This document shows positions 1 through 52,553 of a stretch of DNA of 52,553 nucleotides, in pieces (the stretch's first letter is position 1; each line of letters opens with the position of its first letter). This DNA is from Candidatus Binatia bacterium. GTDB lineage: Bacteria > Desulfobacterota > Binatia > JACPRU01. The stretch is taken from positions 1 through 52,553 of the forward strand of contig JBEVNX010000091.1 in assembly GCA_040507895.1 (NCBI GenBank), in the 5' to 3' direction. The notes under the pieces were generated by a model, which was not told where the DNA came from, made no database searches, and saw only the letters and a list, made by a program, of their open reading frames with translations. Position numbers and translations under genes: made by a program.

Positions 1-939
1 AAGAAGAGCGGCAGAATGGGGAAGAAGCAGCTGCAACGCGCTGACCGGTTGAAACGAGTAGTGCGCGACATGATCGAATGGTAGGGAAGCGGCGCGCGAA
101 GATTGCTCAAGGTACTCGAGCGTCGGCAGGAGCTGCACAGCGCAGAGGGCGGCGGTCACCATGCCCGCAAGAGTCAGGTAGCCGAAGAGCCGCGCTGTCT
201 CGCGCCATGTCCTGCGGCTAGCGCATACGGTCCAAGCCACGATTGCGAACAACGTGAGCAGCAGGTTCTCGGGAGACCCGCCCAGAAGCTCCACGCTCAG
301 AGCGAGAACCAGCCAGAGGAAGTCGCTCGCCCGACTGTTCGTCGCGAAGCGGCTCCAGCAGAACAGGACCCAGGGCGCCCATGCGGCTGCCTGCAGATGG
401 TTCGTCAGATTGAGCAGCGAGACCAGGTAGCCGCCGAGCGTGAACACCGCAGCCCCCGTTGCCGCAGGAATCCCGGTCATTCCCCGAGCACGCAGCCACA
501 CCCACGCGCCCGAAAGTGCGATGAGGTAGTGGGCGAACAAGAACAGGTTGAATCCCAGGGGAAGAGGCAGCAGCAGCAATAGGCTCGGTGGATAGAAGAC
601 TCCGCTTTGCAGGTTCGCCAGGTACGGAGTGCCCATCAGCAGCAGGGGATTCCAAAGGGGGATCTCACCCTGCAGCAAGCGCTCGTGGAGGAAATGCTTC
701 AGCGGCCAGGTAAAGAACAGAAGGTCGCGGTAGGTCGGGATGTTCCGGGGGGAGAGCAGGGACGAGAAGGTTACGCTCGTCGCGACCACCAGGGCCACGA
801 TCCCGAGAGTCGCCTCGCTCCAGACCCAGCCTGCCAGCGCGCCTAAGAATGTCCGACAAGACTGGGGGTCGGACACCTCGCGATCGGGGCTCACTGCGCG
901 CGAGGTGTCTCGAGCACTATCTACAAACTGCGTGCCCAT
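1..939 (-). CDS. Polytopic membrane protein, YfhO-like / GT-C-type putative glycosyltransferase (partial; C-terminal part runs off the window start)
   Basis: Not in the ORF track. The minus-strand frame is open from the ATG at 937-939 (GGAGGG 5 nt upstream) down to position 1 with no stop (313 codons). My translation, MGTQFVDSARDTS...LGALAGWVWSEATLGIVALVV...FTWPLKHFLHERLLQGEIPLWNPLLLMGTPYLANLQSGVFYPPSLLLLLPLPLGFNLFLFAHYLIALSGAWVWL..., is a series of hydrophobic helices. The PLWNP..G.PY.AN.QSGVFYP block matches my recollection of YfhO-family proteins. Confidence 0.75.
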   Translation of the reverse strand, partial: MGTQFVDSARDTSRAVSPDREVSDPQSCRTFLGALAGWVWSEATLGIVALVVATSVTFSSLLSPRNIPTYRDLLFFTWPLKHFLHERLLQGEIPLWNPLLLMGTPYLANLQSGVFYPPSLLLLLPLPLGFNLFLFAHYLIALSGAWVWLRARGMTGIPAATGAAVFTLGGYLVSLLNLTNHLQAAAWAPWVLFCWSRFATNSRASDFLWLVLALSVELLGGSPENLLLTLFAIVAWTVCASRRTWRETARLFGYLTLAGMVTAALCAVQLLPTLEYLEQSSRAASLPFDHVAHYSFQPVSALQLLLPHSAALL

Positions 940-1088
940 CGCGCCCTCCGCAGCCGCAAAGGGGATCGGTACCGGAGCGAACCTGGGCCAAAGGCCCTAG
1001 TCTCCGCCCCTGAACTCGCCCTCCCCATGCCCCGTCAATTGCGTTGTACAGAACTCTTCGGCGGCATGTCCAGGCGCGGCGAGCTGGC

Positions 1089-1126
1089 AAAAAGGAAGGA
1101 GGGAGGTCGAGATGACCTCCCTCCTT
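1089..1126 (-). terminator. Rho-independent terminator downstream of pilA
   Basis: Perfect 13-bp inverted repeat, AAGGAGGGAGGTC (1096-1108) and GACCTCCCTCCTT (1114-1126), with a 5-nt loop. On the minus strand the stem is followed by CCTTTTT (A-run 1089-1093 on plus). It lies about 40 nt after the pilA stop. Confidence 0.85.
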
Positions 1127-1167
1127 AGACAGCTAGGTTCCGAGAACCGCGAAGTAGAGGAACTCGA

Positions 1168-1533
1168 TCAGCTTCCCGCGGTGATCTGACCCGTGGTCGA
1201 GTCGAAGCTCCACGTGCCCGTTCCGCCCGTCGGGTTGGCCGTCATCGAATAGGCAGTCTGGTTCGCGGTGACGACCGCATCGGCCACGGCGGAGCTTTGC
1301 CGGAATCCATACGTCTTGAGGCTGGTCATGGTCGCATTGGTATAAGTATTGTTGTTCGACCCGTAGTACGCCTCCATGGCGGTGGCCATGTTGTGGAGGT
1401 CCGACTTCGCCTTGGAGTCGGCCGCCTGCTGCTTGTAGGTGGCATACTGCGGAATCGCGATTGCCGCGAGAATTCCGATGATCGCCACGACCACCAGCAG
1501 CTCAATCAATGTGAAACCCTGCTTCCCTCTCAT
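1168..1533 (-). CDS. pilA: Type IVa major pilin (prepilin, 121 aa)
   Basis: The internal ATG at 1531-1533 of ORF 1168..1680 gives [30 protein letters not shown]. This is the class III signal peptide with Gly-1, Phe+1 and Glu+5. GGGAG lies about 10 nt upstream. The gene sits downstream of pilB/T/C/R. Confidence 0.95.
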
Positions 1534-1604
1534 TTCTCTGTTCTCCCTTTCTTGGCAGACCTGTTCTCGGCCTTTGCCATCTCGTTTTTCGTTGTTCTCG
1601 TTCG

Positions 1605-1620
1605 TGCAATCGTGGGACCA
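1605..1620 (-). promoter_or_regulatory. Sigma-54 (-24/-12) promoter of pilA
   Basis: The minus strand reads TGGTCCCACGATTGCA. GG and GC have the exact consensus spacing (TGGCAC-N5-TTGCA) and the -12 TTGCA is perfect. It lies about 72 nt upstream of the pilA ATG, directly downstream of a sigma-54 activator gene, in a locally AT-richer leader. Confidence 0.8.
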
Positions 1621-1758
1621 CTTCTCACAGCTGCCGACCGGAAGGCATGAGAAGCAGTAAAACCCAGCATTTCCAGTCATTTACGGCGCCGCTTTACCAC
1701 AGCATGTCCCTCGATGGGAAGCAGGCTCAGGGCGAAAAATGGTCATACCGCCGCCTTT

Positions 1759-1788
1759 TTGACATTTCTCGTCATAGAGCCCTGTCAA
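1759..1788 (-). promoter_or_regulatory. Candidate upstream activator site (inverted repeat TTGACA-N18-TGTCAA)
   Basis: TTGACA (1759-1764) and TGTCAA (1783-1788) are exact reverse complements. They lie about 140-170 nt upstream of the -24 element and overlap the stop codon of the activator gene. There is a further ATGTC at 1704-1708. Assignment as an enhancer-binding-protein site is inference from position only. Confidence 0.25.
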
Positions 1789-3812
1789 TCTCGTACTTCG
1801 ATGTCTCCAAACCCATACTTGCTGAGCCGATGCCGGAGCGACCGATAGTTAATGCCGAGAATTTCAGCAGCTTTTTTGCGGACTCCACCAGCTCTTCGAA
1901 GCGCTTCCTCCAGGAGACGCTTCTCGATCGCCTCGAGCTCTGCGTCGAGGTTGGAGGATCCTCCCTGCATCCAATCGACCTCGGGGCCGGTGACCAGGTT
2001 GCGTGCCGTTGGAGCGCCGGAGCCGGGCGCTCCATTGCGCATGTCTAGAGGGAGGTCATCCTCCCTGATGATGTCGGATTCTGCCAACGCCACGGCGTGC
2101 TCGATGATGTTCTCGAGCTCACGGATGTTCCCCGGGAAAGAGTGCGCGAACAATCGGCGCATGGCACTGGGTGATAACTTGCATGTAGGACGATGGAGCG
2201 ACTCCGCAAAACGCGCCAGAAAGTGGTCCACGAGCACAGGAAGGTCGTCCGTCCGCTCGCGAAGCGGGGGCAGCTCCAGCCGGATCACGTTGAGCCGGTA
2301 GAAGAGATCCTCGCGGAAGCTTCCGGCCGCAACTTCCGCCTCGAGATCGCGGTTCGTGGCGGCGACGATGCGCACGTCGACGGCCACTAGAGCCTGTCCA
2401 CCGACCGGCGTGAACGATCGCTCCTGCAGAACGCGGAGCAATTTCACCTGCAGCGCCAGCGGTAGATCGCCGACCTCGTCGAGGAAGATCGACCCGCCGT
2501 CGGCCGTTCGGAAAAGCCCGCGGCGATCCGAAACCGCACCCGTGAATGCCCCGCGAACGTGGCCGAAGAGCTCGCTCTCGATGAGATTCGCTGGGATCGC
2601 CGCGCAATTCACGACGACCATGGGCTTGTTGCGCCGCGCGCTCAAAGAATGGATCGCGCGGGCGGCGAGCTCCTTGCCGGTGCCGCTCTCACCGGTAATC
2701 AGCACGGTCGATTCCGTCGGCGCGATCTTGTGGATCAACTCGACGATGTGTTGCATGCGCTGGCTGTGGCCGAGGAATCCGACGATTTGTGGAGCATTGG
2801 CACGTCGTTGTGCCTCCTCCGGCGTAGGCTCGGGCTCGGTTTCCGGAGAGAGCCTCTTCAGCGCAGTGACATCTTGCAGAATGAACAACGAACCGATCAC
2901 GTTCTTGTACGTGTCGCTGAGTGGCGCACTCGTGCAGCGTAGGATCTGCTCCTCACCGTCCGTCTGGGCGCGGTAGGAGACCTCCATCGGGATCGGGCCG
3001 AGATCGAGCGGCCGCTTGGCGCCGACCGACGGTCGCAACACGGGGAACACCTCGGAGATGCGACGTCCGATCAGGTCGTTGGAGGCGCGACCGATGATGG
3101 TGTCCACGGCCTGGCTCGCCGAGCGGATGACGCCATCGGCATCGGTCGTCAGCACGCCACTTTCCAGGTTCTGAATGAGCACGCGCTGCAATGTGTCGAT
3201 CCGCTGGAGGTTCTCCTCCGACTCTCGCAGCGCTTCCTGGGTGCGCTCGACGCGTTCCACGAGCACCGAAGAGAGAAACGCGATGGAAAAGAAAGACACG
3301 ATGTTGGCGGCGATGTGATAGACGAGTCCGAGCCCCGGTTGTGGTGTCGGGGCCTCGATGCCGAGCGCAGCCGGCAGAGCGTGGTAGTACACGAGGTTCA
3401 TCAGCACGCCGTAGGTGATCGACGACAGTGCCGCGGCGACGTATGCCCCGTGACGGCGCAGCACGAAGGCCGCGCCCATGATGGCGAGGTTGTACCAGAC
3501 GGCCATCGGGCTCATCAGTGAGCCGGTCAGCAGCACGGCGGCGGAATTGAGGACGATGTCGCAGATGACCTGCGCCAGAGCGAAGCCGTGCAGCTGCTCG
3601 ATGCGGGATACGGCGTAGGCCGACGCGAGCGATACGGCGTACGCAAACACGATCAGCGACGTGATCCCTCGGAGCGGAGCGTTCGGCTCCGAGAGGTCGC
3701 TCGCGGCCAGAGCGCCGAGGAAGACGGTGACGATCAGGACCCGCGCGAACTGCCAGACCCGGAGCCGGGTACGCAACGCTTGCGGGTCGAGATCCCTGCC
3801 GCCTGAATCCAT
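1785..3812 (-). CDS. pilR: Sigma-54-dependent transcriptional activator with an N-terminal polytopic membrane + PAS sensor (PilS/PilR-like hybrid; no receiver domain, no kinase core)
   Basis: 675 aa. About six hydrophobic helices span aa 22-185, followed by a coiled linker and a PAS-like segment (aa ~205-318). The AAA+ sigma-54 module has Walker A GESGTGKE, GAFTGA and Walker B IFLDEVG. The C terminus carries a Fis-type HTH (KKAAEILGINYRSLRHRLSKYG). The start is 4 nt after the pilC stop. Confidence 0.9.
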   Translation of the reverse strand: MDSGGRDLDPQALRTRLRVWQFARVLIVTVFLGALAASDLSEPNAPLRGITSLIVFAYAVSLASAYAVSRIEQLHGFALAQVICDIVLNSAAVLLTGSLMSPMAVWYNLAIMGAAFVLRRHGAYVAAALSSITYGVLMNLVYYHALPAALGIEAPTPQPGLGLVYHIAANIVSFFSIAFLSSVLVERVERTQEALRESEENLQRIDTLQRVLIQNLESGVLTTDADGVIRSASQAVDTIIGRASNDLIGRRISEVFPVLRPSVGAKRPLDLGPIPMEVSYRAQTDGEEQILRCTSAPLSDTYKNVIGSLFILQDVTALKRLSPETEPEPTPEEAQRRANAPQIVGFLGHSQRMQHIVELIHKIAPTESTVLITGESGTGKELAARAIHSLSARRNKPMVVVNCAAIPANLIESELFGHVRGAFTGAVSDRRGLFRTADGGSIFLDEVGDLPLALQVKLLRVLQERSFTPVGGQALVAVDVRIVAATNRDLEAEVAAGSFREDLFYRLNVIRLELPPLRERTDDLPVLVDHFLARFAESLHRPTCKLSPSAMRRLFAHSFPGNIRELENIIEHAVALAESDIIREDDLPLDMRNGAPGSGAPTARNLVTGPEVDWMQGGSSNLDAELEAIEKRLLEEALRRAGGVRKKAAEILGINYRSLRHRLSKYGFGDIEVRD

Positions 3813-3816
3813 CCCC

Positions 3817-5040
3817 CTACTGGCTGATGACGGCGCCCAGCTGGAAGATCGGCAGATACATCGAGATCACGAGGCCACCGATCACGACGCCCAGAAAGAC
3901 GATCACGATCGGCTCCATCAACGCCGTCAGGTTGGCGATCGCGTTGTCGACCTCTTCCTCGTAGAACTCGGCGATTTTACTGAGCATGGCGTCCAGCGCG
4001 CCGGTCGTCTCTCCGACGGCGATCATCTGACAGACCATCGGGGGAAACACCTTGCTCTGGGTGAGCGGATCGGCGATCGTTTTGCCCTCGGAGATCGAGA
4101 TCCGAGTCGCGAGGACGGCCTTTTCCACGACGCGGTTGCCCGCAGTGCGCGCGGTGATCGCCAGCGCATCGAGGATCGGCACGCCCGAGGAGATCAGAGT
4201 GCCAAGCGTGCGCGTGAAGCGCGCGACCGCCGACTTGCGGAATAGGTCGCCGAAGATCGGCAAGCGGAGCAGGAAGCCGTCGATGGCGAGCCGCCCTTGC
4301 TCGGTTCGCCAGAGCCACATGATGAGCACGACGATACCCATCACGATGGCGCCGATGAACGGGAGATTGCGCACGGTGAAGTTGCTCAAACTGATGACGA
4401 ACTGCGTCGGCGCCGGCAGGGCCTGTCCGAAGCTCGAGAACAGCTCGGCGAACACCGGGATCACGTAGACGAGCAGGATCGCGGTGACTGCGATCGCCAC
4501 CGTTACGATCGAGGCGGGATAGATCATCGCGCCCTTGATCTTCGCCCTCAGCCGCGCCGCCTTCTCCATGTAGACGGCGAGCCGGTTCATGATGTTGTCC
4601 AGAATGCCGCCGACCTCTCCGGCCGCCACCATGTTGATGTAGAGCTCGTCGAAGAGCTTCGGGTGCTTGCGCAGCGCCTCGTTGAACGACGCGCCGGCTT
4701 CGACGTCGTCCTTGATCTGCTGAATCGCCCGGCGCATGGGCTTGACCGTCGCCTGCGCCTGCAGGATGTCGAGACACTGCACGATCGGCAGGCCGGCGTC
4801 GATCATGGTTGCGAACTGCCGCGTGAAGACCACGATGTCTCGGGTCTTGACCCTCTCGTCGAGACCCGGGATGGAGATCTGTCGATCGAGCCCCTTGCCC
4901 TTCTCCTTGATCTTGGCCGGCAGCGGCTGAATACGCTGCGTGCGCAGCCGCACGATCACCGCATCGCGAGTGGCGGCCTCCATCTCTCCCCGCATGACCT
5001 CGCCCTTCGGCGAGATACCCTCCCAACGAAACACTGCCAT
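3817..5040 (-). CDS. pilC: Type IV pilus platform protein PilC (GspF family)
   Basis: 407 aa. MAVFRWEGISPKGEVMRGEMEA... has the typical PilC N terminus. It shows a duplicated GspF-type architecture with three hydrophobic segments and lies between pilT and the regulator. Confidence 0.95.
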   Translation of the reverse strand: MAVFRWEGISPKGEVMRGEMEAATRDAVIVRLRTQRIQPLPAKIKEKGKGLDRQISIPGLDERVKTRDIVVFTRQFATMIDAGLPIVQCLDILQAQATVKPMRRAIQQIKDDVEAGASFNEALRKHPKLFDELYINMVAAGEVGGILDNIMNRLAVYMEKAARLRAKIKGAMIYPASIVTVAIAVTAILLVYVIPVFAELFSSFGQALPAPTQFVISLSNFTVRNLPFIGAIVMGIVVLIMWLWRTEQGRLAIDGFLLRLPIFGDLFRKSAVARFTRTLGTLISSGVPILDALAITARTAGNRVVEKAVLATRISISEGKTIADPLTQSKVFPPMVCQMIAVGETTGALDAMLSKIAEFYEEEVDNAIANLTALMEPIVIVFLGVVIGGLVISMYLPIFQLGAVISQ

Positions 5041-5087
5041 GGCTATCGCCTCTCTTGCAGAATTTACTGCCTGTCACCCGCCCGCGG

Positions 5088-6179
5088 TCAGCGGCGGAGC
5101 TGTCTCGGAGCGACCGGAGCGCCGGTCAGCATCGTGTGGAGCTCGTCCGGCTCGGTCGCGTATCCCATCGCGTTCTCGAACGTGATCAGCCGACGCTGGT
5201 ACAGGTCGAGCAGCGATTGGCTCATCGTCTGCATACCGTGCTTCGCCTGCCCGACTTGCATCTGCGAGTAGACCTGGTGGACCTTTTGCTCGCGGATCAG
5301 GTTGCGGATCGCGGCGTTCGGAATCATGATCTCGCAGCAGAGCACCCGCCCCTTGCCGTCCATCCGCGGGATGAGTTGCTGCGAAATCACGCCTTCCAAC
5401 ACGACCGAGAGCTGCGCGCGGACCTGCGACTGCTGGTACGGTGGGAAGACGTCGATCACGCGGTTGATCGTCTGCACGGCCGAGTTCGTGTGCAGGGTCG
5501 AGAACACGAGGTGACCGGTCTCGGCGACCACCAGCGCAGTCTCGATCGTTTCGAGATCACGCATTTCTCCGATCAGCACAATGTCTGGGTCCTGGCGCAG
5601 TACGTGGCGGAGGGCGTTGGTGAAGCCCTTGGTGTCGGCGAAGACTTCGCGCTGATTCACCAGGCAGCGCTTGCTGTCATGCACGAACTCGATCGGGTCC
5701 TCGACGGTGACGACGTGCTCGCGCCGCTCCATGTTCACCTTGTCGACCATGGAAGCGAGGGTCGTCGTTTTACCGCTACCGGTCGGCCCGGTGACGAGCA
5801 CGAGCCCGCGTGGCTGCTTGCAGAGCTCATTGACGATCGGGGGGAGTCCCAGCTCTTGGAAGCTCTGGATCTTGTACGGCACCGCGCGGAACGCGCCACC
5901 CACTGACCCCTTCTGAAGAAACAAGTTGCCGCGGAAGCGCGCGAGTCCACGCACCGCGAACGAGAAATCGAGCTCCAAATCCTCTTCGTAACGGTGTTTT
6001 TGGGACTCGGTCAGGAGGCTGTAGGTGAGGTTTTTTGTGTCCGTGGCCGTCAACGGGGGATGGGGCAGCGGAGACAGCTCACCGTGTACGCGCACGAGGG
6101 GCGGGTTGTTGACCGCGATGTGCAGGTCCGAAGCCCCTTTCTCGATCATGATCTTCAGGAATTCTTGGATGTCCGCCAT
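5088..6179 (-). CDS. pilT: Twitching-motility retraction ATPase PilT
   Basis: 363 aa. Contains MADIQEFLKIMIEKGASDLHI, Walker A GPTGSGKTTT and the PilT signature AIRNLIREQK. Confidence 0.95.
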   Translation of the reverse strand: MADIQEFLKIMIEKGASDLHIAVNNPPLVRVHGELSPLPHPPLTATDTKNLTYSLLTESQKHRYEEDLELDFSFAVRGLARFRGNLFLQKGSVGGAFRAVPYKIQSFQELGLPPIVNELCKQPRGLVLVTGPTGSGKTTTLASMVDKVNMERREHVVTVEDPIEFVHDSKRCLVNQREVFADTKGFTNALRHVLRQDPDIVLIGEMRDLETIETALVVAETGHLVFSTLHTNSAVQTINRVIDVFPPYQQSQVRAQLSVVLEGVISQQLIPRMDGKGRVLCCEIMIPNAAIRNLIREQKVHQVYSQMQVGQAKHGMQTMSQSLLDLYQRRLITFENAMGYATEPDELHTMLTGAPVAPRQLRR

Positions 6180-6230
6180 GGTGTCAAACTCCCCGCTCGA
6201 ATCCGCCCCTAATTGTACATCAGGCCCCGC

Positions 6231-7922
<1,692 letters not shown>

Positions 7923-8193
7923 CTTCAGTGATCAGACCTCGCCTAGTGAACAAGACATGGGGCGCGGAGCGACCGCAGCGTCGCTGGTGAAATCCCGTTC
8001 TGCACTCTTCAACGACGTCGCCATGGCGGGGCCAGCGGAGAGGCTAACGGAAGGCAAAGAGCGCAGTCAAACCGAGGCTGCCGCACTCCTCCCGCTCCGA
8101 GGTCCCGCGCGAGACTCCATTTACCCGGCGCAGCGGCGCCAGGCGCAGTCTGGCGAGTGACACGCGTGTTGAGGAACTCCGCAAAACCGCTGG

Positions 8194-9035
8194 TCAACGC
8201 GCGAGCGCGCGCCGCATCGCCCCCACCGGCGCGACACGGCCCGTCCAGATGCGAAAGGCGAGGGCCGCTTGCTCGACGAGCATGCTCAAGCCGTTCTCCG
8301 CCCGCCGGCCACGGCGCCACGCCGATCTGACTAGGGGCGTCGGCCCCAGGCGGTAGACGAGATCGTAAAACAGGCAGTGCCGCGGCGTGACCGCGATCGG
8401 CACGTTCGGCGCCGTGCGACCGTCGAGTCCGAGCGACGTGCAGTTCACGACGATGTCAGCGTCTTGGAGGAAACCAGCGCTTCCCGGCGAATCGAGGCCG
8501 GAGACGAGGACCGTCGCGCCACAACCTCGGCGCACGCGAGCGGCCAGCGCGGCGGCGCGCTTGGGACTGCGGTTGAGGATCGTCAAGCGAGAGATTCCCG
8601 CTCCACCGAGTGCCCAGGCAACGGCGCGAGCCGAGCCTCCTGCCCCGAGCACTACCGCGCGCTTGCCGCGCGGCCGAAAGCCGAGTCTGGCGACCGCTCG
8701 CAAGAATCCCGGGCCGTCCGTATTCTCCCCCTTCAGGCGGTCGCCGCAGCGCACCACCGTGTTGACGGCGCCGATCGCGCGAGCCGCGGGCGAGAGGTCG
8801 TCGAGCAGCGAAAGGACAGCCTCCTTGTGCGGGACCGTCACGTTGAGGCCCGCGAAGCCGAGCGCGCGCACACCCTCGATCGCTTCTTCCAGGGCGGCCG
8901 GCCGCACGCGCAGCGCCACGTAGGCGAAATCAAGCCCGAGCGCGGCGAAGGCGGCGTTGTGCATGACCGGAGAAAGCGAATGCTCGACGGGATCGCCGAG
9001 GATCGCGACCACGCGAGTCGTCGCCCGGATCGCGC

Positions 9036-9039
<4 letters not shown>
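8194..9039 (-). CDS. aroE: Shikimate dehydrogenase
   Basis: 281 aa. VVAILGDPVEHSLSPVMHNAAFAALGLDFAYVAL is the AroE N-terminal signature, with the NADP-binding motif GAGGSARAV. The GTG start overlaps the ppdK stop (GTGA). Confidence 0.9.
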
Positions 9040-11828
<2,789 letters not shown>

Positions 11829-11905
11829 GACGTGCTCCGTTCTCCGGTGAAGTCGCGCTCAGTACCACGCGCTCCTCCGCCTCGCAACGAAGCGGCGCGG
11901 GCGGC

Positions 11906-12682
11906 TCAGACGCCGAGGATCTCCCGCAGCAATGCCGGCGAGCGCAACGGGCGTCTCGTGTGGTGGGCGATGAACGTCTGCAGCATCACGCGCGCTTCTC
12001 CGGCACTCGTCCCAGGCGCGTGCGAGGCGCCGTTCTTCAGCGCGGCGAGATAGCGGAGCGCGCCGCCCGAGACGGACATCCCTGTGCCGTCGGAGCACGG
12101 GTGACAGAGCAGCATTCCCGTCCGAGGATTGAAGTGGAAGATGCTCTCCTCGTCCGGCGGGCGCTGGCAGCGGGCGCAACGATCGATCCTCGGCTCGAGG
12201 CCCGTCAGCGTCAGCAGGTTCACCTCGAAAGCGCGTAGCCATTCGGCAACCGGAGGCTCGGGCGCGGAGTCGATTTGGGCCAACGTATGCTCGACCAGCT
12301 CGAAGACGGTCGCCTCGGCCTCGCGGCCTTCGACCATCGAGTCGATCAGCTCCACGACGTACGTCGAGTATGCGTACCGATCGAGATCGAAGGCGAGGCG
12401 GCGAGCTCCGCGGACGATGTCGGCGGACTCGATGAAGCACAGCTCGTCGTGCCGCCGGGTACGGAATCCCAGTCGAACGTGCGTGAACGGTTCGAGGGAG
12501 GCGACGAAGCGTCGCTTCGATCGCAGGGCACCTTTGGCGATGCCCGAGATTTTGCCGAAGTCGCGGGTCAGAAAACTGACGATCTTGTCGCTCTCGCCGT
12601 AGTGGCGGGCGCGTAGGACGATGGCAGCGGAGCTGTGGGATACGGTCGTGCGAATGGATTTTCTCCCGCCGGGACCTGGCAA
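11906..12682 (-). CDS. recO: DNA repair protein RecO
   Basis: 258 aa. AIVLRARHYGESDKIVSFLTRDFGKISGIAKGALRSKRRF has the OB-fold N terminus, and CARCQ...CHPC is the zinc motif. The exact start is uncertain. Confidence 0.85.
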   Translation of the reverse strand: MPGPGGRKSIRTTVSHSSAAIVLRARHYGESDKIVSFLTRDFGKISGIAKGALRSKRRFVASLEPFTHVRLGFRTRRHDELCFIESADIVRGARRLAFDLDRYAYSTYVVELIDSMVEGREAEATVFELVEHTLAQIDSAPEPPVAEWLRAFEVNLLTLTGLEPRIDRCARCQRPPDEESIFHFNPRTGMLLCHPCSDGTGMSVSGGALRYLAALKNGASHAPGTSAGEARVMLQTFIAHHTRRPLRSPALLREILGV

Positions 12683-12742
12683 AGGCCTCCGGCGTGGTTA
12701 GCTTAAGGAAAACCAGAAGCAGAGGCTACTGATTGAGCCTCT

Positions 12743-13363
12743 ATGGCTCGCGAAGGGGTACTCGAAGGAATGGCAGAGCAGAGAGACGACGACCGGACTT
12801 CGTCGGAAGGTCACGCCGACGCGCCGGTGACCGACGAACGGATCGCCAAGCTCGAGGAGGACCTGCGACGCAAGTCGGAGGAGGCCGCGGCGAACCTCGA
12901 CCGCTATCTCCGCGCCGTAGCCGACGCCGAGAACTTCAAGAAGCGCCTACAGCGAGAGAAAAGCGAAGGCATCCGCTTCGCCAACGAAACGCTGCTTCGC
13001 GACCTGCTCCAGGTCATCGACAACCTGGAGCTTGCCGTCGAGCACGCCGACTTGGGTGGGAATGGCAAGTCGGTCGTGGAAGGCGTGCAGCTCACCCTGC
13101 GGTTGTTTCGCGACGTGCTCGAGCGACACGGCGTGAAGGAGATCAGCGACCCGAAAGGCGCAGCGTTCGACCCGTCGACCCAGGAGGCTGCAGGGATCCA
13201 GGTCGACGCGGAGGTCCCGCCAAACACCGTTATCAGAACCCAGACGAAGGGCTATCGGTACAACGACCGACTGCTTCGTCCATCGCGAGTTGTCGTGGCC
13301 ACTGGAGCTATCACCCCTGGCGGTGACGAGTCAGGGGCAGACGAAGAGGGGCCTCTTCAATGA
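12743..13363 (+). CDS. grpE: Nucleotide exchange factor GrpE
   Basis: 206 aa. DRYLRAVADAENFKKRLQREK and LLRDLLQVIDNLELA are GrpE core motifs. The gene lies directly upstream of dnaK. Confidence 0.93.
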   Translation: MAREGVLEGMAEQRDDDRTSSEGHADAPVTDERIAKLEEDLRRKSEEAAANLDRYLRAVADAENFKKRLQREKSEGIRFANETLLRDLLQVIDNLELAVEHADLGGNGKSVVEGVQLTLRLFRDVLERHGVKEISDPKGAAFDPSTQEAAGIQVDAEVPPNTVIRTQTKGYRYNDRLLRPSRVVVATGAITPGGDESGADEEGPLQ

Positions 13364-13443
13364 GGCTTTCGGGTTGCAAGCGCCCTTCGGATGGTTACTT
13401 AGCAACCTAGTGATCGAAATTTGCGACGCGCAAAGGTGAATAC

Positions 13444-15372
<1,929 letters not shown>

Positions 15373-15444
15373 TCGAGGAGTCTCGCCTCCGCCGTCCGGG
15401 TCTACTGGAAAAGGAGGCGGGACCCCTGTCATACATAGATCCCG

Positions 15445-16560
15445 ATGCCTCCCGCCAAGCGCGACCCCTACGAGGTGCTCGGTGTCGGTCGCGAGGCCTC
15501 GCAGGAGGAGATCAAGAAGGCCTACCGTAAGCTCGCGCTGAAGCACCATCCCGATCGCAACCCCGGCGACAAGGCTGCGGAAGAGCGGTTCAAAGACGCT
15601 TCCGCGGCCTACCAGATCCTCGGCGACCCGGAGCGGCGCGCGCAGTTCGACCGATTCGGACACGCCGCCTTCGATCAGCAGACCGGGTTCGGCGGCTTCG
15701 ATTTTAGCGCCGGCTTCGAGGATTTGTTCAGCGACATATTCGGCGACTTCTTCGGCGCCGGTCGTGGCCGTTCGCGGGGTCGCTCGCGCCGCGGCGAGGA
15801 TCTTCGCTACGACCTCGAGATCCAGTTCGAGGAAGCCGCCTTCGGGGGCGAGAAGAAGCTTTCGGTCCCTCGCTGGAAAGGCTGTGAGGCGTGCGGCGGC
15901 CGCGGCGCGAAGAGCGGCACGGCACCTCGCACTTGCCCGTCCTGTCGCGGCAGCGGGCAGTTGCGCTTTCAGCAGGGATTCTTCTCGATCGCCAAGACGT
16001 GCACGCAGTGCGGCGGCCAAGGCTCCGTCATCGCCGATCCTTGCGAGACGTGCGGCGGAGGGGGCCGCATACGCGTCACCCAGAACCTCAATCTCAAGAT
16101 CCCGCCTGGGGTCGACAACGGCTCGCGCCTCAAGCTTCGAGGCGAAGGAGAGGCGGGCATGGCTGGCGGCCCGTCCGGGGATCTCTACGTCGTCATCTCG
16201 GTCGCGGAGCACCCGCTCTTCGCGCGCCAAGGCAAAGACATCGTCTGTGAGCTTCCGGTGTCGTTCACGCAGCTCGCGCTCGGCGCGGAGGTCGAGGTGC
16301 CGACGCTCGAAGAAAAGGCCAAGCTGAAGATACCCGCGGGCACGCAGACGGGCGCCGTGTTTCGCCTCAAGGGCAAGGGCATCGCCGACCTGCAAGGGTA
16401 CGCGCGGGGAGACGAGCTGGTTCGCGTTCACGTCGACGTACCGCGCAAGCTCTCCGGGCGCCAGCGCGAGCTCCTCGAGGAATACGCTCGCAACGGCGGC
16501 GAGGAGGTCGGTCCGGTCAACAAGGGCTTCCTCGATCGCGTGCGCGAGATGTTCGGCTGA
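15445..16560 (+). CDS. dnaJ: Co-chaperone DnaJ
   Basis: 371 aa. Has a J domain with HPDRNP, a G/F-rich linker, and four CxxCxGxG zinc motifs ([32 protein letters not shown]). Confidence 0.97.
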
Positions 16561-16582
16561 AGCACCGCGCGGCGTCCGCAGG

Positions 16583-17908
16583 GTGGACAGGCACCCGGAT
16601 TCGGGGTGGGATGTCAGGGTGCTGCCGCCGATTTCGACGCTGCTGGTTTTTGTTGCGCTGCTCGCTGCACCGATCGGCGCTGCGGGACAAGCTCCGCCGG
16701 TGCCGCTGGTCCCCAGCCAATCGATTGCTCCGCCGCAGGCCATCGCCGCGCCTCCGGCCGTCGGCGTGCTGCTGCCGCTTTCCGGGCGATACCGGTCCTT
16801 CGGTGAATCGTGCCTACGCGGAATTCGCGTCGCGCTCGGCGCGCTCGAGGACCGAGTACCACTCGTACGCACCGTCGTCCTCGATACGCGAGGCGAACCG
16901 GCGGAAGCCGCAGCCGGCTATCAGAAGCTCGCGTCCGATCCGGGAATCCTGGTCGTTCTCGGACCCATGCTCACTCCCGAGGTCGAGGCGGTCGCATCCC
17001 CCGCGCTGAGCTACGGCCTCGCGACGTTCGCTTTCTCGCAGCGCCCGGTTCGCAGCGGCGGACCACTGTTTCGCTTTTCTCTCACCAAGGAGGACCAGGT
17101 CCATTCGCTCGCCCAGTTCGCCGTCCAAGAGAACGGCTTGCGGCGCTGGGCGACATTTCATCCCAACGACGCCTACGGGCGGGAGATCGCAGCGCAGTTC
17201 CGCATTGCAGTGGAAGTCCACGGCGGCCGCGTCGTGGCCGCCGTCGGCTACGACCCCGCCAAGAACGATCTCCAGGAGGAAGCCAAGCGCCTGCAGTCGA
17301 GGATCGGGGTCGCCGAGAACCAGCCGCCGCCGGTCGACGGCGTCTTTCTTCCGGATTCAGCGGACCGGCTGGCGATGCTCGTGTCCTACTTGACGTCCAT
17401 CGATCTTCGGGGCGTGCAGTTGCTCGGTGCCAGCGGCTGGGACCGGCCGCAGGAGCTGCTCGCAGCCGGTCCCTCGGTCGAGGGCGGGGTGTTCGTCGAT
17501 GGATTCTTCGTCTACAGCTTCCGGCCGGAAGTTCGCGCCTTCGTCGACGCGTATCGCGATGCATTTCACACCAATCCAGGCACGCTAGAGGCTTATGGGT
17601 TCGATGCCGCGATGCTGGTCCGCGAGGTTCTCTCCCGCGGGGCGCGCACGCGACCCGAAGTCCTCGGCGAGCTGCACCGACCGTTTTCACGCCGCGGTGC
17701 GACGGGGGCGACGGTGGTCACCGCAGACGGCCGCATCGAGAAAGGGCTGTTCCTTCTCAAGGTCGAAGAGGGAACGGTCCGGGAACTGGACAGCGACGCC
17801 GCGGCAGCGCCGATAGGTAACGCGCCGGTCGTGCCGGTGGACCCGGCCGATTCGCTGCGCCCGCCGCAACGGGATTCCCGCTCGATGGAGGACCGGGTTG
17901 GTCACTGA
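16583..17908 (+). CDS. Secreted type-1 periplasmic binding-fold protein (Leu/Ile/Val-binding-like / LpoA-like)
   Basis: 441 aa. Has a signal-like N terminus (LLVFVALLAAPIGAAGQ). VGVLLPLSGRYRSFGESCLRGIRVAL...LDTRGEP is typical of the PBP1/LivK-like fold. The GTG start is uncertain. Confidence 0.75.
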   Translation: MDRHPDSGWDVRVLPPISTLLVFVALLAAPIGAAGQAPPVPLVPSQSIAPPQAIAAPPAVGVLLPLSGRYRSFGESCLRGIRVALGALEDRVPLVRTVVLDTRGEPAEAAAGYQKLASDPGILVVLGPMLTPEVEAVASPALSYGLATFAFSQRPVRSGGPLFRFSLTKEDQVHSLAQFAVQENGLRRWATFHPNDAYGREIAAQFRIAVEVHGGRVVAAVGYDPAKNDLQEEAKRLQSRIGVAENQPPPVDGVFLPDSADRLAMLVSYLTSIDLRGVQLLGASGWDRPQELLAAGPSVEGGVFVDGFFVYSFRPEVRAFVDAYRDAFHTNPGTLEAYGFDAAMLVREVLSRGARTRPEVLGELHRPFSRRGATGATVVTADGRIEKGLFLLKVEEGTVRELDSDAAAAPIGNAPVVPVDPADSLRPPQRDSRSMEDRVGH

Positions 17909-18875
17909 CCGCCGCCGCCTCTACGACCTCGGGGAGTTTGGATTCATCGCGCGTGTGCGCCGACTCGTGGCGTCGCGTGACGACGTGGAGGTCGGCATCG
18001 GCGATGACTGCGCCGTCGCGCGCGTCGGCCGCCGACGCTTGCTCCTCACCACGGACGCGCTGGTGGAGGGCGTGCACTTCCGTCGTTCGTGGGACCAACC
18101 CGCGGGGCTAGGCCGGCGCGCCTTCACGGTCAATGCCAGCGACGTCGCCGCCATGGGCGGCCGGCCGCGCTACGCGCTGCTGTCGCTGGCCGCACCGAAG
18201 ACGGCCCTCTCGGACGACGTGACGGCCATGGTTCGCGGCTTCGTCAAGGCGGCGTCGGCGCACGGTTGCGCCCTGATCGGCGGTAACCTCGCGGCAGCGC
18301 CCCGATGGATCATTTCGGTCACGCTGGTCGGCGAGCCGTGCGGTGAACCGCTGCTCCGGTCCGGGGCGCGGGCCGGTGATCTCGTCTACGTGAGCGGCAC
18401 TCTGGGCGGGGCGGCGTACGCTCGGGAGATCTTGCTCGGTCGCCGCTCCGGCAACCAGGCCGCAACCCTGCCGTTCCGCCGACCGATCGCCAGGTTGGCG
18501 CTCGGCGCGGCGCTGGCGCGGGCGCGGGCGGCGAGCGCGGCCATCGACGTGAGCGACGGCCTGCTCCAGGATCTGCAACACGTGTGCGAGGCGAGCGGCG
18601 TCGGCGCCGTCGTCGACGCGAGCCGATTGCCGTGCGCCCGGAGCCTCCGCAGGCTCACGCCCGAGAAGCGATTGGCGCATGCGCTGGCGGGGGGCGAGGA
18701 CTACGAGCTGGTCTTCACGGTGCGTCGAGCCCAGGCCGATGGACTCCCGCGGCTTTGCGCCGGCACTCCGATCGCGTGCATCGGTGCGATCGTTCCCGGT
18801 GCCAAGGTGCGGGTGGTCGGTGCGGACGGGAGCGGGGCGCGCCTCGCGCGTGGGTTCGATCACTTTCGACGCTGA
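17898..18875 (+). CDS. thiL: Thiamine-monophosphate kinase
   Basis: 325 aa. Contains LGEFGFIARV, GIGDDCAV, TTDALVEGVHF and a C-terminal AIR-synthase-like domain. The TTG start overlaps the preceding gene by 11 nt. Confidence 0.9.
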   Translation: MVTDRRRLYDLGEFGFIARVRRLVASRDDVEVGIGDDCAVARVGRRRLLLTTDALVEGVHFRRSWDQPAGLGRRAFTVNASDVAAMGGRPRYALLSLAAPKTALSDDVTAMVRGFVKAASAHGCALIGGNLAAAPRWIISVTLVGEPCGEPLLRSGARAGDLVYVSGTLGGAAYAREILLGRRSGNQAATLPFRRPIARLALGAALARARAASAAIDVSDGLLQDLQHVCEASGVGAVVDASRLPCARSLRRLTPEKRLAHALAGGEDYELVFTVRRAQADGLPRLCAGTPIACIGAIVPGAKVRVVGADGSGARLARGFDHFRR

Positions 18876-18922
18876 GCCGCCTACTTTTCCGCGTCGGCGC
18901 AACCTGCGATAAGCGAGGCTCG

Positions 18923-19693
18923 TTGGATCCGAAGCGCATCAGGAGGCTTCTCGAGGACGTTCGCCGCGGTGCGCGGAGCGTCGGCGGGGCGCTCGACGAG
19001 TTGCGCCACCTGCCTTACGAAGACCTCGGCTTCGCCAAGGTCGATCACCATCGCTCGTTGCGCCAGGGTTTCCCCGAGGTGATCTTCGCGCAGGGCAAGA
19101 CGCGCACTCAGATCCTCGAGATCGCGCAGCGCCTGGCGGCCGGAGGCCACGACGTGGTGATCACGCGCATCGATCCGCCGGACGCCGACGCGCTGGCGGA
19201 ACGACTACCGGGGACCCGCTATTCGCACCAGGGCCGCATCGCCTGGCGCACCACGCAGCGGCGCAAGCCGCGCTTCGGGAGAGTGCTGGTCATCTCTGCT
19301 GGGACCGCGGATCTGCCGGTGGCGGAGGAAGCGGCGGTGACGGCGGAATGCGCGGGTTGCGAGGTCGAGCGCCTCTATGACGTCGGCGTCTCGGGGCTTC
19401 ACCGCTTGTTCGATCACGGCAGACGGATTCGCGACGCCGACGTGGTCGTCGTCGTTGCCGGCATGGAAGGCGCGCTACCGAGCGTCGTAGCCGGCTGGGT
19501 GGAACAGCCGGTAATCGCCGTGCCGACGAGCGTCGGCTACGGCGCGAGCTTCGGCGGCCTCGCCGCGCTGCTTTCGATGCTGAATTCCTGTGCCGCCGGC
19601 ACGACGGTCGTGAACATCGACAACGGCTTCGGCGCCGCCGTGGCGGCGCTGCGGATCCTGCGCCGCAGCCAACGAGCGCGCCGCAAGCGGTGA
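18923..19693 (+). CDS. larB: LarB-type AIR-carboxylase-like protein (nickel-pincer cofactor biosynthesis, pyridinium-3,5-biscarboxylic acid mononucleotide synthase family)
   Basis: The C-terminal 256 aa of ORF 18584..19693 carries the match: HLPYEDLGFAKVDHHRSLRQGFPEVIFAQGK, VISAGTADLPVAEEA, VVVAGMEGALPSVVAG. The first ~113 aa of that ORF are an out-of-frame reading of thiL. An in-frame TTG at 18923 has GCGAGG upstream. No ATG is available. Confidence 0.8.
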   Translation: MDPKRIRRLLEDVRRGARSVGGALDELRHLPYEDLGFAKVDHHRSLRQGFPEVIFAQGKTRTQILEIAQRLAAGGHDVVITRIDPPDADALAERLPGTRYSHQGRIAWRTTQRRKPRFGRVLVISAGTADLPVAEEAAVTAECAGCEVERLYDVGVSGLHRLFDHGRRIRDADVVVVVAGMEGALPSVVAGWVEQPVIAVPTSVGYGASFGGLAALLSMLNSCAAGTTVVNIDNGFGAAVAALRILRRSQRARRKR

Positions 19694-21066
19694 TGTCGGC
19701 GCCGATCACATCCGGACGAACCCGCCGCATGTTGAAGGTCGGCGCGCTCACGGGTCAGCTCGGCTCGAGCTACGCGTGGCAGAGCTTGCTCAAGCCTTTT
19801 CGCTCGGTCGATGCACACCGCCGCGAGCTTCTCGATACCCACGTGCGCAACGCCCTGCGCATCGTCGCGAGCTCCACCGAGCTTCGCGGCGCGTTCACCA
19901 AGCTTGTGCAGATGCTGTCGATGCGCGACGACCTGTTGCCGACCCAGGCGATCGACGTGCTGGCCGCGGCGCGGGCCAGTGTGCCGCCCATGCCCTACCG
20001 GATGATACGGGAACGGCTGCGCGCGGAGCTCGGCAAGCCGCCCGAGCGCTTGTTCGCGCGCTTCGAGCGCGAGGCGTTCGCCGCCGCTTCGCTCGGGCAA
20101 GTACATCGAGCGGAGCTATCCTCTGGCCAGAGCGTCGTGGTGAAGATTCAGTACCCGGGCATCGAAGAGACCGTGGAGCAAGACCTGCAAAACGTCAAAG
20201 CGCTCCTCCACCTGGCGACGCGCATCGGCCGAGATGTGATGGGGCGGCGCATCGACACGAGAGCGCTTCACCGAGAGCTCGCGGACCGCTTGCGAGAAGA
20301 GATCGACTACCGGCAGGAGGCGGCGAACCTGTCCCGCTTCCGCGAGCTCTTTGCCGACGACGACGAGATCGAGATTCCCAAGGTCATAGACCGGCTGAGC
20401 AGCCGTCGCGTGCTGACGATGACGTTTCTCGAAGGCTATCTGCTGTCGGACGTGCTCGCGCCCGGCGTGGATCAGGAGCTGAAGGATTGGGTCGCCTTCA
20501 AGTACTTCCGGGCCGTCTGCCGGCAAATCCTACGCTTCGGCGTGCTCCACACCGACCCGCAACCGGCGAACTATCTCGTGACCCATCACCCGAGGCTCGG
20601 GATTCTCGATTTCGGATCGATCCGCGTCTTTCCCGAGATCTTGCGTCGCGCGTACGTCAGGCTCGCGCAGGGCCTTCTCGAAGCCGATCGTGAAGAGATC
20701 GTCGCCGCTTGCCGCGCGCTCGACTACCTGGCCGACGACGACCCGCCCGAGGCGATGGTCGAGATCCTCCAGACGCTGTTCGAACCGTTGCTCGAGGATC
20801 GGGAGTACGACTTCGCCCGCTACCGGTCTCTCGACAAGGCGATCGAGGTCGCGACCGTGGCCGTCGAGAACGGACTCTATCGCACGCCCGGACACCGCCT
20901 GTTCCTCGTTCGCGCGCTGGTGGGTCTCGAAGCCTACGTGAAGCAGCTCGGCACGGTGGCCAATTGGCGGCGTGTCTTCGCTGAGGAGGTGGCCGCGGCG
21001 CGCGGGGCGGCGGATGCGCCTACGGATGCGGCGGCGCGGACGGCGGCTTCGCGGCGAATGCGCTAG
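19690..21066 (+). CDS. ABC1/UbiB-family atypical protein kinase
   Basis: 458 aa. Contains AFTKLVQMLSMRDDLLP, AAASLGQVHRAEL, VVVKIQYPGIEETVEQDL and HTDPQPANYLV. The GTG at 19690 (or ATG at 19693) overlaps the larB stop. Confidence 0.9.
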   Translation: MMSAPITSGRTRRMLKVGALTGQLGSSYAWQSLLKPFRSVDAHRRELLDTHVRNALRIVASSTELRGAFTKLVQMLSMRDDLLPTQAIDVLAAARASVPPMPYRMIRERLRAELGKPPERLFARFEREAFAAASLGQVHRAELSSGQSVVVKIQYPGIEETVEQDLQNVKALLHLATRIGRDVMGRRIDTRALHRELADRLREEIDYRQEAANLSRFRELFADDDEIEIPKVIDRLSSRRVLTMTFLEGYLLSDVLAPGVDQELKDWVAFKYFRAVCRQILRFGVLHTDPQPANYLVTHHPRLGILDFGSIRVFPEILRRAYVRLAQGLLEADREEIVAACRALDYLADDDPPEAMVEILQTLFEPLLEDREYDFARYRSLDKAIEVATVAVENGLYRTPGHRLFLVRALVGLEAYVKQLGTVANWRRVFAEEVAAARGAADAPTDAAARTAASRRMR

Positions 21067-21778
21067 GATCGAAGGTCTCGGGCGGGACCGGCGCGGCAGC
21101 CTTCCATTCGAGCGAGAGCACGTCCTTGGTGCGGATTTTGAAGTCCTGCATCGTCACTCGCTTCGGACGCCACTGCTGGCCGACCCGAACGAAGTCGTCG
21201 TTGCGGAGCATCTTCACGAGATTCGTCATCGTGCCCTTGTAGAGCAGCGCCTGGAGCATCGTCGCGTTCTCGCGGTCGAACTTGTAGACCATCAGCGCGT
21301 ACTGTGAGGGCGGTCTCTTGGGCTCGCAGACGATCGAAAAGCGATCCTCGCTGAGCTCGGCGAGCCGCATCGCCGCGCACCGCTCCGGAGCGAACGCGAG
21401 GACGTCTTCGGCGGTGAAACTCGTCGAACCGATTGCTTGATCCCCCTTGGCGTGGCTCGCCTTCCCGTCGCTCGCGATCCAGAGCTCGGCTGGCCCAAGG
21501 CCGAGGAGGCGGATCTTCGCCTTGTCGAACTCGACGTACGCCTGCGGCGGCATCCTCGGTCCGCTGCCCGCGCGCTCGATCCACACCAGGCGATCCCCGG
21601 TCTTTCCCTGCAAGCCCTCGCTCTCGATCGTTCCCTCGGCGCGCAGCGGGCTCGAGGGCTGAACGACCTCACCGACTGCTTGGAGCAGCCCCGCGAGCGA
21701 ATCCTCGGCGAACGCTCGGGCTACGAAGAGGAGCGATGCGAGTGCCGAGCCGAGCGCGAGGCGGACCATCGCCGGCAT
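21020..21778 (-). CDS. Secreted LolA-like (outer-membrane lipoprotein-sorting family) protein
   Basis: 252 aa. Has a signal peptide (MPAMVRLALGSALASLLFVARAFA). Size and beta-rich composition resemble LolA_like-domain proteins, but that assignment is from memory and tentative. The 3' end overlaps the kinase gene by 47 nt. Confidence 0.6.
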   Translation of the reverse strand: MPAMVRLALGSALASLLFVARAFAEDSLAGLLQAVGEVVQPSSPLRAEGTIESEGLQGKTGDRLVWIERAGSGPRMPPQAYVEFDKAKIRLLGLGPAELWIASDGKASHAKGDQAIGSTSFTAEDVLAFAPERCAAMRLAELSEDRFSIVCEPKRPPSQYALMVYKFDRENATMLQALLYKGTMTNLVKMLRNDDFVRVGQQWRPKRVTMQDFKIRTKDVLSLEWKAAAPVPPETFDPSAFAAKPPSAPPHP

Positions 21779-22468
21779 ATTTCGGTGCGCATTCGGCCGA
21801 AGTCAAGGAGGTCGTCACGCGCCTCGCGCTTGACGGGCCTCGGCTCCGCGAAGCATAGCGAGTCAGCCGATGGCGAAAGACCGGGAGCGCGCCGATCCTT
21901 CTCACGCCGAATCGCAACCCCAATGGCGGAAGCGGGCCGGATGAGTGGGCTCGGCAGGCGGCCGGTCGCGTCGCGCAGCTCGCCTCCGCGCGCCTCGCGC
22001 GCGCGGTCTTCTTACCGCTCATCGGGCTCTTCATCGTCTACAAGCTCGTGTTGCTCGCCTGCGTCACTTCCAGCACGAAGAGGATCAGCAGGTAGACGCG
22101 GAAGTCCCCGACCAGCCGGAAAGCGAGCCTGCAGAGGGTGGTTTCCGGCTCTTAGACCGAGAGCTGACGCAGAATAGGCCCGGTGACGAAGGGGTCGAGC
22201 ACCGTCTCGATCGCGAACACCGGAGCGTGGACGTTCAGGAACGGCGCCGCGCGCGGCTCCACGCCTCGGCGGCCGTGGGGCGGAAGAGCAGCCAGTAGAG
22301 CATGAAGAACGCCGGGACCGGGCACGGCGCGTATACGGTTTGCAGGTCGCTCTGGTAGATTTCGCGCCAGCTCGCGAACATCGGCCGGACTTATCGTGCA
22401 TGCGGCCGCAGTGGCAAGCGTCCGTTCGGCCCGTTGCCGTTGGCGAACTTTCGTGGGAGAGAGCCGCC

Positions 22469-23164
22469 GTGGCGTCTTCCGGCACCGCCGATCATCCATT
22501 CACTCCGGATCTATTCGCGCGCGTGGACGAGAGCGACGATGCCTCGTTCTATGCGGCGCCCCGCAAGGTCGTCCACCTCGACGAACCGGCGATCGCGGCG
22601 GTCACCGCGTTCTTCGCCGAGCACCTGCCGCCGCACGGCGAGCTGCTCGATGTGATGGCGAGTTGGCGCTCTCACCTGCCGAAGGCGCTGCCGCGCAAGC
22701 GTGTCGTCGGGCTCGGGATGAACGACGAGGAGATGGCCGACAACCCGGATCTCGAAGCTCGGGTCGTTCACGACCTCAATCGCGATCCCGAGCTACCGTT
22801 CACGGACTGCACGTTCGACGCCGCCACGCTCACCGTCTCAATGCAGTATCTCACCAAGCCGATCGACGTGTTCCGGTCCATCGCGCGCTGCTTGCGGCCA
22901 GGTGCTCCGCTGATCGTCGTGGTATCGCATCGCTGCTTTCCGACCAAAGCCGTGAAGATCTTTCAGCAGTGCCAGACGATGCGCGAGCGCATGGAGCTCG
23001 GCATGGCATACTTCAGCTTTGCGGGTGGATTCACGGACGTGCTCGGCGTGGATCTTCGGCCTACGGTCCCGCCTGGCGAAGATCCCGTGAGAGCAATCAT
23101 CGGCAGGCGCGAGCGCCCCACCCCTGCAGCGGGGCGCCGCGGAGTGACGTGGCGTCGTCGTTGA
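22469..23164 (+). CDS. Class I SAM-dependent methyltransferase-like protein
   Basis: The conserved part of ORF 22340..23164 is FYAAPRKVVHLDEPAI...LLDVMASWRSHLP...VVGLGMNDEEMADNP...DLNRDPELPF.D.TFD...SMQYLTKPIDVFRSIARCLRPGAPLIV. An in-frame GTG at 22469 is preceded by GGGAGAG. The longer start at 22340 is possible. Confidence 0.8.
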   Translation: MASSGTADHPFTPDLFARVDESDDASFYAAPRKVVHLDEPAIAAVTAFFAEHLPPHGELLDVMASWRSHLPKALPRKRVVGLGMNDEEMADNPDLEARVVHDLNRDPELPFTDCTFDAATLTVSMQYLTKPIDVFRSIARCLRPGAPLIVVVSHRCFPTKAVKIFQQCQTMRERMELGMAYFSFAGGFTDVLGVDLRPTVPPGEDPVRAIIGRRERPTPAAGRRGVTWRRR

Positions 23165-23172
23165 CGTTTTTT
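23153..23172 (+). terminator. Weak candidate intrinsic terminator at the methyltransferase stop
   Basis: CGTCG (23153-57), loop TCGT, TGACG (23162-66), then TTTTTT (23167-72). The stem is only 5 bp including one G-T pair. Confidence 0.3.
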
Positions 23173-23341
23173 GTCTACCGAAAATGCAATTTCCGCCACA
23201 ATTTCGATACAGCAGGGGCTTCGCGATTTCGGGCGGTGAAGCGAGGCACGAAGCCGTCAATCGAGAAAAACTCAAGAAAAAAGCACTGCTGTCAGCGGAG
23301 AGAGCCTCCAACGTGGGTCGCTGTGTTTGAGGTCGGTAAGA

Positions 23342-23357
23342 CGGAACGAAGATTGCA
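23342..23357 (+). promoter_or_regulatory. Sigma-54-like -24/-12 element upstream of the 68-aa ORF
   Basis: CGGAACGAAGATTGCA has GG and GC at the exact consensus spacing and a perfect TTGCA at -12. However, C replaces the conserved T before GG. It lies about 80 nt upstream of the ATG at 23438, in an AT-rich intergenic region. Confidence 0.3.
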
Positions 23358-23437
23358 ATGATTCTCAGAAAGTGAGGACGACGACCCCCAGAGCGGACCG
23401 AGCTTCGAGCTCCAGCCCCGGTGCTGCGGGAGGCCCA

Positions 23438-23644
23438 ATGTTGAACGACCTGCGTGACGTCTATTCCGACCCGGACACGATGTTCGTCGTGAGCGTCATC
23501 TCCGAGGCGATGCAGCGAGGGGTTCGACACTTCAAGCTCGACGGCACACCGCTCGGCAGACTGAACGAGATCATCGACGCGCTCGCCGAGGACGGCGAGA
23601 TCTTGATGGACGCCGACGGGTCGAAGGATTGCCCGAGACACTGA
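23438..23644 (+). CDS. Small acidic hypothetical protein (68 aa)
   Basis: This is an internal ATG of ORF 23327..23644, preceded by GGGAGG 5 nt upstream. The third codon position is G/C-rich like neighbouring genes. The protein is MLNDLRDVYSDPDTMFVVSVISEAMQRGVRHFKLDGTPLGRLNEIIDALAEDGEILMDADGSKDCPRH. A strong terminator follows. I recognise no family. Confidence 0.7.
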   Translation: MLNDLRDVYSDPDTMFVVSVISEAMQRGVRHFKLDGTPLGRLNEIIDALAEDGEILMDADGSKDCPRH

Positions 23645-23669
23645 GCCGCTCGCGGCTTTCCGGTTGGCC

Positions 23670-23702
23670 GAGGGGCCGCTCGCCAGTGGCCTCTCTTTTT
23701 TT
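23670..23702 (+). terminator. Rho-independent terminator after the 68-aa ORF
   Basis: GAGGGGCC (23670-77), a 10-nt loop, GGCCTCTC (23688-95; 8 bp including one G-T), then TTTTTTT (23696-23702). Confidence 0.8.
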
Positions 23703-23772
23703 GCGCGTGATCTCCGCGATCGGTCGCGATCGCTCTTGACAATCTCGCCGCTTTGCTAGTGAAGCTCGCCTA

Positions 23773-24432
23773 GTGCCCCTGCTCTCGCTCGAAGTGATCC
23801 GCAAGACGTGGAACGCGATGGCGGAATGCACGTCGGCTGAGGCGGATCGCGAGGCGACGAGATTCGTCGATCGCCAGCCTGTCATCAACGCAGCGGTGCT
23901 CGCGCTCACCGAAGATGCGGGCGAGGAGGCCGCGTCGGTGGCGCTCTACTGCGCCTGCGCGATCGCCGCCTGCTACGAGGCAGCGCGCCGCCGGGCGCTA
24001 CCGCGCGTGCACGAGCGAGTCATGGACGAGGCGCTCGACCGCATGGAGCGCTGGAGCCGCAATCTCGACAAGATGGACGAGCAGCTCCTCGCGCGCCGCG
24101 CGCTGTGTGGCCGCGATCATGACCAACCGTATCTGGTCGCGGAGCTGATGCGCTACCTGATCGCCTCCGCCGAGAACGGCGATTTCGACGGCAAGGATCT
24201 CGGTATGATCTTTTCCGCGTTGCTCGCCGTGATCCGCGCTTTCGACCGGGTCTCGGGCGCGCCGCGGCGAGTCCCCTCGATGGAACACGTGCTCGAGGAG
24301 CTGATCGGCAGGCCTCTGCCTTCGCTGCACCGGATGAACCCTTGTCCGTGTGGCAGCGGACGGCGCTACCGCGATTGTTGTCTGAAGAAGCGGAGCTCGC
24401 TCGCCTCTCGCAGCCGCGCTCCTCTTCCGTGA
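23773..24432 (+). CDS. SEC-C metal-binding-motif protein with a helical N-terminal domain
   Basis: 219 aa. The C terminus has NPCPCGSGRRYRDCC, the SecA-type SEC-C zinc motif. The rest is alpha-helical and belongs to no family I recognise. The GTG start is uncertain; the alternative is ATG at 23818. Confidence 0.75.
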   Translation: MPLLSLEVIRKTWNAMAECTSAEADREATRFVDRQPVINAAVLALTEDAGEEAASVALYCACAIAACYEAARRRALPRVHERVMDEALDRMERWSRNLDKMDEQLLARRALCGRDHDQPYLVAELMRYLIASAENGDFDGKDLGMIFSALLAVIRAFDRVSGAPRRVPSMEHVLEELIGRPLPSLHRMNPCPCGSGRRYRDCCLKKRSSLASRSRAPLP

Positions 24433-24594
24433 AGCCCTCGCGCTCGATCGAAACCGGAGCGTGGGCTCCGATCACATCTCGGTGAGAGCGCCGGCGGGTC
24501 CGCGCCGCGCGTTCGAATCGATCGATCGCGAGGCGATCGAAGCCATGTAGTCGTTCGATCCCGCTCAGCGGTGATCGAGCTCCCGGAGGAGAAA

Positions 24595-25731
24595 ATGGTC
24601 AGTCGTCGTGAGTTCTACGCGTCCTTGGTGGCGGTCGGAGCGATCTCGGCCTGGCTCGGCGCCAGTATCTCGCGCGCGCCGCAAGACGCTCGCTTCGTGC
24701 GCGCGGCGGAGGCCCAGATGCTGGCATCGAAGCCCTTCAGCTTCGCCGCGGTCGCGCGGCGGGCCACTCCGTCGGTCGTCAACGTCTTCACCACGCAGCA
24801 CGTGAAGGTCGCCCCGTTCGGCGCGCCGCTCGGGTCCGGAGATCCGTTCGATGAGTTCTTCCGGCAGTTCTTTCCCGGCTTGCCGCGCGAGATGGAGCAG
24901 AAAAGCCTCGGCTCCGGCGTCATCATCGGTCGCGATGGGTACATCCTCACCAACCATCACGTCGTGGCGAATGCCGACGAGATCCAGGTGAAGCTCTCCG
25001 ACACGCGGAGCTTCCCCGCGGAGCTGGTTGGCAGCGATGCGCGCACAGACGTGGCGCTGATCCGCGTGCGCGGCAACAACCTTCCGCAAGCACAACTCGG
25101 CAACTCCGACGATCTCGGCGTGGGCGACTGGGTTTTGGCGATCGGCAACCCGTTCGGGCTCGAGGAGACGGTCACAGCCGGGATCGTCAGCGCGAAAGAG
25201 CGCGTGATCGGTGCCGGACCGTTCGACAACTTCATCCAAACCGATGCCTCCATCAACCCCGGGAATTCGGGCGGGCCGCTGATCGACGTCGATGGCAAAG
25301 TCGTCGGGGTCAACAGCGCGATCTACAGTCGTTCGGGCGGCTCGATCGGAATCGGCTTCGCAATCCCGATCAACCTGGCGATGCAGGTCGTCGAACAGCT
25401 GCGCTCGAAGCGCCGGGTTGTGCGTGGCTGGCTCGGCGTCGCCATGCAGGACGTGACGCCGGAGCTCGCCCGATCTTTCGGACTGCCGGGCGAGGAAGGC
25501 GCGTTGATCTCGGACATCTATCGCGGCGGCCCTGCCCACCGCGCCGGCATCCGCCGGGGAGACGTGGTGGTCAGCTTCAACGGGCGGTCGGTCAAGAACT
25601 CGCGCGAGCTCGCTCGCTGGGCCTCCGAGATCCCGATCGGCCGTTCCGTGAAGATCGACGTCATCCGTGAGGGGAGCCGGCAGACGTTCGAGGTGACGAT
25701 CGCGGAAGCTCCGGTCGACCGCGGCGCGTGA
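24595..25731 (+). CDS. HtrA/DegS-like S1C serine protease with one PDZ domain
   Basis: The ATG at 24595 is preceded by GGAGGAG. There is an N-terminal membrane anchor (FYASLVAVGAISAWLGA). Catalytic triad contexts are TNHHVV, DVALIRV and GNSGGPLI. The C-terminal PDZ includes GALISDIYRGGPAHRAGIRRGDVV. Confidence 0.92.
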   Translation: MVSRREFYASLVAVGAISAWLGASISRAPQDARFVRAAEAQMLASKPFSFAAVARRATPSVVNVFTTQHVKVAPFGAPLGSGDPFDEFFRQFFPGLPREMEQKSLGSGVIIGRDGYILTNHHVVANADEIQVKLSDTRSFPAELVGSDARTDVALIRVRGNNLPQAQLGNSDDLGVGDWVLAIGNPFGLEETVTAGIVSAKERVIGAGPFDNFIQTDASINPGNSGGPLIDVDGKVVGVNSAIYSRSGGSIGIGFAIPINLAMQVVEQLRSKRRVVRGWLGVAMQDVTPELARSFGLPGEEGALISDIYRGGPAHRAGIRRGDVVVSFNGRSVKNSRELARWASEIPIGRSVKIDVIREGSRQTFEVTIAEAPVDRGA

Positions 25732-25813
25732 ATCCGCGAACGTCACCGACTTCGCGTCCGGCGTCCTTACACTAGTATCGCCGCCGTCCGGCTGTTAGAC
25801 GAAAGATTGCGCC

Positions 25814-26671
25814 ATGGCCGGGCACGACGTCGCGACGCTCGATTCTTGGATGCACACCCGTGAGACGGGCAGCGGTGATGCCGTCGTCTTCTTGCACGGG
25901 AATCCCACCTCTTCCTATCTGTGGCGCAACGTGGTTCCGCGCCTCGAGAGCGAGGGCCGCTGCCTGGCGCCCGACCTCATCGGCATGGGCCAATCCGGTA
26001 AACCGAGCATCGCCTACCGCTTCGTCGATCATGCGCGCTATCTAGACTCATGGTTCGACGCGCTGTCGCTCGAGCGCGTCACGCTGGTGCTTCACGACTG
26101 GGGCTCGGCTCTCGGCTTTCACTGGGCGCGGCGCCATCCCGATCGCGTGGCGGCCATCGCGTTCATGGAGGCGATCGTCAAACCCCTGACGTGGAGCGAG
26201 TGGCCCGAGCCAGCGCGCGAAGTGTTTCGCAGCTTCCGCACCCCCGGGGTCGGCGAGAGACTGATCTTCGAGAAGAACGTCTTCATCGAGAACGTGCTGC
26301 CCGGCTCGATTGTGCGCAAGCTCGAACCCGAAGAGATGAACGCTTACCGCGAACCCTTCCGCGATCCGAAGTCGCGCACCCCGATGTGGCGCTGGCCGAA
26401 CGAGATCCCGCTCGACGGCGAACCGCGCGACGTCGTGGAGATCGTCAACGCGTACGCCGAGTGGCTCGCGCACAGCGACGTTCCCAAGCTGCTTCTCGCC
26501 TTCACGCCCGGCGCGATCCTCGGTGCCGAGCTGGTTGAACACTGTCGCAGCCACATGCGAAACCTCGAGGTCCAGCATCTCGGCCCCGGCAGTCACTTCG
26601 TCCAGGAGGACCAACCCGAGGCGATCGGCGACGCGGTTCGCGATTGGCGCAGGCGCGTGCTCGCGGCGTGA
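25814..26671 (+). CDS. Haloalkane dehalogenase (HLD-II type alpha/beta hydrolase)
   Basis: 285 aa. Contains FLHGNPTSSYLWRN (halide-stabilising Asn/Trp context), HDWGS (nucleophile Asp-Trp), FMEAIV (catalytic acid context) and GSHFVQEDQP (catalytic His). Confidence 0.88.
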   Translation: MAGHDVATLDSWMHTRETGSGDAVVFLHGNPTSSYLWRNVVPRLESEGRCLAPDLIGMGQSGKPSIAYRFVDHARYLDSWFDALSLERVTLVLHDWGSALGFHWARRHPDRVAAIAFMEAIVKPLTWSEWPEPAREVFRSFRTPGVGERLIFEKNVFIENVLPGSIVRKLEPEEMNAYREPFRDPKSRTPMWRWPNEIPLDGEPRDVVEIVNAYAEWLAHSDVPKLLLAFTPGAILGAELVEHCRSHMRNLEVQHLGPGSHFVQEDQPEAIGDAVRDWRRRVLAA

Positions 26672-26700
26672 GCCGCGATCGTTCGTCGGTCAACGCCGCG

Positions 26701-29151
26701 ATGCGTTGTGCTGGGGTCAGCGTTCCACTGTTCTCACTGCGTTCCGAACGGGATGGTGGAATCGGCGATTTCACCGATCTTGTCGCGTTCATCGATTGGG
26801 CCGCAGGCTTCGGCCAGCGTCTCGTCGCGTTGCTGCCGCTCTGCGAGATGGGGCCGGGCGAGACCAGTCCGTATCATCCGTTGTCGTCGTTCGCGCTCGA
26901 CCCAATCTTCCTCCGACCCCAAGAGCTCGTGGAGCTACGCGGCGAGCACTGCGCTCTGATGCCGAGCCGCGATTGCGTCGATCACTTCGCGGTGCGTGCC
27001 AGCAAGGCTCCGCTCTTCGAGGAAGCGTTCCGGCGCTTCCGCGCGTTTCCGAGCGAACATCCGCGGCGTCGGCGTTTCGCTCGCTTCCGCGCGGCGGCTC
27101 AGAGCTGGCTCGCAGACTACGCTCTGTTCCGGGCGTTGCTCGACGAGCAAGGCGCGCGGTCATGGACGCATTGGCCCGACGCGCTCCGGCGGCGGGACCC
27201 CGGCGCTCTCGAAGAGGCTCGTCGGCGACTCGCGGAACGCATCGCCTTCTTCGAGTTCTTGCAGTTCGCCGCCGCCGAAGCCTGGCGCGAGACGCGCGTC
27301 GAAGCCGAGCGACGCGGCGTGGTATTGATGGGCGATTTGTCGTTTGCGCCATCGCAAAACAGCGTCGACGTCTGGGCGAACCCCGGCCTCTTCGATCTGT
27401 CGAGGTCCGTCGGCGCGCCTCCCGACGCCTTCAGCGCCTCCGGGCAGCGCTGGGGATTGCCGATGTACCGTTGGGACGAGATTCGTCGCAGCGGGTGGCG
27501 CTGGTTCCGCGCGCGCGCGCGGCGCATGGCCGAGCTCTACGATCTCTTCCGCGTGGACCACGTCGTCGGTCTCTTCCGCACCTTCTGGTTCGACGGCGAG
27601 ACGCCCGGTGGCTTCGACCCCCCCGTCGAGGCTGAACAGATCACTCAAGGGCGCGAGATCCTCCGGCTGTTGGTCGAGGGAGCCCGGCCGGCGACGATCG
27701 TCGCCGAAGATCTCGGCACGATCCCGGAGTTCGTCCTGGACATGCTCGGCGCGCTCGACGTGCCGGGCTACAAGGTGCTGCGCTGGCAGCGCGACGACGG
27801 CGGCTTCATCGATCCGGCGGCTTATCCGGAGTGCTCGATCGCGACGACCGGGACTCACGACACCGACTCGCTCACCGAGTGGTGGGAGGGGCTCGCCCCG
27901 GCGGAGCGGACCGCCGTCATCGGGTCGGCGGAGGCGTCCGCGGACCCGGAGCTGACGCGGGCGCACCGACTGGCGATCCTCGAGCGGCTCTATCGATCGC
28001 CGTCGCGGTACGTGATCTTCCCGATCCAAGATCTCTTCGGATGGCGCGAGCGCATCAACACACCGGCCACGGTGGGCGTCGGCAACTGGGTATACCGCTT
28101 GCCGGCGCCCCTCGAGCGCTTGCGCGCCGATCCAGCCGTGGTCGCGGACGTAGCAGCGCTGAGGACGTTGATTGACCGCTCCGGACGATTGCGGAGAATA
28201 GACCTGAACACCTCTGGCCCACAGCGTGCTCGCGCTCGCGAGGACGGATGGGGCAAGCTCGGGGGCGCGATGGAAGAGTTCAAGACCGGCAGCGTACGAG
28301 CCAACGGGCTTCAGTTTCATTTTCTCGAAGCGGGTCGGGGTCCGCTGGTACTTTGCCTGCACGGATTCCCCGACCACGCACGGTCGTTCCGCTCCCAGCT
28401 CCCCGCGCTGGCCAAGGCGGGGTTCCGTGCCGTCGCACCGTATCTGCGGGGCTATGCGCCGACGGACGTTCCGCCGAATGGACCCTTCCAAGCCGCGGCG
28501 TTGGCGACGGATGCGGCGGCTCTGGTGGAAGCGCTCTCCCCGAGCGAGCCGGCGTTCGTGTTCGGACACGACTGGGGGGCGCTCGCGGCCTACGGCGCCG
28601 CGCAGCTCGCGCCGCGGCGCATTCGGAAGATCGCCACCGCCGCGGTGCCGCACGGGCCGCAGCTGTTGCAGGCGATCGTGTCGAGCTACGACCAGATGCG
28701 TCGCTCCTGGTACATTTTCATGTTCCAGATGCCGACGGCCGAAGCAGCAGTCTCCGGCGCCGGCTTCGCGTTCCTCGACCGGATGTGGGCGGACTGGTCG
28801 CCGGGCTGGACGGTACCGGCCGAAGAGATGGCGGCCCTCAAGGAGACGTTTCGCAAGGCTGGTGTGCTCCCGGCCGCGCTCGGGTACTATCGACATACCT
28901 TCAATCCCGCCTTGCAGGTCCCCGAGCTCGCGGAGCTGCAATCGAAGATGATGACCGCGCCGATCCCCGTGCCCGCACTCGTCTTTCACGGTCGTCGTGA
29001 TGGCTGCATCGGCGTCGAGACGCTCGAGGGCATGGAGGCGCTATGCCCTCAGGGCCTGGCCAAGGTGGTGATCGAGGACGCGGGTCACTTCGTCCACCAA
29101 GAAAGGCCCGATCGCGTAAACGAAGCGTTGATCGCATTCTTCAAGGCTTGA
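26701..29151 (+). CDS. malQ: Single ORF fusing 4-alpha-glucanotransferase (GH77 amylomaltase) to an epoxide-hydrolase-like alpha/beta hydrolase
   Basis: The GH77 half contains MRCAGVSVPLFSLRSERDGGIGDF, FRVDHVVGLFR, VAEDLGTIP and TGTHDTDS. After about 27 linker residues comes the second half, MEEFKTGSVRANGLQFHFLEAG..LHGFPDH...FGHDWGA...GHFVHQERP. There is no stop between the halves. Alternative first starts are GTG 26668 (overlaps the upstream stop) or 26644. An internal in-frame ATG lies at 28270. Confidence 0.85.
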   Translation: MRCAGVSVPLFSLRSERDGGIGDFTDLVAFIDWAAGFGQRLVALLPLCEMGPGETSPYHPLSSFALDPIFLRPQELVELRGEHCALMPSRDCVDHFAVRASKAPLFEEAFRRFRAFPSEHPRRRRFARFRAAAQSWLADYALFRALLDEQGARSWTHWPDALRRRDPGALEEARRRLAERIAFFEFLQFAAAEAWRETRVEAERRGVVLMGDLSFAPSQNSVDVWANPGLFDLSRSVGAPPDAFSASGQRWGLPMYRWDEIRRSGWRWFRARARRMAELYDLFRVDHVVGLFRTFWFDGETPGGFDPPVEAEQITQGREILRLLVEGARPATIVAEDLGTIPEFVLDMLGALDVPGYKVLRWQRDDGGFIDPAAYPECSIATTGTHDTDSLTEWWEGLAPAERTAVIGSAEASADPELTRAHRLAILERLYRSPSRYVIFPIQDLFGWRERINTPATVGVGNWVYRLPAPLERLRADPAVVADVAALRTLIDRSGRLRRIDLNTSGPQRARAREDGWGKLGGAMEEFKTGSVRANGLQFHFLEAGRGPLVLCLHGFPDHARSFRSQLPALAKAGFRAVAPYLRGYAPTDVPPNGPFQAAALATDAAALVEALSPSEPAFVFGHDWGALAAYGAAQLAPRRIRKIATAAVPHGPQLLQAIVSSYDQMRRSWYIFMFQMPTAEAAVSGAGFAFLDRMWADWSPGWTVPAEEMAALKETFRKAGVLPAALGYYRHTFNPALQVPELAELQSKMMTAPIPVPALVFHGRRDGCIGVETLEGMEALCPQGLAKVVIEDAGHFVHQERPDRVNEALIAFFKA

Positions 29152-29161
29152 GCAAGAGATC

Positions 29162-31918
29162 GTGAACTTTCTCGACTTCATCGCGCGCGCCAACCCGGAG
29201 TACGTCGAGGGCCTGTACCGGCAGTTCAAGAACGATCCTGGGTCGGTCGACGAGCGCTGGGCACTGGTGTTCGCGGGCTACGAGTTCGCGACACGGAACG
29301 GCGCTGCGCCGGCGTCGGATGGCAAGCCGGCGTTGCGCGTGGCCGACCTCGTCGAGGCCTATCGCAACTTCGGTCACCTGGTCGCCGATCTCGATCCGCT
29401 CGGCCACAGTCCGAGGTCGCACCCCTACCTCGAGCTCGATCGCTTCGGTCTGGACGCCGACGACCTTCGCCGGACCGTGTCGTCCGGCACGTTCCGCGGC
29501 CTCCTCGACGTTCCCTTCGCGGAGCTCATCGAGGCGCTACGCGAGACCTACTGCGGCACGCTCGGCGTAGAGCTCGTCGACATCCGCGACAAGGAGCAGC
29601 GCGACTGGCTCGAAGAGCGCATGGAGGGGTGTCGCAACCGGCCTGCCCTCTCGAACGAAGAGCGAGTGCATGTTCTCGAGCGGCTGGTCGCTGCCGAAAC
29701 CTTCGAGCAGTTTTTGCAGACGAAATACGTCGGCCAGAAGCGCTTCTCGCTCGAGGGCGCCGAGGCGTTGATCCCGCTTCTCGATACGATCGTCGAGGGT
29801 GCGGACGCGCTGGGCGTCGAAGAGATCGTCATGGGCATGCCACACCGCGGTCGCCTGAACGTGCTCGCCCATGTCCTACACAAACCGTACGAGATGATCC
29901 TCTCGGAGTTCGAGGGCGTGTTCCTGCCGGCGGGGGTCCAGGGAGACGGCGACGTCAAGTACCATCTCGGGTATTCGCGCGACCACCGCACGAAGGACGG
30001 GCGCAGCATCCACCTTTCGCTCAGCTCCAATCCGAGCCACCTCGAAGCGATCGATCCGGTCGTCGAAGGCATCGTGCGCGCCAAGCAAGGTTATCTCGGC
30101 GACCACGAGCGGCGCCGCGTCGTTCCGGTGCTCATGCACGGCGACGCCTCCTTCACGGGACAGGGGCTGGTCTACGAGACGCTGGCGCTGTCAGAGCTCG
30201 CCGCGTTCACCACCGGCGGCACGATTCACGTCATCGTCAACAACCAGATCGGATTCACGACCTCGCCCCACGAGTATCGCTTCACTCGTTATCCGTCGGA
30301 CCTCGCCGCCGTGATCGAGGCGCCGGTCTGGCACGTCAACGCGGATGATCCGGAGGCGGCGGTGCAGGCGGCGCGGCTCGCCGTCGCCTTTCGCAATCAG
30401 TTTCGCGTCGACGTCGTGCTCGACCTCGTTTGCTACCGCCGCCACGGCCACAACGAGCTCGACGATCCGACCTTCACGCAGCCGGTGATGTACCGCGGGA
30501 TCCGCGAGCATCCGACGGTCGTCGCGCGCTATACGAAGCGACTGGAGCGAGAAGGAGTGATCGGCAGCGCGCGCGTCGGCGAGATCCGCGATGACGTCAA
30601 GGGCACGCTCGAGGATGCGCTGAGCTACGCGCGCGATTTCATGCCCCGCCAGCAGGTGTTCGCCCTCGGCGGCTTGTGGAAGGGCCTGCAGTGGGCCGGC
30701 TCGGACTGGAGCGCCGACACCCGGATTCCGGCCGCCGAGCTGCTCGAGGCGGCTGAAGCGCTGCGCCGAGTGCCGGAAGGATTCGCACCGCACCCGCGCG
30801 TGCAGAAGCTCCTCGAGCAACGCTACGAGATGGTCCACGGCGGCGAGGGCATCGACTGGGGCTGCGCCGAGACGCTCGCTTACGCGAGCTTGCTTCGAGA
30901 AGGCACGCCCGTCCGCCTCACGGGACAGGACACCGGCCGCGGCACGTTCAGCCACCGCCACGCGATCCTTTACGACAACGCCACCGGCACCGAGTACGTT
31001 CCGCTCAACCACTTGCGTGCAGGCCAGGCGGAGATCGAGGTGGTGAACAGCATGCTGAGCGAGGCTGCGGTGCTCGGGTTCGAGTACGGCATGTCGAGCG
31101 CCGATCCGCGCCGTCTGGTGATTTGGGAGGCGCAGTTCGGTGACTTCGCCAACGGTGCGCAGGTGATCATCGATCAGTTCGTCTCGAGTGCCGAGTCGAA
31201 GTGGCAGCGCATGAGCGGGCTGGTGATGCTGCTGCCGCACGGCTACGAGGGCCAAGGCCCCGAGCATTCGAGCGCACGTCTCGAGCGCTTCCTGCAACTC
31301 GCGGCCGACCAGAACATACAGGTGGTGAATGTGACGACCCCCGCGCAATTCTTCCACGCGCTACGCCGCCAGATCCATCGCCCATTCCGCAAGCCGCTGA
31401 TCGTCATGAGCCCGAAGAGCTTGCTCCGCCTGCCACGCGCGGTCTCGACGCTCGCGGATCTCGCCGAGGGAGCGTTTCACACCGTGATCGGCGACTCTGC
31501 CTCCACCGGTGCCGCGCAACGGCTGCTGCTCTGCTCGGGGAAGATCTTTTACGCCCTCGAGAAGGAGCGCGCGGAACGCGATCGCGGCGACGTGGCGATC
31601 GTACGCGTCGAGCAGCTGCATCCGTTCCCGGCAGCGGAGCTCTCCGAAATCTTGAGCCGCTACTCGGGAGCGACGCAGATTCGCTGGGTACAGGAAGAGC
31701 CGAAGAACCAGGGCGCCTGGCAATTCATGGCTCCGCTGCTGCGGGCGATCGACTCGCGCGAAATCGGGTACGTGGGACGGGAGGAGGCCGCGAGTCCGGC
31801 GACCGGCAGCTACAAGATCCATCAGGCCGAGGAAGCGGCGATCCTCGACGAAGCCCTGCGGCGGCCGCGATCGGCGACCGCCACGGCGCCGCGGGTTCAG
31901 GACCGCGCGGCGGGGTGA
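29162..31918 (+). CDS. sucA: 2-oxoglutarate dehydrogenase E1 component
   Basis: 918 aa. MNFLDFIARANPEYVEGLYRQFKNDP is the typical SucA N terminus. Also contains RFSLEGAE and MGMPHRGRLNVLA. It is followed by the E2 and E3 genes. Confidence 0.97.
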   Translation: MNFLDFIARANPEYVEGLYRQFKNDPGSVDERWALVFAGYEFATRNGAAPASDGKPALRVADLVEAYRNFGHLVADLDPLGHSPRSHPYLELDRFGLDADDLRRTVSSGTFRGLLDVPFAELIEALRETYCGTLGVELVDIRDKEQRDWLEERMEGCRNRPALSNEERVHVLERLVAAETFEQFLQTKYVGQKRFSLEGAEALIPLLDTIVEGADALGVEEIVMGMPHRGRLNVLAHVLHKPYEMILSEFEGVFLPAGVQGDGDVKYHLGYSRDHRTKDGRSIHLSLSSNPSHLEAIDPVVEGIVRAKQGYLGDHERRRVVPVLMHGDASFTGQGLVYETLALSELAAFTTGGTIHVIVNNQIGFTTSPHEYRFTRYPSDLAAVIEAPVWHVNADDPEAAVQAARLAVAFRNQFRVDVVLDLVCYRRHGHNELDDPTFTQPVMYRGIREHPTVVARYTKRLEREGVIGSARVGEIRDDVKGTLEDALSYARDFMPRQQVFALGGLWKGLQWAGSDWSADTRIPAAELLEAAEALRRVPEGFAPHPRVQKLLEQRYEMVHGGEGIDWGCAETLAYASLLREGTPVRLTGQDTGRGTFSHRHAILYDNATGTEYVPLNHLRAGQAEIEVVNSMLSEAAVLGFEYGMSSADPRRLVIWEAQFGDFANGAQVIIDQFVSSAESKWQRMSGLVMLLPHGYEGQGPEHSSARLERFLQLAADQNIQVVNVTTPAQFFHALRRQIHRPFRKPLIVMSPKSLLRLPRAVSTLADLAEGAFHTVIGDSASTGAAQRLLLCSGKIFYALEKERAERDRGDVAIVRVEQLHPFPAAELSEILSRYSGATQIRWVQEEPKNQGAWQFMAPLLRAIDSREIGYVGREEAASPATGSYKIHQAEEAAILDEALRRPRSATATAPRVQDRAAG

Positions 31919-31936
31919 GGCAGACGGAGAGCGAGC

Positions 31937-33220
31937 ATGGCGGTGGAGGTGCGCATTCCTTCATTGGGCGAGTCGGTGAGCGAGGGTGTGATCACCCGCT
32001 GGCTCAAGGAAAACGGCGATGCCGTCGCCGCCGACGATATTCTCTTCGAGCTCGAGACCGACAAGGCGACGATGGAGATTCCCGCCGAGGTGGCAGGCCG
32101 CCTGGAGATCCTCAGGCAGGCGGGAGAGACCGTGGAGGTCGGAACCGTGGTGGCGCGCATCGCCGACGGCGCCGGCGCGCGCGCCCCCAAGCCGAAATCC
32201 GGCGCGGCGCCGATCGAGGAGTCGAAGCCGGCGCCCGCCTTCCCAACGGGCGCGGGGAACGGGCCCAAGCCCCCGTCGGAAGCACCGCTGAGCCCCGCGG
32301 TGCGAAGGCTCCTCGCCGAGCATCAGATCGATCCCGGTGACCTCTCGGGCACAGGCAAGGGCGGACGGCTCACCAAGGAGGACGTGCTGCGCGTGATCGA
32401 GGGCGGGAAGACGCCGGCTGCTCCCACGCCGATGAAGCAGGCGTCGCCGGAACAAGCTCCGGCGGCGGCCGGTCCACTGCCCGTCGCTCGCCCCGCGGCG
32501 CTTGCCCCGACGTCCTCGGTGGCTGCGGCGGAGCGCGTGCCGATGACACGGTTCCGCAAGCGCATCGCCGAGCGGCTCGTCGAAGCGCAGCGCACGGCCG
32601 CGATCCTCACGACATTCAACGAGATCGACATGTCGGCGACGATCGAATTGCGAAAGCGTCACAAGGAGCGATTCCAGAAGGCGCACGGCATCGGGCTCGG
32701 CTTCATGTCACTCTTCGCACGCGCCTGCGTTCTGGCGCTGCGCGAGCTGCCGATCGTCAACGCGTCGATCGAGGGCGACGACGTCGTCTACCATCGTCCG
32801 GTGCATCTCGGCATCGCCGTCGGCACGCCCCGCGGCCTGGTCGTTCCCGTGGTCCGCAACGCGGACGGGCTCTCGATCGCCGGCCTCGAGAAGGCGATCG
32901 CCGACCTCGCCGTGCTGGCGCGCGACGGCAAGCTTTTGCCCGACCACCTCGCCGGCGGCACGTTCACGATCTCGAACGGCGGGGTCTACGGGTCGTTGAT
33001 GTCCACGCCGATCCTCACGCCGCCGCAATCGGCGATCCTCGGCATGCACAAGATCGAGGAGCGGCCGGTCGCGATCGACGGCCAGGTCGTGATCCGGCCG
33101 ATGATGTACGTCGCGCTGTCGTACGACCATCGCCTGATCGACGGCGAGCAGGCGGTGACGTTCCTGGTGAAGATCAAGGAACGGCTCGAGGATCCCTCGC
33201 GCATGGTGCTCGAGGTCTAG
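31937..33220 (+). CDS. sucB: Dihydrolipoyllysine-residue succinyltransferase (E2 of 2-oxoglutarate dehydrogenase)
   Basis: 427 aa. Has a lipoyl domain with [13 protein letters not shown], a Pro/Ala linker, an E3-binding segment ([15 protein letters not shown]) and a catalytic domain with DHRLIDG. Confidence 0.96.
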
Positions 33221-33269
33221 CCGGGAGCGGGGAAACCTGGCGGCGCAGCGTTCGTCGAGGAGATCAGGC

Positions 33270-33901
33270 ATGAGCGCATCGACACGGACAGAGTGGCATA
33301 TTTCCGGCGAGTCGGTCGTGACTTGCAACTGCGCCTGGGGTTGCCCCTGTCAGTTCAACGCGGCGCCGACCTCCGGTCGTTGCCAGGGTCTGGCCGTCCA
33401 CGAGATCCGCGACGGTCACTTCGGATCGACGCCGCTCGCCGGCCGTCGGTTCGCTCAGATCGTGTCGTGGCCGGGGCGAATCGACCAGGGAGACGGCACG
33501 CGGCTGCTGGTGATCGACGAGCGCGGCTCGAAAGACCAGCGCGAGGCGCTCGGCGCCTGCTAGCCGGTAAGCACGGCGGGGCGTACTTCGAGATCTTCGC
33601 CGCCGTTTGTCCGAACACGTCCGCGCCGGTCTTCAAGGCGATCGAGCTCAAGACCGATCGGCAGCACCGCACGGCGGCGGTGCGTATCGCCGACGTCGCG
33701 GAGTGCATCGCCGAGCCGATCCGCAATCCGGTCGATGGGCAGGAGCATCACGCACGGATCGTCCTGCCGAACGGCTTCGAGTACGTGGAGGCCGAGATGG
33801 CCAATGCCGTGCGGCTCTTCGCGCAGGCCGGGGGCGAGCTCGAATTTCAGTACCACGACACGTACGCGCAACTGAATTCCTTCTACTGGACGAACGGCTA
33901 G
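33270..33901 (+). pseudogene. DUF1326-family gene interrupted by a 1-nt frameshift
   Basis: Frame A (33270..33563) gives MSASTRTEWHISGESVVTCNCAWGCPCQF...LVIDERGSKDQREALGAC*. The family-like sequence then continues in another frame (ORF 33293..33901) as LLAGKHGGAYFEIFAAV...ELEFQYHDTYAQLNSFYWTNG*. The junction is at about 33555-33560. GAGGAG lies upstream of 33270. Confidence 0.8.
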
Positions 33902-33986
33902 CGGTCGATCCCTTCTGGCCCGCTGGACGACACCGGCACCGCGAGGGACCCTTACCCTGCCTCGCGCGACGCGCTAGTAGTCGCCC

Positions 33987-35387
33987 ATGGCGAACGCGAG
34001 TCGTCACGACCTGGTGGTCATCGGAGCCGGCCCGGGCGGCTACGTAGCCGCGATCCGGGCCGCGCAGCTCGGCTTGAACGTCGCCTGTGTCGAGAAGGAA
34101 GCGGCGCTCGGCGGCACCTGCCTGCGCATCGGGTGCATTCCTTCGAAGGCGCTGCTCGATTCGAGTGAGCTCTTCGAGAAGGCGAAAGATGGCCTCGACG
34201 CTCACGGTGTGAAGGTCTCGGGCGTCGAGCTCGACCTCGTATCCATGATGCGGCGGAAGGACAAGGTCGTGAAGGGGCTCACCGCCGGTGTCGCCTCGCT
34301 CTTCAAGAAGAACGGCGTCACCCACGTGCGCGGCGCCGCCCGCCTCGTCGCCCCGGGCACGGTCTCGGTGGTCGGGGCGGACGAAGGCACGCTCAGCGCC
34401 AAGCACGTGCTCATTGCGACCGGCTCGGAGCCCGCGCCACTTCCGGGCGTGGAGTTCGATGGGCGATTCATCGTCAGCTCGGAAGAGGCGCTCGCGTTCG
34501 CGGAAGTGCCCCGGACGCTCTTGGTCGTTGGCGCGGGAGCGATCGGCCTCGAGCTCGGATCGGTATGGGCGCGGCTCGGCTCGAAGGTGAAGGTCGTCGA
34601 GTTCATGGACCGCATTGTCCCGCTGATGGACAAGGAGCTCGGCGCGGCGCTCAAGAAGATTCTCGAGAAGCAAGGCCTGTCGTTCCAGCTGTCCACGATC
34701 GCCAAGAGCGCGAGTGTTGCGGGCAGCGAGGTGCGCGTGACCTTCGAAGCCGCCGGCAAGACCTCGACCGAAAGCTTCGACAAGGTGCTCGTCGCGATCG
34801 GCCGCCGACCGTACACGATGGGCCTTGGCTTAGAGGATGTCGGGTTGACGCCGGATGCGAAGGGCCGCATCGACGTCGACGAGCATTTCGCGACGTCCGT
34901 GGCCGGCATCTACGCGATCGGCGACGTCATTCGCGGCCCGATGCTCGCGCACAAAGCGGAGGAAGAAGGCGTGGCGTGCGTCGAGACGCTCGCCGGACTC
35001 GCCGGCCATGTGAACTACGAAGCGGTCCCGAACGTCGTATACACCTGGCCGGAGCTCGCCTCGGTCGGAAGGACCGAAGAGGAGTGTTCCGAGCAGAAGC
35101 GAGAGGTCCGGATCGGCAAGTTCCCGTTCTTCGCCAACGGCCGCGCGCGGGCGATGGAGGAGCGGGACGGGCTGGTCAAGATCATCGCCGACGCCAAGAG
35201 CGACCGGTTGCTCGGCGTTCACATCCTCGGTCCGCGGGCGTCCGACCTGATCGCGGAAGCCGCGCTGGCGATGGAGTTCGGGTCGAGTGCCGAGGATCTC
35301 GCCCGTACTTGCCACGCGCACCCCACGTTGCCGGAGGCGGTCAAAGAGGCCGCGCTCGCCGTGGCCGGACGCAGCATCCACATCTGA
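33987..35387 (+). CDS. lpdA: Dihydrolipoyl dehydrogenase (E3)
   Basis: 466 aa. Contains DLVVIGAGPGGYVAAIRAAQLG and the redox-active disulfide GGTCLRIGCIPSK. The C-terminal interface domain ends in HAHPTLPEA. Confidence 0.97.
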   Translation: MANASRHDLVVIGAGPGGYVAAIRAAQLGLNVACVEKEAALGGTCLRIGCIPSKALLDSSELFEKAKDGLDAHGVKVSGVELDLVSMMRRKDKVVKGLTAGVASLFKKNGVTHVRGAARLVAPGTVSVVGADEGTLSAKHVLIATGSEPAPLPGVEFDGRFIVSSEEALAFAEVPRTLLVVGAGAIGLELGSVWARLGSKVKVVEFMDRIVPLMDKELGAALKKILEKQGLSFQLSTIAKSASVAGSEVRVTFEAAGKTSTESFDKVLVAIGRRPYTMGLGLEDVGLTPDAKGRIDVDEHFATSVAGIYAIGDVIRGPMLAHKAEEEGVACVETLAGLAGHVNYEAVPNVVYTWPELASVGRTEEECSEQKREVRIGKFPFFANGRARAMEERDGLVKIIADAKSDRLLGVHILGPRASDLIAEAALAMEFGSSAEDLARTCHAHPTLPEAVKEAALAVAGRSIHI

Positions 35388-35595
35388 AGAGCGATGCGAC
35401 CGCTTCGACCAGCTACGTGGAGCCGCTCGGCTGATCACCAATTCTCCGGACAACCAGCCGAGAGCAACCCAGGAGCAACCAGTCAGCCGATGAACGGGGA
35501 GATGTCGCGCGAGCCCTAGGACCCATCCGACGCCTTGAACCGGATCGCACGGGACTCACCAAAAACTGAGGTTTTCGGGTTGAGACGGGGTCGGG

Positions 35596-36567
35596 TCACC
35601 AGGCGTACGCTTCGGGCGCTTCGCCGCCCGGCCCCGGCCAGATCTCGTCGAGCTCGGCGAGCGTCTCCTTCGACAGCGCGACGTCGAGCGCCCGTAGCGA
35701 CCCCTCGAGCTGAGCAACCGTTCGCGGCCCGACGATCGGCGAGGTGATCGCGGGGTTGGCGAGCGTCCACGCGAGCGCCACGTCCGCGGGGTCGTGGCCG
35801 AGCGCGCCGCAGAGCGCTTCCCACCTCTCGAGCTGGGCGCGCTTCTCTTCGCTGCGCTTCTGGATGCGGTCAGAAGCGCGCCGGCCCTCGCGCGCCTTGC
35901 GCAGCACGCCGCCGAGGAGGCCGCCTGCGAGCGGGCTCCACGGCAGCACGGCGACGCCGTGCGCGCGACAGGCGGGCAGCACCTCGAGCTCGACCGCGCG
36001 CGCCGTGAGGTTGTAGAGGCTCTGCTCGGAGACGATGCCGAAGGCGCCTCGGCGCTCGGCGACGGCGTTAGCGTCGACCACGTGCCAGGCCGCGAAGTTG
36101 CTGCTTCCGACGTAGATGATCTTCCCTTGCGCGACGAGCCGGTCCATCGCCTGCCAGATCTCGTCCCAAGGCGTATCCCGGTCGACGTGATGCATCTGGT
36201 AGAGGTCGATATGATCGGTGCGGAGCCTGTGCAGGCTCTCCTCGCAGGCGCGGCGAATGTGCGCCGCCGAGAGGCGTGCGTCGTTCGGCCCAGGCCCCAT
36301 GCGCCCGTAGACCTTGGTGGCGAGCACGATGCGTTCGCGCCGTCCGCTCCCCTGCGCGAGCCAGCGGCCGACGATCTGCTCGGTCACGCCTTCGCCGATC
36401 TTCCACCCGTAGACGTTGGCGCTGTCGAAGAAGTTGATGCCGAGCTCGAGCGCGCGATCCATGATCGCGAAGCTCTCCCGCTCCGTGGCCTCCGGCCCGA
36501 AGTTCATGGTGCCGAGGCAGAGGCGGCTCACCCTCAGCCCCGCGCGTCCGAGCTTCACGTACCGCAT
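35596..36567 (-). CDS. Aldo/keto reductase
   Basis: An internal ATG at 36567 preceded by GAGGAG gives MRYVKLGRAGLRVSRLCLGTMNFG...FFDSANVYG...DLYQMHHVD. The longer ORF start at 36630 adds non-homologous residues. Confidence 0.9.
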   Translation of the reverse strand: MRYVKLGRAGLRVSRLCLGTMNFGPEATERESFAIMDRALELGINFFDSANVYGWKIGEGVTEQIVGRWLAQGSGRRERIVLATKVYGRMGPGPNDARLSAAHIRRACEESLHRLRTDHIDLYQMHHVDRDTPWDEIWQAMDRLVAQGKIIYVGSSNFAAWHVVDANAVAERRGAFGIVSEQSLYNLTARAVELEVLPACRAHGVAVLPWSPLAGGLLGGVLRKAREGRRASDRIQKRSEEKRAQLERWEALCGALGHDPADVALAWTLANPAITSPIVGPRTVAQLEGSLRALDVALSKETLAELDEIWPGPGGEAPEAYAW

Positions 36568-36577
36568 GCCGGTCTCC

Positions 36578-37315
36578 TCACCAGTCGATGCGCTTGCGAT
36601 CCAGGAAGAGCTGCCCCGACGGTCCTCCATCGGGCAAGGTGGCCAGCCAGACCGGAGTGTCCGCGCCCTCTTCCACCGAGCGCGGCGCGCCGTCGCCGCC
36701 CATGCGAGTGCGCACCCAGCCCGGACTGACGGCGTTGACCAGCACGTTCTCTCCGCGAAGCTCCGAAGCGAGCAGCATCGTCAGCGTGTTGAGCGCGGTC
36801 TTGGAGAGACGATACGCGGGCCAGCCGCCCCCGCTGCCAGCGACGTCGGCGAGCGTGCCCATCGAGCTCGAAACGTTGACGATCCGGCCGTAGCGCTGCC
36901 GCCGCATGAGCGGGAGGACGGCCTGGCTCACTCGCCACGCGCCGATCAGATTGATCTCCAGGGTCTTCCGCACGTCATCGAGCGGAATCTGCGCCGCCGT
37001 CTGACCGGTGTCGACCAGCACGCCCGCGTTGTTGACCAGCACGTCGATCCGTCCGAACCGCGCGCTCACGGCCCGGATCGCTTGTTCGACGCTCGCGGCG
37101 TCGGCTACGTCGATCGCCTCGGCGACCACCGATCCCTCCGCGGCGAGCTCTCCGACGGCGCGGTCGCCCTCGCGAGCCTCGCGCGCACCGACCACGATGC
37201 GGAGGCCCCGGTGCGCGAGCTGCCGGGCGATCTCGAAGCCGATGCCCCGATTCGCACCGGTGATCAAGGCTACCCGACCAGGACTCGTGTCCGAAGGTTT
37301 CTTCTCTTGGCTCAC
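36578..37315 (-). CDS. Short-chain dehydrogenase/reductase (carbonyl-reductase-like)
   Basis: Contains [19 protein letters not shown] (TGxxxGIG), NNAG and YRLSK (YxxxK). I chose the GTG at 37315 because the ORF's upstream 29 codons overlap the acnA start region and look non-protein-like. The start is uncertain. Confidence 0.85.
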
Positions 37316-37368
37316 GTTTCGTAATACCGTGCTTCGGTGACGGACGGAACACGAGGAGAGTAAGCGCC

Positions 37369-40059
<2,691 letters not shown>

Positions 40060-40155
40060 GACCTGGCCCGCCCACGCGTTTCGGCTGCAATCGTGGGATG
40101 AATGTCGTTGCCGCCAACGGGGCGCGACGTCATCCTAGCGTGGGAGGTCCAAGTG

Positions 40156-40791
40156 ATGGAGAACGACGAGCATCGGCGGCGGACCCTTGGCGTGTTGCTG
40201 TTTCCCGGTTTCGAGCTGCTCGACGTGTTCGGACCTCTCGAAGCGTTCGGCATACGCATCGCAAGAGAGCACTTCGAAACAGTCCTGGTCTCGGAGCAGC
40301 CCGGCCCGGTGGCCAGCGCGCAAGGGCCGAAGGCGCTCGCGGAGGCGGGCCTCGACGACGCGCGCCGTCTCGATCTCATCCTGGTCCCGGGTGGCATCGG
40401 CACGCGCCAGGAGGTCGACAATCGGCGACTGACGACCTGGATCGCGAAGCGCTCCGCCGACGCCGAGCTGGTGATGTCGGTCTGTACCGGCGCCGCCTTG
40501 CTCGCGAAGGCGGGGGTGCTCGACGGGCGGCGCGCGACGAGCAACAAGGCCTCGTTCGCCTGGGTGGTCGCCCAAGGCGAGCACGTTCGATGGGTCAAAC
40601 AGGCGCGCTGGGTGGAGGACGGCAGGTTCTGGACGTCGTCAGGCGTGTCGGCCGGCATCGACATGGCGCTCGCGGTGATCACCCGGCTCACCCGACTCGA
40701 GCTCGCCGAAGCGATCGCCGTGCTGATGGAATACGAATGGCACCGCGACGCGGGGCACGACCCGTTCGCCGCGATCCACAAGCTCGTGTGA
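40156..40791 (+). CDS. DJ-1/PfpI family protein
   Basis: The ATG at 40156 is preceded by GGGAGG. Contains LGVLLFPGFELLDVFGP, LILVPGGIG and the nucleophile elbow SVCTGAALLAKAG. Confidence 0.88.
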   Translation: MENDEHRRRTLGVLLFPGFELLDVFGPLEAFGIRIAREHFETVLVSEQPGPVASAQGPKALAEAGLDDARRLDLILVPGGIGTRQEVDNRRLTTWIAKRSADAELVMSVCTGAALLAKAGVLDGRRATSNKASFAWVVAQGEHVRWVKQARWVEDGRFWTSSGVSAGIDMALAVITRLTRLELAEAIAVLMEYEWHRDAGHDPFAAIHKLV

Positions 40792-40807
40792 GCGCCGAAC
40801 GAATCAC

Positions 40808-41551
40808 CTAGCCGAGCGCCTGGGTGAGCAGCGCCTCCACGTCGGGGAACAGCGCGCGATAGTCGTCGCGGCTTCGACGGATCACTTCGTGCGCTTCCTC
40901 GCGGTCGTACACGTGGGTGATCTCGACCTGGCGCTCGAGCGCGTCGGGTCCGCTCTTGTAGGTGAGGAAATAATGCCTCAGCCGGTCGATGAGCGAGCGC
41001 GGGCACTGATGGATGTCGCGCCAGGTGCCGTAGCTGGCATCGCCCTCGAGCACGGCGATGATCTTGTCGTCGGCCTCGCCGCGATCGATCATGCGTAGAC
41101 CGCCGATGGGCCGCGCCTCGAGGAGGATGTCGCCGCGGGGGATCGATTTCTCGCTCAGCACGCAAATGTCGAGCGGATCGCCGTCGCCGACGATGCCCGA
41201 TCTGCCGGTACGGCGTGCGGTGAGCTCGCCGTTGCGCTCGCCGCAATGGGTCTGCGGAACGAAGCCGTAGAGCGCGGGGCAGACGTTGGAGAATCGTTGC
41301 GGTCGGTCCACGTGCAAATAGCCGGTCTCCTTGTCGAGCTCGTACTTCACGGTGTCGGTCGGTACGATCTCGACGTATACGGTGACCACTTCGGGCGCTT
41401 GCGCGCCGATCGGTGCGCCATGCCAGGGATGCGAGCGGAAGAGCCGCTGCATGAGCTTCCACGTGGCAGGCGGAATCACCACGCCCGCCGTCGGCGCAGC
41501 GGCGCGGCGCGCCCCGGCTCCCCGCGACTCGCGCCGCTTCGCTGCGCTCAT
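40808..41551 (-). CDS. ppa: Inorganic pyrophosphatase (family I) with an Arg/Ala-rich N-terminal extension
   Basis: 247 aa. Contains HPWHG, YVEIVPTDTVKYELDKETG and GDGDPLDICVL. The ATG at 41551 has GAGAAGGA upstream. An alternative start is ATG 41452 (MQRLFRSHPWHG). Confidence 0.9.
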   Translation of the reverse strand: MSAAKRRESRGAGARRAAAPTAGVVIPPATWKLMQRLFRSHPWHGAPIGAQAPEVVTVYVEIVPTDTVKYELDKETGYLHVDRPQRFSNVCPALYGFVPQTHCGERNGELTARRTGRSGIVGDGDPLDICVLSEKSIPRGDILLEARPIGGLRMIDRGEADDKIIAVLEGDASYGTWRDIHQCPRSLIDRLRHYFLTYKSGPDALERQVEITHVYDREEAHEVIRRSRDDYRALFPDVEALLTQALG

Positions 41552-41564
41552 GTCCTTCTCTCGA

Positions 41565-42725
41565 TCACGCTCGCTGCGCGTTCAGTGCGATCGCTTCGAG
41601 CAGCACTTCGGCGGCGAGAACCATGTCCTTCACGTCGAGCCACTCCTTGACGGTGTGGATGTCGCGCATGCCCGTGCCGAGATTGGCGACCTCGAAACCA
41701 CGGCGATTCAGGATGTTGGCGTCGCAGCCGCCGCCCATGCCGGTGACGGTCACCTGGCTCTTCAGGCGCTCGCCCGCGGCCACGATGAGGCGCACGATCG
41801 ACGAGGCGTCGGGGAGGTTCATGGCCTCGTACTCGCGGATCGCCTCGAACTCGACGCGCGCGCGAACGGTCCGGCTCCCGGCCGTGACGCTGTGGTGCGC
41901 CGCCGCGTCCTCGAAGCATGCGCGCATGTGGTCGGTCTGCGCGGTGAGCTTCGCCTCGCTGTGGCTGCGCGCCTCGCCGCGGATCTCGACCAGGTTGGGT
42001 ATGATGTTCACGGCCGCGCCGCCGCGGACGATGCCGAGGTTCGCCGTGGTCTCATCGTCGATGCGGCCGAGCCGCATGCGTGCGATCGCCTCGGCGGCGA
42101 TCTGGATGGCGTTCATGCCTTTCTCGGGCGCCATGCCGGCGTGCGCCTCGAGGCCGTGGACGCGCACGTGGATCGCGTTCGCTCCAGGCGCGCGCGTGAA
42201 CAGGAAGCCGGGAGAGTCGCTGTCGAGCACCACGCCGCTGCGTGCGCGCAGCGGCCCGATGTCGAGGTGCTTGGCGCCGAGGAGTCCCTTCTCCTCGCAG
42301 ATCGTGAACACGACGTCGATCGGGCCGTGCGGGATGGCGCGGTCGCGGAGCACCCGCAGCACCTCGCAGATGATCGCCACGCCGCTCTTGTCGTCGCCGC
42401 CGAGGACGGTGCTGCCGTCGCTGCGGATGACGTCGCCGTCGACGACGGGATTGACGCCCTCGCCGGGAACGACCGTGTCCATGTGCGCCGCGATCAGCAG
42501 CGCCGGAGCCTTCGGCGCCGTCGCGGGAAACAGCGCGATCAGGTTGCCCGTGTCGCCGCCGACCCTCTCGCCGGCGTCGTCCAAGAGCACGCGCTCGGCG
42601 CCGAGGTCGCGCATCTCTCGCTCGAGCCGGAGCGCGACGTTGCGCTCCTTGCGCGAGTGACTGTCGATCCGCACCAGCTCGAGCAGCAGGTCACGGATCC
42701 GTGCTTTGTCGACGCGCGCTACCAA
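41565..42725 (-). CDS. M20-family metallopeptidase (peptidase T-like)
   Basis: 386 aa. Contains LLIAAHMDTVVPG, VLGGDDKSGVA and FTICEEKGLLGAKH. The TTG start directly abuts the upstream stop (TGATTG). Confidence 0.85.
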   Translation of the reverse strand: MVARVDKARIRDLLLELVRIDSHSRKERNVALRLEREMRDLGAERVLLDDAGERVGGDTGNLIALFPATAPKAPALLIAAHMDTVVPGEGVNPVVDGDVIRSDGSTVLGGDDKSGVAIICEVLRVLRDRAIPHGPIDVVFTICEEKGLLGAKHLDIGPLRARSGVVLDSDSPGFLFTRAPGANAIHVRVHGLEAHAGMAPEKGMNAIQIAAEAIARMRLGRIDDETTANLGIVRGGAAVNIIPNLVEIRGEARSHSEAKLTAQTDHMRACFEDAAAHHSVTAGSRTVRARVEFEAIREYEAMNLPDASSIVRLIVAAGERLKSQVTVTGMGGGCDANILNRRGFEVANLGTGMRDIHTVKEWLDVKDMVLAAEVLLEAIALNAQRA

Positions 42726-43481
42726 TCAGTTCTCCTCCGCCTCCACATCGCCGAGCACGGGACGAACGGCGACGACGAAGCTGTTGCGACCTGTCGCCCA
42801 TTCACCGCCGATCGGGATGCGCAGCTCATGTCGATCGCCCGGGGCGAAAGGGTCGCGGACCCGACGGCGATACACGCGCAAGGCCTTCGATTTCTCCGGC
42901 CCGAGCACGGTGACCGTCGCCCTCACGGCCGGGATGTGAAAGGTCGAGCGGTTCTCGACGAGCGCAACGACGGCCGGTTGCTCGCTGCCGAAATCCGTGG
43001 AGATCTTCAGAACCTCGAACGGTTCCCCAGTCTCGAAGCGAAAGGTCTGATACACCCAGGCCTCGTCGCCCGGCGCAACGGCGACCTTTCGCAGGGCTCC
43101 GCTTACCTTGGCGCCGAGCTGTTCGTTCAGCTCCGAATAGACGCGAGTCACGCTCGCGACCTTGCCTTCGCGGTTGATGCCGATCCGCACCTGGAGGCGC
43201 CCCTCGGCCAGTGCCGAGTTGCGTAGCGAGATGTCGTCGGTCAGCTCATTCTGGTAGGCGACGAGCACCTTGGCCTCCGCGGCACGGAACTTCTCGCCGA
43301 TCTCCGTGGCCCGTGCTTCGGAGAGCGAGCTCGGATAGATGACGATCGCGCCCGGCTTTGGATCGGGCGGCGGAGGGACTTGCAGCGCCACGGGAGTCCT
43401 CGGTGGCGGGCTGCTCATGTTCATGCACGCCACCAGCGTCACTACGGGAAGCCACCAACTTCGACGCGCGAGCACGTTCAT
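42726..43481 (-). CDS. Hypothetical lipoprotein
   Basis: An internal ATG gives MNVLARRSWWLPVVTLVAC, which is a lipobox, followed by a Pro-rich linker and then a beta-rich body. I recognise no family with confidence. Confidence 0.7.
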   Translation of the reverse strand: MNVLARRSWWLPVVTLVACMNMSSPPPRTPVALQVPPPPDPKPGAIVIYPSSLSEARATEIGEKFRAAEAKVLVAYQNELTDDISLRNSALAEGRLQVRIGINREGKVASVTRVYSELNEQLGAKVSGALRKVAVAPGDEAWVYQTFRFETGEPFEVLKISTDFGSEQPAVVALVENRSTFHIPAVRATVTVLGPEKSKALRVYRRRVRDPFAPGDRHELRIPIGGEWATGRNSFVVAVRPVLGDVEAEEN

Positions 43482-43524
43482 CGAGCCTCGGGATAGTCGA
43501 GGGGTCGACACGCGTCAAACTCGG

Positions 43525-44406
43525 TCAGCGCTTGAGATGCTCGTCGAACCACTCGATGGCGAGCCGGGCCGATTTCTCCACCCAGGGCGGCGTATAGATC
43601 TCGTAGTGCGTGATCGGCAGTCCGATCAGCTTCTTCGGTTGGCGGGCGCGCTCGTAGAGCTCGCGATAGCCTTCGAACTTGCAGAGGTCGTCTTTCTCGG
43701 CTCCGATCAGCAGGAGGGCGCGCGGTGCGATACGGTCGACCACGTCGATCGGCCGATACTCCATCGTCTTCTCGGCCGACGCCCACGGGATCTCACAATG
43801 GAGCTGCGGGACGGCCTTGAGGGCTTCCACGAAGAACGCGCGGGTCTGCGGGCTGGCGAGCAGCACGTCGCAGGTCGCGGCGTCGCCCGTGCCGGTGAGC
43901 ACGCGCTTGCGGCGGTCGTCGGCGAGGAGCTTCTCGAGGGCGCGACGCTCCTCGGCGGTGCGGATCTCCAGAATCAGCCGGCGACCGTCGCCGTAGCCGA
44001 CCTGGCCGACCGCGGCCTTCACGCGCTCGTCCACGCCGGCCACGTAGGGCGCGTGGGCGCCACCGTTGCTGGTGCCCCAAGCGCCGATGCGCTGGGCATC
44101 GACCTCCGGCTGCGCTTCGAGCCAGGTGATCGCATTGCGGATGTCGTCGATCTGCTCGAGCGCCATGATGCGCCACTTCGGTCCCTCGCTGCCGCCGAAG
44201 CCGCGATAGTCGAACGACAGCACGACATAGCCGGCCCCGGCGAAGAGCTTCGCGTAGTCGGGGAGAATCAAGTTACGGATGCCGCTGTACCCGTGGCAGA
44301 GGACGATCCCGGGCCGGGGCTCGCCGGCTCGCAAGTCGCCCGGAAGGAAGTAGTCGCCTTCGAGCCGCGAGCCTTCGCTGTAGAAGTGAACGACGCGTGT
44401 CTGCAT
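43525..44406 (-). CDS. Alpha/beta hydrolase (dienelactone-hydrolase/S9-like)
   Basis: 293 aa. Contains IVLCHGYSG, the nucleophile elbow GTSNGG and a C-terminal His context PITHYEIY. GAGGAA lies upstream of the ATG. Confidence 0.85.
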   Translation of the reverse strand: MQTRVVHFYSEGSRLEGDYFLPGDLRAGEPRPGIVLCHGYSGIRNLILPDYAKLFAGAGYVVLSFDYRGFGGSEGPKWRIMALEQIDDIRNAITWLEAQPEVDAQRIGAWGTSNGGAHAPYVAGVDERVKAAVGQVGYGDGRRLILEIRTAEERRALEKLLADDRRKRVLTGTGDAATCDVLLASPQTRAFFVEALKAVPQLHCEIPWASAEKTMEYRPIDVVDRIAPRALLLIGAEKDDLCKFEGYRELYERARQPKKLIGLPITHYEIYTPPWVEKSARLAIEWFDEHLKR

Positions 44407-44425
44407 AAAGGTTTCCTCGTCGTGT

Positions 44426-46312
44426 TCAGTTACAGAGGATCAAGTGACAGTTCTTGGGCAGCCGCCGCGCCAACCCCTTCACGACCTGTCCACGCAGCAA
44501 CCGGTAGAGGGCGTTGCGCCGGCTGACGCCGACCATCACGCCGTCGACCTCCAGCGTATCGACCGCCCGCGCGATGGCCTCTGCTGCATTGTAGGAGATC
44601 ATCCAGATCGGAATCAGTTCCACGCCGAGCTTATGCGCTTCCTCGAAGGCGGCGTGCAGGCTCGCCACGCCGTCAGGATTCGGCTCCAGCGGCTCGTTGC
44701 TGAGGAAGAGGCCGGGCACCTCCTCGACGTAGACGCAGTAGAGAGCCAGCTCGTCGCGCCCTTTGACGCGATTCACGGCTTCACGGATGAGCGTCGGCGC
44801 CTTGCCGCGCACCGCGACCAGCGTGTGGCTCGGAAATAGCGGCTTCAGCTCCTTGGCCTGAGCGAGACTGACGATGTCCACCGCGCCTTCTCCCGCTTGG
44901 CGCTCCGCTTGGGCGGCCGCGCGCGCCCCGAGGCGTCCGATGAAGCCAACGCGGTAGACCGCCTCGGTGAGCCACCCCTCGCGCATGCCGAGAGCGATCG
45001 CCATGCCGATCAACGTGACACTTCCGCCGAACAGGGTTGCCAGGGGCTTGGCGAACAGGTTCACGCACCAGGCGAGGAACACCATCGCCGAGGTGAGGAC
45101 GCCGACATAGAAATTGACGCCGCGCCGGTGCAGGCGCCACCGCATGACGTCCAGACCGATCGACGACAACACGAAGGCGCCGAGGAGTCCGAACGCGTAC
45201 ATGTCACCGAGCAAGACCATGTGGCCCTGCGTGGCAATCACCACCGCCATCGGGACCGCGGTGGTGATCGCGATGGCGACGTGCGGCGTGCCGAAGGTGC
45301 GGTTGCGAGCGAGGATCGGCCGCGGCAGGAAGCCCTGGTGCGCCAATGCCAGGAACACGTGATATCCGCCGATGATCGCGGTGTTGGCCGCGAACAGCAG
45401 CAGCGTCGTCGCCGTCGTGACCACGGCCACCTTAGTGGTCAAACCGCCGACGACCATGCCGAGCTCCGAGATGAAGCGCTCGGTGGCCACACCGCTTCCG
45501 GGCGTGAGCAGCCCGATGGAAAACAGCGTGAGCAACGGCGCCGTGCAGACGACCGTGACGATGACCGCGATGATCGCCGCGCGGATGTTGCGGTGCAGCG
45601 GATGGCGCATCGTCGGGGAGAGTTGAGCGATGCTCTCGAGCCCGGAAAAGGCGAGCCAGGCGCCGGCAAAGCCGATGAGAGCACCCCTCGGGGTCAGGCC
45701 CTCCGTGTGACGGAGTGTCCCCACGAGGCGTCCCACCCCCTCGAAGCCGAGGTGCCACAGCGTGCAGAGGATCACCCACGCGTCGATGGAGAGGGCTGCC
45801 GCGGCCATCCAGAGCGAGACGGTAGCGCTCTCGCGGATGCCGACCACGTTGAGGATCGCGAGGAACAGTATCCCGGCGCAGGCGAACGCGACGACGTGCT
45901 GCTCGAAGGCCGGCAACACGCTGCCTACGTAGTAGAAGGCTGAGGTCGCCGAGATCGACGAAGTCAGGAAATAGTCGACCGTGATCAGCATGCCGCCGAG
46001 AGCGCCCCAGCGGGGGCTGAACGCCTTGCTCGCGACGGTCACCACGCCGCCCCCTTCGGGATTTCGCCAGCTGATCTCGACGTACTTGAACGCGAGCAGC
46101 ACGAAGCCGATCGTCACCATGGCGACGAACAAGGGCGCGTACTGGCCGACCTGCTCGTAGAGGATGCCGGGTACGTAGTAGACCGACGTGCCGATGTCGC
46201 AGAACACCACGGCCCAGGCGAGGACCCAGGTGAGCTGTTGGACGTGAATCGTCGGTGGCCGCACGCCCGCGACGGCGGGGGACGGCGCGGCGGCTTGGCC
46301 TGGGGAACTCAT
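44426..46312 (-). CDS. APC-superfamily permease fused to a C-terminal universal-stress-protein (Usp) domain
   Basis: 628 aa. About 12 hydrophobic helices (WAVVFCDIGTSVYYVPG...), then a cytoplasmic alpha/beta tail with HTLVAVRGKAP...DGVMVGVSRRNALYRLLRGQV. Confidence 0.88.
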   Translation of the reverse strand: MSSPGQAAAPSPAVAGVRPPTIHVQQLTWVLAWAVVFCDIGTSVYYVPGILYEQVGQYAPLFVAMVTIGFVLLAFKYVEISWRNPEGGGVVTVASKAFSPRWGALGGMLITVDYFLTSSISATSAFYYVGSVLPAFEQHVVAFACAGILFLAILNVVGIRESATVSLWMAAAALSIDAWVILCTLWHLGFEGVGRLVGTLRHTEGLTPRGALIGFAGAWLAFSGLESIAQLSPTMRHPLHRNIRAAIIAVIVTVVCTAPLLTLFSIGLLTPGSGVATERFISELGMVVGGLTTKVAVVTTATTLLLFAANTAIIGGYHVFLALAHQGFLPRPILARNRTFGTPHVAIAITTAVPMAVVIATQGHMVLLGDMYAFGLLGAFVLSSIGLDVMRWRLHRRGVNFYVGVLTSAMVFLAWCVNLFAKPLATLFGGSVTLIGMAIALGMREGWLTEAVYRVGFIGRLGARAAAQAERQAGEGAVDIVSLAQAKELKPLFPSHTLVAVRGKAPTLIREAVNRVKGRDELALYCVYVEEVPGLFLSNEPLEPNPDGVASLHAAFEEAHKLGVELIPIWMISYNAAEAIARAVDTLEVDGVMVGVSRRNALYRLLRGQVVKGLARRLPKNCHLILCN

Positions 46313-46337
46313 CGACGAAGAGCGGCTCGGGAGCTGC

Positions 46338-46676
46338 TTGCCGCTCCGACCCAGCGCTGCTTATATTGCCTGGATTGTTTTTGCCAGTAAGCGTGTGCGA
46401 ACGGGCGAGAGCGTGGGTTCCGAGGCGGCGAATGGCGATTGGACGTTCGAGCGATTGCGCCGGTGGTTCTCGTGGCTCTGCGTGGTGATCTTCAGCGCCA
46501 CCTTCGCAGGACTGCTCGGGCTGAGCGCCACCCGCTACTGGACGCCCGACAACCCCTGGATCGCGTTGCTCGACCGAGGCTGGCGGATCTCCGGTGGCGC
46601 CGGGGTCACGCTGGCCGCGATCCCGTATCTCCTCCAGGGCGCGCGCTGGCTACGACGGCTGTTCGCCGGCTCCTAG
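46338..46676 (+). CDS. Small hypothetical membrane protein
   Basis: 112-aa ORF with two hydrophobic segments (WLCVVIFSATFAGLLGL, GGAGVTLAAIPYLL) and a G/C-rich third codon position. It has a TTG start, with alternative GTG starts at 46395 and 46413. No homology recognised. Confidence 0.45.
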   Translation: MPLRPSAAYIAWIVFASKRVRTGESVGSEAANGDWTFERLRRWFSWLCVVIFSATFAGLLGLSATRYWTPDNPWIALLDRGWRISGGAGVTLAAIPYLLQGARWLRRLFAGS

Positions 46677-46883
46677 AGCGCCGAGCCGCTACCTACACCG
46701 CCGCCCGGATCGGCAAGAGAGGAGCTTGCGGAAGCTCGACTGCGGTCCACCACTTGCGAGCGTGCCGGCGTCCGGCGACCTCGGCTGATCCATGGTCGAG
46801 CGAGGCCAGCCTTCGACGGCCGCGGCGGCAATCGCGATGGCGCGGCGGCGCCTTTGCCGCGCGGAGCAGGCTTTCGCGAGGCC

Positions 46884-48308
46884 TCAGGAACCTGTGGCGA
46901 ATCGCTGCGGCAAGCCTCCGAACGCGCCGTTCGACATGAACACCACGACGTCGCCGGCGCGCGCGGCGCGCCGCAGATGCCGGAGAATGGCATCGTCGTC
47001 GGCAAACGTGTCGGCCTGTACGCCGGCTGCTCGGAGCACTTCGACGATCTCTCCGATGGACAAACGGTCCGCTTCCGGCAGCGGATCCGTCTCCTTGAAG
47101 AAAACCGGGGCGAGCACGGTGGCATCGGCATGCCGGAGAGCATGCGCGAACTCCTGCTGGAAGACGCGCCGCCGGCTGGTGTTCGAGCGCGGCTCGAAGA
47201 CCGCCCAGATCTTCCTCGACGGATGGCGGCGACGAACGGCCTCGAGCGTGGCGGCGATCGCGGTCGGGTGGTGGGCGAAATCGTCGATGACGGTGATGGG
47301 GTCGGTGGCGATCACTTCCTGGCGGCGGCGCACGCCGCGAAACGACCGGAGGCCGGGTTGAATCTCCGCCGGCGCGAGACCGAGGCGGCGGCAAAGCGCG
47401 TAAACGCCGAGCGCGTTCCGCACGTTCATTTCGCCCATGACCGCAAGCGCGATCTCCCCCTCGCGTTCGCCGGTGCAACAGACGCCGAAGCGGGTGCTGC
47501 GGCCGTCGTCATGGATGTCGACGGCGCGCCAGCCCGGGCCGGCTCTCAGGCCGAAGCGCTCGACCTCGCGGCTCACTTCCGACACCGCGGCTTCGGTGCG
47601 CGGGAAATCATCGCAGACAAGCACGGGCGCGTCGTCCGGGATGATCTTCAGCAGCGAGACGAACGCCGACGTCACGTGGTCGAGGTCGCGGTAGATGTCC
47701 GCGTGGTCGAACTCGATCGCGGTGAGGATCAACCCGCGGGGCTCGTAGTGTAGGAACTTGGGCCCCTTGTCGAAAAACGCCGTATCGTACTCGTCCCCCT
47801 CGATCACGAAGTACTCGCCGCCGCCGAGCCGGAAGTTGCCACCGAAGTCGAGCGATTCGCCGCCCAGCATCAAGCTCGGGTCTCGTCCCGCCTCGGCGAG
47901 CACCCAAGCGAGCATCGCCGTGGAGGTGGTCTTGCCGTGCGTGCCGGCGACGACGAGCGTGCGCTTGCCGGCGAGAAAGAACCGGCGTATCGCCTCCGGC
48001 ATGGAGACGTAGGGCAAACCTCTCTCGATCATCGCCGCCACTTCGGGATTGGTGCGCGACACGGCGTTCCCGACGACGACGAGGTCGGGGCGTGGCTCGA
48101 GATTCGCCGCCCGATACCCGATCCGCACGTCGATGCCGAGCCGCGCGAGCAGCGTGCTCGCGGGCGGGTAGACGTTCTGATCCGATCCTGTGACGGCGAA
48201 GCCGCGGCTCTTGAGCATCCCCGCGAGCGACGTCATCGCGACGCCGGAAATCGCGATCAGATGCACGGCGCGGACCGACGTGAGATCAGAGGCTTCGCGA
48301 TCGCCCAT
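46884..48308 (-). CDS. mpl: UDP-N-acetylmuramate:L-alanyl-gamma-D-glutamyl-meso-diaminopimelate ligase
   Basis: VHLIAISGVAMTSLAGMLKSRGFAVTGSDQNVYPPASTLL parallels the E. coli Mpl N terminus. Also contains the P-loop AGTHGKTTS, EGDEYDTAFFDK and DDFAHHPTAI. Candidate starts are 48344, 48308 (ATG) and 48266 (GTG, best alignment to MRIHILGI). Confidence 0.9.
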   Translation of the reverse strand: MGDREASDLTSVRAVHLIAISGVAMTSLAGMLKSRGFAVTGSDQNVYPPASTLLARLGIDVRIGYRAANLEPRPDLVVVGNAVSRTNPEVAAMIERGLPYVSMPEAIRRFFLAGKRTLVVAGTHGKTTSTAMLAWVLAEAGRDPSLMLGGESLDFGGNFRLGGGEYFVIEGDEYDTAFFDKGPKFLHYEPRGLILTAIEFDHADIYRDLDHVTSAFVSLLKIIPDDAPVLVCDDFPRTEAAVSEVSREVERFGLRAGPGWRAVDIHDDGRSTRFGVCCTGEREGEIALAVMGEMNVRNALGVYALCRRLGLAPAEIQPGLRSFRGVRRRQEVIATDPITVIDDFAHHPTAIAATLEAVRRRHPSRKIWAVFEPRSNTSRRRVFQQEFAHALRHADATVLAPVFFKETDPLPEADRLSIGEIVEVLRAAGVQADTFADDDAILRHLRRAARAGDVVVFMSNGAFGGLPQRFATGS

Positions 48309-48948
48309 CGGCGGTTTCGTACCCGAACCGGCCGAATCGAACAACGGGCCTCGCCGCTCCGGATGGCGGGGCGTACGAGAACGAGACGCTCTTTAGGATC
48401 ATCGGCCCGCTAGGCACCGCCACGCCGCTCGCCGGCTCCAGCGTCACGGCGAACACCGATGCATCCCGCCCTTCTGGCGGAACGTTCTCGTTCCACGAGC
48501 CCCGGCCGGTGGCGTCCGGGGCGAAGACGCGGCCGGGTCGCGGCGTGCCTCCGGCGATGAACCAAAGCTGATACGCCCGTCCAGCCTCTGGAGGAGGCAA
48601 GTCGTAGCCGAACAGTACCGCGCGACCGGAGCTGCGGTCGTAGGACAGTTTGAGTCGCGCCTTCGGCGCCACTTCGGTGCCAGCCAGGACGATCGTCGCC
48701 GTCTCGGGCGAGGAGAGGAAAGCCGCGAGGCCGCGCTGGACGGTCAGTTCGGCCTCGAGCGCCCGCGCTCGGGCGAAGAGTCCCAGAGCATACATCGCAC
48801 ACGCCGCGACCGCCCCGACGGCGAGGAGGACGGTCACGGCCGCGACGGATGCCCAAAAGCCTAGCGCTGGGCGGACGATCTCGACGCCGCGCGAGGGAGG
48901 CTCCTGCCGATCCGCGCCGCCGGTAGTCTGTTCGGTGTGCGAGCTCAA
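48286..48948 (-). CDS. Membrane-anchored RskA-type (anti-sigma-K C-terminal) domain protein lacking the N-terminal anti-sigma domain
   Basis: 220 aa. A short N terminus is followed by one TM helix (FWASVAAVTVLLAVGAVAACAMYALGL) and then an extracytoplasmic domain with AYQLWFIAGG.P...FAVTLEPASGV..PSGP. The TTG start is uncertain. Confidence 0.7.
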   Translation of the reverse strand: MSSHTEQTTGGADRQEPPSRGVEIVRPALGFWASVAAVTVLLAVGAVAACAMYALGLFARARALEAELTVQRGLAAFLSSPETATIVLAGTEVAPKARLKLSYDRSSGRAVLFGYDLPPPEAGRAYQLWFIAGGTPRPGRVFAPDATGRGSWNENVPPEGRDASVFAVTLEPASGVAVPSGPMILKSVSFSYAPPSGAARPVVRFGRFGYETADGRSRSL

Positions 48949-49022
48949 AGCGATGGCGGCTTAGAATGCGCCGCGGCCCGCCGCAAACGCGCCCTCGAGT
49001 GGTCGGTCGAAGCCGGGTGCGA

Positions 49023-49499
49023 TCATCGGCCGGCGTGTCGGATCGGAATCTGGACCAGTCGCGCTTGGACGCGATTGGCGCGGAGCAGGCAGCGAGCGAC
49101 GGAAACGGGCAGAGCGAACCGCCTCGGTCCTGCGCTTCCCGGGTTGACGAAAAGCACGCCGTCTTCCTCGTGAATGGACGGGCGATGAGAGTGACCGCTC
49201 ACCACGAGCCGGATGCGGGCGCGCGCGAGGTCGACGGCGAGATCGTTCACGTCGTGAACGACATGGACCCGAACCGCCCCCACCGTCAGCGTTCGGGCTT
49301 TCGGAAGCCGGCGGGCCCAGCCGTGGCCGTCGTTGTTGCCGCGCACCGCGACGACCGGCGCGATCCCGCGCAACGCGACGAGCACGTCCGGCGCTCCCAC
49401 GTCTCCGGCATGAACGATCAGATCACTTGTGGCCAGCGCGCTGAGCGCTTCGCGGCGCATCAGGCCGTGCGTATCGGCGATCACGCCGAGGCGCGTCAC
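49023..49499 (-). CDS. YfcE/MJ0936-type metallophosphoesterase
   Basis: 158 aa. Contains the motifs GVIADTHG, HAGDV, RGNND and SGHSH. Confidence 0.9.
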   Translation of the reverse strand: MTRLGVIADTHGLMRREALSALATSDLIVHAGDVGAPDVLVALRGIAPVVAVRGNNDGHGWARRLPKARTLTVGAVRVHVVHDVNDLAVDLARARIRLVVSGHSHRPSIHEEDGVLFVNPGSAGPRRFALPVSVARCLLRANRVQARLVQIPIRHAGR

Positions 49500-49516
49500 C
49501 GCACGCGACCGCTCGG

Positions 49517-50647
49517 TCAGCAGCCTACGGCCTCCATGACGAGGTCGTGGATCAGCGGCCGAAAATCCTTGATCTTGTCGTTGTTCCGGCTCGGATGAAC
49601 GCGATTAGACAGCAGCACGACGTGTACGGCCTTTTCCAGATCGAGCCAGACGGACGTCCCGGTGAAGCCGAGGTGCCCGATCGTCTTTCGTGAGAAGCGC
49701 GTGCCGGCGGCCGAGCCGACCGTTGCGGGGGTGTCCCAGCCGAGCGTGCGCGGCGACTGTGCGACCGTCTTGTCTCGCGAAAATGCCTCCTGCATCAGGC
49801 CGTCGGGAAGGAATGGGTTCTTGCCGAGGTAACAGTCGCGAAGCTTCGAGACCAGGAGGTTCACGTCGCCCGCGGATGCGAACAGACCGGAGTGTCCCGC
49901 TACGCCGCCCATCGCATAGGCGTTGTCGTCGTGTACTTCGCCGCAGATGACCTTCCCTCGCCACTCGCAGCGCTCGGTCGGCGCGATCATCTCGGTCACG
50001 GGCACCAAGCGCCGCGTCCGCACCAGAGACAGATCGATGAAGGAGGTGGAGCGCAGGCCGAGCGGCTTGAAGATGCGATCCTGACAGAAGCGGTCGAGGG
50101 CAGCGCCGGAGACCTCCTCGATCGCCTCGCCGAGCAGAATGAAACCGAGGTCGCTGTACAGGACCGACCGGCCGGGCTCCGCTTCCGGCTTCTCTCGGTG
50201 GATGAGCTCGTAGACGTGCTGCTTGGCGCCGTGGCTGCAGAGGAAGTTGACTCGCCCCCCGCGCTCGACCTTGAGGATCTCCTTGTAGTACGCGCGCCAG
50301 CCCGGCAGGCCCGAGGAGTGCCCGAGAAGATGGCGGAACGTGATGTGGGTTTTGCCGTGCACGCCGAAGTTGTGAAAGATCCGCGTCACCCGGTCGTCGA
50401 TGCGCAGCTTGAGCTCGCGCGCGAGCAGCAGAAATGCGGTGGTCGTCGCGAGCGGCTTGGTGAGCGAGGACAGGTCGAAGATCGTATCCTCGTGAAGCGG
50501 CGTGACGTCGGGCTCGACGCTGCGGTGGCCGAAGGCGCGATGGTAGACGACCTGTGCTTCCTTGTTGACGAGCAGCACCGCCCCCGGGAACACGCGGCTC
50601 CCGACTGCTTCTTCCATCGCCCGCTCGACCTGACGGAAGCCGCTCAT
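49517..50647 (-). CDS. Serine hydrolase of the class C beta-lactamase / AmpH-like family
   Basis: 376 aa. Contains the S-x-x-K motif in FDLSSLTKPLATT, plus YSDLGF and a GHLGFTGTS (KTG-like) region. Confidence 0.88.
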   Translation of the reverse strand: MSGFRQVERAMEEAVGSRVFPGAVLLVNKEAQVVYHRAFGHRSVEPDVTPLHEDTIFDLSSLTKPLATTTAFLLLARELKLRIDDRVTRIFHNFGVHGKTHITFRHLLGHSSGLPGWRAYYKEILKVERGGRVNFLCSHGAKQHVYELIHREKPEAEPGRSVLYSDLGFILLGEAIEEVSGAALDRFCQDRIFKPLGLRSTSFIDLSLVRTRRLVPVTEMIAPTERCEWRGKVICGEVHDDNAYAMGGVAGHSGLFASAGDVNLLVSKLRDCYLGKNPFLPDGLMQEAFSRDKTVAQSPRTLGWDTPATVGSAAGTRFSRKTIGHLGFTGTSVWLDLEKAVHVVLLSNRVHPSRNNDKIKDFRPLIHDLVMEAVGC

Positions 50648-50682
50648 GAATTCCAGATTCTACGATAGAGCCCGAGCGATGG

Positions 50683-51621
50683 CTACGGTGAGACCGCGGG
50701 CTCGAGCGGCTGGAGGAGCTTGCGGGTGGCATCGAGACGCACACGCGCCCCGAGCGGGATCGTGCGCTTGCCGCGGCCGTGTCCACTCGGCGCGCCGAAC
50801 GCAACCGGTACGCCGAGATCGGCGGTACGCTCGTGCAGCACTGCGAGCAGATCGCGCCGCCGTCCGCAATTCGCCATTTCCGCGAACACGATCCCCTTCG
50901 CGCGCCCGAGCTCGCCCGTGTGGCGGAGCTGGGTGAGCATACGATCGAGCGAGTACGGCTCTTCGTTCACATCCTCGAGGAATAGAATGCGATCGGCGAG
51001 ATCGACCGCGTAGGGCGTGCCGAGGAGTGACACGAGGATGGAAAGGCATCCGCCGAAGAGCCTCCCTTCGGCCACACCCCGTCGCAGCGTCACTCCGAGG
51101 CGCACTCCTTCGATCGAGCGGCCGTTCAGCGTGTCGAGCAGGGAGGCGCGATCGGTGGGGCGCAGATCGGGCAGATCCGTGGCGACCATCGGGCCGTGGA
51201 ACGTCACCCAGCCGAGCTTGCCCGTGGCGAAGGCGAGGAGAGACGTGACGTCGCTGTAGCCGATCAAGATCTTCGGCGGCGCGCGTCGGAGATCGCCCTC
51301 GACCAGCGGCAGCAGGCGTGCCGCCCCGAAGCCGCCACGCGTGAAGAACACGGCGCGCACCTTGGGATCGGCGAGCGCTCCACGGAGCGCCGCGGCACGA
51401 AGTCGATCCTTCCCGGCGAAGTGTCCTCGTCGAGCGAAAGCCTGAGCGTAGACGCGTGTCCGAAAGCCGAGCGCTTCGAGCCGCCGCGCCCCGCGCCGGA
51501 TGCGCGACGGATCGGCAGCCGATGCCGGGGCGATCACCGCGATCGTATCGCCCGGTCGCAGTGCGGGGGGCCGGCGAGGCGCGCCGTGCCAATCGGGAAC
51601 ACGCCCCTTGCCGCCGCTCAC
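50683..51621 (-). CDS. ldcA: LD-carboxypeptidase (muramoyltetrapeptide carboxypeptidase, peptidase S66)
   Basis: 312 aa. Contains [24 protein letters not shown] and the nucleophile context [10 protein letters not shown], with a C-terminal HG context. Confidence 0.9.
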
Positions 51622-52553
51622 AGACTGCGGCCCGCCGCCTCGGCGAACTTCTCAACGCCGCGCATCAGTGACTCGAATCGGCTCGGCTTCAGCGACTGCC
51701 CGCCGTCCGAGAGCGCGTGCGCGGGATCCGGATGCACCTCGATCATCAAGCCGTCCGCGCCCGCGGCGATCGCGGCGTACGCCATCGGCGTCACGTACTG
51801 CCAGTGGCCCGTACCATGGCTCGGGTCGACGATGACCGGCAGATGGGTCCACTCTTTCAGCACGGGCACGGCGCTCAGGTCGAGCGTGTTGCGGGTCGCG
51901 GTCTCGAACGTGCGGATGCCGCGCTCGCACAGCACCACCCGAGGGTTGCCTTCCGACAAGATGTACTCCGCGGCCATGAGGAACTCCTGCAGGGTGCTCA
52001 TCAGGCCGCGCTTCAACAACACTGGCTTGTCAACCTTTCCGAGGCGCTTGAGGAGAGCGAAGTTCTGCACATTGCGCGTGCCGACCTGCAGCACGTCGGC
52101 GTGCTCGGCGACGAGCTCGACGTCGTGGGGATCGAGCACCTCGGTGACCACCGGCAGGCCGGTCTCGGCCCGAGCCTGAGCGAGGAGCTTCAAGCCGTCG
52201 GCCTCCATGCCCTGGAAGCTGTAGGGCGACGTGCGCGGCTTGTAAGCGCCGCCGCGCAGAATGTTTGCTCCCGCCGCCTTCACGGCGCAGGCAGATTCCA
52301 TGATCTGGCGCTCGCTCTCCACCGAGCACGGGCCGGCCATGATGGCGAGGCGCCGGGCGCCGATCGTCACTCCGAGGCCGACGTCGACGACCGAGTCCTC
52401 CTTTCGCACCTCGCGGCTGGCGAGCTTGAAGGGCTTGAGGATCGGCACACATGCCTCCACGCCCGGCATCGATTCGAGGGCTTGTAGGCGCGTTTTGCCG
52501 CGCTCGTCTCCGATGCAGCCGATGACGGTTCGCTCCACGCCGTAGATCGGATG
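51618..52553 (-). CDS. aroF: 3-deoxy-7-phosphoheptulonate (DAHP) synthase, type I-beta with an N-terminal regulatory domain (partial; N terminus beyond the window end)
   Basis: Contains [32 protein letters not shown] and LMIEVHP. The frame stays open upstream of the listed GTG to the window edge ([16 protein letters not shown]), resembling the end of a ferredoxin-like regulatory domain. The true start therefore lies outside the window. Confidence 0.9.

Follow-up and report, generated by a model that had tools for sequence, protein, structure and literature searches.

Sigma-54 activators are usually described as soluble proteins in which ring assembly is under the control of a receiver or of a cytoplasmic ligand-binding domain. 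In the PilS-PilR systems of Pseudomonas aeruginosa, Geobacter, Myxococcus and Kingella, and in Nps-Npa of commensal Neisseria, an input composed of six transmembrane (TM) segments, with an invariant TM1 arginine, and a PAS domain is paired with an output composed of a sigma-54 AAA+ module and a Fis-type helix-turn-helix (HTH). These systems act on a sigma-54 pilin promoter that has activator sites of the TGT/GTC type, and their genes fill the slot between pilC and pilA. The regulator described here shares this input, output and slot and, by prediction, this type of target. Arg24 of PilS and Glu5 and Pro22 of PilA are reported to be important for the PilS-PilA interaction (PMC6528607; PMC6058289).

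The nearest precedent of the fusion is Rsp of N. gonorrhoeae, likewise a single open reading frame (ORF) with a PilS-like membrane N-terminus and a PilR-like C-terminus. According to PMC6528607 and PMC10269533, Rsp apparently was formed by deletion between adjacent genes (Carrick, Fyfe & Davies 2000) and is a remnant without apparent role in pilE transcription.

A fused regulator occupies the pilS-pilR slot

We analysed a stretch of 52,553 nucleotides from a Candidatus Binatia bacterium (the 52-kb window), which holds a pil cluster with the following genes.

6231..7922, minus strand: pilB, type IV pilus extension ATPase and first gene of the cluster (T2SSE 1.6e-145, and MshEN)
5088..6179, minus strand: pilT, retraction ATPase, 363 aa (T2SSE 5e-47)
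3817..5040, minus strand: pilC, platform protein (two T2SSF matches, 1.8e-67)
1785..3812, minus strand: fused PilS-sensor/PilR-output regulator, 675 aa (domain scans and AlphaFold2)
1168..1533, minus strand: pilA, major type IV pilin (N_methyl 9e-10, PilA-type NCBIfam matches)

The pilC stop codon is 4 nt ahead of the regulator ATG. The pilA start, which was placed from the sequence and from alignment with relatives, gives a pilin with the leader MRGKQG and a mature protein beginning FTLIELL, in which both Glu5 and Pro22 are present.

The kinase and receiver parts are absent from this PilS-PilR fusion regulator. The domain order by Pfam is 6TM_PilS, PAS, acidic tether, sigma-54 AAA+ and Fis-type HTH, and the AlphaFold2 model (pLDDT 81) contains TM helices, a PAS domain, a disordered tether, AAA+ and HTH. 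Response_reg, HisKA and HATPase_c gave no matches in the regulator in the Pfam scan, even at E ≤ 1, while the identical scan of a genuine PilR (locus L008), run as a positive control, gives Response_reg at 3.8e-31. Similarly, a motif scan found neither H-box nor G-box in the regulator. The gap from PAS to AAA+ is only ∼25 residues, which rules out hidden domains between the two; from these three results together we conclude that the regulator is not a histidine kinase. Six TM segments and an HTH_8 domain thus reside in one polypeptide, as in transmembrane one-component regulators ('TTRs' in the sense of PMC10269533).

These results agree with a first-pass annotation of the locus, which had described a 675-aa ORF with sensor and activator modules at coordinates and residue ranges that are right to within a few residues. 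The about six membrane helices it had noted correspond to six predicted hydrophobic segments (aa 22-186), and we located all three of the activator motifs that it had listed (GESGTGKE, GAFTGA and IFLDEVG). It had also seen no kinase core and no receiver in the N-terminal part, as the Pfam scan bears out, and no separate pilS in the cluster. Indeed, Pfam analysis of 30 of the larger ORFs, together with motif scans in six frames, revealed no kinase or receiver gene, no rpoN and no other enhancer-binding protein gene in the 52-kb window. Its central proposal, that a PilS sensor module is joined straight to a PilR output module, is supported as an architecture, and none of the refuting conditions it had named applies: a receiver or kinase domain is absent, six TM helices are predicted, and the ORF is no product of a merger.

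The membrane half resembles the sensor of PilS kinases

3234..3764, minus strand: 6TM_PilS membrane domain, aa 17-193, with the TM1 arginine R24 (PF25323, 32.8 bits)
2853..3185, minus strand: PAS domain, aa 210-320 (PAS_4, PAS_9 and PAS matches; AlphaFold2 PAS fold at 218-321)

The score of the membrane domain exceeds the PF25323 cut-off of 27 bits. All six hydrophobic segments of the regulator lie inside aa 22-186, and an N-in/C-in topology suits the charge distribution, with 10 K+R residues on the cytoplasmic side versus 1 on the periplasmic side. In the AlphaFold2 model, TM6 runs on as a single helix (161-215) into the PAS domain (218-321).

On sequence evidence, the sensor half is a homologue of genuine PilS kinases, with which it aligns over the full length at E values of about 1e-41 to 1e-23. 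A phmmer search returned 8369 relatives of the sensor half. Among the best 150 sensor-domain relatives, 117 are full-length, and a kinase H-box motif occurs in 107 of these, an approximate motif count in which one protein (P0140, a beta-lactamase fusion) was falsely scored as a match. The residue aligned with R24 is arginine in 146/146 sensor relatives, whether fused or not. One canonical PilS (P0007) has no adjoining pilR. Matches in a Foldseek fold search were confined to the AAA+ part, and the PilS membrane domain is in no solved structure.

The output half is an apparently intact sigma-54 activator

2781..2852, minus strand: disordered acidic tether rich in Pro/Glu, aa 321-344, replacing the DHp, catalytic and receiver (REC) domains (pLDDT <50 at 322-330)
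2016..2780, minus strand: sigma-54 AAA+ module and lid, aa 345-599 (PF00158 3e-72, PF25601 8e-25)
1815..1937, minus strand: Fis-type HTH_8, aa 626-666 (PF02954 2.8e-13; family conservation 0.81)

Across 116 family members the tether is 27-40 aa long (median 33), with about 26% E+D, and its conservation is 0.35, versus 0.80 for the AAA+ module. Within the output half, Pfam assigns Sigma54_activat to aa 347-512 (3e-72) and AAA_lid_14 to aa 518-599. The AAA+ module carries the Walker A motif GESGTGKE, the Walker B DE and the GAFTGA loop (aa 421-426); GESGTGKE, DE445-446 and the arginines taken as arginine fingers are invariant across the 116 family members, as are G421, T424, G425 and A426 of the loop throughout the family. 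The AAA+ fold matches the solved structures of the sigma-54 activators ZraR, FleQ, NtrC1 and LuxO with TM-scores of 0.93-0.95 (Foldseek). With a predicted AAA+ core, GAFTGA loop, HTH and -24/-12 target promoter, the regulator appears to have the hallmarks of bacterial enhancer-binding proteins.

The output half seems to be PilR-like, and the evidence is supportive with a modest margin. The AAA+ core is 62.6% identical to that of a PilR encoded beside a canonical PilS, versus 54.4% to that of another Binatia sigma-54 activator, a moderately discriminating comparison given that cores are 54-68% identical throughout. For the output half of P0055, the nearest non-fused relatives are REC-AAA+-HTH proteins automatically named PilR, and JGI automatic naming gives PilR for many family members. 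The NCBIfam scan of the regulator returned no PilR-specific match.

The pilA control region

1742..1764, minus strand: candidate upstream activator site TGTCAAAA-N11-TGAC, starting ∼20 nt past the regulator stop codon
1605..1620, minus strand: predicted sigma-54 -24/-12 promoter TGGTCCCACGATTGCA, with the pilA ATG ∼73 nt downstream
1553..1579, minus strand: stem-loop in the pilA 5' UTR, a conserved alignment block (dG -11.5 kcal/mol)
1096..1126, minus strand: intrinsic terminator closing the pilA unit, a 13-bp stem with 8 GC pairs and then a T-run

The promoter core TGGTCC-N5-TTGCA is invariant in four loci, with a poorly conserved surrounding spacer, and loci L005 and L007 have the version TGGCAC-N5-(T/C)TGC(T/A). 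No sigma-70-like promoter was found upstream of pilA. The pattern TGTCAAAA-N11-TGAC has one match in the window compared to 0.01 expected, and L001-L003 share the candidate site at the corresponding position. Additional (A)TGAC half-sites occupy 1763-1787 and 1668-1680, direct repeats are also found, and L005 and L007 have analogous GTGACA...TGTCAC palindromes. The sigma-54 promoter together with TGTCA/TGAC sites is conserved in six loci. Although conserved, the 5' UTR stem-loop is unremarkable in its thermodynamics (z = -1.9). We also considered an IHF site between enhancer and promoter, and rejected it since the match of a conserved TAAC-N4-TTGA-like block was too weak.

Distribution and origin of the fusion

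A survey of how widely the architecture is spread, which the first-pass annotation had suggested, finds the fused layout in 120/120 best database clusters, at 92-42% identity and mostly from Candidatus Binatia metagenome-assembled genomes. The full-length frame is kept over at least 120 sequence clusters, in which Walker A/B, GAFTGA and HTH are invariant or nearly so. Judged from these sequences, the layout is the hallmark of a large and conserved protein family of uncultured Binatota, one that is apparently undescribed so far. The first-pass annotation had missed that the layout is that of a large family rather than specific to one genome, and had likewise missed gonococcal Rsp as a literature precedent. 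A GTDB scan with a 3-sequence sensor alignment detected two close genomes only and under-samples the spread across reference genomes.

The fusion gene occupies the pilS-pilR slot of the pil cluster in every locus examined, and the order pilB-(pilT)-pilC-fusion-(pilA)-ABC transporter-PilD is kept in L001 and L003-L007. In L004 and L006 the pilin gene is absent directly after the regulator, and in L006 a further REC-PAS-sigma-54 activator adjoins pilB, which suggests that the target or the inputs may be more complex in these loci.

The fusion probably arose more than once, because two small non-Binatia fusion lineages fall among ordinary REC-PilR proteins in trees of the output half. The Binatia fusions form their own clade beside REC-PilR-like proteins with 62% bootstrap support; all trees are neighbour-joining, and the canonical PilR set consists of the best matches to P0055, which biases the comparison. 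The event was most likely an in-frame deletion spanning neighbouring pilS and pilR genes, by which PilS lost its DHp and catalytic domains and PilR its receiver. Simple arithmetic gives the expected size: ∼550 aa of PilS plus ∼465 aa of PilR, less ∼340 aa of DHp, catalytic and receiver domains, makes ∼680 aa.

A model for membrane-based activation of pilA, and its alternatives

We propose, with a probability of roughly 60%, that the regulator is a functional one-component sigma-54 activator in the inner membrane that drives pilA, is probably gated by the pilin pool and originated by deletion. The protein would be produced from a pilB-pilT-pilC operon and would bind the TGTCA/TGAC sites that start ∼20 bp past its own stop codon, and its ATP hydrolysis would open the sigma-54 promoter ∼130 bp downstream, giving monocistronic pilA transcription. 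By analogy with PilS, the membrane domain would probably sense unassembled pilin in the bilayer, through the sensor TM1 arginine and pilin Glu5; bound pilin would keep the AAA+ modules non-activating and depletion of pilin would allow an active ring to assemble, so that conformation would replace phosphotransfer. We infer that the DNA sites belong to the regulator and that it activates pilA, and likewise the role of pilin as its signal and the direction of the regulation. Pilin sensing without phosphotransfer would fit the invariance of the TM1 arginine and the presence of Glu5 and Pro22 in the pilin, although the latter two residues carry little specific weight because they are near-universal in type IVa pilins. 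Several points count against the proposal: we know of no characterised precedent for a hexameric AAA+ ring bearing 36 TM helices, the tether is modelled as disordered rather than as a rigid coupling helix that might carry a signal from membrane to ATPase, the 52-kb window yielded no rpoN, and L004 and L006 have the deviating arrangements described above.

The signal might not be pilin at all: the PAS domain or the TM bundle of a membrane-tethered sigma-54 activator could sense a small ligand, the redox state, the tension or lipid state of the membrane, or a different pilus component, with pilA as output only. In the family alignment, conservation of the PAS domain is on a par with that of the TM domain (0.61 versus 0.59), we know of no PAS ligand even for PilS, and pilA does not follow the regulator in L004 and L006, all of which favour such a signal. 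However, the arginine of TM1 to which contact with pilin is ascribed does not vary, the gene retains its slot in all loci examined, and we think a non-pilin signal rather unlikely. A different use of the membrane half would be as an anchor and inhibitor, TM and PAS together, with a signal-dependent cut in the tether that frees a soluble AAA+-HTH activator, as for other membrane-tethered transcription factors. The tether is suited to this in being disordered, acidic and variable in sequence yet constrained in length (27-40 aa), and sigma-54 activators that are truncated N-terminally are often constitutively active (NtrC1, DctD, XylR). We consider regulated proteolysis improbable, given that the family alignment shows no conserved cleavage motif in the tether, that no dedicated protease gene was found in the pil cluster, and that ToxR/CadC-type membrane regulators reportedly work from the membrane with no release (PMC10269533).

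Two further readings were weighed. The regulator could be a decayed, non-functional remnant of a pilS-pilR deletion like Rsp, with pilA transcribed by other means; this is strongly disfavoured by the full-length frame and near-invariant motifs described above, by the conservation of the pilA sigma-54 promoter where no sigma-70 promoter was found, and by the recurrence of comparable fusions in other lineages. Alternatively, two genes might have been merged by misassembly or frameshift, a check raised in the first-pass annotation, and frameshift-scrambled tails do occur in some metagenomic relatives (P0001, P0004, P0005). This reading is already refuted by independent assemblies: the junction is in frame, and the fused frame intact, in L001, L002 (676 aa), L003 (691 aa) and more than 100 independent database clusters (JGI, ENA, NCBI, Logan), and the ∼25-residue PAS-AAA+ spacing argues against it as well.

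A wider form of our membrane-activator proposal is one we advance only tentatively, with more doubt than confidence. The family would be the first recognised integral-membrane class of sigma-54 enhancer-binding proteins, with a membrane ring gated by unassembled pilin in the six-TM domain; the phosphorelay would have been replaced repeatedly and independently by conformational coupling, and an enhancer located just past the stop codon of the regulator gene would hold the target DNA near the point of membrane insertion.

Comparison with known systems

A conserved, recurrent fusion family would show that enhancer-dependent transcription can run from the membrane, and that the PilS-PilR phosphorelay is dispensable for coupling the pilus system to pilin gene expression. 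With one protein and one promoter, it would offer a simpler system for signalling by the PilS membrane domain. It also corrects database names, as many members are automatically annotated 'response regulator PilR' yet have no receiver.

Single-component sigma-54 activators with PAS, GAF or V4R sensors (NifA, NorR, XylR/DmpR, PrpR, AcoR) likewise place a sensor directly on the AAA+ module with no receiver, and in activators of the NifA/NorR type, as in the fusion, the regulatory domain is expected to govern ATPase assembly or activity. To our knowledge, characterised activators of the NifA/NorR/XylR type are all soluble and cytoplasmic and lack integral membrane domains. The paper on the sigma-54 regulome of D. 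vulgaris was set aside as a precedent; 'transmembrane' there refers to transport functions only.

Transmembrane one-component regulators (ToxR, TcpP and CadC) likewise combine input and DNA binding in one membrane protein with no phosphorelay, but most of them are sigma-70 activators that cross the membrane once and carry a winged-helix or HTH domain, while the fusion has six TM segments and an AAA+ module that is ATP-driven and must oligomerise and contact sigma-54. In a survey of TTRs, HTH_8 accounts for only 72 of 50,302 proteins, and its supplementary text, as far as available, yielded no Sigma54_activat entry (PMC10269533).

Compared to PilS-PilR itself, the fusion is without DHp, catalytic ATP-binding and receiver domains and would therefore work without phosphotransfer. 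The activator is cytoplasmic in PilS-PilR; in the fusion it would be membrane-bound, because sensor and activator are one polypeptide. In N. gonorrhoeae, rpoN is inactive. We compared the Binatia fusion with Rsp by description only: the former differs in being a large family that is conserved, whose ATPase motifs are intact and whose pilA has a conserved sigma-54 promoter. The phylogenetic distance, together with the polyphyletic placement of fusions in the trees, makes an independent origin of the Binatia fusion and Rsp likely.

Architecture of the regulator between pilC and pilA

The first-pass annotation had placed a single 675-aa regulator between pilC and pilA and had read it as a PilS sensor module fused onto a PilR output module. 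We confirm the observation, including the flanking genes, and our results support the reading. The regulator follows pilB, pilT and pilC, with 4 nt between the pilC stop codon and its ATG, and a type IV pilin gene lies downstream.

Genes upstream of the regulator, the regulator itself and its Pfam domains
6231-7922, pilB
5088-6179, pilT
3817-5040, pilC
1785-3812, minus strand, fused regulator (675 aa)
aa 17-193, PilS-like six-TM domain PF25323 (32.8 bits vs a cut-off of 27)
aa 210-320, PAS
aa 347-512, Sigma54_activat (3e-72)
aa 518-599, AAA+ lid
aa 626-666, HTH_8

A hydropathy scan finds six hydrophobic segments at residues 22-186, where about six helices (~22-185) had been proposed, and the PAS domain expected at ~205-318 is recovered both by Pfam and in an AlphaFold2 model built from 116 family sequences (mean pLDDT 81). 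In this model TM6 is a single helix (161-215) that reaches the PAS fold (218-321), followed by a disordered stretch (322-330), a confident AAA+ domain, another disordered segment (595-620) and finally the HTH. The modeled AAA+ domain matches ZraR, FleQ, NtrC1, LuxO and FlrC with TM-scores of 0.93-0.95; structure comparison found no solved structure covering the membrane part. Lys and Arg residues number 10 on the predicted cytoplasmic face and 1 on the periplasmic face, a distribution that fits an N-in/C-in topology and a cytoplasmic AAA+ module.

The sigma-54 module and Fis-type HTH are complete, as proposed, and the protein has no match to Response_reg, HisKA or HATPase_c in Pfam at E<=1. 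It is neither a histidine kinase nor a response regulator, failing the defining tests of both; it fits the definitions of a sigma-54 enhancer-binding protein and of a transmembrane one-component transcription regulator. In NCBIfam the protein hits generic sigma-54 activators, with matches that start no earlier than about residue 190-345. A separate pilS had been reported missing from the cluster and, indeed, Pfam analysis of 30 of the larger ORFs and six-frame motif scans find no kinase, receiver, rpoN or second activator in the window, only housekeeping genes.

Elsewhere in the window, an ORF of 835 aa (26644-29151, plus strand) encodes a GH77 4-alpha-glucanotransferase with an alpha/beta-hydrolase domain attached at its C-terminus, and a separate alpha/beta-hydrolase gene (25814-26671) slightly overlaps its start.

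A conserved family of fused regulators

The fusion belongs to a large conserved family of membrane-anchored PilS-PilR proteins in Candidatus Binatota (the phylum that includes Binatia) and a few other lineages. In a full-length search, PF25323 and PF00158 occur together in 120/120 of the best clusters (92-42% identity). Named sources of these clusters are Candidatus Binatia, 'Deltaproteobacteria bacterium' MAGs and 'bacterium HR30'. Annotations have so far been generic or misleading, the latter through the JGI auto-name 'response regulator PilR (NtrC family)'.

Two explanations that would deprive the fusion of a role, an artefact of assembly and a dead relic, are strongly disfavored, being countered by conservation and by independent assemblies. 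The PAS-AAA+ junction, for which a mis-join check had been proposed, reads cleanly in three close relatives: a protein on the syntenic contig L001, and ORFs of 676 aa and 691 aa in two GTDB representative MAGs (L002 and L003). Across 116 aligned members there is no variation in Walker A, GAFTGA and Walker B, nor in most of the HTH.

The tails of three metagenome relatives (P0001, P0004 and P0005) are scrambled and rich in Arg and Pro, and P0004 also has the C-terminus of pilC running into the regulator. Such features point to frameshifts in the assemblies they come from, and truncated 'sensor-only' relatives are thus not trustworthy at face value.

Members 42-48% identical to the window protein keep the order pilB-(pilT)-pilC-fusion-(pilA)-hypothetical-ABC transporter/TPR-prepilin peptidase. 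This mirrors the pilB-T-C-S-R-A-G-H-I-D order of Myxococcus xanthus, with one gene in place of pilS and pilR. In L004 and L006, two of the more distant members, no pilin gene directly follows the regulator, and the pilin target in these genomes must therefore lie elsewhere. There the regulator is followed by a hypothetical gene of 323-327 aa (L004 8094-9110, L006 8145-9163) and then the ABC transporter. L006, from a Binatia genome, also carries, directly upstream of pilB (1-2712), a REC-PAS-sigma-54 activator and a PAS-HisKA-HATPase-REC-Hpt hybrid kinase, which may give the pilus genes a second input of the PilS2/PilR2 type. Pilus regulation may thus be more complex in some members.

Origin of the two halves

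Searching with the sensor half alone gave close relatives of identical layout first and canonical PilS kinases next; an exhaustive phmmer search with residues 1-341 returned 8369 relatives. The top 150 of these include 117 full-length proteins; the kinase H-box motif is matched in 107 of these (including one false match, P0140), and 9, the window protein included, have sigma-54 motifs in its place. Because full-length relatives mostly carry the H-box, the sensor half is, on sequence grounds, a genuine PilS input module. For the AAA+ core, identity is 62.6% with a PilR whose gene neighbors that of a canonical six-TM PilS (unrelated organism, ~50% GC) vs 54.4% with a different sigma-54 activator of a Binatia genome, a modest margin that supports a PilR-derived output.

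P0140 itself (751 aa, on a 308-kb ENA metagenome contig) combines a PilS-type six-TM domain and PAS with a serine beta-lactamase/transpeptidase-like domain and DUF3471, without a kinase; it is another non-kinase output wired to a PilS sensor.

The first ~10 residues after the PAS 'LQDVT' motif, the point at which the DHp (dimerization/His) helix starts in kinases, are retained in fusions. The tether is 27-40 residues long (median 33), acidic (E 16.5%, D 9%) and less conserved (0.35) than the AAA+ (0.80) and HTH (0.81), and its end adjoins the 'GxxGxS' with which the AAA+ module usually starts. When the window protein is aligned with a true PilR, the match begins at its residue 335 and at PilR residue 132, where the PilR receiver-AAA+ linker ends. 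The sizes, ~550 aa plus ~465 aa less DHp, catalytic (CA) and receiver (REC) domains (~340 aa), give ~680 aa. The simplest origin would be a deletion that spanned neighboring pilS and pilR genes and kept the reading frame.

Such fusion probably recurred. In the sensor-half tree most fusions form one clade without internal kinases, and P0055 and P0109 fall elsewhere among kinases. In the output-half tree the Binatia fusion clade appears in 123/200 bootstrap replicates, P0055/P0279 and P0109/P0280 group separately, within regulators that have a REC domain, and monophyly of all fusions appears in 0/200. Only two close relatives of P0055 are fused. The P0055 output half shares 56-65% identity with ordinary REC-AAA+-HTH proteins (many of them automatically named PilR, one from Thermodesulfobacteriota), and the P0055 locus (pilB-pilB-pilT-pilC-fusion-pilA-ABC transporter) is 49% GC vs 60-66% for Binatia loci. 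Since the trees are neighbor-joining and the choice of canonical sequences is biased, we regard two or three separate fusion events as likely but not proven.

At the locus of P0007 (JGI 3300075153), a canonical six-TM PilS kinase follows pilB-pilT-pilC and a rotamase gene takes the place of pilR, so that pilS and pilR need not be neighbors; upstream are Ras/Arf-like and Roadblock (MglA/MglB-type) genes.

The pilA promoter and a candidate activator site

Features around pilA
1742-1764, candidate activator site TGTCAAAA-N11-TGAC, ~20 nt past the regulator stop codon
1605-1620, candidate sigma-54 promoter TGGTCCCACGATTGCA, -24/-12 spacing, ~73 nt upstream of pilA
1096-1126, terminator with a 13-bp stem, after pilA

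Translation of pilA most probably starts at 1533, giving the leader MRGKQG and a mature protein beginning FTLIELL. When the regulator-pilA spacers of four loci are aligned, TGGTCC-N5-TTGCA does not vary, within poorly conserved surroundings; more distant loci have TGGCACgccccCTGCA (L005) and TGGCACgtcccTTGCT (L007) ahead of pilA. No sigma-70-like promoter was found for pilA. The candidate activator motif occurs once in the window vs 0.01 expected by chance, is kept at the matching position in L001-L003, and has more (A)TGAC repeats close by; the corresponding position holds the palindromes GTGACA-N15-TGTCAC in L005 and GTGACA-N5-TGTCAC in L007. We infer that these TGTCA/TGAC-type candidates are sites of the fused regulator. 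P. aeruginosa PilR sites are described as containing TGT-N11-AGA and GTCT elements (PMC6058289).

A block in the pilA 5' UTR (1553-1579, minus strand; GGCAAAGGCC...AGGTCTGCC) is conserved in four loci and may form a stem-loop (dG -11.5 kcal/mol, z = -1.9). Just downstream of pilA, a multi-pass membrane protein gene without a Pfam match (1-996, minus strand) is open at the window start; its L001 counterpart (13410-15146) has a weak YfhO match and precedes Wzy_C and glycosyltransferase genes. This region could be a pilin or surface-glycan modification locus.

A predicted mechanism

In P. aeruginosa, PilS contacts PilA directly via its TM segments, and pilA is activated by phosphorylated PilR with sigma-54 (PMC6058289); PilS Arg24 and PilA Glu5 and Pro22 are reported to matter for this contact (PMC6528607, citing Kilmury & Burrows 2016). 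The TM1 arginine R24 of the window protein is invariant in 146/146 aligned sensors, and the window pilin has Glu5 and Pro22. To our knowledge these two residues are near-universal in type IVa pilins, and thus they carry little weight alone.

Both function and signal are predictions from sequence. Pilin occupancy of the TM bundle would be relayed via the continuous TM6 helix and PAS, and would control assembly of the tethered AAA+ modules into an active ring. With an acidic tether of constrained length, the ATPase and HTH would be able to reach DNA while the protein stays in the membrane, and an enhancer right after the regulator stop codon would hold the target DNA close to the point of membrane insertion. 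Rival explanations are that the signal is something other than pilin, or that proteolysis releases the soluble half as the activator.

Comparison with known systems

In the literature searched, mostly outside subscription journals, neither a functional PilS-AAA+ one-component regulator nor a membrane-integral enhancer-binding protein is described. A 2023 survey of 50,302 membrane-bound regulators reports HTH_8 in only 72, and the part of its supplementary text that was searched has no Sigma54_activat entry (PMC10269533). The sole precedent found for a PilS-PilR fusion, likened to the fused regulator by its published description, is gonococcal Rsp. One paper presents it as a chimera joining the membrane receptor of PilS to the C-terminus of PilR (PMC10269533) and another as an nps-npa fusion that apparently plays no part in pilE transcription (PMC6528607); the two disagree on whether it affects pilin expression. 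The fused regulator is predicted to work like PilS-PilR, yet it is a member of neither the histidine kinases nor the response regulators.
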